A stretch of DNA of 64,000 bases from NCBI GenBank assembly GCA_965112735.1, contig OZ218957.1, positions 2,976,001 through 3,040,000 of the forward strand. Reading direction: 5' to 3'. The translations under genes were made by a program, and so were the position numbers. This stretch comes from Phaeosaccion multiseriatum (lineage: Eukaryota > Protista > Ochrophyta, other classes). Below are positions 1 to 64,000 of the stretch, in pieces (the first letter of the stretch is position 1; the number at the start of each line of letters is the position of its first letter). A model generated the notes under the pieces. It was not told the DNA's origin. It made no database searches and worked only from the letters and a program-made list of their open reading frames with translations.

Positions 1-889
1 GACGAGAATGGCGTGTGGGACCGCCCCCTCGGCTTGGGAGGAGTATGGGGCGGTATGGTGCGCAGGTGCGTGTATGTGTGTGAGCATGTGTCTGCGTGTG
101 TGTGTGCGTGTGTGTGCGTGTGTGTGTGTGTGTGGAGGAATAGAATGAGAGTGACAATGTAGATATATTTCCTGGATCGATCACAGGGCATGCCAACATC
201 GCTGTAACCCAACACCTCTCTCTCTCACCCCTTGACCTTCCTCGCTTCCCTCCCCCCCTCTCTCCCTCCCTTCCTCGCTCGCTCCCTCCTTCCTTCCCTC
301 CCTCCCTCAATCCCTCCCTCCCCTCAGCTGGCTGAGGGACCTGCTGCCAGACGACGCCCACTCGATATGCAAGGACAGAGTTCACCTCCTCGTCATGAGA
401 GTACGTCTATGGCCCCCTCCTTATCGGCGACTTGTAACCGACTTTGAGTCGAAAGACGACCTTATCGACGCGCTCATGGCATCTGTCCACGTGCCCTACT
501 TTATGAACAAACGCTTCTCAGCACGCTACAGAGGCAAGCGGTACCTGGATGGGTCCTTCCGGGCGAGTCGGGAGAAGCTCTCGCTCGGGCTCGGTCAAAG
601 GCACACCGCATGGTTCCATCACACGGCTGATCCCCAAGTGGACACCAAAGAGATGGGCGGGTTTTTGGCTCTCACCACGCGAGAGGGCTTGCTGCAGATG
701 AGAGGGAAGGGATATGCGTATGTGGAGAGGCTGCGAAGAGAGGGGCAGCTCGACTTCCTGCCGCAGAGGGAGGGGAGGGGCGGCGGGAACGGTGAGGGTA
801 GCAGCACGAGGAGGAGCGTGGAGGGGGGAGAGAAGGAGGAGGACCAAGCCGCAGCAGCAGGAGCAGTTGGTGATGCAGCGGCACGATGA
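1..889 (+). CDS. Patatin-like phospholipase (PNPLA type), 3' part; gene begins before the window
   Basis: Exons 1-65 and 328-889 joined at GT-AG give ...GMVRSWLRDLLPDDAHSICKDRVHLLV...VTDFESKDDLIDALMASVHVPYF...YRGKRYLDGSF. This matches the patatin C-terminal half (LPxDAH, FxSKxDLIDAL, catalytic DG). The GxSxG motif would lie upstream of the window. Confidence 0.85.
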
Positions 890-1944
890 CAGCGCGGGAG
901 GGCGAGAGAGGGAGGGGAGTCGGCCCGACCAAGCCACTGTCTGTATGATGCTTCCTCCGAAGCTCCCGCGAGCAGCAGACGACTGCCTCGGTACTGTGAG
1001 AGGCACCTCAGAGGCTCGGCCAAGGGCATGCAGGCAAAGGAAGGGAAGGGAGTGGAAAGTCGCTCTCTTTTGGCATGGCGGCAGGGTGCGCAGGCAGAAA
1101 CCGGTAGCACCACCACCACCACCACCAGGAGCATCAGCATCAGCAGCAGCGGCAGCAGCACCAGCAGCAGCAGCAGCAGCAGCAGGAGCAGGAGCAGGAG
1201 CAGCAGAGCAGCAGTAGCAGCAGCAGCAATGGCAGTGGCAGGACCAGTCACACCCGCAGCAGCAGTAGCAGTAGCAGCAGCAGCACCACCACCACGAACT
1301 CGGCTGCGGCAGCAGCAGTAGTAGTTTGTAGTACAGCAGCATGGGCGGTGGAAGCAAGACCAGGGTTGAGGCAAGGGGCACGACCTTCCCCATCCAGGAC
1401 ATAACCGTGCTGGGATAGGTCATGCCCGTATGCCCGTGCTCGGAAAGGGTGGAAGGTTTGACAGATCAAACGGGGCAGGACCCTTTGACTACGCACTGGG
1501 AAAGGAGACTAGGTCATGCCCATATGCGTAGGGCAGGGCCTTCGGCTTGGACCTGCAGTACCGCCCAGCTACCCACCCGCACGTTCATTTTTTCCCAGTC
1601 GGATGGTCCTGCCTGACTGCCTACCCCTTGGCCCGTCTTCAGGGGCTTGAGGACCACCTGTGTGCGGGGGATAGGCTCGTAGGACTGTAGGTTGTAGAGG
1701 AAATTAGATGAAGGAGGCGAAGGAGGCTGAAAAAATAAAAAAATAAAAAATGAAACAGAATTGTCATCTGTGAATTTACTGCCAACAAGCCAGAACTGAA
1801 ACTCCATTAGAGCCACCATTTTGCCAACACAAAGCGTTGGACACAAAAACACAGCCAAGACCAGCTCCATAAGGAGTGTGAGCAGCGAGAAGCAGCAGTG
1901 AGAGAAGCGTACGTTTCCTGGGTGGGAACGCCCTTCGTCGGAAC

Positions 1945-2747
1945 ATGGGGAAGAAGAGGACCGCGAAGGGGGGAGAGGCGAGTGCCGAAGGCGTGGCTCG
2001 CTCGCCGGGAACCAAAAGCAGCGGGGGGAGGCAGTACTCATCGGATGGACCGCTCTCCCAAGTAGGCAAGAAGACCATGCTATGGACGTCACTGGTGGTG
2101 GTGCTTGGCGGCATTTGGGGCGCCAAGGTGGCTTTCCTGTGGGGCGCGGGCGATGCGACTTGTTCAAGCAATTGTAATAAGAAGGGTGGACAAGATGATG
2201 CTGCTACCGATCAGAAGAGTGACGCGCTGGACTCTATGGCTAGGAACAACGGCGGCTGGGCGACTGATCCTGAGTGAGTGTGTGTGCACAACGATCCATC
2301 CCACTCAGAAGCTGATGCCTTGCCTCGTTGCTGTCTCAGTCAAGAGATTAACGCCCTGTCCCCCCCCGCCCCGCCCACCTCCTTTACCGCCTTCCTTCCT
2401 TGTGGTGCAACCCTCCCTCCCTTCCCCCCCTGCGCCGCCAATCAATCTATCCCTCTCTCATTCCATCCTCCCTACCCTCTACACAAACTCCGCACACCAC
2501 CACCAAACAACAACAGCGCTGCGTCCCTCATGGGCAGCGACACCTGCGACTTCGACCGAGTGCACTACGCAGACATCTCTGTCGAGGACTTCCAGGAGCA
2601 TTATCTCGGGCAGAAGCCGCTCCTCATCACCGGCTACCTTGATGCCAAGTGGGACGCTCGCAAGAAGAACCACTGGTCTAGGTCCAGGATGGCGGCTTTT
2701 CAGGGCGGGGTTAGTACCAAGGTAAGGCGTGTGGTCATGTGTATGTA

Positions 2748-2805
<58 letters not shown>

Positions 2806-5527
2806 GTATGTGTTGAGAGAGAGACGGGGTTGGGGGGGGTGGGAAAGGAAGAGAAAAGCAGGAGGAGAGAGAGAGGGAAGAGAGGGGGGGGGGGGAGAGG
2901 GAGAGGAAGGGCTAGAGCAGAGGAGAGAAGAACGTGAGTGGTGGGGCGAAGGGTAGAGACATTTGTCACTCGCCATCCCAATACGCTCACGCGCTCACCC
3001 CCGTCTGTCTTCCACCTTAATGCACCGACCCCCCCCCCTTCCAACCCTGTAACAACAGGTGTCCTCAGGCAGTGCCATTGTGTACAGCGGCGGCAACAGT
3101 GCGCGCTCCACGAGCCTCGGCCAATACCTAAGCGACATCAAGATGAACGCCACGCAGCAGACCATCACAGTCGGCAGCCCCCCTAGCAACTCCAAGCGCT
3201 CCACCTCGGGCAGTGCTGAGGCCGTGCCGCAGGTGTGTTCTGTTCTGTTGCACCCCTTCTTCTCCCCCTCTCCTTGTCTCTATCTCTCTTCATGTCGCTC
3301 TCCCCCCTCTGCCCGCCCCCCCCTCTCTTCCTATCTCTCTCTCTCTCTCTTTCTCTCTCAACCTCTCTCGCCATCCCGCTTCCTCTCTCTCTCACACACG
3401 CACGCCCTCCCCCCTCCCCCCCCCCTCTCTCTTCTTGGCAGGGCTCTGCGTCAGAGGGGAGCGCCAGAGACTTCAACTTCGACGTGCGCTTCTTTGACAA
3501 TAACCCCTCCCTCAAAAAGGGTACGTAACGTTACTTGTGCTTGAGTGCGTGTGTGCGTGTGTGTTAGTATGTATGTGTATATATATGTGTGTGTATGTGG
3601 TGTGCGTATGTGTGCGTGCGCGTGGATGGACAGCGGTAGAAGTGGGGGAGCCACGACCTCTGAAAGTTGTGCTCCGATGTTGGCGCTCACTCTAGTCCTT
3701 CTCTCCCTCCCTCCCTCCCTCCCTCCCTCCCACAACACCCAGACTTCGAGACCCCCGACCTCTTCACCTCCACCTTCATGCCGAAGAGCGCCACTTACCA
3801 CGGCCAAGGCTGGAACATGCTCTCCCTCGGTGCTTCTCGAAGCGGTCTTCCCTGGCATGTACACGGAGAGACATGGATTGGGCTTGTCTATGGCATCAAG
3901 CGGTGGGGTGTGTACGAGCCTGGCAACTCCCCTCCCGCCCAAGCCGAGGTCAAGGCCAAATATCACCCTATGATGGGGTCGTACGAGTGGTTCACAGAGG
4001 TCTTGCCCTTGATTGAACCCCTTGCGGCAGAAGGGAGGAAGGCGTACGACGCGGCAGGAGGAAGGCCACCTGTCGTGGAGGGGGAAGGGGCGCGAGGGCC
4101 GGGAGGGGCGGGTACGATTCGTGAGATTGGCACCACGCCGCTGCACTGCATTCAGCACGCGGGGGACATCGTCTATCTCCCGGCAGCGTTCAAGCACATG
4201 ACCATGAACGTGGGGGAGGCCATTGGAGTCGGTGGGCAGATGCAGTACGAGACGGACGTAAGGCTGAAGCATGCGTTGGACGCCTTGGAGTACTCCCCCT
4301 TCGACTTTGAGGCTCTGACCAATGCGGGGCTCACCAACGCTCATAAGATGATGTACGTGAGGGATGCGCTGAGAGAGAGGAGAGAGAGAGACGCGCAAGA
4401 GGCAGCGGATGCGATGGATGAGGAGGATGATGACTCCGAGGACGAGTCTGAGGACGAGGACGAGAGGGAGGAGGGGGAAGAGAGGCAGCCGCCACCGAAG
4501 ACCGCGGAGCAGCTTCAGTGGGAGAGGCAGCAGGAGGAGGAGTGGCACGCGTTGGCGGACACTTCCGTCGAGTTCTTTACACGGGCGGTGGCGGTGAAAC
4601 CTGGCCATCCCGAGGTGCGGCTCTTGTTGGCGGAGACCATGCAGAACGGAGGGGACATGGAGTCGGCGAGGGCGGTGGTAATGGAGCTCGTGGACATGTT
4701 GGTGACCGCTACCGAACGAGTTCCTGTGGGTGAGTAAGGGGTGGGTGGGTGGGTGCGGAGAGGGGAGGAGGCGGGGAGGAGAGGAGAGGAGAGGGGAGGG
4801 GAGAGAGGGAAGGAGGCGGGCGGGGGCTGTAGGTATGTAACCGAGTGCGCTTTCTCATGCTTTTTCGTGTTGTCAACCCCGCCAACGTCACGCCTCACAC
4901 TGTTCACCGTCCATTCTTCTTTCCTTCCTCCCTTCCTTCCCTCGCCCCTGCCGCTGCTGCCTCCGCCGTGCCGTGTCTGAACTCCCCCCCCCCCTCCACC
5001 CAACCCTCACCCACCCCCACCCTTCAGCCACAACATCAGTGGTGCTGCTGAACTGTGCGCGTTTCTTCATGACCGCCAACTTCAACCAAGAGGCCTACGA
5101 TGTTCTCAACGTCATCTTAGGGTTGGTGCATGACTACGCAGACGCTCTTGTGGACTACGGCGAGGTATCGGCTCGTCTGCAGAGGTTTGACGAGGCGGAT
5201 TTGGCGTTTGCCAAGGCGTTGTCTCTGCTGCCGCCCGGGGATACGAACTGCAAAAGTCGGCAGGCTTGGGCCCATCGGGAGAGACAGCTGCATGAGGAAG
5301 GGGGGGTGTACGAGGAGGAAGATGAGGAGGAGGATGATGATGAGGAGGAGGATGAGGAGGAGGATGGGGAGGAGGACGACGACGACGGCGAGGAGGAGGA
5401 GGAGGAGGAGGAGGAGGAGGAGGAGGAGGAGGAGGCGGAGGAGGAGGAGGAGATGGGGAAGGGGAGTATGGGGCCGTCAGCTCCGCGGGTAGCGGCGGCA
5501 GCGGCGGCAGCGGCGCTTGGCGCATAA
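1945..5527 (+). CDS. JMJD8-like JmjC/cupin protein with N-terminal hydrophobic anchor, C-terminal TPR-like repeats and acidic tail
   Basis: Six exons (1945-2272, 2517-2721, 3059-3232, 3442-3520, 3743-4729, 5028-5527) with GT-AG introns in consistent phase. Motifs CDFDRV...FQEHYLGQKPLLITG, SGLPWHVHGETWIGLVYGIKRWGVY and QHAGDIVYLPAAFKHMTMN resemble JMJD8. TPR-like helices follow (FTRAVAVKPGHPEV; AFAKALSLLP). Confidence 0.85.
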
Positions 5528-5772
5528 TGAGATTGAAGCTTTGGGCTTTGATCGTGGTGGAGCTTTTGAGAGAGGGATTGAGGAGGGGAGGTGGTGGCGC
5601 TTCTGCTGCACTGCTGCACTGCTGCTTGTCCGTCGCTGGAAGGTTTTCAAGTACATACTGAGACTGTGGGATAGTAACGGACCTGTGTTTGTTCCAGTGG
5701 GGGGCTGGAACAAGACCTATCTATATCGAATGAATGAAGAATAATACATGTGAATTAATTACGTAAAGATTT

Positions 5773-6048
5773 ACCGCGATGTCGCGGTTGAATGGCACCT
5801 TTGACGCCCTGTGATTCGAATTTGACGTCTTGATTTTTGACAATACCCTTTGACCATCTGTGATCTGACTTTTTGACCAAATTTCATCTGATGGGAACAA
5901 ATGACGTCAAAGGTGATCAAAGTGCGTCAAAGTGGGTCAAACAGTGGTTCAGAGTGGGTCAAACAGTAGGTCAGAGTGGGCAGTCAAAAGAGGGCTTAAA
6001 GTCGTATCACGGGGCGTCAAAAGTGCCATTCAACCGCGAAATCGTGGT
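5773..6048. mobile_element. MITE-like non-autonomous DNA transposon with 51-bp terminal inverted repeats
   Basis: 5773-5823 matches the reverse complement of 5998-6048 at 45/51 positions. The interior has repeated TTTGAC in the left half and GTCAAA in the right half, and no credible ORF. Confidence 0.8.
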
Positions 6049-6558
6049 GAGGCAGGAGGGACAGAGTTAATAAGAAAGGAAATGTGAGCTCTTTTTTGTA
6101 CGCATTTTTCAACTCTACACCATTATTTATCGCGTTTATAGAAAGGAAAATATTGGTTGAAGATTGTTTTTTCCCCTCCCCCTTTCGACGGTCCCCCTCG
6201 CTCCCACCCCACCATCGATCTCCCCTTCCTTCCTGCTCCCATCCACCCGCCAAGCTATGCGCCATTCGTTATCGTCGGTTCCCGTATAAAAAAAAAGCGA
6301 ATCTCGCTCATACCCAACAACGGCTTATACTTCGCCACTTCGATAGCCCACTCCGCATGTCCACTCCCTCGTTCATTGCTTGTCTCACCACTCTCCCCCT
6401 CTATCTCCGCCACCGAGAAGGGGGAAGTGGGGGGAGACGCCCGTACTCACTTGTACCAACCCACCCACCCACCCGCTCCCCCTCCTCCTCCTCCTCCTCC
6501 TCCTGCTGCTGCTGCTGCTGTCTCAATAATTCACAGAACTACCCAGATATTACAACAG

Positions 6559-8641
6559 TTAGCGCCAGTCGGTGTTCTGGCTGTAGCCCCCCGTTTGCTG
6601 CTGATACGGCGGCTGCTGCCCCCCCTGCTGCGCCATTCCAGGCTGCCCCTGCCCCTGCCCGGGTTGCCCCTGCCCCTGCTGCTGAGCACTGCCCCCGTGC
6701 TGCTGCTGCTGCGGTACGTAATGGCTTTGCTGCTGATGCCCGCCCTGCTGATGCATCATCCCTCCACCCCAGCCCTGCCCAGCCGCCGCCGCAGCGGGGT
6801 GGTGCGGTTGCTGCCCTCCTCCATAGGCCGTGTTCCACCCTCCGTGCTGCTGGCCCCGCCCGTCCCCGGCCTGGTCCATACCGCCGTAGCTGCTCTGCCC
6901 CTGCGCATGTTGGTCATACATGGCAGACACTCCGCCCTGCTGCCCCCCGGGGGCTACCACCTGGCCTGCCCCGCCCCCCTGGGGCTTGCCGCCATCGGAG
7001 CCCCCACCCACCCCTCCGGGAACACCGGGGACACCCCCGGACCCCCCTCCCCCTGCTCCTGCTCCTGCCTGTTGGCCCACTCCACCAACGCCACCAATGC
7101 CCATGGGACCGGCCCCTCCCGCCCCACCTGCCCCTGGCTGTGGCATGCCTTGCCCGCCTCCTGGCTGCTGCTGCATGGCGCCAAAGTCGTGCTGCTGTGC
7201 GGCATGCTGTTGACCATACTGACTCTGCTGCGGCTGCCCAGCATGCCCGGCATGCTGCTGCTGCTGCCCATAGGCGTCCATCCCGCCCGCTCCTGGCGCT
7301 CCATACATGCTCATGCTAGCAGCGCTGTAGCCCGTCGGGTCCGCATACCCCCTTGGCATGTGCTGCTGCTGCTGTCCGGCGTGCTGCTGCTGTTGTCCAT
7401 ACCCTCCTCGCCCTCCTGCCTGGTAGCCCCCCTGCTGGGTGGGGTACTGAGGAGGGTAAAAGTACGGCGCCGCCTGCTGGGAGTAGTACATGCCGCTGTT
7501 GTACGGCGTCTGTTGCGAGTAGCTCGGGTAGCCCCCGGGCTGCTGCGGCTGCTGCTGCATACCTCCTCCCTGCGGGTTACCGTAGCCCTGCTGGGGCTGT
7601 TGTGCCTGCTGCTGCGCTTGCTGTTGAGCCTGCTGGTGCTGGGGTCCACCCCCTCCTCCGCTGCTCGTTCCGTACTTGTTACCATGGAAGCCTCCGCTGT
7701 AGCCTCCGCCCCCTCCTTGGTGCTTGTTCTTGCCTCCCCCCCCTCCTCCTCCTCCTCCCCCTCCTCCTCCTCCTCCTCCTCCTCCTCCTCCCCCTCCTCC
7801 TCCGCTTCCCCCTCCTCCCCCGCCCTGCTGCGAGTGGTCTGAGTGCTTATCATTCGAAGACGACCCTCCCCCCTGGGAAGAACCCTTTCCAGACGATTGG
7901 CTTGCCCCTTGCTGCGCCTGGGGAGCCGGAGTCGACTGCGCAGCCTGGGCCGCCTGAGCTGCTGCTGCCGCCGATGCCGCTGCCGCTGCCGAAGCAGCCG
8001 CCGCCGCCTGCTGCTGCTGCTGCTGCTGCTGCTGTGCCTGCTGCTGCTGCTGGGCCTGTGCCTGGGCAGCGGCAACTTGCTGCTGCCTCTTGTCAATCTC
8101 CGCCTCGAGCTCGTGCACTTGCTTGACATTGGTGAGGGGAGGCAGGCCCGGGGGAGGCCCTGCACCTCCACTTCCTCCTCCAGCTCCTCCACCTCCGCTG
8201 GCCGGGGTTGAGGCGCTGCTTGCATTGTACGCCTGCTTGCTCGAGCCCCCTCCCCCTCCTGCGGCTCCTCCTCCTCCCGAGGGGGTGTTACCAGCCGCGA
8301 GAGTGGACAGCACGCTGCTGCTGCTGCTGGAGCCGTCCGTCGCGGCTTTATCATCCTTTGTACTCTTATCCTCCCCTCCTCCCCACGCGCTCGTCTCCCC
8401 GCCAGTGGAAGCGCCCCACCGCCCTCCTGCCTGCTGTTGCTGTGGGGTCGTTGTCTGTTGTTGCTTTTGCGGCTGCTGCTTCTGCTGCTGTTGCTGTTGC
8501 GGTGCCACACCCTGCTGGGCACTGCTGCTGCTGCTGCTGTCGTCCGCGAAGGACCCAAAGCTACCAAAGCCGAAGCTCGTGTCTCCACCGCTGCCCAATG
8601 AGTTCCACTTGCCCATGCTCAAGCCCTCTTGCTCGGGCACT

Positions 8642-8677
<36 letters not shown>

Positions 8678-8705
8678 GCTTGCTGTGTCTGTTGGGGCTG
8701 CTGTG

Positions 8706-8738
<33 letters not shown>

Positions 8739-10580
8739 GTTGCTTGTGCTCCACCTGCTGCTGGTACAAAGGCTGCTCTGCAAGCACCTGCTCCGGCTGC
8801 TGCGGCTGGCGGGGAGAGGCCGACAACGGAGCGGACGCCAGAGGCGAGGTCATTCCCCCCGCCGCTAATGGTGAGGGCGGCACACTCAAGTCTTCCTCTT
8901 GCTGCGCAGAGGCGGAAGGAGTGCCGGTTGTTGCTCCTGTTGGTGATACAGCGGCTGGCGCAGCAGCTGGGGTGGACGCAGCGGCAGGCGCTGGGATGGC
9001 GGCAGGTGGCGCTGGTGGTTGAATAGGCTTTCCACGGATAATAGTCGAGCTTCCTCGGCTCCACGCGGAGGTGGTGGGGAGAACGGGAATTGCAGCAGCG
9101 GCCTCCGCGGCCTCTTGGGCAGCCTTCGCCTCTTTCGACTGTCCTCCTCCGCCTCCTCCTCGGCCCTTGGGAGAAGGTTGCCGCTGTGTGGGTGCTTGTT
9201 GTTGTTGTTGTTGATGACTCCCCCCAGTAGCTGCTTTTGGTGAGGAAGAAGCAGTCGTCGCCACCACTGGTTGCTGCTCTGCCTCCACTCCTCCCCACCC
9301 CCCTGCCTCTCCCCCAGATGCCGCACTCGAATCCCAGCCCCCTTCTGAGGACTGAGTAGCAGAAGCAGAAGCAGGTGTAGGAGCAGCAGCGGACGGAGTA
9401 GCGGTACTTGCAGCCACCATTGGGGAAGCAGCAGCAGACGCCCAGGACTTGCCGGCCGCCGCTGCCCAGCTGCCCTGCGCCGGAGCGGATGTGGTGGGGG
9501 CTGCTGGAGTTGTTGATGACGCCCCGCCTCCTCCTACCGACCGACTTGAGCCGTCCGATGGCGCGACACCAGCGGCAGCGGCATCTCCTCCTCCTCCGGC
9601 GACAGGGGTCGCACCTGCCCCCGGTGCTCCCCACGCCTTGGCAGGCGCAGCAGCTACGGTTCTCGGCTGCTGCTGATATGACTGCTGCTGCTGCTGCCCC
9701 TGTCCACCGGGAGGCCCTAACCCGCGGCCCCCGGGGCGACCTCCGCCTCTGCCTCCTCCTCCCTCACCGCCTTCGTACCGCCCGCCGCCCGAGGAAGGAG
9801 GCGCACTCCGCCCCCTGCCGGCAGATCCATAGCCTCGAGCCCCCCCGCGCCCTCCCGCAGCGTCCCCGTCGATCCTCACGCCTTGCATTTTGTCATTGAG
9901 GCCTCGTCCTCCTCGGGAATCGGACCTTCCTCCTCCTCTTCCACCTCCACCGCCGCCGCCGCTCTCCTTCTTGACAGTCTTGCCCTTCTTCGCGGATCCC
10001 TTGGTCTCCCACACCATGCCTGCGTCGTCCTCCCACCACTTCTCAATCTGCTGCGTTATCTTGTCATGGTCCTTGTTATTTTCCCTCCAGGCGTCTTCAA
10101 TCTCGTCGTTCGAGATGCCCTCTGGGCAGAGGTCTCGGTACTGAATGGTTTTTATCAAAACAACCGACCAGCAGGAAAGCAACAAAAACAGAGGTAAGTA
10201 GTAGCGGTGAGGGTGAGGTGGCCGATTGCGAGAGCTGAGTCCGTCGTCGAGAACAGCGCGCTGCGGAGAAGGTGATTTTCAACCCACAACGGACCAACCA
10301 GTAAGCACCAGCAGAGTTCGCAAGCGACAGAAGCCGGTACAGTACAGAGGAACACACATTCCTGCCATCGACCTCGCTCACAGGCAAGGCATCCACCATC
10401 CCCTCCCCCTTTCCTCATCCCCGCTCCACCTGCCACCTCCACCTCCCGAAGATACTCCCCACCGAGGAACAAGCTCGACTACAGCAACTGTACCTTCAGA
10501 ATAGCCCTGGAGGCCTCGGGGTTACTGCCGATGTGCCGCCCACCATTGGGCTGCCGCTGCTGCGGCCTGACGGAAGCCAT
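6559..10580 (-). CDS. UBAP2/UBAP2L/Lingerer (Def1)-like protein: UBA/CUE-like N-terminus, RGG region, FGxF motif, Q/G/Y-rich tail
   Basis: Exon 1 10580-10494 (MASVRPQQ...RAILK, GT donor) joins in phase 0 to exon 2 10140-6559 (YRDLCPEGISNDEIEDAWRENNKDHDKITQQIEKWWEDDAGMVWETKGSAKK). This gives a three-helix UBA/CUE-like unit followed by the WxxxxxxKK motif, RGG repeats, DTSFGFGSFGSF and a prion-like C-terminus. Confidence 0.7.
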
Positions 10581-10980
10581 GCGCGCCGCAAAGTCGCTCA
10601 GTCGTTCAAGTCTTGACCCGTCAAAATTGAACAAAACAATTCAAAGGCTCCCACGGCAACCACCCAAGCTCCCTATTCCCCTGCTAAAACCGCGGCTGCT
10701 CCGCCCCCCCTGCTCCACACCAGTACCCCTCCTTCTTACTCCGTTCCTTTATACACACACTATCCTCTCGTTCAAGTCCGCGACTTCTTCCTCGCCCACC
10801 ACAAGCCCAGCGAGGGAAAACCCCGGTGGGACACCTTTACTCTTACCAGGAAAGACAACACTTTGCAGAGGAGAGAGATAGCAGAGAGAAATAAAAGAGG
10901 AAGCAAGACGCTGAGGAAGAGAAAGAGGGGGACATTTAATTTGTTTTAATTCGAAGAAGGGAGGGGGCTTGTTGTCCACC

Positions 10981-13900
10981 ATGGCGCCCAACGAGTCGAG
11001 TGTGGCCCACCATAGCAGTGCGGGCATGACGAGCGAGAACCAGGGCACGTGGGACAGCACCACTCAGACCTTTCACGGAGGGCAGGATTGGAAGTTCCTA
11101 TCCAACTTCGTGGAGGATTTCAGGTGTGTGTTAGTTGATATGGACCCCCCCAGAGAGGAGAGGGTTGTCATGTTTCTCACCCCTCTCCCTCTCGATCCCT
11201 CGATTGCCCTCTCTGCACACAGCGTGACGACCAACGGGCTGGGGACTCCTGCAAAGGCGCTGGAGGCAGCTCGCAAGTCGTGCGACCACATCAACCACTA
11301 CCCGCCCTCAGACTTCGAGCCAGCCATCTCCGACCTCGCTCGCTTCCTCTGGCCCAAGGGTGCGTACTTCCCTGCCTCTCTTCTTTAGAAATAAGTAACA
11401 GAGGAACAGGTACAGAGCCAGCAGTGTCCTCATTGCTCCGTTCTTGGTCAGTGAAAGTGCTCACTATTACTAACGTGAAAGCAATAGTAGCACAAGACAG
11501 ACAAGCAGCTGTGGACAGGACGGAGTGTCACTCTACTTTGCTGTGTGTGTCCCGTGTGCCTCTCTCTATCCCTCCCTCGCTCTCTATCGTGAGAACAAGC
11601 CGCTGGGGCGAGGAGGAAGAAGACGCAAGTGTATCGCAAAAGTAAAGAAAGACGGTGCGGTACGGTGGGAACGATACCTAACATCATGAGCCCTTCTACC
11701 CCCCCCCCTCCCCTCCCCTGACCCCCCTAACAGGAGATGCTGCGGCTTATAAAGAGATGCTGCTCCTCGGCAACGGGGCCAGCGAGCTAATAGACTTGGT
11801 CATTAGACAGGTAACTTCCTTGATTCCCCACGAATCGCAGACTGAGCGCTCCTCAGTTCAGTTTATTAGACCTCCTCGGGTAGGGTCTATCAATCTGAAA
11901 CAGTAACTTAAAGTGGGCTCCCCATCCCTTTCCCTTTCTCTCTCCCCTTCTCTCTCCCCTTCCCCCCTCCCCACACTACTCTTGCATGCCTGACTTGGCC
12001 TGTTTGTCTTGCTTGTGTCCTGCTCCCTCGTCGGCCAGGCCAAGCCCGGACTGTGGCGGCCTGGTCCTCAGCTCACGCAGTACAAGGAGTACGAACGGTC
12101 CGCTGAGGTGAGTGAGAGCGATCTTGAGAGAGGGAGGAGAGAGAGCGACACAGAGAGAGAGTGAGCAAAGTGAGGGAGAGCGAGCTTGGGGAAGGGGATG
12201 GCAGGGGAAAAGGGAGGGGAGAGAGAGAGTGACAAAGAGAGGGAGAGAGAGAGAGAGTGAGGAGAGACAGAGAGAGAAAGACCGAGCTTAGCGCGCGTCT
12301 GCTCTCTTCCCCTCGCCCACCCCGCCCCCCTTTCTCCCTCCCTCCCTCCCCCCCCCCCCACTCTCTCTCTTACCGCCATATTCTCTTAGTCACTGGCCCT
12401 CAATCTTCGTGCATGGGTGCTTACATCCCTCCTCCCTCCTTCGTCCTCCCTCCTCTTTGATTCTTACTCCCTCCTCATCTTTCACCTCTCCTCCTCTTTG
12501 ATTCTCCCTCCCTCCTCCCTCCTTCGTCCTCCCTCTTCCCTCTTCCCTCCTCCCTCCTCCCTCCTTCCCTCTTGACATGCTGGGCAGGCTGCGGGCTTCA
12601 CTCTCACCTCAGCGAGCGACCGCAATTCGAGTCTGATGTGTATAGTCAACCCCACCAACCCCACCGGGGACTATTGGAGCGTGAAGGAGGTCAAGGCATA
12701 CATTGAGGAGCAGTGCGCGGAGGGCACCACCGTTATTGTGGACGAGTCCATGCAGGTATATGGGTATAGGCATACGTATTGCATCTTTTCGCTCTTTCTC
12801 TCTCTCGTTCTCTTGTCCGGTGTTCGGGGTGTAGGCGCAAATAGTAGACGAAGAAAGCGTTGAGGGTTTCCAATCCTGCATATTCATTCGCGAGAGTGAA
12901 ATCAAAGTCAAAGGGATTCGTTTGTCTGTATGTATATGTGCGTGTTTCTCACTCTCCGCCTACTCTGCTGTGCTCACGCTCCTCCTCCTGCACTGCGTTC
13001 TGCGCCTTTGTGAACCCCCTCCCTCCCTCCTCTGCACAGCCATGGCTAGGGCCGGAGTGGCGAGAGGACAGCTTAATAGCGGAGAGGGAGTGGTGCCGCA
13101 GCCTATCGGAGCGGAAACAGGTGCACGTGTGGGTGATGACGTCATGGACAAAGATATGGAGCTGCACCGGGGTAAGGCTCGGCTCTGTCGTTGCGCCTAC
13201 AGAGACGCTGCAGAGGAGGTGAGAGAAAGAGAAAAAGAAAGAGGAGGAGGCGCGGGTGTATGGGCGAGAGAGACAGAGAGAGGTGCGGGGAGAAGAGGGA
13301 GGGGAGAGACAGAGAGAGAGAGGCATGTGTGTGTGTGTACCACAGAGAGAGGGGGGGGAGGGAGGGAGGGAGGGAGGGAGAGACAAGAGAATGGATGGTC
13401 GGGCATATGGGCGAGCGCGAAACGACTTCCACCGCAGCAGACCCAACCCAGCCTGTCAGCCCACCCCACCTCTCCCCACCCGCTCGCCTAGGGAGCCCTC
13501 CTCCTTGTTCTTGTCCCTTCTCACCCCCCACGTCGTCCCTCCTCGCCCCCCGCTTCTTTCTCCCTCGCCCCTCTACTCGCAGCGTGAAGGCCAAGCAGGT
13601 ACCCTGGAGCGTCAACGTAATGGCACTTGCCTTCCTTAGCGAGGTGGTGAAGGACGAAGCATACCTGGAAGAGACATGGAAGGTGACGACGGAGTGGAAT
13701 AAACAAACAAGAGCCGAGATGATTATGCTCAGCCCGTTGTGGGAGGTGAGTGTGTGAGAGAGAGGGGGAGAGAGGAATAAAGACCGACGCGCGACAAGTC
13801 GTTTCGTCGCCCCCCTTACGCTATGCGTCATCCTACACACGCACTCAATACGCACACGCACTCACTCAATACACACACACACACGCGCGCGCGCCCGCGA

Positions 13901-14459
13901 GAGCAGGTGCACGGTAAGGACTTCCTGTCTTGGCTGTGGATAGACACCAAAGACGCTGCTCTCACCAAGCGCATCGTGGAGGGGTGCAAGGCTGCGGGGG
14001 TGCCGGTGCGCAGCGGGGCTCCGGGATACGACCTGCCATCCTTCTTTAGGTGAGGGGGTTGGTGATACGGAGGGACGGAGAGAGGGATGGAGGGGCGGAG
14101 GGAGGGAGGGAGGGAGGGAGGGAGGTTGGGGGGGAGGTTGGGAGGGAGGGAATGCGGCAACTTCTCTGGTCTCTCTGGTCTCTGTAGTGTGTGTGTTGTC
14201 TGTTCTACAGCAGCAGACGTAGCAGTGGTGGTGGTCGTGCAGCTTTGCTGTTGTTGGTGCTGCTGCTGTTGCTGTTGTTGTTGTCGTGTGTTGTTTTGGA
14301 AGAGAGCAAAAGTCCCCTGCGTCAGCAGGACCTCACCCTCCTGCGACTCAACTTAACTTACCGTTGCCTTTCTCTCTCCCTCGCTCTCCGTCTCTCTCTT
14401 TCTTCTCGCCCCCCCCTCTCTGCGTCCTCTCTATCATCTCTCTTCTCCTTCCCACTCTG

Positions 14460-14494
<35 letters not shown>

Positions 14495-14721
14495 GTGTGT
14501 GTTTCTCTCTCTCTCCCACCTCTCTCTCTCTCTTTCTCCTCTCTCCCACCTCTCTCTGTCTCCCCCTCTGCCCCTGTCTCTCTCTCCTCCCCCCCCCCTC
14601 TACCTCCCTCAGAATCGCCGTACGCGGTGACAAGCCGCGAGGGGTGCTTGTTGACGCTCTGCGAAAGGTGTGTGACGCTTCCCCCGACGTAGAGCCAGCC
14701 GCCAAGAAGGCCAAGGCATAG
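10981..14721 (+). CDS. PLP-dependent class I/II aminotransferase (HisC / CobD-like)
   Basis: Nine exons. Motifs: FHGGQDW, DFSVTTNGLG, HYP, LGNGASELIDL, IVNPTNPTG, IVDESM, and the PLP-lysine motif TSWTKIWSCTGVRLG. The C-terminus has GVPVRS...FFRIAVR. Confidence 0.9.
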
Positions 14722-14724
14722 TGC

Positions 14725-14761
14725 CATAGATCACCAACAGGCATAGATCACCAACAGGCAT
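14725..14761. repeat. 17-bp tandem duplication (CATAGATCACCAACAGG x2) just after the aminotransferase stop
   Basis: Read directly from the sequence. Confidence 0.85.
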
Positions 14762-15668
14762 CCACAGAAAGCTTGTTTTTTTACTTTTTTCAGAGCTTGT
14801 TTACAGAGCACCAACTGCCCAGCCTCCGACGTTTCACAGTTGCCGTAGGGGTGAGGTGAGGCAGAAGGCAAGGAGGCAGGGAATCACGCTAGGCACTCGC
14901 TTAGCATCTGTCTCTGTATCTGTTCGGTTGGGCTGCAAGTGAGTGAAGGAGAGAGAGGTGTGGTGGGTGTGGAGTGCGGGGAAAGCGCTTTGGAGAGCAC
15001 ACTGTCTTCAGATTGTATTACCCCTCCCCACCATACTTAACACAAAATCACAAGCGGTGGTGACCTTGTCACCCACACTTCCATCGACTGCGGCGGTGGA
15101 CCTTGTCACCCACTTCTATTAGTGGACTTGGCTTCCACTCAACAACAGTCGCCATCCGTGACTCTATGATCGAGCCGCCTCGCCTCTCTCTTCTTCGGTT
15201 TCTGCTGGGCCTCGCCCCCCGTGTCCCGCTCACGTCCCATACCCAAGAATGGTTCCGTCAGCGTCTGGGAGGGAAGGCCGGGAGGCGTAGCGCTGCTGTG
15301 CTACACTACTGGACCCGCTCCCCCCCTTGTGGCTGTGGCGATACCCAGGACTGAAAGGAGGGCAGGGGTCCGGTGCCAAGAACGGGAAAGCTTCGATACA
15401 CCTCTTGCCCCCGTCATGCCCCCAAAGAGAGAAGGCCTGCAAAGCTGAGGAGGAGCAGGAGGAGGAGGAAGAAGGCTAGGGCGCTCGACATGCCCGCCTT
15501 CGTCCATGACCCTCTCCCCAGACCGAGCCAAGGCACGCCAGCCCCACACTACAAGCTTGTGGGCAGCCGCGGAACGCAGACAAGGCTTCTCTCTTCATGT
15601 CTTCATGCACCACTGCAGAGCAGTCCCGGTACCGCCAATCGCAGCGTGTCCATAGGATGTCGTCAGTC

Positions 15669-16679
15669 TTAGCAGCGGCAGGGGTGTCCATTGGCATGTA
15701 CCCACTCCTTTATCTCCTCAAAGGCGGCACGGGGCATGTCCCACCCATCATCTCCATGCATGTTCTTCAAGGCCTGTGGGCATACCCACCTGTCCCACGG
15801 ACACATGACCTCCTCTGAGCGGAGCCATTTCAGCATGGAGAGGCTGTTGGCGTTATGAACTGCATTACAGCAGACGTCTTGATCCCACGTGCACAGCTCC
15901 CGTGCGTTGGCATGCAGCAATTGCAGCGCTTCCAGATTGCCCTCTAGGGCCGCCCAGTAAGGCCCTTCCCTCCACCCGCTATTTTCGTCTGCCGCCTCCT
16001 TCTCTGCTCTGATGGTGGGACGCTGCTGCACAAGCAATTCCAGTGCGCTAATGCGCCCTGCCTTCACCGCCCCTAACCACACAGATGACCTCAGGGAAAA
16101 CTCACATTCGTCGGACAGCAGCCATTCGAGAACCTCCACACTACCGCACTTGCCAGCTTCCTTACTGATCCCATATTCCGACCAAGGGCAGCGCTCCTTG
16201 TTATTGCGGAGGTCCTCGGATCGCAGCCACTGGAGCACATTTAGCCCATGCCCACCATTCCTCACCGCGGCGTTGCAGGCCTCCTTGCCCTCCTTGCCCC
16301 AGTGGCAGTCCATACTGTAAAGCTCCTCGCACACGCTCACATCTCCGTACTCTGCCGCCGCCTTGAAAGTGCTCACACTCAGCTTGTACCCACCTTTCGT
16401 GGCCCACTGCAAGCGCTTGACAGACTCCACCACGCTTGGAAGAGAAGTCTCGAGTGAAGGATACACCGCGCTGTAGTGCTCCTGCCATTCCTTACACACG
16501 GTGGCGAGGAAGACGTGGTGGCCCTTTCCCACAAAGGGCATGACTCCTCGAAGCACCTCCACCATCCCCAAGGCCTTGACTCTGGCCACGGAGGTCTCCT
16601 GGTCAGCAGCGGCGTTCCTTCCCACCCTCTCCTTGCTGCTCAGGCGCTGCCTCTTTGAGGAATCCTCTGTCTCTGCCAT
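15669..16679 (-). CDS. Intronless ankyrin-like repeat protein with N-terminal F-box-like motif
   Basis: Single 336-aa ORF from ATG 16679. VLRGVMPFV...VFLATVCKEWQ is F-box-like. Repeated AAxxGxLxxLxWL...CPW units are typical of the algal/giant-virus CPW-type ankyrin family. Confidence 0.8.
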   Translation of the reverse strand: MAETEDSSKRQRLSSKERVGRNAAADQETSVARVKALGMVEVLRGVMPFVGKGHHVFLATVCKEWQEHYSAVYPSLETSLPSVVESVKRLQWATKGGYKLSVSTFKAAAEYGDVSVCEELYSMDCHWGKEGKEACNAAVRNGGHGLNVLQWLRSEDLRNNKERCPWSEYGISKEAGKCGSVEVLEWLLSDECEFSLRSSVWLGAVKAGRISALELLVQQRPTIRAEKEAADENSGWREGPYWAALEGNLEALQLLHANARELCTWDQDVCCNAVHNANSLSMLKWLRSEEVMCPWDRWVCPQALKNMHGDDGWDMPRAAFEEIKEWVHANGHPCRC

Positions 16680-16795
16680 GGCTGTATGCAGCAATCCACA
16701 AATCAATGGTCTTAGTTCAGATGACGTAGGTAGAGTGGTGGTGTTTGTGGTTTGTGGCACGCACTTTATTTTTTGGTGAAACGTCATATTTTCTT

Positions 16796-17034
16796 TTATT
16801 TGCGTGGGGGTTACACTTTATTGACTTAATAGGAATCACCTAAGAAACTGAAAGTGTGAAAGTGTGTGTGTGTGTGTGTGTGTGTGTAGGTGTCGCTGTG
16901 TCTCCGGGGCCCGCGAGGGGCCGGTTACTCCCCCTCTAGGGCGGGGAGGGGGAGTGCGGGACCGGCTCCGCGGTTGAGCCGGCCCAGGAAGGCGCGCTCC
17001 CGCTCCGAGAGCCACATCTTATTTGCGTGGGGGT
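16796..17034 (-). mobile_element. ~207-bp insertion bracketed by a perfect 16-bp direct repeat (putative TSD)
   Basis: TTATTTGCGTGGGGGT occurs at 16796-16811 and 17019-17034. On the minus strand the insert is a GC-rich body, then (CA)n, then TTTCAGTTTCTTAGGTGATTCCTATTAAGTCAATAAA. That last segment recurs at ~25344 and ~39748. Confidence 0.5.
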
Positions 17035-17492
17035 CGTCGTGGCCCAACCCTAAGCGGCAGTGGCTCACAGGGCCATCCGAATGACCAACTTGCCCTCTCC
17101 ATCCCCCCCTTATCCAGCTGCCCTTATCCCCCCCCTTTCCCCCCCTTTCTCGCTGAGCATTTCTTCCCAGCAGCAGGTACGAGTGCGGCGGTGGAGCATA
17201 AGGGCTGGGAGGGGACTGGGAGAAGCCGAGGTCATGCTGGAAGATGGTGGTCAAGTCCATCCACTCTTATCTCGTTCCTCAATTCATTCCTTCCTTCTTG
17301 TGCTTCCTCGACAGAATCCACGTATATATTTTATTTATAGTTCCTCACTTACCTCCTGCCTGCCGTTGTCCCCTTCCCTTCTCTCGTGAGACCAGACTTC
17401 ATTGGAGAGAGAAAGCTCTTCCCCCCGAGAAAGTTCTTCTTCCCCCCCATCAACTGCAGGGCGGCAAGCAGATCCAGCCCGCTCCACCCACC

Positions 17493-18495
17493 ATGGAGTC
17501 AGGTGGTGCCAGTTCCGCCGTGGCAGCTGCCCCCCATCCCGGTGCCCTTGCGGTAAGAGAGGGAAGCGATGTTGGGACCTTCGAAGCTTGCGATCAGGCC
17601 CTGGCCCAGGCTGTGTGCTCAGCAAAGTGATGGAGTGCTCGGGGGGGTGCGACGACTTCTTCATCGCAGCGGTGAGCAAGGAGTGGAAGGGGCAATACAG
17701 ACATCTCTACCTAGCCAAGACCACACTTCACTGAAGGGTGGTGGAGTCGGTGGAGCGCTTACGCTGGGCCAGGAAGTACGGGTATAAGCCGGATGAGGAG
17801 ACGTTTGAGCATGCCGCACACAACGGAGATGTGCGCGTGTGCAAGGCTCTTCACAGCATGAAATGTCCCTGGGACAAAGAGGTATGCATTGCTGCTGTGA
17901 GTAATGAGAGGCATGAACTCAGCATCCTCCAACGGCTGCGGACGGAGGAACTGCCCGGCAAGGAGATATGCCCTTGGAATGGAGAAGATGTGTGCGAAGA
18001 AGAAGTTCGGCAGGGGAGGCTGGAGATGCTGGAGTCGTTGCTCACGGACGAGGTGAACGTGTCTTTTGACAGTTTCACTCTGGTGGCTTCTATTTGGTGG
18101 GGGCGTATTTCTGTGGTGAAATGTGTGCTCCACCATCCCAAGGTCAGAGCTCAGATGGAGGCAGTAGGACAAAGCCATTTGTGGAGACGTGGGGCTGTCT
18201 GGGCGGCCGACGAAGGCAATCTGGAGATGCTGCAATGGCTGCATGCAAACGCACGGGACCTGTGCAGGTGGGGAGGAAATGTCTGTGCCAACGCAGTGCG
18301 TAACGGCAAGGGCCTCCCCATGCTGAAATGGCTCCGATCGGAGGAAGTCAGGTGTCCCTGGGACGAGTGGGCATGTCCACAGTTCGCGAAAGACATTTCT
18401 GGTCTTGGATGAGGTATGCCCGCTGAGGTATTCGAGGAGATGGAAGCAGTGGGTATTTACATGCCAATGGTCATCCCTGCCTATGCCAAGACTGA
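17493..18495 (+). pseudogene. Decayed paralogue of the adjacent F-box-like/ankyrin gene, in inverted orientation
   Basis: Collinear with 15669-16679 (VVESVERLRWA vs VVESVKRLQWA; MLKWLRSEEVRCPWD vs MLKWLRSEEVMCPWD; HANGHPCLC vs HANGHPCRC). Lesions: frameshift ~17610, small deletions creating TGA 17732-17734, TGA at 18410-18412 opposite a Trp, and frameshifts ~18440-18460. Confidence 0.85.
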
Positions 18496-18699
18496 TCGCT
18501 ATAGCTGCACTCTGTTTGTCGACTCGGGAGGGAGGAGGGCAGTCACCAGAGGCGTAAGGACGTGCTCCCTACACCGACCTTGACGGGCCGCGTGGGCGCT
18601 GAAGGCAAGATGAAGGGGTTTTGGTTTTGTCCGCCCCCCCCTCCTCCGAGCGATCATTGCTGCTGCACCACTACGTACGTGCACTCCGAGCCTTGGACC

Positions 18700-18900
18700 G
18701 ATGGCAGCAGACGGGGTAGGGAGGCCAATCATGGCGGCAGACTGTTAGGGAGGGAAGGATGGCAGCAGACAGGCAGGGAGGGGAAAATGGCAGCAGACGC
18801 GCAGGGAGGGAAGGATGGCAGCACACAGTTGGGGAGGCAACCGATGACAGCTGACAGGCAGAGAAGGAAGAATGGCAGCAGATGAGCAGGGAGGTAACCG
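18700..18900. repeat. Degenerate ~28-30-bp minisatellite (ATGGCAGCAGAC...AGGGAGG), about 7 copies
   Basis: Tandem imperfect units read directly. Confidence 0.7.
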
Positions 18901-19236
18901 AGGAGCACAGGAGGCGTCTAAACCAGCCCTCAAAAGCTCTGCGTCTCTTGTCTGTATAATTAATTTTTATTTTATTTTATTTTTAAATTGAAAGTAGGGA
19001 TCATGCCGCCTCTGTCCTCCTCCTCTTGCTGTGATTCCTTGCTACGACCTTCCTGCTGGGGCGGCGAAAAGCTCCCCTTCGGAATTGCCAATATCTCTCG
19101 ATCTAATTTATTATTAGTCCCCCTTCTTGCCAAAAAAGGAAGCGGAAAACAGCCCCCCCTCCCCCTGGTATTGTGGTAACTTACTTACCGCAACGGATGT
19201 TAATGTTAACGTGACCCCCAGTTAATGAAAATATAT

Positions 19237-21023
19237 TTAACTGAACAGTTCCCTCTTGTGGAAGTGGTACCCCCGCCACCGCACCTGCGCGTACTCCGCA
19301 AAGGAGAAGTCAATTTCGCTTGTCCGGGCCTGAATCTGAGCCCACAGCGCCCAAGTCAGGTGACTGGTGAGCGTGTACTCCTTCACTGCCTTGCTGATCG
19401 CCGACACAACCAGAGCCTGTGCCTCCTCAGTGGCAGCCGCACTGGCAGTTGGTGATACAACAGCAGTAGTGGCAGCAGCAACAGCAACTGGTACTGCAGC
19501 AGCAGCAACAGCATTAGCAGTTGGTGATACAGCAGCAGCAACCGCACCTGAGGTTTCCGCGCCTTGGCCTTGGTTTGGAAGTTGGTGATACGGTAGCAGC
19601 GCCTGGGTCATGCGGCTTAGGTCTCCGGAGGCGGCGGAGTAGCACTGGACCAGGTGGGCGGTTTGGTCGTGGCTGGGGAAATCTCTCTCAAAGTTGCCCT
19701 CGAAGCCAGCGCACTCACACAAATGGTTTGCCAAGTCGTAGCCGCGAGGGTTGTAGTTGCTGGGAGGAAAAGAGAAAGTGGAGAGAGAGACAGAGAGGGC
19801 GATTCATCAACGTGGGTACGTGTGTGTGTGTGCGTGGGTGCGTGTTCGGAGGTACTTCATGTCAGCGTATCAATCATATCATGGAGGCAACACTCTCAGC
19901 ATCTCATCATCTCTCTCCCTCCCTCCCTCCCTCTCTCTCTCTCTCTCCCTCCCTCCCTCCCTTCCACCCTCCCTCTCACCTGTACTCGTAGTCAATGAGG
20001 CGAAGCGTTTGGATGACGGGCGGCTTGCTGCCCTTCTTCTGCTGCTGCTTCTTGTCCCCAGGCGGGCCCACCAGCACATTTCCACTCAGAAGGTCGTTGT
20101 GAGCAAAGACAATGCCATCTGAGAATTGGATGGCGAGGGCTCGTGCCACTTTCTCCGATGTCGTCGGCACCTCGCTCCTTGCGCCACTCCCACCACTACC
20201 GCCACCCGTTCGAGACTGAGCAAGTTTGAGCGCACTCTTTGCCTCTCTCGCTCTGTCCTCCAGGGCTTTCTTGAGCCACTTCACCTCTCGTTCCACTTCA
20301 CTCAGCGGCAAGTCGAAGGCACTGCTGCTGCTACCCTTGCTGTTCGGAGGAGGGTGCGATTCCAAGTCTTTCAAGGTCCTGCGGGGAAGCACGGAGATAC
20401 AAAGAGTCAAGAGGTGTGGGGTGGGTGGGTGTGGGTGTGTGTGTGTGCGTGGGTGCGTGTGTGGGTGCGTGTGTGGGTGCGCGGGTGGGCAAGGACAAGG
20501 AAGCCTATCTCATACACCCATCCAGCGGAACCTCACTGGCACCTAACAAAGCCAACCACCAAGCCATCTAACCCATGTTGTGATTCACTTACGCGAGCCA
20601 TTTGTCAATGGTGGCCCACATGACTGGATGTGCTGCATCCCCCGCGGACTTGACGGTCTGCTTGTGCAGAATCGCCAACTGTGAGGCCACTGCCTTGGGG
20701 ACGTCGAAGGGCGAGCGTTGGAGCAGCTCCGGAACGGTCGCTGCTCGGGCGTCCAGCAACTCCTGTGGTCGGTCGATGATTGGTGCATTCCATCCATCCA
20801 TGCATGCAGCCATCCATTGCCATCCATTCAGCCATTCATTCCGGGGGGGGGGGGGGGTCGCCAATGAATGGGGGGGGGGGAGAGCCAAAGTCAGTGGGGG
20901 TGGTGGTAAGAGAAATGGGGAAGTAGTCAGTCCATTGACTCGCTTGTGATCATCTCATCGGTTGCTATATATATATACACATGTGTGAGTGGTGTGTGTG
21001 TGTGTGTCCCTCTCTCTCTCCCT

Positions 21024-21079
<56 letters not shown>

Positions 21080-22072
21080 CTCTCTCCCCTACCTACCCAC
21101 CTACCTCGATCCTGCCCTTGCCTCGCTCGAACTCGCCGTAAAACTTGGGGCCAAACCCCAACTTCGCCAGCTCCTGAAACACTGCATTCTCCCTCCGGCG
21201 GTCCAGGAGCAGGTCGGTGTCCTTGCCATAGACGCGGATGAGCAGGCCTCTGGTCTTGTCACCGTTGGGATAGGCTCGGAAGATGGTGTTGGTGATACCT
21301 TAGGATCACAGATTGAATTGTCGTGTGGGTCCCAACGGAAAATGTTGGTGGTAGTAGTAGGTGAAAGCACGAAGGGGGCGAGGAAGGGGTGCGCCGTAAG
21401 GGGAGAGTGTCTCAAGTCTGCAAGTGCTACAGTAAGGTATGCTAAGCCTCTCTAGGGTTGGGTGGGTGGGTTTGGGGTTGGGGGTGCTTGGGAGGCACAG
21501 ACGACTAAATCTCTTGTTCCCAAGAGATGCAATGGCCAGAATAGGAAGAGGAGAAGCGCATCCACCGTACCTCCTTTGATGGGCTTGATGGTGACTGCCT
21601 CATCGGGCACATTGCTCCAATCCTGCATCACCTCACGGATGTGCCCCAGCACCTCCGGATAGCTCTCAGAGGCTCCCTTCCCTGCATCTGCTTCAGCCCG
21701 CAGGGCTCTCGGGAGTGTAACTGCTGCCGACAATACCACCGCATTGGACAACACGGACTGCAAGAGCTCTCTCCTGCTAGTGCTATTGCTACTGCTACTG
21801 CAACTCAACGTCTTCGACTCAGCCGCCGCTGCTGCTGCCTCCTTGGCACAGATGAGGGCTTTGACGCCATCGTGATGGGAAGCGAGAGTATCTCCACCGA
21901 CTCGTCGAAAGTGGTGCCCTCTCTGCTCCTGCTGCTGAGTGTCTCCCCTTCCTCGCTCTCTGTTAAGACATGCACTCGAAAGGGATGAAGGTATGAAGGC
22001 TGTCGAGGAGCCAGAGAGCATTGCAATCGCATATCCCGCAGCCAAGCACTTTCTTCCAATCATTGGACCCAT
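19237..22072 (-). CDS. Choline/ethanolamine kinase with signal peptide, plastid transit and twin-arginine presequence
   Basis: Five exons. KPIKGGITNTIFR, LLIRVYG...DRRRE, GFGPKFYGEF, Brenner motif VFAHNDLLSGNVL and choline-kinase motif LIDYEYSNYNPRGYDLANHLCE. N-terminus: ...AIAMLSGSSTA-FIPSS, later SRRELLQSVLSNAVVLSAAVTLPRALRA. Confidence 0.9.
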
Positions 22073-22152
22073 TTTTCTCCCCCTCTCCTCCCTAAAGAGC
22101 CCCCCTGCCTCTGTGTATAAGGTAAATGAAGGCGAAGGAAGAAGAGAGAGAA

Positions 22153-22210
22153 AATTGTTCATTGACTTACTCTTTTCCCGCAATTGTTCATTGACTTACT
22201 CTTTTCCCGC
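22153..22210. promoter_or_regulatory. Perfect 29-bp tandem duplication inside the 199-bp divergent intergenic region
   Basis: AATTGTTCATTGACTTACTCTTTTCCCGC at 22153-22181 and 22182-22210, between ATGs at 22072 (-) and 22272 (+). The repeat is certain; a regulatory role is inferred. Confidence 0.5.
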
Positions 22211-22271
22211 TGAGTCGGTGATTCGGTGACGCCCATTCCTCGGAGGGATTAGACCCCACCGAAGATCAACC

Positions 22272-23201
22272 ATGCTGCTCTCGTGTCTTTGGACGACTCT
22301 GTGCATATGCCTGCTTGGCCTGGTGCTCCAGGAGGGGGAAGCTTTCAGCACCACCGGCGGGACCTCTCGTATCAGAACTGGCAAGACAACACGGTGTTGG
22401 AGTGAAAGCGGGAACGAGAGCTGCAACCACCACCACCACCACCACCAGCAGCAGCAGCAGCAGCAGGGGTTACTAGGAAGAAGGAAGGGTTCGCTCCAGC
22501 GCCGGAGATTCCTGCAAAACTTGTTGACCGCAGCTGCTGGGAGCGGCCTCGTTGTGGCTCCCTCAGCCGCCCTCGCGGCCAAAGGGGCGGCTGAGCTCGA
22601 CGCGGAGTACTATTTGAAGTCCCTGTTTAACAGTGAGTGCGTAGCAATGGGTAGCACCGGAACTTTGCACAGCTGTATTCTTGCGGCCGGTCGAGTGGGC
22701 CTCTTAATAGACTTCTCGTTCGCTCGCTCGCTCGCTCGATCTCTCCCCCCACCCCCTTCCGCTCCCTCTCTCCTCCTTCGGGGAAACACCAGACAACCTA
22801 CCTGATGTATCCAAGCGGCCCGACAAGCCCAAAGCAGCCCGTGCCTTGGACCTTGATCTGGCACAGCTCCTGCAAGACACCCTGCTCAAGCGTATCATCG
22901 AGTTTAGCTCTGTGGGCAGCAAAGACAGCGCAGAGGTAGTTGGTAAGGCCACCAAGGACAAGATTGAGAAACTTATTAAGGACCTCGGACCTTACTTCCA
23001 ACGGTAAGTGACTTTTAGCTCCTGTCTCTTGCCTCTCGCTCTCTCGCCTCTCTCCCTCCATGTCTCTCTAACCGCTCTCTCCCTTCGCCCATTACGCTCC
23101 CCAGGAAACAGCCCTTCCCGCTTGATGATCTCAGTAATCAATTCTGCTTTGACTTGCGCAGCTACGCCGCTTTCAAGGTGAGGGGAGATGCACAAATGGG
23201 A

Positions 23202-23250
<49 letters not shown>

Positions 23251-26209
23251 GGGGGGGGGGAAGGAGAGAGAAAGGAAGGGGAGAGAGGAGAGAGGGAGAC
23301 AAAGAGAAGAGAGGGGGAGAATGAGCATGAGAGAAGGAGGGAGAGAGAAGAGAGAGAGCGAGGCGGAAACGGCGGCAGGGTGTGGGGGAAAGGGGGGGGG
23401 GGGGCAAGCAGCAAGGCTTCTTCGCTCCACACTGAAACAGCACTGGAGAGAGAGCGGTTGTGTTCTTTCGCCGGAACCTGAGCCCAACCACCACACACAG
23501 CAACCGGTCACGAATGCCCACAACCAACCTCTGTCTCCCTCCCTCCCTCCCTCCCCCCCTCTTCTCCTCCCTCCTTCTCCCCCCCCCCCCCACACACACT
23601 CTCTCTCTCTGTGGACAGGTCGCTGCGGCGCAGCTCGTAGACTTGCAGCACCGAGCCTTGTTAGTAAAGGGACTGGGGGAGGATGTATATCAAGCCATGG
23701 ACGCCAGAATAGCTCGAGGTGTGAGATGGGGGGGGGGATTGGAGGAGAAGGAAGAGGAGGAAGAGAACAGGGAGGTGGTGATGGAGGAGGAGGAGGAGGC
23801 AGCCCTGATGGAGGAGGAGGAGGAGGAAGAGGACATCATCATCTTCGCTCTCCTTCTTCACCTGCTTCTGCTTCCCCATCTGTACCCAGTTGCACTTATT
23901 CTCTCTCTCCATCCCGCCTGCTGGCACACCTTCCTTCCCTCCTGAACCCTTCTCACCCCTTGGCTTCCCCTTCTTGCCTCTGTCGTTTGTGCTCGTTGCC
24001 TGCCCTGCTGTACCTGTCTTGCCTTGCTGGACCCTGTCCTGCTCTCTCTCTCTTCCGTGGGGCTCAATTGCGGCTCTTCTTTTCCGTTCGGCACTAAGTA
24101 GAAACGGGAAAGCGCGTGCCCATAAAGGACGCCAAAATTTCGTAAGTGGCCCGCAGAAGATGTAGCTCGCTCGCTCACCCACTCACTCACTCCTCACTTC
24201 ACTCACTCACTCACTCACTCACTCACTCACTCACTCACTCACTCACTCACTCACTCACTCACTCACTCACTCACTCACTCACTCACTCACTCACTCACTC
24301 ACTCACTCACTCACTCACTCACTCACTCACTCACTCACTCACTCACTCACTCACTCACTCACTCACTCACTCACTCACTCACTCACTCACTCACTCACTC
24401 ACTCACTCACTCACTCACTCACTCACTCACTCACTCACTCACTCACTCACTCACTCACTCACTCACTCACTCACTCACTCCCTCACTCACTCACTCCCTC
24501 ACTCACTCCCTCACTCCCTCACTCACTCACTCACTCACTCACTCACTCACTCAGTCACTCACCCACTCACTCACTCACCCACTCACTCACTCATTCACTC
24601 ACTCGCCCACTCACTCACTCACTCACTCATCACTCACTCACTCACTCACTCACTCACTCACTCACTCACTCACTCACTCACTCACTCACTCACTCAATCA
24701 ATCATTCCCTCCCTCCCTCCTTCCACGTGTGTTGTGCCTATCTCATTCAACGTGTATGTATGCGCGTGTGTGTGCGTGTGTGTATATGCAACAGCGACAC
24801 GAATGGCATTATTCCTGCCCGAGCAGGCCTTGTAACGCTGCTAGAAGAGTTCAAGAAGACCGGCCTAATCAGGTGGGGGTGGATGGCAGTGGATGGACAG
24901 GGAGGGAGGGGGTGAAGGGGAGGGGGAGCAACGAAAGAGGGAGGGAGGGAGGGAGGGAGGGAGGGGGTGAGGGAGCGGGTGAGGGAGGGGGTGAGGCAGG
25001 CAGATTGGAAGAGAAACGTGGGAGTGATTGATTACATTGAGATGGAGGGGTGGAGAGTGATTGTTGATTCACGTCTCCATCTTCTCTTCACGTCTGTAGA
25101 CCTTTTCTCGTGCCCTCTGTTCTCTTTCTTGTCTCTGCTCATATCCTAGTCTTGTTTGTCCTCTCTTCCTCTCCTTATACCCGCAATTGGCAGAGATTAC
25201 AAGATCTCATCCCGCTTCCAGGTGGATGACTGGACTTACGATCAGACCGCCTCTCTTGAGCTCAGTGTGTTCGAGCCAGCCACGCTCGCAGGCTTCGTGC
25301 AGATGAACGGGGAGGGCTTTAGGTGAGAGAGAGAGGAGTATTAATTGACTTAGGAATAACCTGAGAAACTGAAAGTGTGTGTGTGAGTAGAGAGGAGTGG
25401 GGCAGCGAGGAGTCATATGAGAGAAGTGAGTGGTGAGAAACACAGTTTCGACACTTCCAATGAGAAACTCTCTCTCGTCTTCCTCCCTCTCTCCCTGTGT
25501 CTTTCTATCTTCCTCTCTCTCTCTTGCACCAGTCCCCATTCACTATTCACTCATTCCCCCCCCCCCCCCCAAATCCACTGCCATCCATCCACTGCCATCC
25601 AGGTTCCACCCCGACTTCGTGGGTCCTGCTCTGCAAGCCTACTTGAAGGCGGTGAGTGACGAACGTCAAGTGTCGTTAAGTGACCTTTAGATACATCACA
25701 ACCTCGGAAACTAACCTAGGCAGCTCCATCTGCCCTGACCCTCAACTGATTCTTGTCCCCTCCCTCTCTCCTCCTCCCCAACCACCCCCTCCTTCTCCTC
25801 CTCTTTCTCCTCCTCTTTCTCCTCCTTCTCCTCCTCCTTCTCCTCCTCCTCCTCCTGCTGGTCCTCTCTCTTCCTCCTCCTCCTCCTCCTCCTCCTCCTC
25901 CTCTTCCTCCTCCTCCTCCCCCTCCTCCTCCTCCTCCTCCTCCTCCTCCTCCTCCTCCTCCTCCTCCTCCTCCTCCTCCTCCTCCTCCTCCTCCTCCTCC
26001 TCCTCCTCCTCCTCCTCCTCCTCCTCCTCCTCCTCCTCCTCCTCCTCCTCCTCCTCCTCCTCTTCGTTCCTCCCCCCACCGCCTCATGTGCACACCCACA
26101 GTGTAACGTCAAGTCCCGCTATGACGAGTACCTTGTCGATGAAACGTACCGCCCGGACCCCTCGCAGTTCGTGGCTTCAGAGGTCTTGTACGCATGGGAG
26201 CTTTCGTGA
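22272..26209 (+). CDS. Uncharacterised plastid protein with Tat (thylakoid lumen) signal
   Basis: Nine exons in consistent phase, ending ...YDEYLVDETYRPDPSQFVASEVLYAWELS-stop. Signal peptide ends GEA-FST, followed by QRRRFLQNLLTAAAGSGLVVAPSAALA-AKGAAELDAEYYL. Confidence 0.8.
24165..24700. repeat. (CACT)n microsatellite, intronic
   Basis: More than 500 bp of near-perfect CACT. Related tracts lie at ~26550-26730 and, as GAGT, at ~48470-48760. Confidence 0.95.
25780..26062. repeat. (CCT)n microsatellite, intronic
   Basis: Read directly. Confidence 0.95.
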
Positions 26210-26224
26210 TGGGACGGCAGAGGA

Positions 26225-26425
26225 TAAAGGGGATGGCAGTGGATGCATGGGAGGGATTTCATCGGATGGCAGTGGAAGAGAGAGGTCTCTCTTTTCTGCG
26301 ATGGATGGCAGCTCACCGGCAGTGTTAAAGGGGATGGCAGTGGATGCATGGGAAGGATTTCATCTGATGGCAGTCGAAGGGAGAGGTCTCTCCTTTCTGC
26401 GATGGATGGCAGCTCACCGGCAGTG
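26225..26425. repeat. ~101-bp tandem duplication built from GGATGGCAG units, downstream of the lumen-protein stop
   Basis: 26225-26324 and 26326-26425 are near-identical. Confidence 0.85.
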
Positions 26426-27593
26426 CGCGCCGGCGAGGGAGGGAGGGAAGGAGGGAAGGAGGGGACGGCAGAAAGTAGGGGCAGTGTAAGTGGCAGCGGT
26501 ATGTTCAAGTACCCCAGCCCACGCCTCTTACATGCTTGCCTCTTCTTGTTCTCACTCACTCGCCCACTCACTCACTCACTCACGCACTCGCTCACTTACT
26601 CACTCATTCACTCACTCACTCTCTCACTCACTCACTCACTCACTCACTCACTCACTCACTCACTCACTCACTCACTCACTCACTCACTCACTCACTCACT
26701 CACTCACTCACTTACTCATTCACTCACTCTACACTCTCTGCTTCGTGAGAGGCCCGATGGGTGGGTGGGGGGGGGGGAGAATGGGCCTAGAAAGAAGGCA
26801 AAGCACAACAGCGAAAGAAAGAGCGCAGTACGTGCAGTACGTGCAGTACGTGCAGTACGTGGTGCTCAAGAATCAGCCTCAGCGCTCCCCCGCAGGACTG
26901 CCCCTTAGCCCCCCCCATGACATACTTGTCGCGGGTGGCAGCTTGTGGTTTGCACAAGCAGTAGATGGAAGCATATGGTTTGCAAATGGCAGTACATGTC
27001 CCCCCCCCTTGACGAAAGAAGCACAGCTCCTTGGGAGGCGGAGGCGATACAGAGAGGGGGGGGAGAGAGAAGGGAGAGGGGAGGGGCCCGACAGAGCACC
27101 CTTTGGGGGCATAGGATTCGTTCCTTGGAAAGAAGAATAGAAGGACGAGTTTGTTCTTTGAAACTACAGGGAAGGAGTGGCAGAGCTTTGTGATATGTCA
27201 TTTGTGAGCCTTCGCTCCTCTCCGAGTAGCCCATAAAGAGCAGCTGTGGCGGCGGTCAGCAGCAGCAGCAGCAGCAGGAGGAGGAGGAGGAGCAGGAGGA
27301 GGATGATGACAAGGGGGCCATAACACCAAGGAATGTCACTCTCATTTCTCTAAAGTTGAATTAAACGAGGAAGAACATGCAGGCAAAGAGAGAGACGCAC
27401 ACTCCCCCCCCCCCCCCCTTTTTCTCTCCACCCTTCCACTGCCATCCCATCAGTCATCAGCCCCATCGTATAAGTCACTAAATAAGCCGCCTCTCTATCA
27501 CACGCTACGAGCCACAATGAAACTAAAAACTGAAACTGTGGGCCCTCCTTTCCCTGCCATCCGTCCACTGCCATCCACTGCCATCCTATTGAA

Positions 27594-28806
27594 TCAGTCC
27601 GCCGCCCCCTTCACGCACGCCAAAAACCTCCTCAAGCCGGGAGGGGGCAGCGGCGTACCCAACTGGTGCTGCCTCCGCTCTCTCATGGCCAGCAGCAGCT
27701 CAGGGTAGTCAAGTACGCCGTCCCCGCTCTCGTCAAAGAGGTAGAGCACGAGGGAAGAGCAAGCAGGGCTGAGAGAGCGTCCTGTCACTACTTTCACGGC
27801 ACGGGCGAAGTCCTCTTCTCCGACGGTGCCGCCTGGAAGGACGGGGTGGGGGGGGGGTGTGAGGGAGGGAGTCAAGAGATGACTGACTTCCCGACCCATC
27901 GATAATACAGTGCCATCTTCCTCTCTCAAGCGTAAGTGACTGACCCTCGTACGTAATCTTTCGTACCTGTCCCTTGGCAGTAGATGCTGAGGGCCATCTC
28001 AAGGTCGTCGCAATAGTCCTCCAGGGCGGCGTGAAGGTGGAGGGCATCGTCAAGGGGCACCTGACTGCGCTTCTTTTTCATGGACCCGATGCGTTGCAGG
28101 GACTAGGGGAGGGGGATGGTAGTGGATGGGGAGGGTGGACGGCAGTGGATGGCAGTGGATGGCAGTGGGGATGGATGGCATTGGATGCGGAGGGGGGTTG
28201 TTTGGAGAGGGCGGAGGGAGGGAGGGAGGGAGGGAGGGAGAGAGGGAGGGAAGGAGGGAGGGGGAGGGAAGGAAGGAGGAAGGGAAGGAGGGAGGGAAGG
28301 AGGGAGAGGTGGCAAGTGTGGGTGGGAGGTACGGTAGACACCAAAAAAAACGTAGGAGAGAGAGAGAGAGAGACAACACACTGCGTGTTCGACCTTCCCT
28401 CCTCCTCCTCCTTCTCTCCCCAACAAACTTCCTCCCTTACCATCCTCAATTGCTTCGGTGAGGAGGAGGACACAAGCGTTAGGGCCAAATCCACGATGGA
28501 TATACTCTCCACCATTGGTTTGCCGTCGCTTGCAGTTGCCGCTGCAGGGGTCCAGCCAGAAGACACCTGCACTGTTGAAGTTGAAGATGGAGTTGAAGTG
28601 CCTTCCCCGGTAGTGGTATTTGTCAGCAATCCCAAGCCCCACCCCCACCAGCCTGTGCCTGTTGTTGACTTATTCGCCGCCGCCCCCTCCAGCTCTGCTG
28701 CTGCCTCCTCCCCAAGCGCGAGCTTGGCGGGCGTTAGGCGGCTGTACAAGGAGGTCAAGGGGGGGAGAGGCGGGGAGAGAGAGAAAGGAAGGGGGAGGAG
28801 GGAAAG

Positions 28807-28861
<55 letters not shown>

Positions 28862-30225
28862 AGGAGGGGAGAAGGGGAGAGAGAAGGTGAGGGGACCTGC
28901 AAAAGAGGGGAAGAAACCAAGAAGGATGTGGTCGCCCACGCACATTCACCCACCCAAACCCACCCACCCCACCCATCCACCCACACCCATACCCACTCAT
29001 CCACCCACCCACCCATCCACCCACGCACGCACCGCCCTACTCACCCACTCACCTACCCACCCACCCACCTACTCACCCACCCACCTACTCACCCACCCAT
29101 GCACGCACCCACGCACCCACCTGTAGAGCGAGACTTCGGTCCTTCGCACGTCTTCTCTGAGCATCTTTACGAAGGAGTGGAACTCTCCTGTGGTGATGGT
29201 CTTGCTCCCGTCCTCGCCAAACCACGCCCTACGAAGGTTAGCGCTGCCCCCCAAAGCACTGGAAGCCGACCCTCCTCCATCAGGGCTGCCTCCTCCTCCT
29301 CCTCCTCCTCCTCCTCCTGCTCCTCCTTCTCCTCCTCCTCCGTCGGTTCCTGCGTGCTTCAGTAGCTGATTCGTGACCTGCAGCATGCAACAGTGGTCAG
29401 GGAAATGTTTCAGTTTCTTGATTGACCTCGATAGCAGTATCGAACACAACATGGTAGAGAACCAACGCGCGAACCTATCCCCTAACCTGTGACCTAACCC
29501 CTAACCTGTGTGAACTCGTCCAGAGTGATGACGCCGTCGCCGTCTGCATCAATCACGGCCAAGGCCACGTCAAAGTGTTCGGCGGGGATGGCCAGGAGAG
29601 ACACTAGGAAGCTGAACTCCTGTCTGGAGATGAGGCCACTCGCATTGCCGAGCAACTCGTTCCTGTATCGATTGCATCTCCGTCGGATCTCCTTGGCGGG
29701 CAGGCGGGTGAAGGTGTAGGCCAGCATGGATTGCATAAAGTCGCCGCTCGTCATAAAGTGAGAGCCGTCGTTGAATTGGGCGGAGGCGTACTTTGAAAAC
29801 ACGTGGTCGAGAGTGGTAAGGGTAAGGAGGCGGCTCTGATAGTCTCCCACTGCTTCTTCGCTGCTCTTGCTCGCTCCACCCCCCCCCCCTTTGCATAGCA
29901 CCACCCCCCCCCCTCCCGTCACTGCGTACTGTTGGTCCCCCGAGCGGCTTGCTGCAAATGCAGCCGCTCCTGCTGCTGCCGCTGTTGCCAGCGCCGCTGC
30001 CCACTGCTGCCCCTGCTTCCCTTTGCCGGTGTATGACGACGACGACAACAGGGAGGACGCTCGTGGCGCAATCTTAGCAGTTACCTCTACTGCAGCAGCT
30101 CTTACTGCTGCTGTCTCGTCTCTTGAGATGTTTCTGGGCGTCCAGCGCGCCGGGTGGGCAGCATGGGAGCACGCCGCACGAAAGGCGATCCGTTGGCCAA
30201 TGAACAATCCAACACGCCCCTGCAT
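27594..30225 (-). CDS. Mitochondrial calcium uptake protein (MICU-like EF-hand protein)
   Basis: Five exons with an Arg/Ala-rich presequence. DYQSRLLTLTTLDHVFSKYAS...FMTSGDFM resembles the MICU N-domain. GLISRQEFSFLVSLLAIP, EF-hand DADGDGVITLDEF, and DFARAVKVVTGRSLS...LFDESGDGVLDYPEL (last EF-hand). Confidence 0.88.
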
Positions 30226-30768
30226 CTGCTGGCGCGGCTGCTCCCCTCTCCCAGAGAAAGCCCCAGCACCTCTCCTCAGGGTGTCCTTACCGCAAGCCGA
30301 ATAAGACCTCCGCATCGTAACCCTTGCAGAGAAAAAGGGAAAGGTGAAAGGGGAAAGGGGAGAGGGAGAAAGAAACCTCGGCGTGGAAACCTCGTCCGAC
30401 GGTTACAGAAACGCACACAAAAAAGTCAGCATGTGTGTGTGTGTTGCCCCCCAACCCAACCCAACACCCCTGAAACACTCCGGGACCTGTATCGGGGTCC
30501 CAAAGAAACAGACAGGGCGTTTTTTCGTGTGAACCAACCTCTCTCTCTGTGTGTGCACCAAACGACGACAACAGGGAGCAGTAACAGGAGGAGCCGCGGG
30601 AGGAGCAGCAGCACAAGAGGAGCACTTGAGCACCAGGAGCACCATGACAGCAGGAGAAAAGAGACCTCTTGCTTAAGAAACGGCCAAGGAGAGACAACAT
30701 AGAAACAAAAATAGGACCGTGGTGCCCTTCAGTGCTCACTGAGGGCTGCACACGAAACGGCGGGCCCA

Positions 30769-33700
30769 ATGAGTGATGCTGGTGCAGTGCCGGGGATGAG
30801 GAGTCCTGATGCGATGCTCTCCGCAAGAGATACTGAAAACATAGCACCTCGTAAGCCCGTTCTATCCCCTCTGCCTCGTCGCCCAGTGGCTGATGGAGAA
30901 GGCAAGGAAGACAGCCTGAAGGCGGCGCCCCTACAGCAGGAGACGGAGAAAGAACCCGTAGAGCGGAACGACAGGAGTAGTGAGACAGACCTTTCTGCAG
31001 CTGGTGATACTACCGGCGAGGTTAAGGAAGGGCTATTGCCCGCGGTTGCCCCAGCGCCTTCTCAGAGCGGTGAGTGCCAAAGTCTACTCCATGGGTGCAT
31101 GTCCCAACGCCACGTCCCAGCAGGTTTCTATCGCCAGAGCGATTCTGCTAGCGTAGCACCACAGGGAGGTTATATGAACGAGCTACTTGCTTACTCCCCC
31201 CCTCCCGTCTCCCCGTCCCCCCCCCCCCTCCGATCGATTCATCAGAGGGAGGGCAGGAGCCTCTCGAGGTCAACGCGATGAGAAGTGAGCCCGAGTTTTC
31301 CGGAGCTGGTGACACAGTCAGTGAGCTGAAGGCAGGGCTATTGCCTGCTAATGCCCAAAGAAGTTGTAAGGGTGAGTGCCAAACTCGGGAGGGGTGCATG
31401 TTCATCCCTGCACCCACCACCAGGCTTCTAGTTCTATCGCTCCCCTCGCCCCGCATCGCCCTCTTCTCAGTCGAGCGGCCTCCTCTTCTGCCTAGCGAGT
31501 GTGCTAACACAACACTGAGGAGCGATTCACGTGTCCTCCCCTCCTGATCCCTCCCCCCCCCCCCTCGGCTCGATCCATCAGAGGGATGGCGGCCGCTGAG
31601 CGCTAAAGAGTCGCGTAGGGAGAAGGCGACGTCTGGCTCTCCCTCCTCTCCCTTACAAGACACCCTGTTCACTGAGAGTGAAAGCGCTTACAGCGAAAGA
31701 AACAACGGAGCGGCCAAGCGTATCGGGCGCAGTGCCGAGGTACCAGCGAGGGGCGGCACCACAGCAGAAAGGGTGGGTGGGGTGGGTGGGGTCGGAGGCT
31801 TCCTGATGGGTGTCATCAGGAGGAAGAGACCCGGTGGCGCTGGCCATAAGCAGGATGAGCCGAGCCAAACGATGGACGACTCTACTTACAGGGCGAGTAG
31901 TAACGACCCTCATTCTGGACACAGCGCGAGCTTACGCGGTGGTAGTGGTGGTGGGGCGAGGGACAAGAGCGTCGTAGGAGGGGCCGAGGGAGTCCTAGCG
32001 CGGGCACGGCGGCACATACGAAGCAGCCACGGCTCCGCCGACCATAGAGCTCGGGATAAAGCCGCCGCTGTAAGGAGGAAATTCAAGCAGCCCGTCAAGC
32101 CAAGATTGTAAGTGCAGTGCCCGCAAGCAAGCGCTGCTGAGTCTCCTCGCCTCTCCCTCTCCCTCTCCCTCTCCCTCTCCCCCTCCCTCTCCCTCTCCCT
32201 CTCCCCCTCCCTCCCTCCCACCCTCCCTCTCTCCCTCCCTCTCTCTCCCCCTCCCTCCCTCTCCCCCTCCCCCCGGTATCCCCTCCCCCCCCCTGCCCCT
32301 TCTCCTCTTCCCTTCGATCTGATTCTGCCTCTTCTTCTGCGTACCCCATCCCTTTGCTCCCCCCCCCCCAACCTAACCCGATCGAATGCTGTCCTTGCCC
32401 TGCACAGGAAAATCTGTGCCCTGTTTTGGGTGCTCCAAGCTACCATCCTGGCCGTTATCTTCGTGACAATAGTACAGTTTGATAAAAACATACTGACGCT
32501 CTATCTTCAAGGCATTGAGGAGCACCTCGGAGGGCTCAGTCTCGCCTATCAAATGAAGGTAGGTACTGCTTACGTATTGGTCTAGCACGCCTTACTTACC
32601 TTGTTTGTTACATACCCCATGACATGATGGAAGATTTGAATCGATTCTGATGTGATTTGCCACTGGGTTAGTGTTGTGTTGCTGATGTTGGGTTGCATGC
32701 ATCGAGGGTTGAGCCGCTGGACTGAATCCTGTGCATGACTGCTTCTCCCTCTTCCCTCCTTCGTCCATTCCCCCCTCGCTGCCTGCCTGTCTGTCGATCT
32801 GTCCGCCTATCTACCCTCCTGCTCATATGCCTGCCCCTACACCTGCCCACCTACCTGTACGCCTGCGTACTTTGTTCTCCTTGTGCCCATGTGGCTTGCG
32901 TCAGGTGCACCAAGCCGGCTTTGGCTTTGGTTCCATGGCTGCAGGCGACATCAACATCATAACAGCCCTCGAGTCATTAAACTCGACCCTCTATCCTTAT
33001 ATCGAGGCCGAGCTAAACTCAGAGCTTGAGTCCAGGCAATTAGAGTTCTCAATGATGCTAGGGGCAGACATGGTACGTAACGGTACATAACAGTGCACAT
33101 GTTGTGCGTGTGTGTGTGCGCGCGTAAGTGTGTGTAGATGTGCTTGTGCGTGTGTACGTGTGTGTTTCTGTAACCACACACCACCTACCCCACCCCACAG
33201 ACCATCTTAGCTACAGGAACAGGTGCGAACACCACCGGAGAGGTGTTCGATCCCAATGGGGTTGTCTCTCTGGCTAGGCAAACGTACGAGGACAGCGGAA
33301 CCGTACAGGTTGGTGATTTGGTGTGATGATGTGGAGATGAGTGTTGCTGTCACCAAAGTTATACTTCATTTGTATAAGAGAGGTCTCTGCCAGGGTGCTC
33401 TGACAGGGCAATCCACTCGGGGGGAGAGCCTTCCCATCAAGATCCACAATGTCGATACCGATTCGCAATGTCGATCCTGATCATCCCAAACCTGATCCCC
33501 TGATAAATTGGAGCCGAAACTTGATTGATGGGTTGGTTGGTTGTTTGGTTGATTGGTTGGCTGATTGATTGGTTGATTGGTTGAATTACTTTTTGTTTTG
33601 TTTTTTGTTTTTGTTTTGTTGTTGTTGTTTTACTGTTTGCTGATTTGTTTGTTTGATTGGATAAATTGATTTTTTCTTTTCTAATTGAAATTCTGACAGA

Positions 33701-33956
33701 TAAAGAAGAACACGATGGTGACGGAGGCCCTGCTGGACCATCACAACGCGCCCCAGTGGAGAGAGAGGGGTTCCATCACCAACCCCGCTCTCAAGGAGCT
33801 TCATCCATACGACTCCTCCTCAGGCATAGGCCTCATCAGGTGGGTTGCAGTAAGTCAGTGGGCTACAGTAAGTTAGTGGATGGTGGGTGGGTAACTACGG
33901 TACTAAGCGTAGGTAAAGGGCTCTCTGACCTTCCTCTGCATGACCATCCATGACTG

Positions 33957-34044
<88 letters not shown>

Positions 34045-34553
34045 ACCACACACACAACCCCACACACAACCACACACACAACCACACACACAGGTATACG
34101 GTATCCATAGTGAAGAACTCCAACGACACCGAGGTCACGGGCTTCCTCGTCAGTGGAGACCTCGTAACGGGCAAGTTGGGCATCGTCGCCGCCATCTACG
34201 AAACTCTCTGGGCAGGCACCTCCTCCACTCTAGAGGACGGTTACGTTGGAGTCTATCTCAACGAAGAGACCGACCCGGACGGTGAGTGTCAGGACAGAGG
34301 GTGGAGTGGGAGGGATGGGTGCATAGGTGTCAGGACAGAGGGTGCGGGTGGTTTCAGTTTCAGTTTGACGGGTACTTGGCGGTCGCTTTGAAAAAAGAGG
34401 CTGACCTCCTCCCCTCCCCTCCCCTTTCCTCCCCTCATGACAGAGGAAGACTCATGGGCCCCAGCTACATCCGCAGCCGTCATCTCCCCACAGACCTTCG
34501 ACGGCGTAAGCATTCTCGCTGTGGAGCCCTCCCCCTTCTCCTCCCCGGGCGAG

Positions 34554-34584
<31 letters not shown>

Positions 34585-37500
34585 TGTGCGTGCATGAGTG
34601 TGTGTGTGCGTGTGCGTGTGCGTGTGCGTGTGTGGGTGTGCGTGAGCGTGTGCGTGCGTGTGTGTGTGCGTGCGTGCGTGTGTGCGTGTGCGTGCGTGCG
34701 TGTGTGCGCGTTCAGCCATGGGTGGTCATATTGCGGGAGATCAGCGAAGGTCCTGGGGGGTCTCCACTGCCGTTTGTGATACCGTACTCTCTCACACACA
34801 CACATTCCTCCCCCCCTTCCTCTCCCCTCCCCTGTATCACCAACTTAGTCACCTGACTCAGATCTCTTCCGTAAGGCAGTCAGTGGGGGTACTTTCGACA
34901 CCTCCGTCGTCACCCACTTCGATCGTGCCCACGGGATGATGTATGCAGCTACAAGGGTCTTCTCCTTTGGATGGGGAGAAGTGGAAGACTTTGGTGATGT
35001 GGGTGACACATTTGGCGACGATTTGTTGGCCGAACCGGAGGCCTTGCTCGTCCGCGGTGTGCACTGTTCCATGTGGCCTGATGCTACCAGGGTCAGCGTT
35101 CTCTTTGCAGTGGGCATGTTCATGATTGACTGCTTCACTCTCTTTCTCGTGTTGCTGCTGTTCTTGACTCCGCTCGAGAATATGGGCAAGCGGATCCGTA
35201 TGGTACGTGGGTGCGTGCGTGGAGGGGAGGGGGGGGGAGGGGAGGGGGGGGGGAGGGGAGGGGAGGGGAGGGGAGGGGAGGGGAGGCTGTTCTTGTTCTG
35301 TTTGTCCTGTCTCGTTTTTCTCTCGCTCTCTGCCTCCCTGTCCCCTTTTTCTCTCGCTCTCTGCCTCCCTGTCCCCCTCACCCCCTCCCTCTCCTCTCTT
35401 CTCCTCTCCTCTCCTCTCCTCTCCTCTCCTCTCCTTTCCTCTCCTCTCCTCTCCTCTCCTCTCTTCTCTTCTCCTCTCCTCTCCTCTCCTCTCCTCTCCT
35501 CTCCTCTCCTCTCCTCTCCTCTCCTCTCCTCTCCTCTCCTCTCCTCTCCTCTCCTCTCCTCTCCTCTCCTCTCCTCTCCTCTCCTCTCCTCTCCTCTCCT
35601 CTCCTCTCCTCTCCTCTCCTCTCCTCTCCTCTCCCCTCCTCTCCTCTCCTCTCCTCTCCTCTCCTCTCCTCTCCTCTCCTCTCCTCTCCTCTCCTCTCCT
35701 CTCCTCTCCTCTCCTCTCCTCTCCTCTCCTCTCCTCTCCTCTCCTCTCCTCTCCTCTCCTCTCCTCTCCTCTCCTCTCCTCTCCTCTCCTCTCCTCTCCT
35801 CTCTTCTCCTCTCTTCTCCTCTCCTCTCCTCTCCTCTCCTCTCCTCCCCTCCCTCCCTCCCCTCCCCCCCTCCCTCCCTCCCTCCCCTACCAGGGCGCCA
35901 AACTCGACCCAAAGTACACAGAACGCCTCCACAAACGGCGGAAAGTTCTCGTCTATGTAATGATGATCGGCTCTCTCTCCTTCGGCCTCGCCATTGCGCA
36001 AGTGGCGTGGTCGAAGCGACACATCCAGTCGATGCTGAGTTCCCGCAGCAAGAACGATCCGGCCATCACTGCGCTTACGTACAACTTTAAACTCGACCAG
36101 ATCCGCTTGGGCTTTACCACAACGGGTCATTCCAAGGCTATGTCAGCGCTAGCTCTGGCTGCTGCTGCAGTGACGAATAGCGAAAACCCGGAGGATGAGA
36201 GTATCTACGACAACGAGGGTGAGAGTGGGAGGGAGAGGAGGGAGGGGAGGGAGAGGAGGGAGAGGAGGGAGAGGAGGGAGAGGAGGGAGAGGAGGGAGAG
36301 GAAGGAGGGGAGGGAGAGGAGGGAGGGGAGGGAGAGGAGGGAGGGGAAGGAGCGGAAGGAGGGGAAGGGAAGGGGAGGCAAGGGGAGGGAGGGAGGGAAG
36401 ATAGAGTGTACCTTGTCCTGACACTCGGATTGGTCCTGACACCCCTGCTGACAATCATAACACAGAACTTCTCGCGGACGTGGAGTCGAAGTTGGCGTTT
36501 CAGATGACGCTTCGCAAGATCGAAATGGCCGTGTTTTTGGACGTCAATGCGAGGGTCCTCGCCTGGGGCAATCACACCACAGCGTAAGTGTCTTACGTAT
36601 GTCTTACGTATGTCTTGTGTATGAGTCTTCGTGAGTGCCTTATGTGCCGTTTGTGTTTCGTACGCGTCACGGGGATCCTTGTGCATCATCCTGTCTCTGC
36701 TTCTCTGCCCTTCTCTCCCCATGACGCTCTCTCTAATCCTCTCCCTCTCTCTATCTTCCTCTCTCTCTCCCTCCCTCCCTCCCTCCCTCCCTCCCCTCCC
36801 TCCCTCCCTCCCTCCCTCCCTCCCTCCCCTCCCCCAGGGAAATCCAAGGCACCTCCTACGACCCTCTGGCAGTGGTATCCACCGTCGTCAACACGAACGC
36901 CGCTTGTACCCGAAGTGGCGTCCTCCACCACACCGACGTCGACCCGTCCATCATACCCCACTTCCACCCCTTCTCGGAACCCCTCAACACCGATCTCGAT
37001 CCTTCCACCCTCAACATTGACCCAGACACACACCCCTACTTCCTGGCCCGTGTGGTGGGTATCCCTGTTTACGGAGAGGGGAATGAAGGCGCCAAACAAC
37101 CCGATGCGGTGCTCTTGGCCATGGACATGGTCGACGGAAAGACCGCCATTCCAGAGCGAAGCAACCTCATGCTGGGGCGTGGCTATAGCGCTGTGTACAC
37201 TTACAATGAGGACGATGCGACTCAGCCCAAGTACATTCTCAGCTCCGGAGCGCTCATGGAGGATGGTGTCAATATTGCGGTGAGTTTCCAGTGTGAGGTT
37301 GAGGTTGACTTGAAGTTTGAAAGGTTGCATTGAAGTTTCGTGTGTACGCGCGCGTATGAAGGAGAGCGCCGCCTCCGCGCTTGCCTTCCGTGGTGATGGG
37401 CACTGCTCTCCTTCTTTGCTTGCCTGCTCGTGCCCTTTCCCCTCAACTTCGTTGTCCCTCCGTACCTGAGCTGATGCCGATGCCTCCTCTCCTATTTGTA

Positions 37501-38040
37501 CCTCCCCCCCTCCCCCCTGCTCCTCCTCCTCCCCCTCCTCTTCCCCCTCCCCCTCCCCTTCCCCCTCCCCCTCCCTACCATCTCCTCTCTAATACGAGAA
37601 AGATTGACTACCCCTACGGAGGTGAGAAAGACCTTGAAAAACTGTTTGGGGGACTTCAAGAGAGCCCCTCCATGACGACTTTCGAACGTGTTCGTATCGG
37701 TGGAGAGGAAGCTTTCGCCGCAGGCCGTTGCATACCCCAGGACTATGTGCAGGTCGGTTGGTTTCTTCCATTTGGGTTTGTTCAGATCCGATACGATCGA
37801 ATCCATATCGGTTCATGGGTGTTTGAAGGTCACGTAAACTGAAACATGAAAGCTGATGGATAGCGTCGAGAAGTTGAGTCCAAGTCAGGGCACGGTTGGA
37901 TCCTCCTGAGTCTTCAGACGCTGCTCCATTAGAGCAAGCACAGAAGCTTCGATACCGACTCCAAGTATGGGTGTTCGGTGTTGATGAGGTCCTCAACTGA
38001 CTGACTGACTGACTGACTGACTGACTGACTGACTGACTGC

Positions 38041-38077
<37 letters not shown>

Positions 38078-39716
38078 TGACTGACTCACTGACTGACTGA
38101 CTGACCGACTCACTGACTGACTGACTGACTCACTGACTGCCTGACTGCCTGACTGACTGACTGACTGACTGACTGACTGCCTGACTGACTCACTGATTCA
38201 CTGACTGACTGACTGATTCACTGACTGACTGACTGACCGACTGACTGACTGACTGCCTGACTGACTCACTGACTGACTGACTGACTGACTGACTGCCTGA
38301 CTGACTGACTGACTGACTGACTGACTGACTGACTGCCTGACTGACTGACTGCCTGACTGACTGACTGACTGACTGCCTGACTGACCGACTGACTGACTGA
38401 CTGACTGACTGACTGACTGACTGACTGCTGACTGACTGACTGACTGCTCTCTCTCTATACTGTTTCGTGCTGTGCCTTGCTGTGTACAGGGGCTGGGTGA
38501 CGCAGGAAAAATCTATGACACTCGAACCCAAGGGTGTCCTGCCTTCATAATCCAGGCCATGCCGTACTCGAATGTTAGCCACGAGGTGAGAGCGAACAGA
38601 TTGGTGGGATCATGGGAAGAATCAGAGGAGAGGGAGAGGGATGGAGGGAGGGAGGGAGGGAGAGGGGGAGAGAGAGAGAGAAAGAAAGAACGAGCGAGAA
38701 GAGAGAGAGTTTCTTTCCTTGACCCCGCACCCCGCCCCCCTCCCCCCCCCCCCTCCCCCCCTCCCCTCCGTCCCTTCCTCCTTTTGTCCCTTCTCCCCCC
38801 TCCCCTCCCCCCTCCTCCCTCTCTTGTGTGTCCTTCGCTCCCTTCGCCCATCCAAAACACACACCAAAACCGCACCATGGACAGATGAATCTCATATTTC
38901 TTTGGGAGATGATTGGACTCGTGGCCCATTTCTTCAAACTATTATGTATATGCGGGCTCTGCTACCTCACCTTTTTGCCGTTTCAGAAGATTGTGGGTAA
39001 GAGTAACAGCAGCGTCTCCGGCCGCAGCGTTGGTGCCAGCCCCTCCATGACGACAGGACTGGGAGACAGCAACTCGCGGTACAGCTGGGTGAAGAACACT
39101 TTCCGTCGGGGCAGGGGAGGCAGGGGCGAGGTGTCGGCAAAAAACTTATTCAAAGGTGAGAGTATGTAGGGCAGGGTGGGTGAGTGGATGGATGGATGGG
39201 TGGGTGGGTGGTTAGGTGGATGGTTAGGTGGGTAGGTGGGTGGGTGGGTGGGTGGGATGTGGGTGTGTGGGTGGGTAGGTGGGTGGGTGAGTGGGTGGGT
39301 AGGTGGGTGGGTAGGTGGGTGGGTAGGTGGGTGGGTAGGTGGATGGGTAGGTGGGTGGGTTGGTCGGTCGGTCGGTCGGTCAGTCAGTGAAGAGCCGTCT
39401 TCTCGTATCCCTAACCCTAATCACCCCCTCCCTCCACACCTCTTCACGACCACGCCACCACCACCACCACCACCACCACCCCGCCGCTCCCCACCGCTGC
39501 TACCGCCGCTGCTGTATCGCCAACTTCTTGGCTCTCTCTGCCCGTCAAACAACATCAGGAGGCTCCCAAAAGCGTATCCTTCCCGTCAGTGTGGGACCCC
39601 CCGTCGCCCAGGCCAGCCCCCCCCCCCTCCTCCCCCCCCTCTCCCCCCCCCTCGCCATCGGCACCTCACCAGGGGCTGGGGCGAAAACAGCAGAAGGGGC
39701 GGTAACCTCCTCGTAG
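30769..39716 (+). CDS. 17-exon 4-TM membrane protein with two tandem extracellular Cache-like domains of cyanobacterial chemoreceptor type
   Basis: Exons 30769-31069, 31246-31371, 31582-32107, 32408-32558, 32905-33072, 33201-33308, 33700-33839, 34094-34281, 34444-34553, 34849-35202, 35894-36218, 36466-36583, 36838-37279, 37603-37752, 38490-38585, 38885-39155 and ~39559-39716 join in frame at GT-AG. Four hydrophobic segments flank two internally homologous domains. Confidence 0.8.
33959..34090. repeat. (CA)n microsatellite running up to an intron acceptor
   Basis: Read directly; it occupies the position of the polypyrimidine tract. Confidence 0.9.
35390..35850. repeat. (CTCCT)n microsatellite, intronic
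   Basis: Read directly. Confidence 0.95.
37836..37997 (-). mobile_element. Possible 5'-truncated non-LTR retrotransposon 3' end inside an intron
   Basis: The minus strand reads a short ORF end ([22 protein letters not shown]-stop), ~75 nt of unique sequence, then a TTTCATGTTTCAGTTT tail. No RT motif is visible. Confidence 0.3.
37997..38445. repeat. (CTGA)n microsatellite, intronic
   Basis: Read directly. The same repeat appears as (GTCA)n at ~51587-51825. Confidence 0.95.
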
Positions 39717-40188
39717 TTCAGGGGCTGTGGATATATATACACAAAACATAGGAATCAACCTAAGAACTAGAGTGCTTCCCGCCCTGGATGGATGGGTGGG
39801 TGGATGGTGCGTGGGAAAGGGATTTAAAAAAAAAGGTACATATTAGTACTTCGTAAAACATAAAAAACAAGAAAAGGAAAACCCCACAACCCGACGTGCG
39901 GACCTTCTCACTCCATGTGGGTGCGTGCGCGCATCCATCGGCCACTCGATGCCCCTCCTCCCTCACAACTCTGATGAGTGCCCCCCCCCCCCCCCCTCCG
40001 TTTAGGCCGTCGCCAGGCTCCCTTCCCAACGCCCTGACAGTAACATCTTACGGCAGGCGAGAGGCACGCCTTTCATCCGCCCCTTTCACCCCTTCTCAGA
40101 CGTCACATCCTGAAGCACCTCTTGGGCCTCATTGGGCCTCATTGGGCCTCATTGGGTCTGATGGGGCCTGCTTGGGCCTAATTGGGCC

Positions 40189-41637
40189 TCATGGGGGCAG
40201 CGTGTTCAGAAAGTCCACCATGTGAGGCGCCAGCTGCTTGCGGCTCTTTTGCACATTGCCCTGTTGGTAGTACAGAAAGTATTCCTTCCTTCCTCCTCCT
40301 CCTCCTGCTGCTGCTGCTGACCCCCCCTCCTCCCTCCGCTGTGGCAGCTCCACAGCCCCCTCCAACACCAGCCCCACCCCCTCCTCCTCCCCCCTCCCCC
40401 CCCCTACTCTTACGAGACGCAAGTAGCTACAAGGCCCCTCCGGATCCGCAAGATACACCTCCAACTTACGCAACATACGGGCATTTCCACCAAGCACAAT
40501 CAACTCTCTCTTGGGCTCGGGCACCAGGCAGAAAGTCTGAATCATAAACAGGTCAATGTCATCGTGGTCTTCTCGCCACTGCTTCACAGCCTCGATCAGG
40601 CCCTTCTTCTCAACCATCTCCCGGGCGGGGCACAGTACCACGCTAATGCCCAGAGTGAGCGTCTTCTTCAGACTCGTGCTCCTGCTCTCGCTATTACTCT
40701 CGCGCCCACTGCTCTCACTCTTCTTCCCTTGCTGCTGCTGCTGCTGCTGCTGTTGCTGTATCACCACCTCTTGCACTTGCTGTTGCGCTGGTGTGTCGCT
40801 GTGGAAGAGCTTAAAGTCATATTTGAGACAGTCGCTTGGTTGCAGTGCAGACCAGAAGGAAGGGCTGAACTTGGCCTGCGAGAGCTTCTCAAACAAAGTA
40901 TCTGCCTGTGTATCGCGGGAGGGGAGGGAGGGAAGGAGAGAGAGAGAGAAGAGATAGGCGGGGGGGAGAATGAGAGAGGGAGAGAGACGGGGGGGGGGGG
41001 GAGAAGGCAGGGGCTGGGGCAGATAGACGAGAGAGGAGAGGAGAGAGAAGGAAGCGCAGGAGTGGGACGTCCACCCCTGGGGCAATCAATGAATACATAG
41101 ACATACGTAATCTTACCTTGACTCCGGGCAAGCGTGCCAAGAGAGCGTCTCGGGCGGCAATGTCTCTGCTTGTGGTCCTGCCCGCCGCGGGGCTGAAGCC
41201 TACGGTATCGATGCTCATGACGCCCAGCAGGAGCAGGCACACGTCCCGAGTGAGGAGGAGAGAGCACGAAGGAGAGGAAGGGGAAGAGGAAGAAGCACTC
41301 TCTGCTGCCAGGAAGCGCTCAGCCACCTTTGATGTCATGTCATGTGAGGTGAAATGGAGAAGGAAGAGAGAGGAGAGAGAGAGAGAGAGACTCTTGTTCG
41401 GTGAAATACACTCTGATGTAGGAACGGTCCATGATTCTAATAGACATGTAGGGTGGACACACCGCAAGGGTTGTGGGGTAGTGCACGCAGTGTACACATA
41501 CGTATGTCATCCGTAGTATTTCGCGTTGCTTCATTGGGCTTTACTCTTATCGTTTGCGGGTGGGTAAGCCAATGACCTAGAAACATATACACACGTATAC
41601 ACACACACTCACGCACACACCCCAACCCCCTAAACAA

Positions 41638-41687
<50 letters not shown>

Positions 41688-42684
41688 AGTGCTTGGTACT
41701 TGCCTGAGTGCAGCATGACCCCACCAAGGGCACGTTCTCCTCATCGCTGAAGGCAATGTCCCGCCACGCCCCCCCCACCTCTGGCCTGTGCTTGCCGAGG
41801 TCCTTGTGGTGGTCGACAATCTCCACCACGGGGATGGAACAGCTCGGGCCAGCCCCATTGCCACCAGCATCAGCACCGGCATCGGCATCGGCATGACAGT
41901 CGAGATGATGAGTGCTCTTGTCCACTACCGCCGCATTGTGGTCGGTGAGAATGAGCTTGACCCCCCCCCCATGGCCGGACCCGGCCCCACTGCTGCCGTC
42001 GTCACCATGGCTGCTTTCTGCTTGTGCTGCGTCGTCATCACTACCAGCTACAAGAAGCATGGACTGGTGCAAGGCGTTAAGGTCGAGTTCGTCGGAGAAA
42101 AGCAAGTCAGCCGGGTCGAGAGCCGCCATCTCGAACAACAAGAGGGTCTCTCTCCGGAGGGCGAAGTCTGCGCGAGGAATGGGCATGATGGGCGTGTATA
42201 GCACTCTTCTTGTACTCGCCCCTGCCCTCTCTCCTCCTCCTCCCCCCTCTTCTCCCAGCTTCTGCTGATCCAGCTGCTGCTGCTGCTGCTTGAGGTAAGC
42301 CAGCAGCATGGAGCTGATCATAGTGTCCGCATCCCCAGCTTCATTGCCGCGGACGGCATACACAGCTGTCCTCCTCCGTGAGGGAACAGCAGTCCCCCCC
42401 CTCTTCGCTGCTGCAGCTGTCTCCGACTCGAGATTCAGAATGTCTCTCCTCACACCCTTGAGATAGGAGGGGAGCCCAGACTGACCAGATGTCTCCTCCA
42501 TGGCCGATCCTGCTGCCAAGGCAGAGGCGACTAGGCCCCTCTTCGGGCCACACCGGCTGCTATTCGTGAAGATCCTCACACTGTTGCTGCAAGCAGTGCT
42601 ACTGCTTAGGAGCAAAGCGGACAGGGCACGCGGCCGGGAGAGAGAGAAGATGGAGAGAAACACAGCAGGCAAGATGCCATTCAT
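40189..42684 (-). CDS. Exopolyphosphatase / Prune-like DHH-DHHA2 phosphoesterase
   Basis: Three exons. Motifs: GNEAGDADT, ILTDHN, EIVDHH, VGSCCTQV, LLLGVMSIDT, DCLKYDFKLF, QGNVQKSRKQLAP. The first intron is GC-AG. Confidence 0.92.
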
Positions 42685-42909
42685 TAAGAGAAGAGCAAGT
42701 GGCCGTCCTCAAGGAAGCGTCATCAAGGGCATAGAAGGAGGGGAGAAGGGCGAAGGGAGCGAAGGGCCGAGCCGCCACTCCACCCGGACAGTATACGTCG
42801 TTGCCAAGGCTAAGTAGGATTCCAACACGCCTACTTGAACCGACCTACCACTCACTTCGTACTTCGCCTCTTTTGCTCTTTTGTGTCATCCCTCCCCAAC
42901 CGGGGTCAG

Positions 42910-47568
<4,659 letters not shown>

Positions 47569-47573
<5 letters not shown>

Positions 47574-47645
47574 CGGCTGAGTATAGCGGCTGAGCATAGC
47601 GGCTGAGTATAGCGGCTGAGTATAGCGGCTGAGCATAGTGGCTCG
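47569..47645. repeat. 13-bp minisatellite (TAGCGGCTGAGYA) x5-6 starting at the LCMT1 stop codon
   Basis: Read directly. Confidence 0.9.
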
Positions 47646-48127
47646 CGTTGGTGGGCAGTCGGTGGGGAGAGAGGGGAGAGAGAGAGAGAGGAGAGGGAGG
47701 GAGAGGGAGAGGGAGAGCGTGGGAGAGAGAGAGACAAGAGAGAGAGGGAGGGGGGGGGGAGGAGAGCACCGCTAGGACCTTTATCAATTTCGAACTCATA
47801 AATCTTCGATATAGATCCTCTGAGTTCGATATTTGGTCCTGGTCAACAAGTTGAAAACTGAAAACTGAATCTGCACATGGGGTCGGTTCTCTTCTTTCTT
47901 CTCCAGGTACAATGTACAACTGACTTTATTGAAACTCTAATTACACGCAACCGTTGGGGTTGCCTTTCTCATAGGCCAATGGAAAGCGTTCAGCCGAGTC
48001 GCAACCAATCAATCGGAGAAGAGAGAGTCAGGGCGTGTCAAAAGGATATCGATATACTTCTATTTTCGATCTTGTAGTGCATGCACTCGAGGGAGGCATA
48101 AACTCATACTCAAACCGAAGGGCAGGG

Positions 48128-51100
48128 TCAGTTCAGGTCGGAGTGTGTCCCTGCTTTGTTCAGTCCTGCTCCTGCTCCCCCTCCCCCTCCCCCACCACCT
48201 CCACCTCCTCCTGCTCCTGCTGCTCCTCCTCCTCCTCCTGCTCCTCCTCCTCCTCCCCCTGCTGCTGCTGCTCCTCCTCCGTTGCCAGTCATGTGGGAGA
48301 TTGAGTCCATTTTCATGGTCAAGCTCACCTGTTGGTACCATTGTCGTCACCAATTGTTGGGAGGGAGTTGGAGGAAGGAGGTCACAAAGGGAGAGGAACG
48401 ACAGCGGAGTGGAGAGAGAAAGAGAAAGAAAGAAAGGAAAATGGAAAAGCAATCGATTCGTCTGCTGCTGAGTGAGTGAGTGAGTGAGTGAGTGAGTGAG
48501 TGAGTGAGAGAGGGAGTGAGTGAGTGAGTGAGTGAGTGGGTGAGTGAGTGAGTGAGTGAGTGAGTGAGTGGGTGAGTGAGAGAGGGAGTGAGTGGGTGAG
48601 TGAGTGAGTGAGTGAGTGATTAAGTGATTAAGTGATTAAGTGAGTGAGTGAGCGAGTTGGTGAGTGAGTGAGTGAGTGAGTGATTAAGTGAGTGAGTGAG
48701 TGAGTTGGTGAGTGAGTGAGTGAGTAAGTGAGTGAGTGAGTGAGTGAGTGAGTGAGTGAGTGGCTCAATATATATATATATGATGACTTGATAGGAATGA
48801 AATTCAACAAAGTACTTTACTTCATATACGTAGTACTAAGTACTCATAAAAGAAGTAATAGAAGTAATATATAACGAAATGTAACAATGTCACGTCACGA
48901 ACGCTTACCTTTTGAATATCGACAGGTTTGCTGGAGTCTCCCTCTCTGTCCTCCACAATGCTCTCCACCAAGTCACTGGAGGGAGGGATGGGGGTGCGAA
49001 GAGAAGCCAACCGGGCTCCAGTCACCTCATCAAGCTTGGGTGGGTTGGGGGAGAGTACGCTAGCGAGAGGGTTTCCGTTGGTGGCGGCATTGTGCACCTG
49101 TTGGTGATACGGGGAGGGAAGGGAGGGGGGAGGGAGGGAGGGAGAAAGGGATGTGAGAAGAGTGGAGGGTAGGACAGAGGAAGCGAGAGAGCAAGAGAGG
49201 GAGATGTGGAGAGAGGAACGCACACAATCCCACCCACTCACCGACCCACCCACCCACCCTCTCACCCATCCACCCACCCACCCACCCATCCATCCACCCA
49301 CCCACCCACCCACCCACCCATCCACTCACCCACCCACTCACCCACCCACCCACTCACCCACCCACCCCCCATTGACTTCTGTACCTGCACGATGTGCTCA
49401 ATCTGCTGCTCGATAAGGCCTAGTAGGATCATGATGTTTCGCTCTGTGACTCCCATGGTCACGAGCTGCCGGTGGACGGCTTCGTTGTCGTGCCCCACCT
49501 TAGGTTGGGAGGGAGGTGAGACAGTTGTGGTAGGTAGGTTGATCGAAGGAAAAGGTTAAACTGAAACTGAAACTGAAACTGAAATTGAAACTGAAACGCA
49601 CCTTCTGGAAGATGCTAGTGATTGAGTCCTCCACGCTGGCGATGAGCTGGACGTCCTGTGGGGCGAAGAGGAGCCGCAGCAGTTGGTGAGCCAGAGGACT
49701 TGGGGTGACACAGCAGTTGACGATAGCCGTAGCTCACTCCCTTACTCACTCACTCACTCCCTCCCTCCTTCCCTCCCCCCCCCCTCCACAACCCAACCGC
49801 AAGTACTGGTCTCACATCTCACTCCGCACTGCCATTCGGTTGGATATCTAACGAACTGAAACTGAAACTGAAACTGAAACTGAACATTCCTCACTCACCC
49901 TCTGATACTGTGCATCGTGCTGCTCTGCCGTGGCCCTTGACCTCTGAATCTGCTCCTGCAGGCTCGCCTTGACGCGCTGCTGGTCGGAGCGCCGGCTCAC
50001 ATGACTGAGTTCATCGATCTGTAGAAGCATATAGGCACACCGTAGGGCCGTTGCCGTACGCGAAATGGTAAGGGGAGGGGGCAGGGGGTGGCAATTAGGA
50101 GAGAAGGGAGGTGGGGCGACAGATGTGAATCAGCGGATTACCACACAGGACACAACATGGTGCGGCCTCAGTAATGCCTACTGTTGTGTGTGTGTGTGTG
50201 TGTGTGCGCACGCGTATGTGTGTGTGTGCGTGTGCGTGCGCATGTATGTACGTGTGTGTGTGTGTGTGCGTATGCATGTATATGTGTGTGTGTGGATGCG
50301 TATATTATACGTGTAAATAAGTGTGAGCATTAGTGTTATGTCAGCGTACCTGGTGGTTGATGCGCCCCTTCTCTCCCTCGAGCTCCTCAAGCTCCTTGTT
50401 GAGCTCGTTGATGAGGCGGAATAGTGCGTAGTTCTCCTCCTCGGCCTCAAGCATCACGGGCACGAAGTCCTCAAAGCTCTGCTCGGGGAGGGAGGGAGGG
50501 AGTGAGGGAGGGAGGGAGGGAGGGAGGGAGTGAGGGAGGGAGTGAGGGAGGGAGTGAGGGAGAAAACGACAAAGGGATATAAGAAGAGTCGAGGGTGGGA
50601 GAGAAAAAGAGATAAAGGAAGAGAGACATGTCGAAAGAAGGAAGAGACAGAGACATTTACAGAAAGAGGGACACACACGAACACTCTCCCCCCCCCCCTC
50701 CAACCCCCTCTCACACACCCTCACATGCACGCACCTGCAGTCCCGTTGCCTCCGTGATGGTGTCAAGCATGGCGCTTAAATGTCCTGCCCTCGCGGCCTT
50801 GCTCTGCAGATCGTTCTTCTTCTTGAGAATGACCCAATATGCCATGGAGCTCTGCTGCCTCAGTCGCTGTGCGTAGGACTTACCCTGCAGTGACATGCCC
50901 TGCTCCTCCTTCTCCTCGTTGCTCAGCGAGGAGCTGTCCAGCCCACCACCCTTCCTCCCCCCCCCTGCCCCTCCTCCCTCTCCGCCTCCTGATCCTCCTG
51001 GTCCTCCGGCCATGAGGCTTGAGGTGTCTAGGTTGGGATGTAGTGTCTTTTGGCGAATGAGCTCGGCTATGCGCTCCTGAGCGTTGTGTGTGTCGATGTC

Positions 51101-52713
51101 ATCCTCCTCGAGTTGGTCCACCATTCCGTCGAATTCGTTCTGTGAGGCGAGAGGGGAGGAGAGGGGGAGAGGGGGGGAGAGGTAGAGGGAAAGGGAGGAA
51201 GAGAGGGATGAGAACAAGCACAGCTCACACACACACAACCGCACCCCCAGTCACCCACCCACGCACACACATCCATCCACCCCTCCATCCCCACATAACC
51301 ATTGACTTATGCACCCACCCACACTCCACCCACCCGCACACCCACCCACTGACTTAGACACCTTACCTGGAAGTGCTCTACATCCTTGATGACCTCCTGC
51401 TTGAGAGCCTCAATCTCCCTCTTGGTGCGCTCCTTGGCGTCGTGCATGTGCTGTGTGAGGCGCATCTTCTCCGCACACTCCATCTTGTTGGTGTGCAGCT
51501 CGGACAGGAGGGATCTCTTGGCGTTGAGCTCCGCGAGTCTCTCTCGCCGGAGGCTGTGCAGGCGTACGCATTGCATTGCGGGCCACAGTCAGTCAGTCAG
51601 TCAGTCAGTCAGTCAGTCAGTCATCCAGTCAGTCAGTCAGTCAGTCAGTCAGTCATTCAGTCTATCAGTCTGTCAGTCTGTCAATCAGTCAGTCAGTCGG
51701 CCCATAGGTTACTTTTTAAAAGTTAGAGGCAAGTTGTCAGCCAAGTAGGTAGATAGACAGTCAGTCACTTGGTCAGTCAGTCAGTCAGTCAATCACTCAG
51801 TCAGTCGCTCAGTCAGTGACTTAGTCAGGAGTTAACTTGGCGCGTCCTTGCTTGGCAAAGCAAAGGGTAGCACAGCATCCTCTGTCCTCGCTTCTCACCA
51901 GCAAACTTCCTCCTTCAGCTTGACGTTCTGCGCCTCCACAATGCTATTCTTTGTCAGCGTCTGCTGCAGGCGGTTCTCGACCTTCGAAATGTCTCGCTCC
52001 ACCTCTCCACCCCCCTTCCCCCCACTCCCTCCTTTCCCCGCCCCCCCCCTCCGGCCGCCCCCCGCCCCGCCTCCTGTACCCGCGTGCATGGCCACTTGCT
52101 TTCTCTTCTCGTCGAGCTCCATGGCTGCTCTTCTTAAGCGCTGCGTCATGTTGTCGATGACGTAGCGCTCTCGTTGCACCTTAGTGGTGTAGTGAATTTG
52201 CTGCTCATAAATACGGTCTAGTTCATTGGCGAGGTGCACCGACTTTCGTGTTTAGTAAGGTATGCGTAGAGGAAGGGGGGGAAGAGGAGGAGGAGGAGGA
52301 GGAGGAGGAGGAGGAGGAGGAGGAGGAGAAGGAGAAGGAGAAGGAGGAGGAGAAGGAGGAGGAGGAGAAGGTGGAACAGGATGGGGAGAAAGAGAAGGAC
52401 GAGGAGGTTAGGGGCACCTGGTGGAGGGGACAAGAGTAGCAAAATACGAGACACAGCATCTCTCGCCTTTGCCCCTCACGGTCGTCTACGCATCCCCCCT
52501 TCCATGACCATCTCAGGTCCACTATGATTCACCACAAGGGGCCCCACCCCACACCTGGATGGAGATGATGCTGTTGATTTTCCCATTTCCCGTGTTGTTC
52601 CCGTTTCCCGTCACCATGACCGTAGACTGCCCCTTCGCCCCCGCCCGACCATTGAGTGACGGAAACGTCTCTTGTGACCCGGTGGTGGTCATCACCCCAC
52701 CAAGGGCTGCCAT
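48128..52713 (-). CDS. Outer dynein arm docking complex coiled-coil subunit (ODA1/CCDC114/CCDC63 family)
   Basis: About 10 exons. DISKVENRLQQTLTKNS...NVKLKEEVCCLRRER, FVPVMLEAEEENYALFRLINELNKELEEL, and SIFQKVG...GVTERNIMILLGLIEQ match ODA-DC2 family blocks. Confidence 0.8.
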
Positions 52714-53186
52714 GCTTCCTCGCTGCCTCCAGCAGCGTCCTCTCTCTCGTCATCGACAACGAAACGTCAAACACAGTTTTAGTTTCAGTCTGTGAGGACC
52801 TCTTCCTCGTACAACGGCAAAAAAGATGGAAAGAAGACGCGATAGGCGATAGGGCACGAGAATATTACAGCCTCGCTGTAGACAGGTGCGAGTGAAAGCA
52901 TCAAAGATTTGGTAGGTGCGCGATTCCGGTCCCAATGAGACCAGGAGGCAAAAAAATGAGAGAGAAATCTCCTCTTCTCCCTGCAAAGTGGCTTCGTTCT
53001 TCTCAATCCTCCGTTCTCCCTCCTCTTGCTGTGGATTGCTGCCCTTCGCTCTTCCAAAATCACACCCAAACTCCACCTCCAACTAAAACAAGGACAGGCT
53101 TTGCGATGGTGGTACTATGGCCACGGGGCTGCTAATAGTTAAGGAGTAGAGAGTGAGCCGCGGACAGCAACGCTTAGCAGCGTCCC

Positions 53187-56100
53187 ATGCCCGGGATGCA
53201 GCCGCTCACGGCTCCTGTGCGAGGGGCCACCGGGCAGAGAACCCCCCCAGCGCTGCAGGAGGTGCGGGGCCAGGGGGGGGGCAGTGGGCAGGAGAGCAGC
53301 ACAGCAGAACCTGCGCCACAAGGAAGAGGAGGATCTACGGCTGCAGAAGGCACCGGAGAGGGAGCAACAGCTGCAACAGCAGGAGCAGGAGGAGCAGCAG
53401 CAGCCTCGGGAGGACCGCAGCAGACCACCGCCTCTGGCGACAGCATCATTTTGGAAGAAGAGATCGACCCCAACTACGTACCTACGGGAGACGAGGTGCA
53501 GGAGTATGCCAAGTGGCTCGGTATGGACCTGGAGGATGACACGGATCTCTTTTACATTGCACGGGAGGGTCTCAAGGCCCCCCTGCCCGAGAACTGGAAA
53601 CCCTGCAAGACGGTGGACACGGACGAGATTTACTACTTTAACTTTGCCACGGGAGACAGCACGTGGGACCACCCCTGCGACGAGTACTATCGCAAGCTGT
53701 ACGAGGTGAGGAAGGGAGGGAGGGAGGGAGGGCGAGGGCGGGAGGAGGGAGAGAGAAAAGGGTCCAGCGAGTCCACCACCCGCAGTAGGGTTCCTCCTTG
53801 TCCGTCTCCTCCTCCTACTCCTACTCCCATTTAACCCTTCGCCTTTTCCGCCTCCTGCTGCTGCTGCTGCTGCTGCTGTGTACTGCTGCTGCACTCTCTC
53901 CCTCTTTCTGTTGAATTCCATTTTGCGAAACAACACAGGAGGAAAAGAAGAAAAAGGTGACCGAGGACAAGGCAAAGAATGATAAAGTCAAGCAGCAGGC
54001 CAAGAAAGACGTCGAGCAGCTCCTGGGCAAGTCTTCGACAAAGGGAGGCAGCAAGGACAGCAAAGACGGGGTCAGCGGCGGGACCGGGACCAAGGGGCGG
54101 GGCGGTAGGGAGAATAGTGGGACAGGAGGTCGAAAGAAGAAGAAGGGCAGTAGCAGTGGCGGCGGCGGCGGCGGCGGAGGAGGAGGAGGAGGAGGAGGAG
54201 GAAGCAAGAGAACTCATTCACGCGGCACATCCTCTGGATCCGGGGTAGGAGGGGAGGGAGGGAGGGATGCATCTGTGGGCAGTGGCAGCATCGGCAAGCG
54301 AGGTGGACTGGCAGCGGCACTGGATGGAGACGGATCGGGTGGGGAGTTGGGGTCGCCGCTGACGGCAAGGGGGACTATCTTTGATCGGAAACCACTGCCC
54401 GGAATCGGACGAAAGCTCTCGAATGCCTCGAATGACGATGGTCTGATTGGCGGTAGCGGCTCCGGTCCTCTGCAGCAGCAGCAGCAGCAGCGGGGAGGCA
54501 CGACGACGGAGTATTCGAGTAGTGAGGAGGGCTCTCCGCAGTCCGGTAGAGGGAGGGAGGACGGGGCCAGCAGACGAAGAAGGAGGAGAAGAAAAGAATC
54601 AAATCGTGAAAGAAGTAGTAGTAGTAGTCGAAGTCGAACCCGGGACGGGAATGAAGGAGGAGAGGCCAAGACGAAAGAGAAGGACGAAGGAAGTGGCATG
54701 AGGGCACATGGAGGAGGGCGCGGCACCCAATCACCCATTCCAGGCCTAAAAAGAAGAGGAGGAGGAGGAGGAGGAGGAGGAGGAGGAGAGAGCGGAGGAG
54801 CAGTTGCCAGCGGTGATGGACTGGAGGAAGAAAAGGCCAAGCTCCTGCGTCAGCTCCAAGAGGCCAAACGAGAGATGGCCAGGGAGCTGGAGGATGCCAA
54901 ACAGAGCCACCAGGTGAGGGTGGTGTGCGGTAGGGTAGAGTTAGGGGAGGGGAGGGGAGAGGGAGGGGGTGCGTCTCAACAGCAGCTACAATACATGCAT
55001 GATGGCATGTTTGGAATATTTGGATCGATGGATGGATGGATGGAAAGAATTATAGTTCATTTTGAATTTTGTTCTAAACCAGTTATAATGTTCGGCGGTG
55101 TGACTTACGTGTATCCGTCTGCCTACCTGCCCATGTGCCTGCCCACAGGCTGAGCTAGAGATGCTGCAAGAGCTTCACTCCAAGGAGATGGATAATGAAG
55201 AGAAGAAGCACAGGGCCAACAGCACCAGGGCCAAGCGAGACAGGCACCGCCGCCTGGAAGAAGAGATGGAGGTATGGCCGGCAGACAGACAGACAGACAG
55301 ACAGACAGACAGGATCGAGGGGGAGGAGGAGGTGGAGGAGTGGAGGGCAGAGGTTGCGACCCCACCCACCTGTCTAGTATTAACTTACTAACGAACGAAC
55401 ACCTCAATGCACACACGCACCCACGCCTCAGGAGCTGGAGCACGAGTGGCGAGAGAAGCTCGAGAGCGAGACCAGGGAGTGCAAAAGGACACACACGAGG
55501 GCCATGGAGGCGCTTGAACAGGAGACGAGGAGGACGGAGCGAGTCACACGGGACAGAAAGAAGGACGCAGAGAGAGAGCTTCAGCGCCTGGAGGAGGAGT
55601 GGGAGGAAGACCTGGCAAAGGCCAAGAGGCGGAGGGGAACAGCGTTTGCTGTAGCGGGAGGGGCAGGGGGTGATGCAAGTGGTGGTGGTGGTGGTGGTAA
55701 TGGTCCCTTGCTTGAGTCTTTGCGGCTTGAGCTCAAGGCAGCAGAGAGCCGAGTGAGCGAGATGGAAGCAGAGCTGAAGGAGGCGTGGAGTAGTCGTAGG
55801 TACGGTAGCGGAGATGGAGGACAAGAGCAAGACGGAGGAGGAGGAAGTGGTGGTGGTGGTGAACGATCACCCGGCGCAGGAGGAGGAGGCTCGTCCGCCA
55901 ACAAAAAGGTGTTGGAGGAGGCCCTGGCAACCGCCAGGAACCTCCGGGGGGAAATGAAGCTCCTGCAAGAGGACAATAAGGACTTGAGTCGTCGCCTACG
56001 TCTCGCGAATGAGCGGGAAGATGAAGCCTTCGACCGGGGTACTGCTGCTGCTTCCTCTGGCTCTGGCTCCTCCGGGCCCGGGCAGGAGGCTGCAGTGGAA

Positions 56101-59100
56101 TCGGTGGAATTGCAGCGGCAAGTGCGTGGTCTGGAGAGGGAGGTGGAGGAGTGGCAAGACAAGCACAGGAAAGCGGAGAGGGAGGCAGCGCAGGCTGTGG
56201 AGAGGGTACAGAGGCTGGAGAAGGCCGTCGGGGATGGCGAGCGGCGAGAGGACGCGCTTAGAGCGAAGGAGCGAAGAATGGGGTCTACTCTGCTGGGCTT
56301 AGAGGCCAAGGTGGCTGTCAAGGAGGCAGCACTGCGGAGGGCAGAGGCCCAGGCATCTAGCAGCGGTAGCGGTAGCAGCAGTGGCAGTGGTGGAAGCAAT
56401 GGCATGAGCAATGGCCATGTTGCTGAAGAGAAGACCGCGGACCCCTCTGCTGCTGCTGCTGCTGCTGGTGGTACTGCTTCTTCTTCTTCCTCCCCTCGAG
56501 GAGATCGTGCGAAGCGTGGCGGCGCAAAGGCAAGCAGCGGGGATGATGATGAAAACCTGGGAGGAGGAGCAGGAGGAGGAGGAAGGGTGACAGAGGCAGA
56601 AGAGAAGGTTGTTGCCCTTGAGGCGAGGCTCGCAGTGCTAGACAGGCAACTGCACGAGGCGCGACAAGCGGCGGGGGAGGCGGAGAGCAGCGCTCTGGTG
56701 AAGGACAGAGAAGCCACGAAGCTCCAGATGGCAGCCGATGAGGTGACGGCAAGCGAGGTCAGGCTGAGGCAAGACCTTAAGGCAGCCATGGTCAGAGAGA
56801 GGGCGATGAGGGACGAGTTGGAGAGTGTTCATGAGGCGGTGGGGGACAAGAGGGTGCAGGTGGAGCGGTTAGAGACAAAGTGCACCACTGCTGAGCACAA
56901 GTTGGCCACTGCCCTAGGTGACAAGGAGCGCCTTGAAGCGGAGGTGGAGCGGTTGGTAGTACAGCAGCAGGAAGAGCAGGAGCACCAACAGCAACGGAGG
57001 GAGGGGGAGGAGAAGCAGGGGGAACAGAAACAGCAGCAGGAGCAGCAACGAGAGGGAGGAGATGGTGATGGTGATGAGAGCAGTGACACGGAAATGGTGA
57101 AAGAGCTCCGCAGCGAGGTGCAACAGCTGAGAAACCAGCTTGCCAAGGCAGAGGGAGAGGCAGCACGTGCTTCTGCAGAGGTGGATGGCCTCAGAATAGA
57201 GGTAAGTTTCTACTCCCCTCCTCCCTTCCTATGTGCCCTGTGATACTGTGAATGAATGACCCATCATTCTCTTTGCAGCCCTCGTCTCCTTCCTACTCCT
57301 CTAACCCCACGCTCCCTCCCATGTCCCTCCCTCGCACCCCACCCCTCCCTTCCCCCCCAACCCCCCCGAAGGTTGAACGACTCGGCGAGGAGCTGAGTAA
57401 GGCCCGTGCTCACAGCGCCGCCCTCGAGAGCAAGGGCAGAGCTCAAAAGCACGAGATAGCCTTGCTCAAGGCCAGTCTCGAGGGTCTAGAGACAGACTTG
57501 GAAGGCGCGAGGAGGAGGGAAGCCAACGCCGTGAGAGATCACATGGGCGCAAAGAGCGATGCAGTCCAGACCAACGTGAGGCTGCAAGCAGAACTCCGAG
57601 AAGCCAAGGCCGAGGCTGCGGCTGCCGCGGCTGCTCTGCTCACCTCGACAACGCAGCAGAAGGAGGAGGAGGAGGAGAAGGATACGGAGAGTTGGAAAGC
57701 CCCTGGTGCTAGCGGTGGTGGTGGTGGTGGTGGTGGTGGTGGCGGTGACTCCGTTTTGTTGGCCAAATTGCAGCGTGAGGCCGACGAGAAGGGCGATGAA
57801 GTGGCGCGATTGGAGATGGAGCTGGCGCATCAGCAGCAGGAACTGAGCCTCTCCAAGCAGCAGGTGCAGCGCTTGCAGGGAAGCCTGAAGGAGGCCATGG
57901 ATCGTAGCGTGGCGGTTGCGGGGGCGGCGGCAGAGGCAGCCGCTGCTGCTCCTACTGCTGCTGCTGGTGCTGCCGCTGCGGGGGGAGGAGCATCAGCAGC
58001 GTTAGCATCAGCGACAGCAGCTGCCGAGGAGGAGGTGGAGGAGGAGGAAGAGAGCGTGGGCGACGAAGTGCATTCCATAGGCAGCGATGACATGGGGAGC
58101 AGCCAAGACACAGGAACAGGAACCAGCTTAGTGAAGAGAGGAGGGGGAGGAGGAGGTCCGGGTGGGGAGGAGGAGAAGAGGAAGAAGGAAGCGATGAGTG
58201 GGGGTGTGGAAACCGAAGCAGAGGTGCTGGAGCTTAAGGAGAAGCTCTTCCGCTCGGAGCAGACGGCCGAGGAGTGGAAGGAAGCCAAAGAACTCGCCGA
58301 GGCGGCGGGGAGGGCCGCTGTGGACAAGCTCAGCCACTCCTCTCGCCTCGAGAAGGGGGCCCTCGAGAGGAGGGTGGAGGAGCTTTGCAGCGCCAAGGAC
58401 AAGTTGCAGGTGCGTGCGTGCGTGCGTGCGTGTGGGCGTGTGTTTGCGTCCGTGTAGGGGTCTGGTTCTGCCACGTGGAGTGTGCTCATGTGTGTGTGTG
58501 TGTCTGTGTGTTTTGAGTGTGTGGAAGCATGGCTTGGTAGGTGTCTTTGGGTGTTTCCCCGTCCGCCGTGTTGTGTCTCTCCACTCTGACTCTTAATGAT
58601 TGCCCGCCCATGAGTTTTTTTAACCATTCGTTTTGTCTCTTCTTCTTCTTCTTCTTCTTCTTCTTCTTCTTCTTCTTCTTCTTCTTCTTCTTCTTCTTCT
58701 TCTTCTTCTTCTCCTCTTCCTCCTTCTCCTCCTCAAAAGACGAGCTTGCGTAAGCTCCAGACAGAGCTCCAGGAGGCCCAGCGCGAGGAGACAGGGGCGC
58801 GAACTGAGCGGGACCTGCTGGAGGAGGAGCTCAAGAGACTTCGATCGGACAAGACGAAGGTGGACAATGCCGCTCTGACTGCCAAGGAGGTGAGCGGGTG
58901 GGGGGGATGGCAGGATATGGCAGGAGATGGAAAGGGGGGCAGTAGCGATAGTTCGGCGGAGAATATGGAGGGGAAGCGGTAGCCCACACACTCAAACACA
59001 TGCACACACACACACGCACACACACGTGACCTCTAACAGGAGCTTTTGACGGAGCAAGACCGCTGTCGGGGCCTCAAGAGGGAGCTCGACGGGGTGACGA

Positions 59101-62006
59101 CAAGGCTTCGGATGGTGGAGGCGGAGGGCGCTTACCTCACGCAAAGCGTCGAGCAGGCGGAGGCAGATGCAAGGGAGGGTGGGAAGAAGAGGGACGCACT
59201 TCGGGCCACGGCGGACCAGGCCTTGGCGAGTGAGAGGCAAGTCAAGAGGGAGAAGGAGGAGCTGGAGGCGAAGCTGGAGGCCAAACTGGAGAGTGAGGGG
59301 CGGCTCAAGAGGGAGAAGGAGGAGCTGGAAACCAAGCTTGAGAGGGCGTTGGAGAAGCTGAGGGAGGGCTTGGCGAACAGGCGACGCTCTCCGTCACCTT
59401 CACCGTCCAAGTCTTTGGCGGCGGTAGGAGGAGAAGGAGGGGGGGCGGAGGGGCAGCAGCAACAGTCGGCAGTCGCTCAAGTGGCCATGTTGGAGACGCG
59501 GATCATGTCGCTGGAGGCCCGAGTGACGAGACTCAGCAAAGAGAGAGATGCTCTGGCAGAGAAGGGGGAGGCACTGCAGCAGGCACTGGACGCTGCCACA
59601 GCGGCGGCGGCTGCGGCTGTATCACCAACTGCTGTGTCTAGCCGGTTATCGCCAGGGAGAGATGGCAACAGAGGCCGTCATGGCGAGGCTTCTGCTGCTG
59701 CGAGTGGTCCTACAGTCGTCGACAGGAGGGGACCCGCGGAAGACGAGGAGGAGGAGGTGGTGGCGAAGGGGAGTGACGAGGAAGAGAGGCGTGGGTCAGA
59801 AGAAGGTAACATGGTGTGTGGAGGCGGAAAGAGCAACCAGGAGGAGCAGGAGGAACAGGAGGAGGAGGAGGAGGGAGGGAACAACTCCAGCAGCGTGGAG
59901 GGCGGGGAAGATCTGGCAGCGGTGCTAATTCAGAGACTCATGAGGGCTGATGACGGGCGGAACGGGCGGAAGAGCGGCAGAAATGGAGGAGGTAGTGCGG
60001 GCCTACTGCGGGGTCTGGGCACACCTGCCAGCGGAGGGGGCAGAGGGAGGAGGGAGGGTAGTGGAGGTGGCAGTAAAGAGCAAGGCTTCGAGAGCAAGTG
60101 GGCGGCGAAGCTGGCGTCCGAGCAGCGCCTGCTTGCGCTGGCTCGCGAGATGGTGATTCAGCAGAAGGAACGGGTCAAGCGTCGCCAAGCGGTGCTGAAG
60201 GAGTGCCAAGAGGAGTGGCGCAAACAGCGGCGCTCGGTGTGTGCAGAAGAGGGTGAAGAACAGGGAAGACATGGCAGAGATGGCAGCGGCAGAAGCAGCA
60301 ACAGCAGCAACGACCGCAGTAAGAGGCAGGCCAGAGCCTGGGAGGAGCTCGACCGAGCCAAGTCACAGTTGGATGAGGAAATCGTGGGCGTTAATGCGCT
60401 AGTGGACCAGTTGGAGGAGAACACGCGCTGGCTGAACGAGCGGGAGAAGAAGGTGGAGAGATTGGAATCGTTGCTCAACCGTGGCAGCGCAAGTAGCAGC
60501 GGTGGTGGCAGTGGCGGCAGCGGTGGCAGTGACCACGGCACCGCCATCCATGAGCAGCAGGCACGGTGGCTGGCGGCTCCTCCGTCTCCCATGCTACACG
60601 CAGAGCTGGGCGAAGACTTCAGATTGTATGGTGTGCGAGAAGCAGGGGGTGGTCCTGAGGAATCGGAGCAAGATGAAGAGATGGAGGACGAAGAGGAAGG
60701 TGAAGCGGGAGATGACTTCCCCTCCATGAAGACGTGGGGATTACGACAGGGCGGTAGTAGCAGCAGCAGCAGAAGGAGGAGCAGGAGGAGAGATCGAGAG
60801 AGTAGCCACAACAGGAGAAGGCAGAGGCAGCGACAGCCGTTCGAGCAGCTGTATCCACAACAGGCGTCGTCCCCATCCACCCAGCCATGGCAGCAGCAGC
60901 AGCATCAACCCATGTCCATGCCCATGTATGCTCCCCCGCAGTTCGCGCAGACGATGCTCCAGCAGCAGCAGCAACAGCAGCAACGCCCGTACTTCCCGGC
61001 CTATGCCAGCATGCCAGGAGGATACCCCAGCGCCAGCGAGACTGGCCATCTCCCAGTGCCGCAGCAGCAGCAGCAGCAGCAGTCGTTTGGTGCCCCCCCC
61101 CCGCCCCTGCCTCATCATCATCATCATCATCACCCTCCTCCACACCTGATGGAAACGGCTCAGCAGTATCGGGAGCAGCAGTACCGGGAGAATGCTCACA
61201 GCGCAAACGGGTACTACGGCAGCTATCCCCGCCCCACCAGCTACCTCCCACAGGAGGACATGGAAGGATTGGAAAAGGACTTGGAGGGCTGGCTGGAGCG
61301 ACTCCGCTCGAGCCACAGTAGCCACAGAGGAGGGGGCGGTGGTGGTGGTGGTGGTGGAGGAGGAGGAGGAGGAGGAGGAGGAGGAGGAGGAGGAGGAGGA
61401 GGAGGAGGAGGAGGAGGGCACGCGTTGGCTGTCCCGGAACAGGAAGGGGAGGGAGGAAGCGGCATGGTCGCACCAGAGCCAGGAGTGCTTGACGATGGGG
61501 GGAGGGATGGCGGAGGTGGGGCTGCTGTCAGCAGGATGAAGGCGAGTAGCAGCAGCAGCAGCAGCAGGACCCGGGGGGGGTCAACTTCTACTACTACTAC
61601 TACTACCCAGGGCCTGTTTCCTGCGAGTAGTGGTAGAGTAGGCGGAGGAGGAGGACGAGGAGGAGGAATGGTAGGGTCTTCGCAGGACATTCAGAGGTGG
61701 ACATCGGAGCGTAACACGGCTCACAAGGCTGTGGGGAAGCACGTGGACTGGCTCAACGCCCTCCAAGTGGAGATGGGGTCCCATCCCTTTGGTCGCATGA
61801 GCAGCAACTGCAATGTTGGCATCAGCCAGGGCAGTGGTAGCGGTAGCAGCACTAGCACCAGGGGCATCAGTAGCAGTAGTAGTAGCAGTGGCAGCGCAGC
61901 AGTTGGTCATACAGGCGGAGTGGGTGCCGCCACTGTGATGCTCACCAAGCTCGCGGCGGAGATGACGATGGTCGCGGACGGCATCGTCACGCCCCTTCCT
62001 GTTTAA
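53187..62006 (+). CDS. CEP164: CEP164-like WW-domain coiled-coil centriolar protein
   Basis: N-terminal ILEEEIDPNYVPT..EVQEYAKWLGMD...IAREGLKAPLPENWKPC...IYYFNFATGDSTWDHPCDEYYR is the CEP164 signature. Long coiled coils follow across about 8 exons. Orthology rests on the N-terminal block only. Confidence 0.8.
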
Positions 62007-62194
62007 GGTGTACTAAACTATGTTTTTTTCTCCCTCTCTTCTTTCTCTCTGGCCTACTGTACTTTTTTTTTATTCCCAAAAAACATTCCTTCATTTTAGA
62101 ATGGTAAGGCTAACGATTGTGTAACGGCGAATAGGACGGGAGAGGTGCTCCCCCTCTATGGTCTACACAGTCGCTCTCCCACACATCATCCACA

Positions 62195-62334
62195 TCATCC
62201 TGTCTCCCACCCTTGATCCCCCCCCCGCCGACTTGGCGCCGCTGCTACATCACCAGCTGCCGCACGCTGTCGTCGTCGTCGTCCTCCTCCTCCTCCTCCT
62301 CCTCCTCCTCCTCCTCCTCCTCCTCCTCCTCCTC

Positions 62335-62371
<37 letters not shown>

Positions 62372-62790
62372 TCCTCCTCCTGCTGCTGCTCCTCCTCTTC
62401 CTCCTCCTCCTCCTCCCCTCCTCTCTCGCAGCACTTCCCTATGCACGAGCCTGTTGGCCGCCTCCACTCGCTCCACTTCCATGCCCAGACTCTCCGGCCT
62501 CACCCTTAACCTGACCCTCCTGCTGTGACCCCAACCTGCTGATGTATCACCAACTTGTGCGGCTGCTACTCCTCCACCTCCCGACTCCAGGTAGGCGGAG
62601 GTCCCATTCAGCAGCACGTGGCACACGAACGGGTTATCCGCCAGCCTCACGCCGAAGGCCTCTTCAACCGCCGGTGGAAGGCTGGAGAGGACGAAGGTGA
62701 GGTCGTCAGCCATCTTACTGACATAGTTTCTATTGCCAAAGAGGAACGCCTGCTGATGCTCCTGCTGCCCCGGCTGCCACTGCCGCCGCC

Positions 62791-62821
<31 letters not shown>

Positions 62822-63783
62822 TCGTATGCCTTGTGCTTCTCGCCATTCTGTAACTGCCTCAGTGACCTGCACGCTGATTCTCCGAAAGATGCCGAGGAGG
62901 TTGAGCAACTCAGGCATGATGATCTCTGTTTCCGCCTCTCGGGCCTCTGCCTCCCCCTCGAGCTCGGATGCGTTCCCCTTTGAAGCGCACAAACGGATGG
63001 TGGCGATCTGGTAGCACAGAGGGGTGAGGGGATTAATGAAGGGAGAGGAGCATGTTTTCCCAAATGGGTCGGCCAGAGAATGACACCACAGTAGGGGCGG
63101 AAAGTGAGTACCGGAGGTTCCCGCCCCCAACCTATCCCAGCTTGGGTGTCTGGGTGGGTACGAGGCACCGCCTTGAGCTTCAGCAGATTAGTGGTCGGTG
63201 GTTGAGTGGGGGGCGACGTGGGGGGGCGACAAGTTCATTCAATTCCGCTTACCTGTATTTGCTCCAGATAACTCTCCCGGAGCAGAATCCACTTCATCAC
63301 CTGCACTTCGCTTCCCGCTACAGCTGTGCTCCTTACGGCGTTGTCGGTACGCCTTCCTCCCTCTTCCTGCTGCTGCGGCTGCTTCTTATCCTGCTGTTTC
63401 TCTTTCCGCTTGTGCTGCAGCTGCTTCCCCTGCGTCCTCTCGTCTGAGCTGTGCCATTGATCGGCAGCTCCACGCCCGCTACTCTCCCCCCGAGTGGTCC
63501 CTTGCTGCCCATGACCCACACCCACTGGCAGGCTTCGTCTCCTTCTTCGTCGATGCTCTCCCCCCGCTTTCCTCTTGGTCGCGTCTTCCCCTTCGCCCTC
63601 TTTCCCCTCTCCCCGGTGCCCCCTTCGTGGCGGCGGGGACTGTGGCTGCGACTGCTGCGGCACATGCTGCTGCGCGGTCTTCGACTTCTGTCTCTGCGGC
63701 TTCTTTGCTCGGGTGTTGCGCTGCTTCTCGGGAAGAGGAGGGTCGAATGGCGCCGAGACGAAGCGCAGCGCCTCGAACCGCAT
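62195..63783 (-). CDS. Conserved hypothetical protein (2 exons)
   Basis: Exon 63783-~63254 splices to ~63008-62195, giving a non-repetitive core EVQVMKWILLRESYLEQIQ...LLGIFRRISVQVTEAVTEWR...FLFGNRNYVSKMADDLTFV...GVRLADNPF. The 3' end is uncertain. Confidence 0.65.
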
Positions 63784-64000
63784 TTTACATTTTAACGATT
63801 ACGAGGCACTCGTTACTTTTAGACAGTACAGATGGCACCAGAGGAGATGACCAATTACCAATTACAACCGCGGATCATGGCACAGTAAGATGAAGGTGTG
63901 TGTGAGCAGAGAGGGAGGACTCATATGCATATAACCTTCAGGGCCTTCCTCCCTCTTTTCCCTTGTGCCTTCCCTCTTTCATGCGCTGCCTTTTGCCTGC

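What the first reader, a model, noticed from the sequence alone, without database searches (positions are those of the whole stretch)
19237..22072. Choline/ethanolamine kinase with an apparent three-part thylakoid-lumen presequence
Seen: before an intact kinase domain, exon 1 encodes a signal peptide ending STA-FIP, a Ser/Arg-rich stretch, then SRRELL + hydrophobic core + ALRA (~21690-21780). Knowledge: signal peptide + Phe at +1 is the ochrophyte plastid-targeting motif. RR + h-region + AxA is the thylakoid Tat signal. Choline/ethanolamine kinases are normally cytosolic Kennedy-pathway enzymes. Inference: an ATP-dependent small-molecule kinase in the lumen would imply an unknown substrate or pathway there.
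Basis: partly seen in the sequence, partly recalled or inferred. Interest (0 to 1): 0.7.

Follow-up and report, generated by a model that had tools for sequence, protein, structure and literature searches.

The report
Ethanolamine-type kinase addressed to thylakoid lumen
This alga has an intact ethanolamine/choline-type kinase gene whose first exon carries the same three-step address label as the alga's own thylakoid-lumen proteins, which would put an ATP-using enzyme where plant studies have found no kinase; nothing has been shown experimentally.

Summary
Window 22072-19237 (minus strand) holds a five-exon GT-AG gene for a 595-aa Pfam Choline_kinase protein with intact catalytic motifs.

Exon 1 is one open frame. 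It encodes a signal peptide (STA|FIP), a 73-aa Ser/Ala/Arg-rich spacer, then SRRELL, a 19-residue uncharged core and RALRAEA|D, and runs straight into the kinase N-lobe.

Lumen-family genes of the same genome (HCF136, Psb27, two PsbP-domain proteins) carry the same three parts. PsbO has a KK (Sec-type) third part. Stromal PRK has no third part. Plastid TatC and a TatA-like gene are present. A second, canonical ethanolamine kinase gene without a presequence lies on another contig.

Orthologues occur only in brown algae and Chrysoparadoxa. They keep the position, the first Arg, the F/L-L and the hydrophobic core, but none keeps the second Arg (RQ, RE or RG). The twin arginine is therefore species-specific.

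No RNA data exist: all four public runs that hold the stretch are DNA. My best reading (about 0.5) is a Tat-type, lumen-directed ethanolamine-kinase paralogue confined to brown algae and their close relatives. It is a new variant of known kinds and rests on sequence analysis only. The scan had noted thylakoid-addressed carrier proteins elsewhere in this genome; I did not verify them.

The parts
21571..22072 (-). Exon 1 (502 nt): the whole presequence plus the start of the kinase N-lobe (…IKPIKG-G) in one uninterrupted frame
   Evidence: in-frame Met only at codons 1, 4, 18 and 149; in-frame stop upstream of the ATG
21998..22072 (-). Signal-peptide-like residues 1-25, predicted cleavage STA|FIP (Phe at +1, Pro at +3)
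   Evidence: same [A/G]|F-x-P junction in HCF136, PsbP-dom1, PsbO, Psb27 and PRK of this genome. h-region weaker than in the calibrators (about 1.95 by hand calculation, against 2.2-2.9 for the calibrators' best 10-residue windows). SignalP not available.
21779..21997 (-). Transit-peptide-like spacer, residues 26-98 (Ser/Ala-rich, 6 Arg, net charge about +2)
   Evidence: length and composition comparable to the HCF136 spacer
21689..21778 (-). Tat-type thylakoid-transfer signal, residues 99-128: SRRELL, 19 uncharged residues (mean Kyte-Doolittle 1.55), Pro, basic c-region, AEA|D
   Evidence: positional homology with the orthologues' TRQxFL segment
21770..21775 (-). Twin-arginine codons AGG AGA (R100 R101)
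   Evidence: R100 invariant in 9/9 sequences, R101 unique to this genome
21105..21298 (-). Exon 2: G-ITNTIF (GGxTN loop), LIRVYG, DRRRE
20593..20762 (-). Exon 3: ELLDARA… block, diagnostic for the clade (68-70% identity to orthologues, under 40% to canonical kinases)
19980..20378 (-). Exon 4: Brenner phosphotransferase motif HNDLLSGNVL (20072-20101) and IDYEY (19982-19996); two species-specific low-complexity loops
19237..19759 (-). Exon 5: NYNPRGYDLANHLCE…, HLTWALWAQIQ (W-x-x-W of the amine pocket), a ~45-aa Ala-rich insert (about 19431-19563), stop TAA
22073..22271 (.). 199-bp spacer shared with a divergently oriented gene; holds a perfect 29-bp tandem duplication (22153-22210)

Best explanation
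The gene encodes a catalytically competent ethanolamine/choline-type kinase. It is a lineage-specific paralogue of the cytosolic Kennedy-pathway enzyme, and it is routed in three steps into the thylakoid lumen of a four-membrane (ochrophyte) plastid.

Proposed route and function:
1. The signal peptide takes it into the ER, with cleavage at STA|F.
2. The Phe at +1 and the transit-peptide-like spacer carry it to the stroma.
3. The exposed SRRELL + weakly hydrophobic core + basic c-region engages the plastid Tat translocase as a folded protein, with cleavage after AEA. This releases a mature kinase of about 467 aa.
4. In the lumen it would phosphorylate ethanolamine or a similar amino alcohol with ATP.

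Shown here: the gene structure, the family and motifs, the presequence anatomy and its match to lumen genes of this genome, the Tat genes, and the distribution of the paralogue.

Inferred only: every transport step, the cleavage sites, the substrate, and the presence of ATP in the lumen.
For: - Family and motifs are intact. PF01633 hits three exons. GGITN, LIRVYG, HNDLLSGNVL, IDYEY and WxxW are all present. The orthologue P0001 matches human choline kinase alpha 2CKO at E 1.7e-33, and the homology begins only after the hydrophobic segment.
- Presequence and kinase share one exon. The next in-frame Met after codon 18 is codon 149, inside the conserved N-lobe. Any full-length product therefore carries the RR segment.
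- In-genome positives have the same architecture: HCF136, Psb27, PsbP-domain 3 and PsbP-domain 1 with TRQHFF. PsbO has a KK-type third part. Stromal PRK has none.
- Plastid-type TatC lies on C19. A TatA-like gene with its own plastid presequence lies on C2.
- The strict Tat-like pattern is rare by chance, at 0.4-1%.
- The third part is positionally conserved in all orthologues. A signal peptide with Y or F at +1 is seen in Ectocarpus sp. 4 and Pylaiella.
- The genome also has a canonical ethanolamine kinase without a presequence. The clade is monophyletic (100/100) on a long stem.
- Positive-inside reasoning (established knowledge): RR ahead of the core keeps the N-side stromal, so the C-terminal kinase domain goes to the lumen side whether or not the signal is cleaved.
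Against: - None of the 8 orthologues has the second Arg. Tat dependence is therefore not a conserved trait of the family. The segment may be a Sec-type or spontaneous signal, or a membrane anchor.
- There is no RNA, proteomic or localisation evidence.
- The signal-peptide core is short and less hydrophobic than in the calibrators (about 1.95 by hand calculation, against 2.2-2.9).
- No dedicated predictor (SignalP, ASAFind, HECTAR, TatP) could be run.
- The presequence region shows no GC3 coding bias. The same is true of other lumen presequences here, so this is weak evidence either way.
- A nucleotide supply in the lumen is contentious even in plants (PMC3813922).
Confidence: 0.5

Rival explanations
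1. The protein is anchored in the thylakoid membrane rather than soluble. The RR + core segment would be an uncleaved signal anchor, as in the Tat-inserted Rieske protein, and the kinase domain would be tethered on the lumenal face.
For: The core is 19 uncharged residues with mean hydropathy 1.55, close to a short transmembrane helix. Brown-algal orthologues have a longer Gly/Ala-rich core and a less obvious AxA.
Against: Pro at -7, a basic c-region and a clean AEA|D resemble the cleaved signals of HCF136, Psb27 and PsbP-domain 3 in this genome.
Confidence: 0.12
2. The protein is plastid-targeted but not lumenal. The signal peptide and transit peptide would work, while the hydrophobic segment is a stop-transfer or envelope anchor, or an inert linker. 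The kinase would then act in the stroma, the intermembrane space or at the envelope.
For: RR is not conserved: orthologues have RQ, RE or RG. Chrysoparadoxa has almost no spacer between its signal peptide and the second hydrophobic segment. A stromal or envelope site would give easy access to ATP.
Against: Stromal PRK of this genome lacks any such segment. All lumen-family genes examined have one. An RQ variant also occurs in a PsbP-domain gene here. Charges ahead of the core favour a lumenal C-terminus.
Confidence: 0.2
3. The 5' end is used differently. Transcription or translation would start downstream (Met149 or a non-AUG codon) and give a cytosolic enzyme. Alternatively only the signal peptide works and the protein stays in the ER or secretory system.
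For: No transcript evidence exists. The presequence has flat codon-position GC. The signal-peptide core is weak. Several brown-algal gene models start right at the TRQ segment.
Against: Met149 lies inside the conserved N-lobe helix, after the invariant R146 and E147. The frame is open and homologous to orthologues from the RR position onward. The genome already has a cytosolic ethanolamine kinase. The divergent neighbour's ATG is only 199 bp upstream, so there is no room for extra 5' exons.
Confidence: 0.13

Closest known systems
Eukaryotic ethanolamine kinase (EC 2.7.1.82; e.g. plant EMB1187-type, human ETNK) and choline kinase alpha (PDB 2CKO)
   Same: Same Pfam family and all catalytic motifs. 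The NH-x-CE-x-AGF loop is of the ethanolamine-kinase type. The W-x-x-W amine pocket is kept. Identity to plant, oomycete and protist ethanolamine kinases is 31-40%.
   Different: It carries a 128-aa three-part presequence. It belongs to a long-stemmed clade confined to brown algae, Chrysoparadoxa and this genome. It has three species-specific low-complexity loops. The known enzymes are cytosolic (established knowledge).
Tat-dependent thylakoid lumen precursors (HCF136, Psb27, PsbP family) with ochrophyte tripartite presequences
   Same: The order and style are the same: signal peptide ending [A/G]|F-x-P, Ser/Ala-rich spacer, S-R-R-x-hydrophobic, weakly hydrophobic core, A-x-A.
   Different: The passenger is an ATP-dependent small-molecule kinase rather than a photosystem assembly or extrinsic factor. 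RR is not conserved among its orthologues.
Lumenal nucleotide-handling proteins proposed in plants (NDK3, TAAC carrier)
   Same: Both would need adenine nucleotides inside the lumen (PMC3813922).
   Different: They are unrelated folds. The TAAC paper's title describes its function as restricted to green plants (PMC3355511, listed). The 2013 review states that no lumenal kinases have been found.

Membership tests
Choline/ethanolamine kinase (Pfam PF01633) | Significant match to the family profile | tested here: met
   E2 46 bits and E5 56.5 bits (cut-off 29). E4 scores 26 bits, exon by exon. The own-genome scan gives the same result.
Choline/ethanolamine kinase (Pfam PF01633) | Brenner phosphotransferase motif H-x-D-x4-N and the I-D-[FY]-E-Y…N…D-[IL]-x-N-H motif | tested here: met
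   HNDLLSGNVL at 20072-20101 and IDYEY-S-NYNPRGYDLANH across the E4/E5 junction. Both are conserved in all orthologues.
Choline/ethanolamine kinase (Pfam PF01633) | Kinase activity on ethanolamine or choline | not testable with these tools
   Needs a recombinant enzyme assay.
Twin-arginine (Tat) thylakoid-transfer signal | Z-R-R-x-hydrophobic-hydrophobic motif | tested here: met
   S-R-R-E-L-L at residues 99-104. It is not met in the orthologues, which have RQ, RE or RG.
Twin-arginine (Tat) thylakoid-transfer signal | Moderately hydrophobic uncharged core, basic c-region, A-x-A cleavage site | tested here: met
   19 uncharged residues with mean hydropathy 1.55, then P-R-A-L-R-A-E-A|D.
Twin-arginine (Tat) thylakoid-transfer signal | Tat translocase present in the organism | tested here: met
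   TatC at 183 bits on C19. A TatA-like gene at 27 bits on C2 carries a plastid presequence.
Twin-arginine (Tat) thylakoid-transfer signal | RR-dependent transport across the thylakoid membrane | not testable with these tools
   Needs import assays or an RR to KK reporter.
Ochrophyte bipartite plastid-targeting signal | ER signal peptide followed by an aromatic residue at +1 of the cleavage site | tested here: inconclusive
   STA|F-I-P matches five in-genome plastid precursors by eye. No SignalP, ASAFind or HECTAR was run, and the core is weaker than in the calibrators (about 1.95 by hand calculation, against 2.2-2.9).

The most novel reading that the evidence does not exclude
Algae of the brown-algal lineage keep a dedicated, active ethanolamine-type kinase inside the thylakoid lumen. 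This would mean that ATP is available there and that a lumenal phospho-amine metabolism exists.

One possible role is handling amino alcohols that become trapped as protonated weak bases in the acidic lumen. This is my speculation.

The enzyme might also work together with the thylakoid-addressed carrier-family transporters that the scan noted elsewhere in this genome.
Probability: 0.35. Interest if true: 0.8.

Novelty: new variant of a known kind. Interest (0 to 1): 0.6.

Why it matters
A 2013 review of the plant lumen states that no lumenal kinases have been found and that nucleotide-dependent processes there are contentious (PMC3813922). A conserved, catalytically intact kinase carrying a lumen address would give that question a concrete, testable handle in algae with red-derived plastids. 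It would also identify a lineage-specific offshoot of the Kennedy-pathway enzymes with an unknown substrate pool. If the protein turns out to be stromal or envelope-bound, it is still an unrecognised plastid ethanolamine/choline kinase in brown algae and their relatives.

Tried and rejected
- RNA evidence: all four public runs that hold the stretch are DNA. Their contigs run through the introns, so they say nothing about transcription.
- Own protein in the databases: it is not there. The best representative has 63% identity on exon 5.
- PsbP-domain 1 homologue searches: I tried to see whether RR and RQ interchange among its orthologues. Two searches found nothing.
- Conserved synteny with the divergent neighbour: not seen in Chrysoparadoxa or Pylaiella.
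- Identity of the neighbour: no Pfam family, and no meaningful Atlas look-alike.
- Organism name by exact look-up of plastid TatC: not in the collection.
- Thylakoid-addressed carriers noted by the scan: pattern scans of 30 Mito_carr loci, each about 3 kb, found none. The loci are too short for this to count against those notes.
- PsbQ and TPM-phosphatase families gave no hit in the genome, and PF08802 is not in the library.
- Hidden small introns as an explanation for the exon 4 and exon 5 insertions: rejected by inspection. They are in frame, and far shorter than the gene's 214-342-nt introns.
- Literature: no paper links ethanolamine kinase to the lumen or to brown algae.
- All searches were exon by exon, and orthologue P0001 served as the full-length proxy.

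Full report
**What is there**

On the minus strand, 22072-19237 holds a five-exon gene. The exons are E1 22072-21571, E2 21298-21105, E3 20762-20593, E4 20378-19980 and E5 19759-19237. The four introns start GTACGG, GTAGGT, GTAAGT and GTGAGA, all end in AG, and are 272, 342, 214 and 220 nt long. The CDS is 1788 nt, or 595 aa.

tblastn of three orthologous proteins against the window reproduces each exon and boundary. Exon-by-exon Pfam scans give Choline_kinase PF01633 on E2, E4 and E5. The diagnostic motifs are intact:
- G-G-ITN across the E1/E2 junction;
- LIRVYG;
- the Brenner motif HNDLLSGNVL;
- IDYEY-S-NYNPRGYDLANHLCE across E4/E5;
- HLTWALWAQIQ.

The loop after N-H-x-C-E (CAGFEGNF) is of the ethanolamine-kinase type rather than the longer choline-kinase-alpha type. 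This rests on comparison with the human CK alpha alignment and the canonical ethanolamine kinases.

**The presequence**

Exon 1 has four parts before the kinase:
- residues 1-25 are signal-peptide-like and end STA|FIP;
- residues 26-98 are a Ser/Ala-rich spacer with six Arg;
- residues 99-104 are SRRELL;
- an uncharged core runs to Pro121, followed by R-A-L-R-A-E-A|D129.

The canonical small-x-small site is AEA, two residues later.

The folded kinase begins just after this. In orthologue P0001, homology to the human CK alpha structure starts at residue 62, right behind its hydrophobic segment.

Everything lies in one exon. In-frame Met codons are at positions 1, 4, 18 and 149 only, and 149 lies inside the conserved N-lobe, after the invariant R146 and E147. 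Any full-length product must therefore contain the RR segment. The divergent neighbour's ATG is 199 bp upstream, which leaves no room for extra 5' exons.

**Is it more than chance?**

A strict pattern was defined as RR-x-hydrophobic-hydrophobic, an uncharged core of at least 13 residues with positive hydropathy, and small-x-small nearby. It occurs 10 times in 81,198 six-frame residues of the window. Three of those are the kinase and the neighbour, the latter counted twice. It also occurs in 72 of 20,000 shuffles of residues 26-140. Chance is therefore about 0.4-1% for a stretch of this length, before considering its position between a plastid-type signal and the mature domain.

**Calibration inside the same genome**

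This was the most informative test. The genome is 67 Mb in 22 contigs, and the window is C8:2976001-3040000. I located lumen-family genes with Pfam profiles and read their N-termini.

| Gene | Signal peptide junction | Third part |
|---|---|---|
| HCF136 | …VDA\|FAP | SRRGFMQ…, Ala-rich core, AEA\|A |
| Psb27 | …AVA\|FQP | SRRAAIS…, AFA\|DE in exon 2 |
| PsbP-domain 3 | …SFG\|FLS | SRRRFVSE…, AFA\|E |
| PsbP-domain 1 | …TEG\|FAP | TRQHFFQ…, SFA\|DD |
| PsbO | …ATA\|FQP | KK-type (Sec-like), …AQA\|I |
| PRK (stromal control) | …AQA\|FVAP | none; about 35 residues, then the mature P-loop domain |

The kinase's label is thus of the same make as the label on this alga's Tat-type lumen precursors, and unlike that of a stromal enzyme. 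Its core hydropathy (1.55) lies within the calibrators' range of 0.72-1.73.

Two caveats apply. Its signal-peptide core is somewhat weaker than theirs (about 1.95 by my hand calculation, against 2.2-2.9 for the calibrators' best 10-residue windows). The flat codon-position GC of the presequence (0.55 at the third position) is shared by the HCF136 and PsbP-domain presequences, so it says little either way.

Tat machinery is present. A TatC ORF of 257 aa lies on C19, apparently the plastid contig. A TatA/Tha4-like gene with its own signal peptide + F + transit peptide lies on C2.

**Relatives**

A full-library HMMER search with exon 5 found no identical protein. The nearest relatives are:
- P0001 from Chrysoparadoxa australica;
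- brown-algal proteins from Ectocarpus, Scytosiphon, Pylaiella, Undaria, Laminaria and Hapterophycus.

Exons 2 and 3 are 58-70% identical to these, against under 50% to canonical kinases. A reciprocal comparison of all 226 retrieved proteins assigns only these ten to the clade.

In a maximum-likelihood tree of 50 sequences the clade has 100/100 support on a long stem. It sits among protist ethanolamine-kinase-like proteins, and plants, animals and oomycetes lie outside that group. Our own joined sequence was not included.

The genome also holds a canonical ethanolamine-kinase gene on C1 whose N-terminus has no presequence. So this is an extra, divergent paralogue. As far as the databases reach, it is confined to brown algae and their close relatives.

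**Do orthologues keep the label?**

Partly. In the alignment of N-termini the first Arg (R100) and L104 are invariant, and a Gly/Ala-rich hydrophobic core plus an A-[E/D]-[A/V] region follow in all. The second Arg is present only here:
- Ectocarpus and Pylaiella have TRQGFL;
- Scytosiphon and Hapterophycus have TRQEFL;
- Undaria has TREHFL;
- Chrysoparadoxa has SRGKLL.

tblastn aligns the Scytosiphon RQEFLQ segment directly onto our RRELLQ.

The Ectocarpus sp. 4 model has a full upstream signal peptide (…LVRG|YTA) and an Arg-rich spacer. The homologous Pylaiella sequence (…VVRG|FVA) is open in frame upstream of its annotated Met. The three-part architecture is therefore conserved but the twin arginine is not.

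The TRQHFF variant in a PsbP-domain gene of this genome suggests that a single-Arg version may be tolerated in this lineage. I could not test that, because both searches for PsbP-domain orthologues came back empty.

**Expression**

No RNA run holds the locus. The four runs that do are DNA from one sample and cover exon 1 without differences. Transcription, the 5' end and splicing are therefore supported only by homology.

**Mechanism proposed**

This rests on inference from established targeting rules:
- ER import through the signal peptide;
- passage to the stroma, directed by Phe at +1 and the spacer;
- Tat-mediated transport of the folded kinase, with cleavage after AEA;
- phosphorylation of ethanolamine or a related amino alcohol in the lumen.

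Because the positive charges precede the core, the C-terminal domain should end up on the lumenal side even if the signal is not cleaved.

The rivals are a lumen-facing membrane-anchored form, a stromal or envelope location, and use of a downstream start. I put about 0.5 on the soluble-lumen reading and about 0.6 on 'kinase domain in the lumen' in either form.

**Context**

A 2013 review states that no lumenal kinases have been found and that nucleotide-dependent lumen processes are contentious (PMC3813922). The paper on the proposed ATP carrier TAAC describes its function, in its title, as restricted to green plants (PMC3355511). I found no paper linking ethanolamine kinase with the lumen or with brown algae.

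Earlier notes of this scan describe carrier-family transporters with tripartite, twin-arginine presequences elsewhere in this genome. If real, they could supply phosphate or nucleotides. My short scan did not locate them, so they remain leads.

**Also seen**

The divergent neighbour gene (ATG at 22272) begins with its own three-part label: …GEA|FST, then QRRRFLQNLL…, then ALA|AKG. It has no recognisable family. The two predicted lumen precursors share a 199-bp spacer containing a perfect 29-bp tandem duplication.

**Limits**

No dedicated targeting predictor was available.

**Verdict**

This is a new variant of known kinds, with interest 0.6.

Noticed in passing
window 22272-25323 (+), first exon 22272-22634: The divergently oriented neighbour gene also starts with a three-part label: signal peptide …GEA|FST, a His/Gln-rich spacer, then QRRRFLQNLL + core + ALA|AKG. 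Later exons have no Pfam family and no Atlas look-alike. Two predicted lumen precursors therefore sit head to head, 199 bp apart. The pairing is not conserved in Chrysoparadoxa or Pylaiella.
   Followed up: partly
window 22153-22210: A perfect 29-bp tandem duplication (AATTGTTCATTGACTTACTCTTTTCCCGC, two copies) lies in the 199-bp spacer between the two start codons. It occurs nowhere else in the window. It may be a shared promoter or 5'-UTR element.
   Followed up: partly
window about 24170-24700: A roughly 500-bp (CACT)n/(CTCA)n microsatellite lies inside an intron of the neighbour gene. Long GA and CA repeats fill the kinase introns (e.g. 21000-21100 and 19900-19980).
   Followed up: no
window 19431-19563 (exon 5): A species-specific Ala/Val/Thr-rich insert of about 45 aa, encoded by GCN repeats, is absent from all orthologues. 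DNA contigs show many short 'skips' and very high word depth here, as expected for a repeat shared with other loci or for a length-polymorphic stretch.
   Followed up: no
L006 1489-2292 (-) = G000:C10: A single-exon PsbP-domain gene has TRQHFF at the position where other lumen precursors of this genome have SRR. Word-based homologue searches found no relatives at all, although it scores 62 bits against Pfam PsbP.
   Followed up: partly
L014 (G000:C1:962000-971999, minus strand): This is the canonical multi-exon ethanolamine-kinase paralogue without a presequence. Its catalytic-loop exon is interrupted by an approximately 48-aa in-frame stretch that is probably an intron read through.
   Followed up: partly
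L024/L025 (G000:C18:56869-57482): A second TatC-like match lies on contig C18, probably the mitochondrial genome. It has several in-frame TGA, TAG and TAA codons in the six-frame read. It could be a frameshifted alignment, another genetic code or a decayed gene.
   Followed up: no
L019 9930-10030 (Pylaiella littoralis contig): The annotated start of the Pylaiella orthologue lies inside what looks like the signal-peptide core. The frame is open and homologous to the Ectocarpus signal peptide upstream of it, but it has no ATG before a stop. This points to a mis-modelled 5' end or a missing upstream exon.
   Followed up: partly

What the first reader, a model, noticed from the sequence alone, without database searches (positions are those of the whole stretch)
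30769..39716. Output-less 4-TM receptor with two tandem cyanobacterial-chemoreceptor-type sensor domains
Seen: the spliced product is a disordered N-tail, TM1, domain A, TM2, a ~25-aa loop, TM3, domain B, TM4 and a short disordered C-tail. A and B are homologous: [14 protein letters not shown] / [14 protein letters not shown]; [13 protein letters not shown] / [13 protein letters not shown]; [11 protein letters not shown] / [11 protein letters not shown]; LIRYTVSIV / LARVVGIPV; [10 protein letters not shown] / [10 protein letters not shown]; GYVGVY / GYSAVY. Knowledge (from recall): these blocks, in this order, resemble the periplasmic dCache-like domain of cyanobacterial methyl-accepting chemotaxis proteins (YNIKxNQMGFGF...R.IEYATLV...FDPNGLVS...LIRYTVTPV...LVSGDIVNGK...GGYSAVY). 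Inference: a bacterial sensor module was acquired by endosymbiotic or horizontal transfer, gained introns and duplicated internally, so one chain mimics the receptor dimer. No MCP signalling, kinase or cyclase domain is present, and only a HAMP-like start remains after TM2 ([12 protein letters not shown]). It may signal through a partner, which would make it a candidate undescribed algal chemosensing system.
Basis: partly seen in the sequence, partly recalled or inferred. Interest (0 to 1): 0.82.

Follow-up and report, generated by a model that had tools for sequence, protein, structure and literature searches.

The report
Algal fused double cyanobacterial-type sensor
This intron-rich algal gene encodes a four-pass membrane protein that joins two copies of a cyanobacterial ligand-sensor domain in one chain and has no signalling enzyme attached, a design shared by a small group of algae that no paper I could find describes.

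Summary
A + strand gene (about 30769-39169) splices, through 12 GT..AG introns, into TM1, domain A, TM2, a 29-residue basic loop, TM3, domain B, TM4 and a basic tail. A and B are homologous (BLASTP E 4e-5).

A profile of 120 cyanobacterial receptor sensor domains hits the spliced product at E 1.5e-34. Those domains sit in PixJ/PilJ chemoreceptors, histidine kinases and GGDEF/EAL proteins, and many match Pfam dCache_3.

I could not fold the window's own spliced protein. Models of its closest full-length relative (Chrysoparadoxa, about 28% identical end to end) give a double-Cache fold for both domains (Z 13-16 to DctB, Tlp3, PscC and others).

No output domain is found. Pfam is blank on the exons and on 10 relatives, some of them transcripts, and neighbouring genes on the opposite strand bound the locus.

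The same architecture occurs in Tribonema, Chrysoparadoxa, an MMETSP transcript and, more loosely, Chromera. In a quick, unrooted tree A, B and the cyanobacterial domains each form one group. So the duplication predates the sampled algal members.

A buried Asp (TM2) and Lys (TM4) at equivalent positions fit a single-chain mimic of the receptor dimer.

The function, ligand, partner, gene ends and expression in this alga remain untested.

The parts
30769..31281 (+). Hydrophilic, with no signal peptide. Unverified.
   Evidence: ORF list. No Pfam match. The TM1 exon has an acceptor at 32408, so an upstream exon must supply the start codon. A tandem duplication of about 305-336 bp lies inside this region.
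32409..32558 (+). Exon with TM1 (32418-32480) and the start of the domain A stalk helix (LAYQMK).
   Evidence: Family profile positions 81-132, E 8.5e-6. Hydropathy peak. Donor GTAGGT.
32905..33082 (+). Domain A exon: VHQAGFGF to [13 protein letters not shown].
   Evidence: Family profile positions 132-185. The alternative donor/acceptor pair 33072/33201 cannot be excluded.
33217..33308 (+). Domain A exon: [11 protein letters not shown].
   Evidence: Family profile positions 191-214, E 4.7e-5.
33700..33839 (+). Domain A exon ending in [12 protein letters not shown](R).
   Evidence: Family profile positions 218-270, E 7e-10. This replaces the frame-2 stretch 33407-33531, which does not match the family.
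34094..34281 (+). Domain A exon: (R)[22 protein letters not shown].
   Evidence: Family profile positions 271-314. This is the best single fragment for the cyanobacterial profile, E 1e-10.
34444..34520 (+). Small domain A exon ending in DGVSILA. The homologous point in B is DGVNIA.
   Evidence: Frame and splice-site analysis. The phase-0 donor sits at the same homologous point as the B donor at 37279. No support from the family profile.
34849..35202 (+). Membrane-near module of domain A, TM2 (35092-35166, buried Asp at 35128-35130) and the HAMP-start remnant [11 protein letters not shown] (35170-35202).
   Evidence: Family profile positions 390-467, E 2.9e-12. Motif and charge analysis. An alternative acceptor at 34876 is possible.
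35894..36218 (+). Rest of the basic cytoplasmic loop, TM3 (35945-36010) and the domain B stalk helix with [14 protein letters not shown].
   Evidence: Family profile positions 476-557, E 2.3e-13.
36466..36583 (+). Domain B exon: [13 protein letters not shown].
   Evidence: Matches the equivalent domain A positions of the family profile, E 4e-4.
36838..37279 (+). Largest exon, forming the far (membrane-distal) module of domain B: [36 protein letters not shown].
   Evidence: Family profile positions 595-736, E 5.4e-36. The whole-library search with this exon found 14 relatives.
37603..37833 (+). Exon of the membrane-near module of domain B.
   Evidence: Colinear with the family profile but only weakly matched, E 7.2. 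Paralogous to the domain A stretch at 34849 onward, by my own comparison of the translations (no tool score). An alternative donor at 37818 is possible.
38490..38585 (+).
   Evidence: Family profile positions 798-823, E 0.003. Acceptor GTACAG and donor GTGAGA are both phase 0.
38885..39169 (+). TM4 (38891-38977, buried Lys at 38936-38938), the PFQKI motif (38978-38992), a basic tail and the stop codon at 39167-39169.
   Evidence: Family profile positions 827-863, E 1e-4. Motifs. The tail has 11 K+R against 3 D+E.
39170..39716 (+). Low-complexity sequence, reachable only through the donor at 39155. Unverified.
   Evidence: Many in-frame acceptors, none distinguishable. No Pfam match.

Best explanation
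This is a real nuclear algal gene for a single-chain 'pseudo-dimer' of a cyanobacterial-type transmembrane sensor.

The ancestral unit was TM, double-Cache domain (dCache_3-like), TM and the first turns of a HAMP linker. It was cut off just after the second TM helix and duplicated in tandem before the sampled algal members diverged. The present protein therefore places two ligand-binding domains on the outer (or lumenal) face, four TM helices in the membrane, and only short basic segments on the cytoplasmic face.

The mechanism is inferred, not shown. The four helices probably pack as the four-helix bundle of a bacterial receptor dimer, held by an Asp (TM2)-Lys (TM4) pair. A small molecule bound in a far module would shift TM2 or TM4. 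The conserved segments next to the membrane (PLExMG[KR]..., PFxKI...) would pass that shift to a separate partner protein, because the chain carries no enzymatic output.
For: Gene and architecture. Thirteen exons join through 12 GT..AG introns and are colinear with a profile of the algal relatives. There are four hydropathy peaks, and the cytoplasmic segments follow the positive-inside rule.

Homology. A cyanobacterial sensor profile scores E 1.5e-34 against the spliced product. The product aligns end to end with Tribonema minus P0016 (E 8e-77) and Chrysoparadoxa P0001 (E 4.5e-74), A with A and B with B.

Fold, by proxy. The P0001 model has pLDDT 77 and pTM 0.72. Foldseek's top hits are dCache sensors at probability 1.00. 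VIA-align gives Z 13-16 for domain B. An exhaustive VIA-align search with domain A gives Z up to 15.1, and ranks 1-45 are Cache-type sensor domains. The nearest predicted structures are cyanobacterial kinases and chemoreceptors.

Both halves are under constraint. The residues invariant in cyanobacteria (Y, K and Q of the stalk, E of IEY, FDP..V, the R of LIR, the D of SGD, the K of NGK) are kept in both A and B; the last Tyr of GYSAVY aligns in B only.

No output. Pfam is blank on the exons, on the intervening frames and on 10 relatives, including Tribonema gayanum and MMETSP transcripts. An EF-hand gene on the - strand has its 5' end at 30315, and a DHH/DHHA2 gene on the - strand reaches down to 40189.

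Pseudo-dimer. Asp lies 14 residues before the Pro of PLE in TM2, and cyanobacterial TM2 helices also carry D or E there. Lys lies 14 residues before the PF after TM4 in 8 of the 10 algal members; P0001 has Gln and Arg instead.

Timing of the duplication. In a quick, unrooted tree A, B and cyanobacteria are each one side of a branch, and the A and B subtrees mirror each other.
Against: - There is no transcript evidence for this organism. The four runs that hold the stretch are colinear genomic contigs.
- The 5' and 3' ends and two junctions are ambiguous.
- The fold was tested on a relative that is only about 28% identical, not on the window's own protein.
- The membrane-near module of domain A is modelled poorly (pLDDT 40-70).
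- I could not inspect model coordinates, so the helix packing and the Asp-Lys contact are inferences from sequence and from pTM.
- No ligand, partner or location is known, and none is known for the cyanobacterial domain either. No solved structure matches the family by sequence.
- Pfam does not recognise the algal proteins as Cache. The best match is dCache_1 at E 0.012, below the cut-off.
- The tree is a quick one with long branches, is unrooted, and samples cyanobacteria unevenly.
Confidence: 0.6

Rival explanations
1. It is a ligand-binding auxiliary subunit rather than a receptor. Like animal alpha2-delta and CACHD1, which carry two dCache domains, have no enzymatic output and modulate channels or Wnt receptors, it would sit permanently on a channel or transporter and tune its trafficking or activity, with or without a ligand.
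For: The protein has no output domain and very little cytoplasmic mass. Alpha2-delta proteins are built from two dCache_1 domains and act as channel subunits (PMC9901441, PMC8915833). Cachd1 appears among the fold matches at Z 8.7.
Against: There is no homology to alpha2-delta beyond the shared fold. The VWA insertion that Gumerov et al. report in all eukaryotic dCache_1 proteins is absent (PMC8915833). The retained TM-domain-TM units and HAMP-start motifs point to transmembrane signalling. This rival overlaps the main explanation, since both need a partner.
Confidence: 0.2
2. It is a relic of a transferred bacterial sensor that lost its output and now has no sensing role. It could be a decaying gene or a structural membrane or cell-surface protein.
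For: Branches are long, with about 28% identity to the closest relative. The membrane-near module of A in P0001 is poorly modelled. There is no expression evidence here.
Against: The frame is intact across 13 exons. The residues invariant in cyanobacteria are kept in both halves. The architecture and the motifs next to the membrane are conserved across Tribonema, Chrysoparadoxa and an MMETSP species, and relatives are transcribed.
Confidence: 0.1
3. It is an artefact of the gene model. The true gene would carry an output domain on an exon that was missed, or the two halves would be two separate adjacent genes.
For: There are no RNA data. The N-terminal 1.6 kb and the 3' end are unresolved.
Against: Genes on the opposite strand bound the locus at 30315 and 40189. 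No open frame inside it matches any Pfam family. Transcript-derived relatives of about 900-940 residues show the same two-domain, output-less chain. The TM2-TM3 loop is conserved in length and motif, which shows the fusion is real.
Confidence: 0.05
4. It is a self-contained device. The four-helix units would assemble into a ligand-gated channel or carrier, with the dCache domains as the gate sensors.
For: Conserved charged residues lie buried in TM2 and TM4, and there is no other output.
Against: There is no sequence or fold match to any channel or transporter. The Asp is inherited from ordinary cyanobacterial sensors. An Asp-Lys pair is more simply a helix-packing lock.
Confidence: 0.05

Closest known systems
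Cyanobacterial dCache_3-like sensor domains of PixJ/PilJ-type chemoreceptors, HAMP histidine kinases and GGDEF/EAL proteins
   Same: The sequence homology is clear (E 1.5e-34). The unit is the same: TM, stalk helix, two PAS-like modules, TM, then Pro-x-x-x-[LM] at the start of HAMP. The invariant residues are shared, and so is an acidic residue at -14 in TM2.
   Different: The bacterial proteins have one sensor per chain, work as homodimers, and always continue into HAMP plus an output domain. The algal protein has two sensors per chain, stops after the first HAMP residues, has Lys in place of the acidic residue in the second unit, and is encoded by an intron-rich nuclear gene.
Animal and protist alpha2-delta / CACHD1 proteins (two dCache_1 domains)
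   Same: They are eukaryotic membrane proteins with two double-Cache domains facing outward and no enzymatic output, and they act through partner proteins (PMC8915833, PMC9901441).
   Different: They belong to a different Cache family (dCache_1). Their domains are nested, with a VWA domain inserted, and they have one anchor rather than four TM helices. Gumerov et al. date them to about the last eukaryotic common ancestor. The algal family is tandem, lacks VWA and has so far been found in only a few algae.
Plant cytokinin receptors (CHASE domain, AHK4)
   Same: A bacterial-type extracytoplasmic double-PAS sensor flanked by TM helices, in a photosynthetic eukaryote. The fold match is Z 12.1.
   Different: AHK4 keeps its histidine-kinase output and has one sensor per chain.
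Unnamed algal family: Chrysoparadoxa australica CAM9430082.1, Tribonema minus KAG5180076.1 / KAG5186007.1 / KAG5184511.1, and (architecture not checked here) Chromera velia Cvel_10364 / Cvel_13727
   Same: The full-length Chrysoparadoxa, Tribonema and MMETSP members align end to end with the same architecture and motifs, and the window's A and B each pair with the Chrysoparadoxa A and B.
   Different: Identity is only about 28%. There is no shared gene neighbourhood, and few if any shared intron positions (12 introns against 31). All are annotated only as hypothetical proteins.

Membership tests
Cache superfamily, double-Cache type (Pfam clan CL0165; nearest model dCache_3, PF14827) | Extracytoplasmic domain lying between two TM helices | tested here: met
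   There are four hydropathy peaks, and the loop and tail are basic (10 and 11 K+R), which places A and B on the outer side. Six N-x-S/T sequons lie in A and B. Topology is predicted, not measured.
Cache superfamily, double-Cache type (Pfam clan CL0165; nearest model dCache_3, PF14827) | Fold: a long stalk helix followed by two PAS-like alpha/beta modules | tested here: met
   Tested on the relative P0001, not on the window's own protein. Domain B gives Z 13-16, with 210-248 residues aligned to whole dCache chains. Domain A gives Z 15.1 to DctB in an exhaustive search. The result carries over to the window by end-to-end homology.
Cache superfamily, double-Cache type (Pfam clan CL0165; nearest model dCache_3, PF14827) | Match to a Pfam Cache model above its curated cut-off | tested here: not met
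   There are no Cache hits on the window's exons or on 10 algal relatives. P0001 matches dCache_1 only at E 0.012, 15.6 bits against a cut-off of 45. Of the 59 rows of alignment A2 (43 cyanobacterial), 34 match dCache_3 at E up to 0.1, best 3.3e-10.
Cache superfamily, double-Cache type (Pfam clan CL0165; nearest model dCache_3, PF14827) | Sequence homology to sensor domains of bona fide receptors | tested here: met
   The cyanobacterial sensor profile scores E 1.5e-34 against the spliced product. The algal profile scores E 1.8e-21 against P0015.
Cache superfamily, double-Cache type (Pfam clan CL0165; nearest model dCache_3, PF14827) | Binds a small-molecule ligand | not testable with these tools
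   No ligand is known, even for the cyanobacterial domains. The only evidence is the conservation of invariant residues in A and B.
Methyl-accepting chemotaxis proteins | Cytoplasmic MCP signalling domain (PF00015) | tested here: not met
   It is absent from all exons, from the other open frames in the locus and from relatives.
Methyl-accepting chemotaxis proteins | Complete HAMP linker after TM2 | tested here: not met
   Only the start remains ([11 protein letters not shown]). Pfam HAMP is not detected. The whole loop is 29 residues.
alpha2-delta / CACHD1-type eukaryotic dCache_1 proteins | VWA domain inserted in a dCache_1 domain, with the domains nested (PMC8915833) | tested here: not met
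   No VWA or VGCC_alpha2 match. The two domains are tandem, and each is flanked by its own TM helices.
Algal four-TM tandem-dCache family (unnamed) | Colinear order TM1, A, TM2, PLExMG[KR], TM3, B, TM4, [YF]xPFxxI | tested here: met
   End-to-end alignments to P0016 and P0001. Both motifs are present. The window's A and B fall inside the algal A and B groups of the tree.

The most novel reading that the evidence does not exclude
The family is a new class of eukaryotic surface receptor: a single-chain, built-in asymmetric dCache 'dimer'. Its only output would be movement of its own four-helix bundle, read either by an obligate membrane partner (a channel, transporter or kinase) or by self-assembly into a ligand-gated pore. 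That would be an algal chemosensing route unrelated to GPCRs, receptor kinases or two-component systems.
Probability: 0.15. Interest if true: 0.85.

Novelty: new variant of a known kind. Interest (0 to 1): 0.6.

Why it matters
According to the two surveys I read, eukaryotic Cache domains are largely confined to alpha2-delta/CACHD1 proteins, always with a VWA insertion, and to a few kinases such as the cytokinin receptors and Sln1 (PMC4822843, PMC8915833). This family adds a separate and apparently later acquisition from the cyanobacterial lineage. It has an architecture not seen in bacteria: two receptor protomers fused into one chain and stripped of any output.

If it does sense ligands, it would give algae an undescribed way to read their chemical surroundings. 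It would also be a natural asymmetric single-chain model for a long-standing question, namely how dCache receptors move their TM helices. In a homodimer the two halves cannot be mutated separately. Here they can.

It also flags a large cyanobacterial sensor domain that has no solved structure and no known ligand.

Tried and rejected
- Pfam on eight exon pieces gave nothing meaningful.
- The word-index protein search with the largest exon gave nothing. It is limited to proteins of 83-264 residues, so this says little.
- The ESM Atlas search by features gave only scores of 0.81 or lower, which is noise.
- A profile search of PDB sequences found no relative.
- NCBIfam gave nothing useful.
- The RNA search listed no run recorded as RNA. 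The permitted retry on 36400-37900 showed only colinear genomic contigs and no splice joints.
- The frame-2 open stretch 33407-33531, which I first took for an exon, was dropped because the family profile places 33700-33839 there instead.
- Gene neighbourhood compared with Chrysoparadoxa: none shared.
- Intron positions compared with Chrysoparadoxa: at most one coincidence.
- Plastid targeting was considered. The N-tails here and in P0001 are hydrophilic, with no signal peptide visible on reading the sequence, so I did not pursue it.
- Bacterial contamination was rejected, because of the 12 spliceosomal-type introns and the eukaryotic neighbouring genes.
- The window's own spliced protein could not be handed to the fold or database tools, so a relative served as proxy.
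- The organism could not be identified with the tools available.

Full report
**The sequence and the gene model**

The window has about 58% G+C and is rich in microsatellites.

A whole-library HMMER search with the largest exon (36839-37291) found only 14 relatives. I built a profile from five of them that are full length or nearly so, and scanned all stop-to-stop fragments of the region with it. The hits are strictly colinear with the profile.

Combined with GT/AG and frame analysis, this gives a 13-exon model from the TM1 exon onward:
- 32409-32558
- 32905-33082
- 33217-33308
- 33700-33839
- 34094-34281
- 34444-34520
- 34849-35202
- 35894-36218
- 36466-36583
- 36838-37279
- 37603-37833
- 38490-38585
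- 38885-39166, followed by the stop at 39167-39169

All 12 introns are GT..AG and 134-691 nt long. The product from TM1 onward is 891 residues.

The exon at 38490-38585 supplies the last strand of domain B. The open frame at 33407-33531 is intron.

Some parts remain unresolved:
- the exon(s) upstream of the acceptor at 32408, including whether 30769 is the start codon;
- the donor/acceptor pairs 33072/33201 against 33082/33217;
- the acceptor 34849 against 34876;
- the donor 37818 against 37833;
- whether the donor at 39155 is used to reach low-complexity sequence up to 39716.

No RNA run exists for this organism in the index. The four runs that hold the stretch are colinear genomic contigs with no splice joints.

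**Architecture**

Hydropathy gives four TM segments. The TM2-TM3 loop has 10 K+R against 3 D+E, and the tail after TM4 has 11 against 3. By the positive-inside rule these segments are cytoplasmic, and domains A and B face outward or into a lumen. Six N-x-S/T sequons lie in A and B. The N-tail frame is hydrophilic, and I see no signal peptide on reading it.

A against B gives BLASTP 23% identity over 180 residues, E 4e-5.

**Relatives**

The whole-library search (1.84 billion cluster representatives) returned 14 proteins. By their source names they are:
- hypothetical proteins of Chrysoparadoxa australica and Tribonema minus;
- Tribonema gayanum transcripts and one MMETSP transcript;
- two Chromera velia proteins;
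- unnamed metagenome and Logan sequences.

The full-length ones I read (Chrysoparadoxa, Tribonema, the MMETSP transcript and a Logan contig) show the same order: TM1, A, TM2, loop, TM3, B, TM4. I did not read the two Chromera proteins, and the two motifs were not found in them. None of the ten I scanned matches any Pfam family at E 0.01 or better.

The window's product aligns end to end with Tribonema minus P0016 (28.5% over 855 columns, E 8e-77) and with Chrysoparadoxa P0001 (27.8%, E 4.5e-74). A pairs with A and B with B.

The motif PLExMG[KR] after TM2 is found in all ten algal members with a scorable TM2 region. The motif [YF]xPFxxI after TM4 is found in seven of them.

**The bacterial connection**

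A profile of four algal proteins hit P0015, a bacterial HAMP-GGDEF-EAL protein, at E 1.8e-21 over its N-terminal periplasmic domain.

Searching with it gave 910 proteins at E 0.001 or better. The best 120 carry one of these sets of domains:
- MCPsignal plus HAMP, many with GAF as well and some labelled PixJ or PilJ;
- histidine-kinase domains;
- PAS plus kinase domains;
- GGDEF/EAL domains.

Every organism name a source gives among these 120 is cyanobacterial or, once, Sericytochromatia.

I built a profile from the first 400 residues of those 120 proteins. It scores E 1.5e-34 against the window's spliced product (database size set to one million). Domain A scores i-E 1.4e-19 and the first part of domain B 2.2e-6. 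It scores up to E 9e-91 against the MMETSP member.

The alignment of domain A in P0001, P0007 and P0016 runs through TM2 into the first HAMP positions. So PLExMG corresponds to the bacterial 'KPIENL' HAMP start.

Of the 59 rows of alignment A2 (43 of them cyanobacterial), 34 match Pfam dCache_3 (best E 3.3e-10) and 31 match sCache_3_3. The algal proteins themselves stay below every Cache cut-off.

**Fold**

The window's spliced protein cannot be handed to the fold tool, so I used Chrysoparadoxa P0001 as a proxy.

- *Full length.* With a 59-row alignment, the model has mean pLDDT 77 and pTM 0.72. Most of domain B is above 90. The far module of domain A is above 90, but residues 311-424 are poor.
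- *Foldseek against the PDB.* The leading hits are DvhD, DctB, Tlp3, PctB, vpHK1S-Z8, TlpA, TlpC ('dCACHE') and Mlp24, at probability 1.00.
- *VIA-align second look.* Z is 13-16 over model residues 509-821, with 210-248 residues aligned to whole dCache chains. Single-Cache sensors (CitA, DcuS) fit the far module only.
- *Domain A folded alone.* The model has pLDDT 79.6 and pTM 0.77. Searched exhaustively against 48,161 chains, it gives DctB Z 15.1, KinD 14.8, PscC 14.4, Tlp3 14.3, the AHK4 CHASE domain 12.1 and Cachd1 8.7.
- *ESM Atlas by shape.* The nearest predicted structures are cyanobacterial kinases and chemoreceptors, with TM-score 0.67-0.76 over 342-385 residues.

Both domains are therefore double-Cache. 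No solved structure is related by sequence.

**No output domain**

Pfam finds nothing in any exon, in the 30769 frame, in 31773-32111, or in the frames at 39351-39716 and 39896-40225.

The locus is bounded by two genes on the - strand. An EF-hand gene has its 5' end at 30315. A DHH/DHHA2 gene occupies 40189-42684.

Transcript-derived relatives carry the same output-less chain. Only one copy of the family lies in the window.

**Evolution**

A quick maximum-likelihood tree of 8 algal A domains, 10 algal B domains and 40 cyanobacterial domains places each group on one side of a branch (supports 93, 99 and 97). The A and B subtrees mirror each other. The window pairs with Chrysoparadoxa in both, with supports of 85 and 98.

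So the tandem duplication predates the sampled algal members, and a single acquisition is the simplest reading.

The caveats are long branches, no root, and cyanobacteria sampled only around P0015. Endosymbiotic and horizontal origin cannot be separated with these data.

The Chrysoparadoxa gene has 32 exons. Its intron positions hardly coincide with the window's, and the gene neighbourhoods differ.

**Mechanism**

- *Shown:* two sensor units in one chain, each ending in a TM helix followed by a HAMP-start remnant.
- *Shown:* the residues invariant in cyanobacteria are kept in both A and B. These are Y, K and Q of the stalk, E of IEY, FDP..V, the Arg of LIR, the Asp of SGD and the Lys of NGK. 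The last Tyr of GYSAVY aligns in B only.
- *Shown:* position -14 from the HAMP-start Pro is Asp in TM2, and cyanobacterial TM2 helices also carry D or E there. The equivalent position in TM4 is Lys in 8 of the 10 algal members. P0001 has Gln and Arg there, and the MMETSP member has Asp in TM2 and no basic residue in TM4.
- *Inferred:* TM2 and TM4 occupy the places of the two signalling helices of a bacterial dimer. The charge pair locks them together. Ligand binding displaces them, and a partner reads the short basic segments. The pTM of 0.72 for the full-length model fits a defined arrangement of the two halves. I could not inspect coordinates.

**Comparison and novelty**

Upadhyay et al. (PMC4822843) describe eukaryotic Cache domains as few. 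Gumerov et al. (PMC8915833) report that every eukaryotic dCache_1 protein has a VWA insertion and date that design to about the last eukaryotic common ancestor. The present family has no VWA, is tandem rather than nested, and is nearest to cyanobacterial dCache_3-like sensors.

Three literature searches found no paper that links Cache domains to these algae.

The proteins are already in public databases as hypothetical proteins. What is new is the reading of the family, not the sequences.

I rate it a new variant of a known kind, of moderate to high interest. The functional claim is still open.

Noticed in passing
window 30952-31254 and 31257-31590: A tandem duplication of about 305-336 bp (70-88% identity) lies in the presumed N-tail region. 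Both copies are open, but in different frames, so the N-tail may hold repeated units split by an intron.
   Followed up: partly
window 34520/34521 and 37279/37280: Domains A and B each have a phase-0 intron directly after the homologous peptide DGVSILA / DGVNIA. It could be an intron older than the internal duplication, or a coincidence. The Chrysoparadoxa gene has no intron exactly there.
   Followed up: partly
window 35128-35130 (Asp, TM2) and 38936-38938 (Lys, TM4): Buried, opposite charges sit at equivalent depths of the two signalling helices. The pair is conserved in 8 of 10 algal members and replaced by Gln and Arg in Chrysoparadoxa. Cyanobacterial sensors carry Asp or Glu at this position.
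   Followed up: partly
window 35380-35880, 33960-34090, 37950-38450, 39180-39390: Introns and flanks hold long simple repeats: a CT-rich array that reads as (SSPLL)n in all frames, (CA)n, a (TGAC)-type array, and a GGT/GGG array. The first of these made read laying refuse the longer stretch.
   Followed up: no
window 40189-42684, - strand: The downstream neighbour is a gene with a DHHA2 domain (Pfam E 9.5e-7). A DHH-type motif is visible in the upstream ORF at 41686-42684, suggesting an exopolyphosphatase or Prune-like phosphoesterase.
   Followed up: partly
window 29494-30315, - strand: The upstream neighbour is an EF-hand protein with an alanine- and glycine-rich N-terminal region.
   Followed up: partly
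window 43597-46000, + strand: Open frames with peptides such as [15 protein letters not shown] and [11 protein letters not shown]. From memory these look like a leucine carboxyl methyltransferase-type enzyme. Not tested with any tool.
   Followed up: no
L001 12065-20776 (Chrysoparadoxa australica contig): In Chrysoparadoxa the closest relative of this gene is followed, on the same strand, by a protein-kinase gene (863 residues). There is no such neighbour in the window, so this is probably a coincidence. It is still worth checking as a candidate partner.
   Followed up: no
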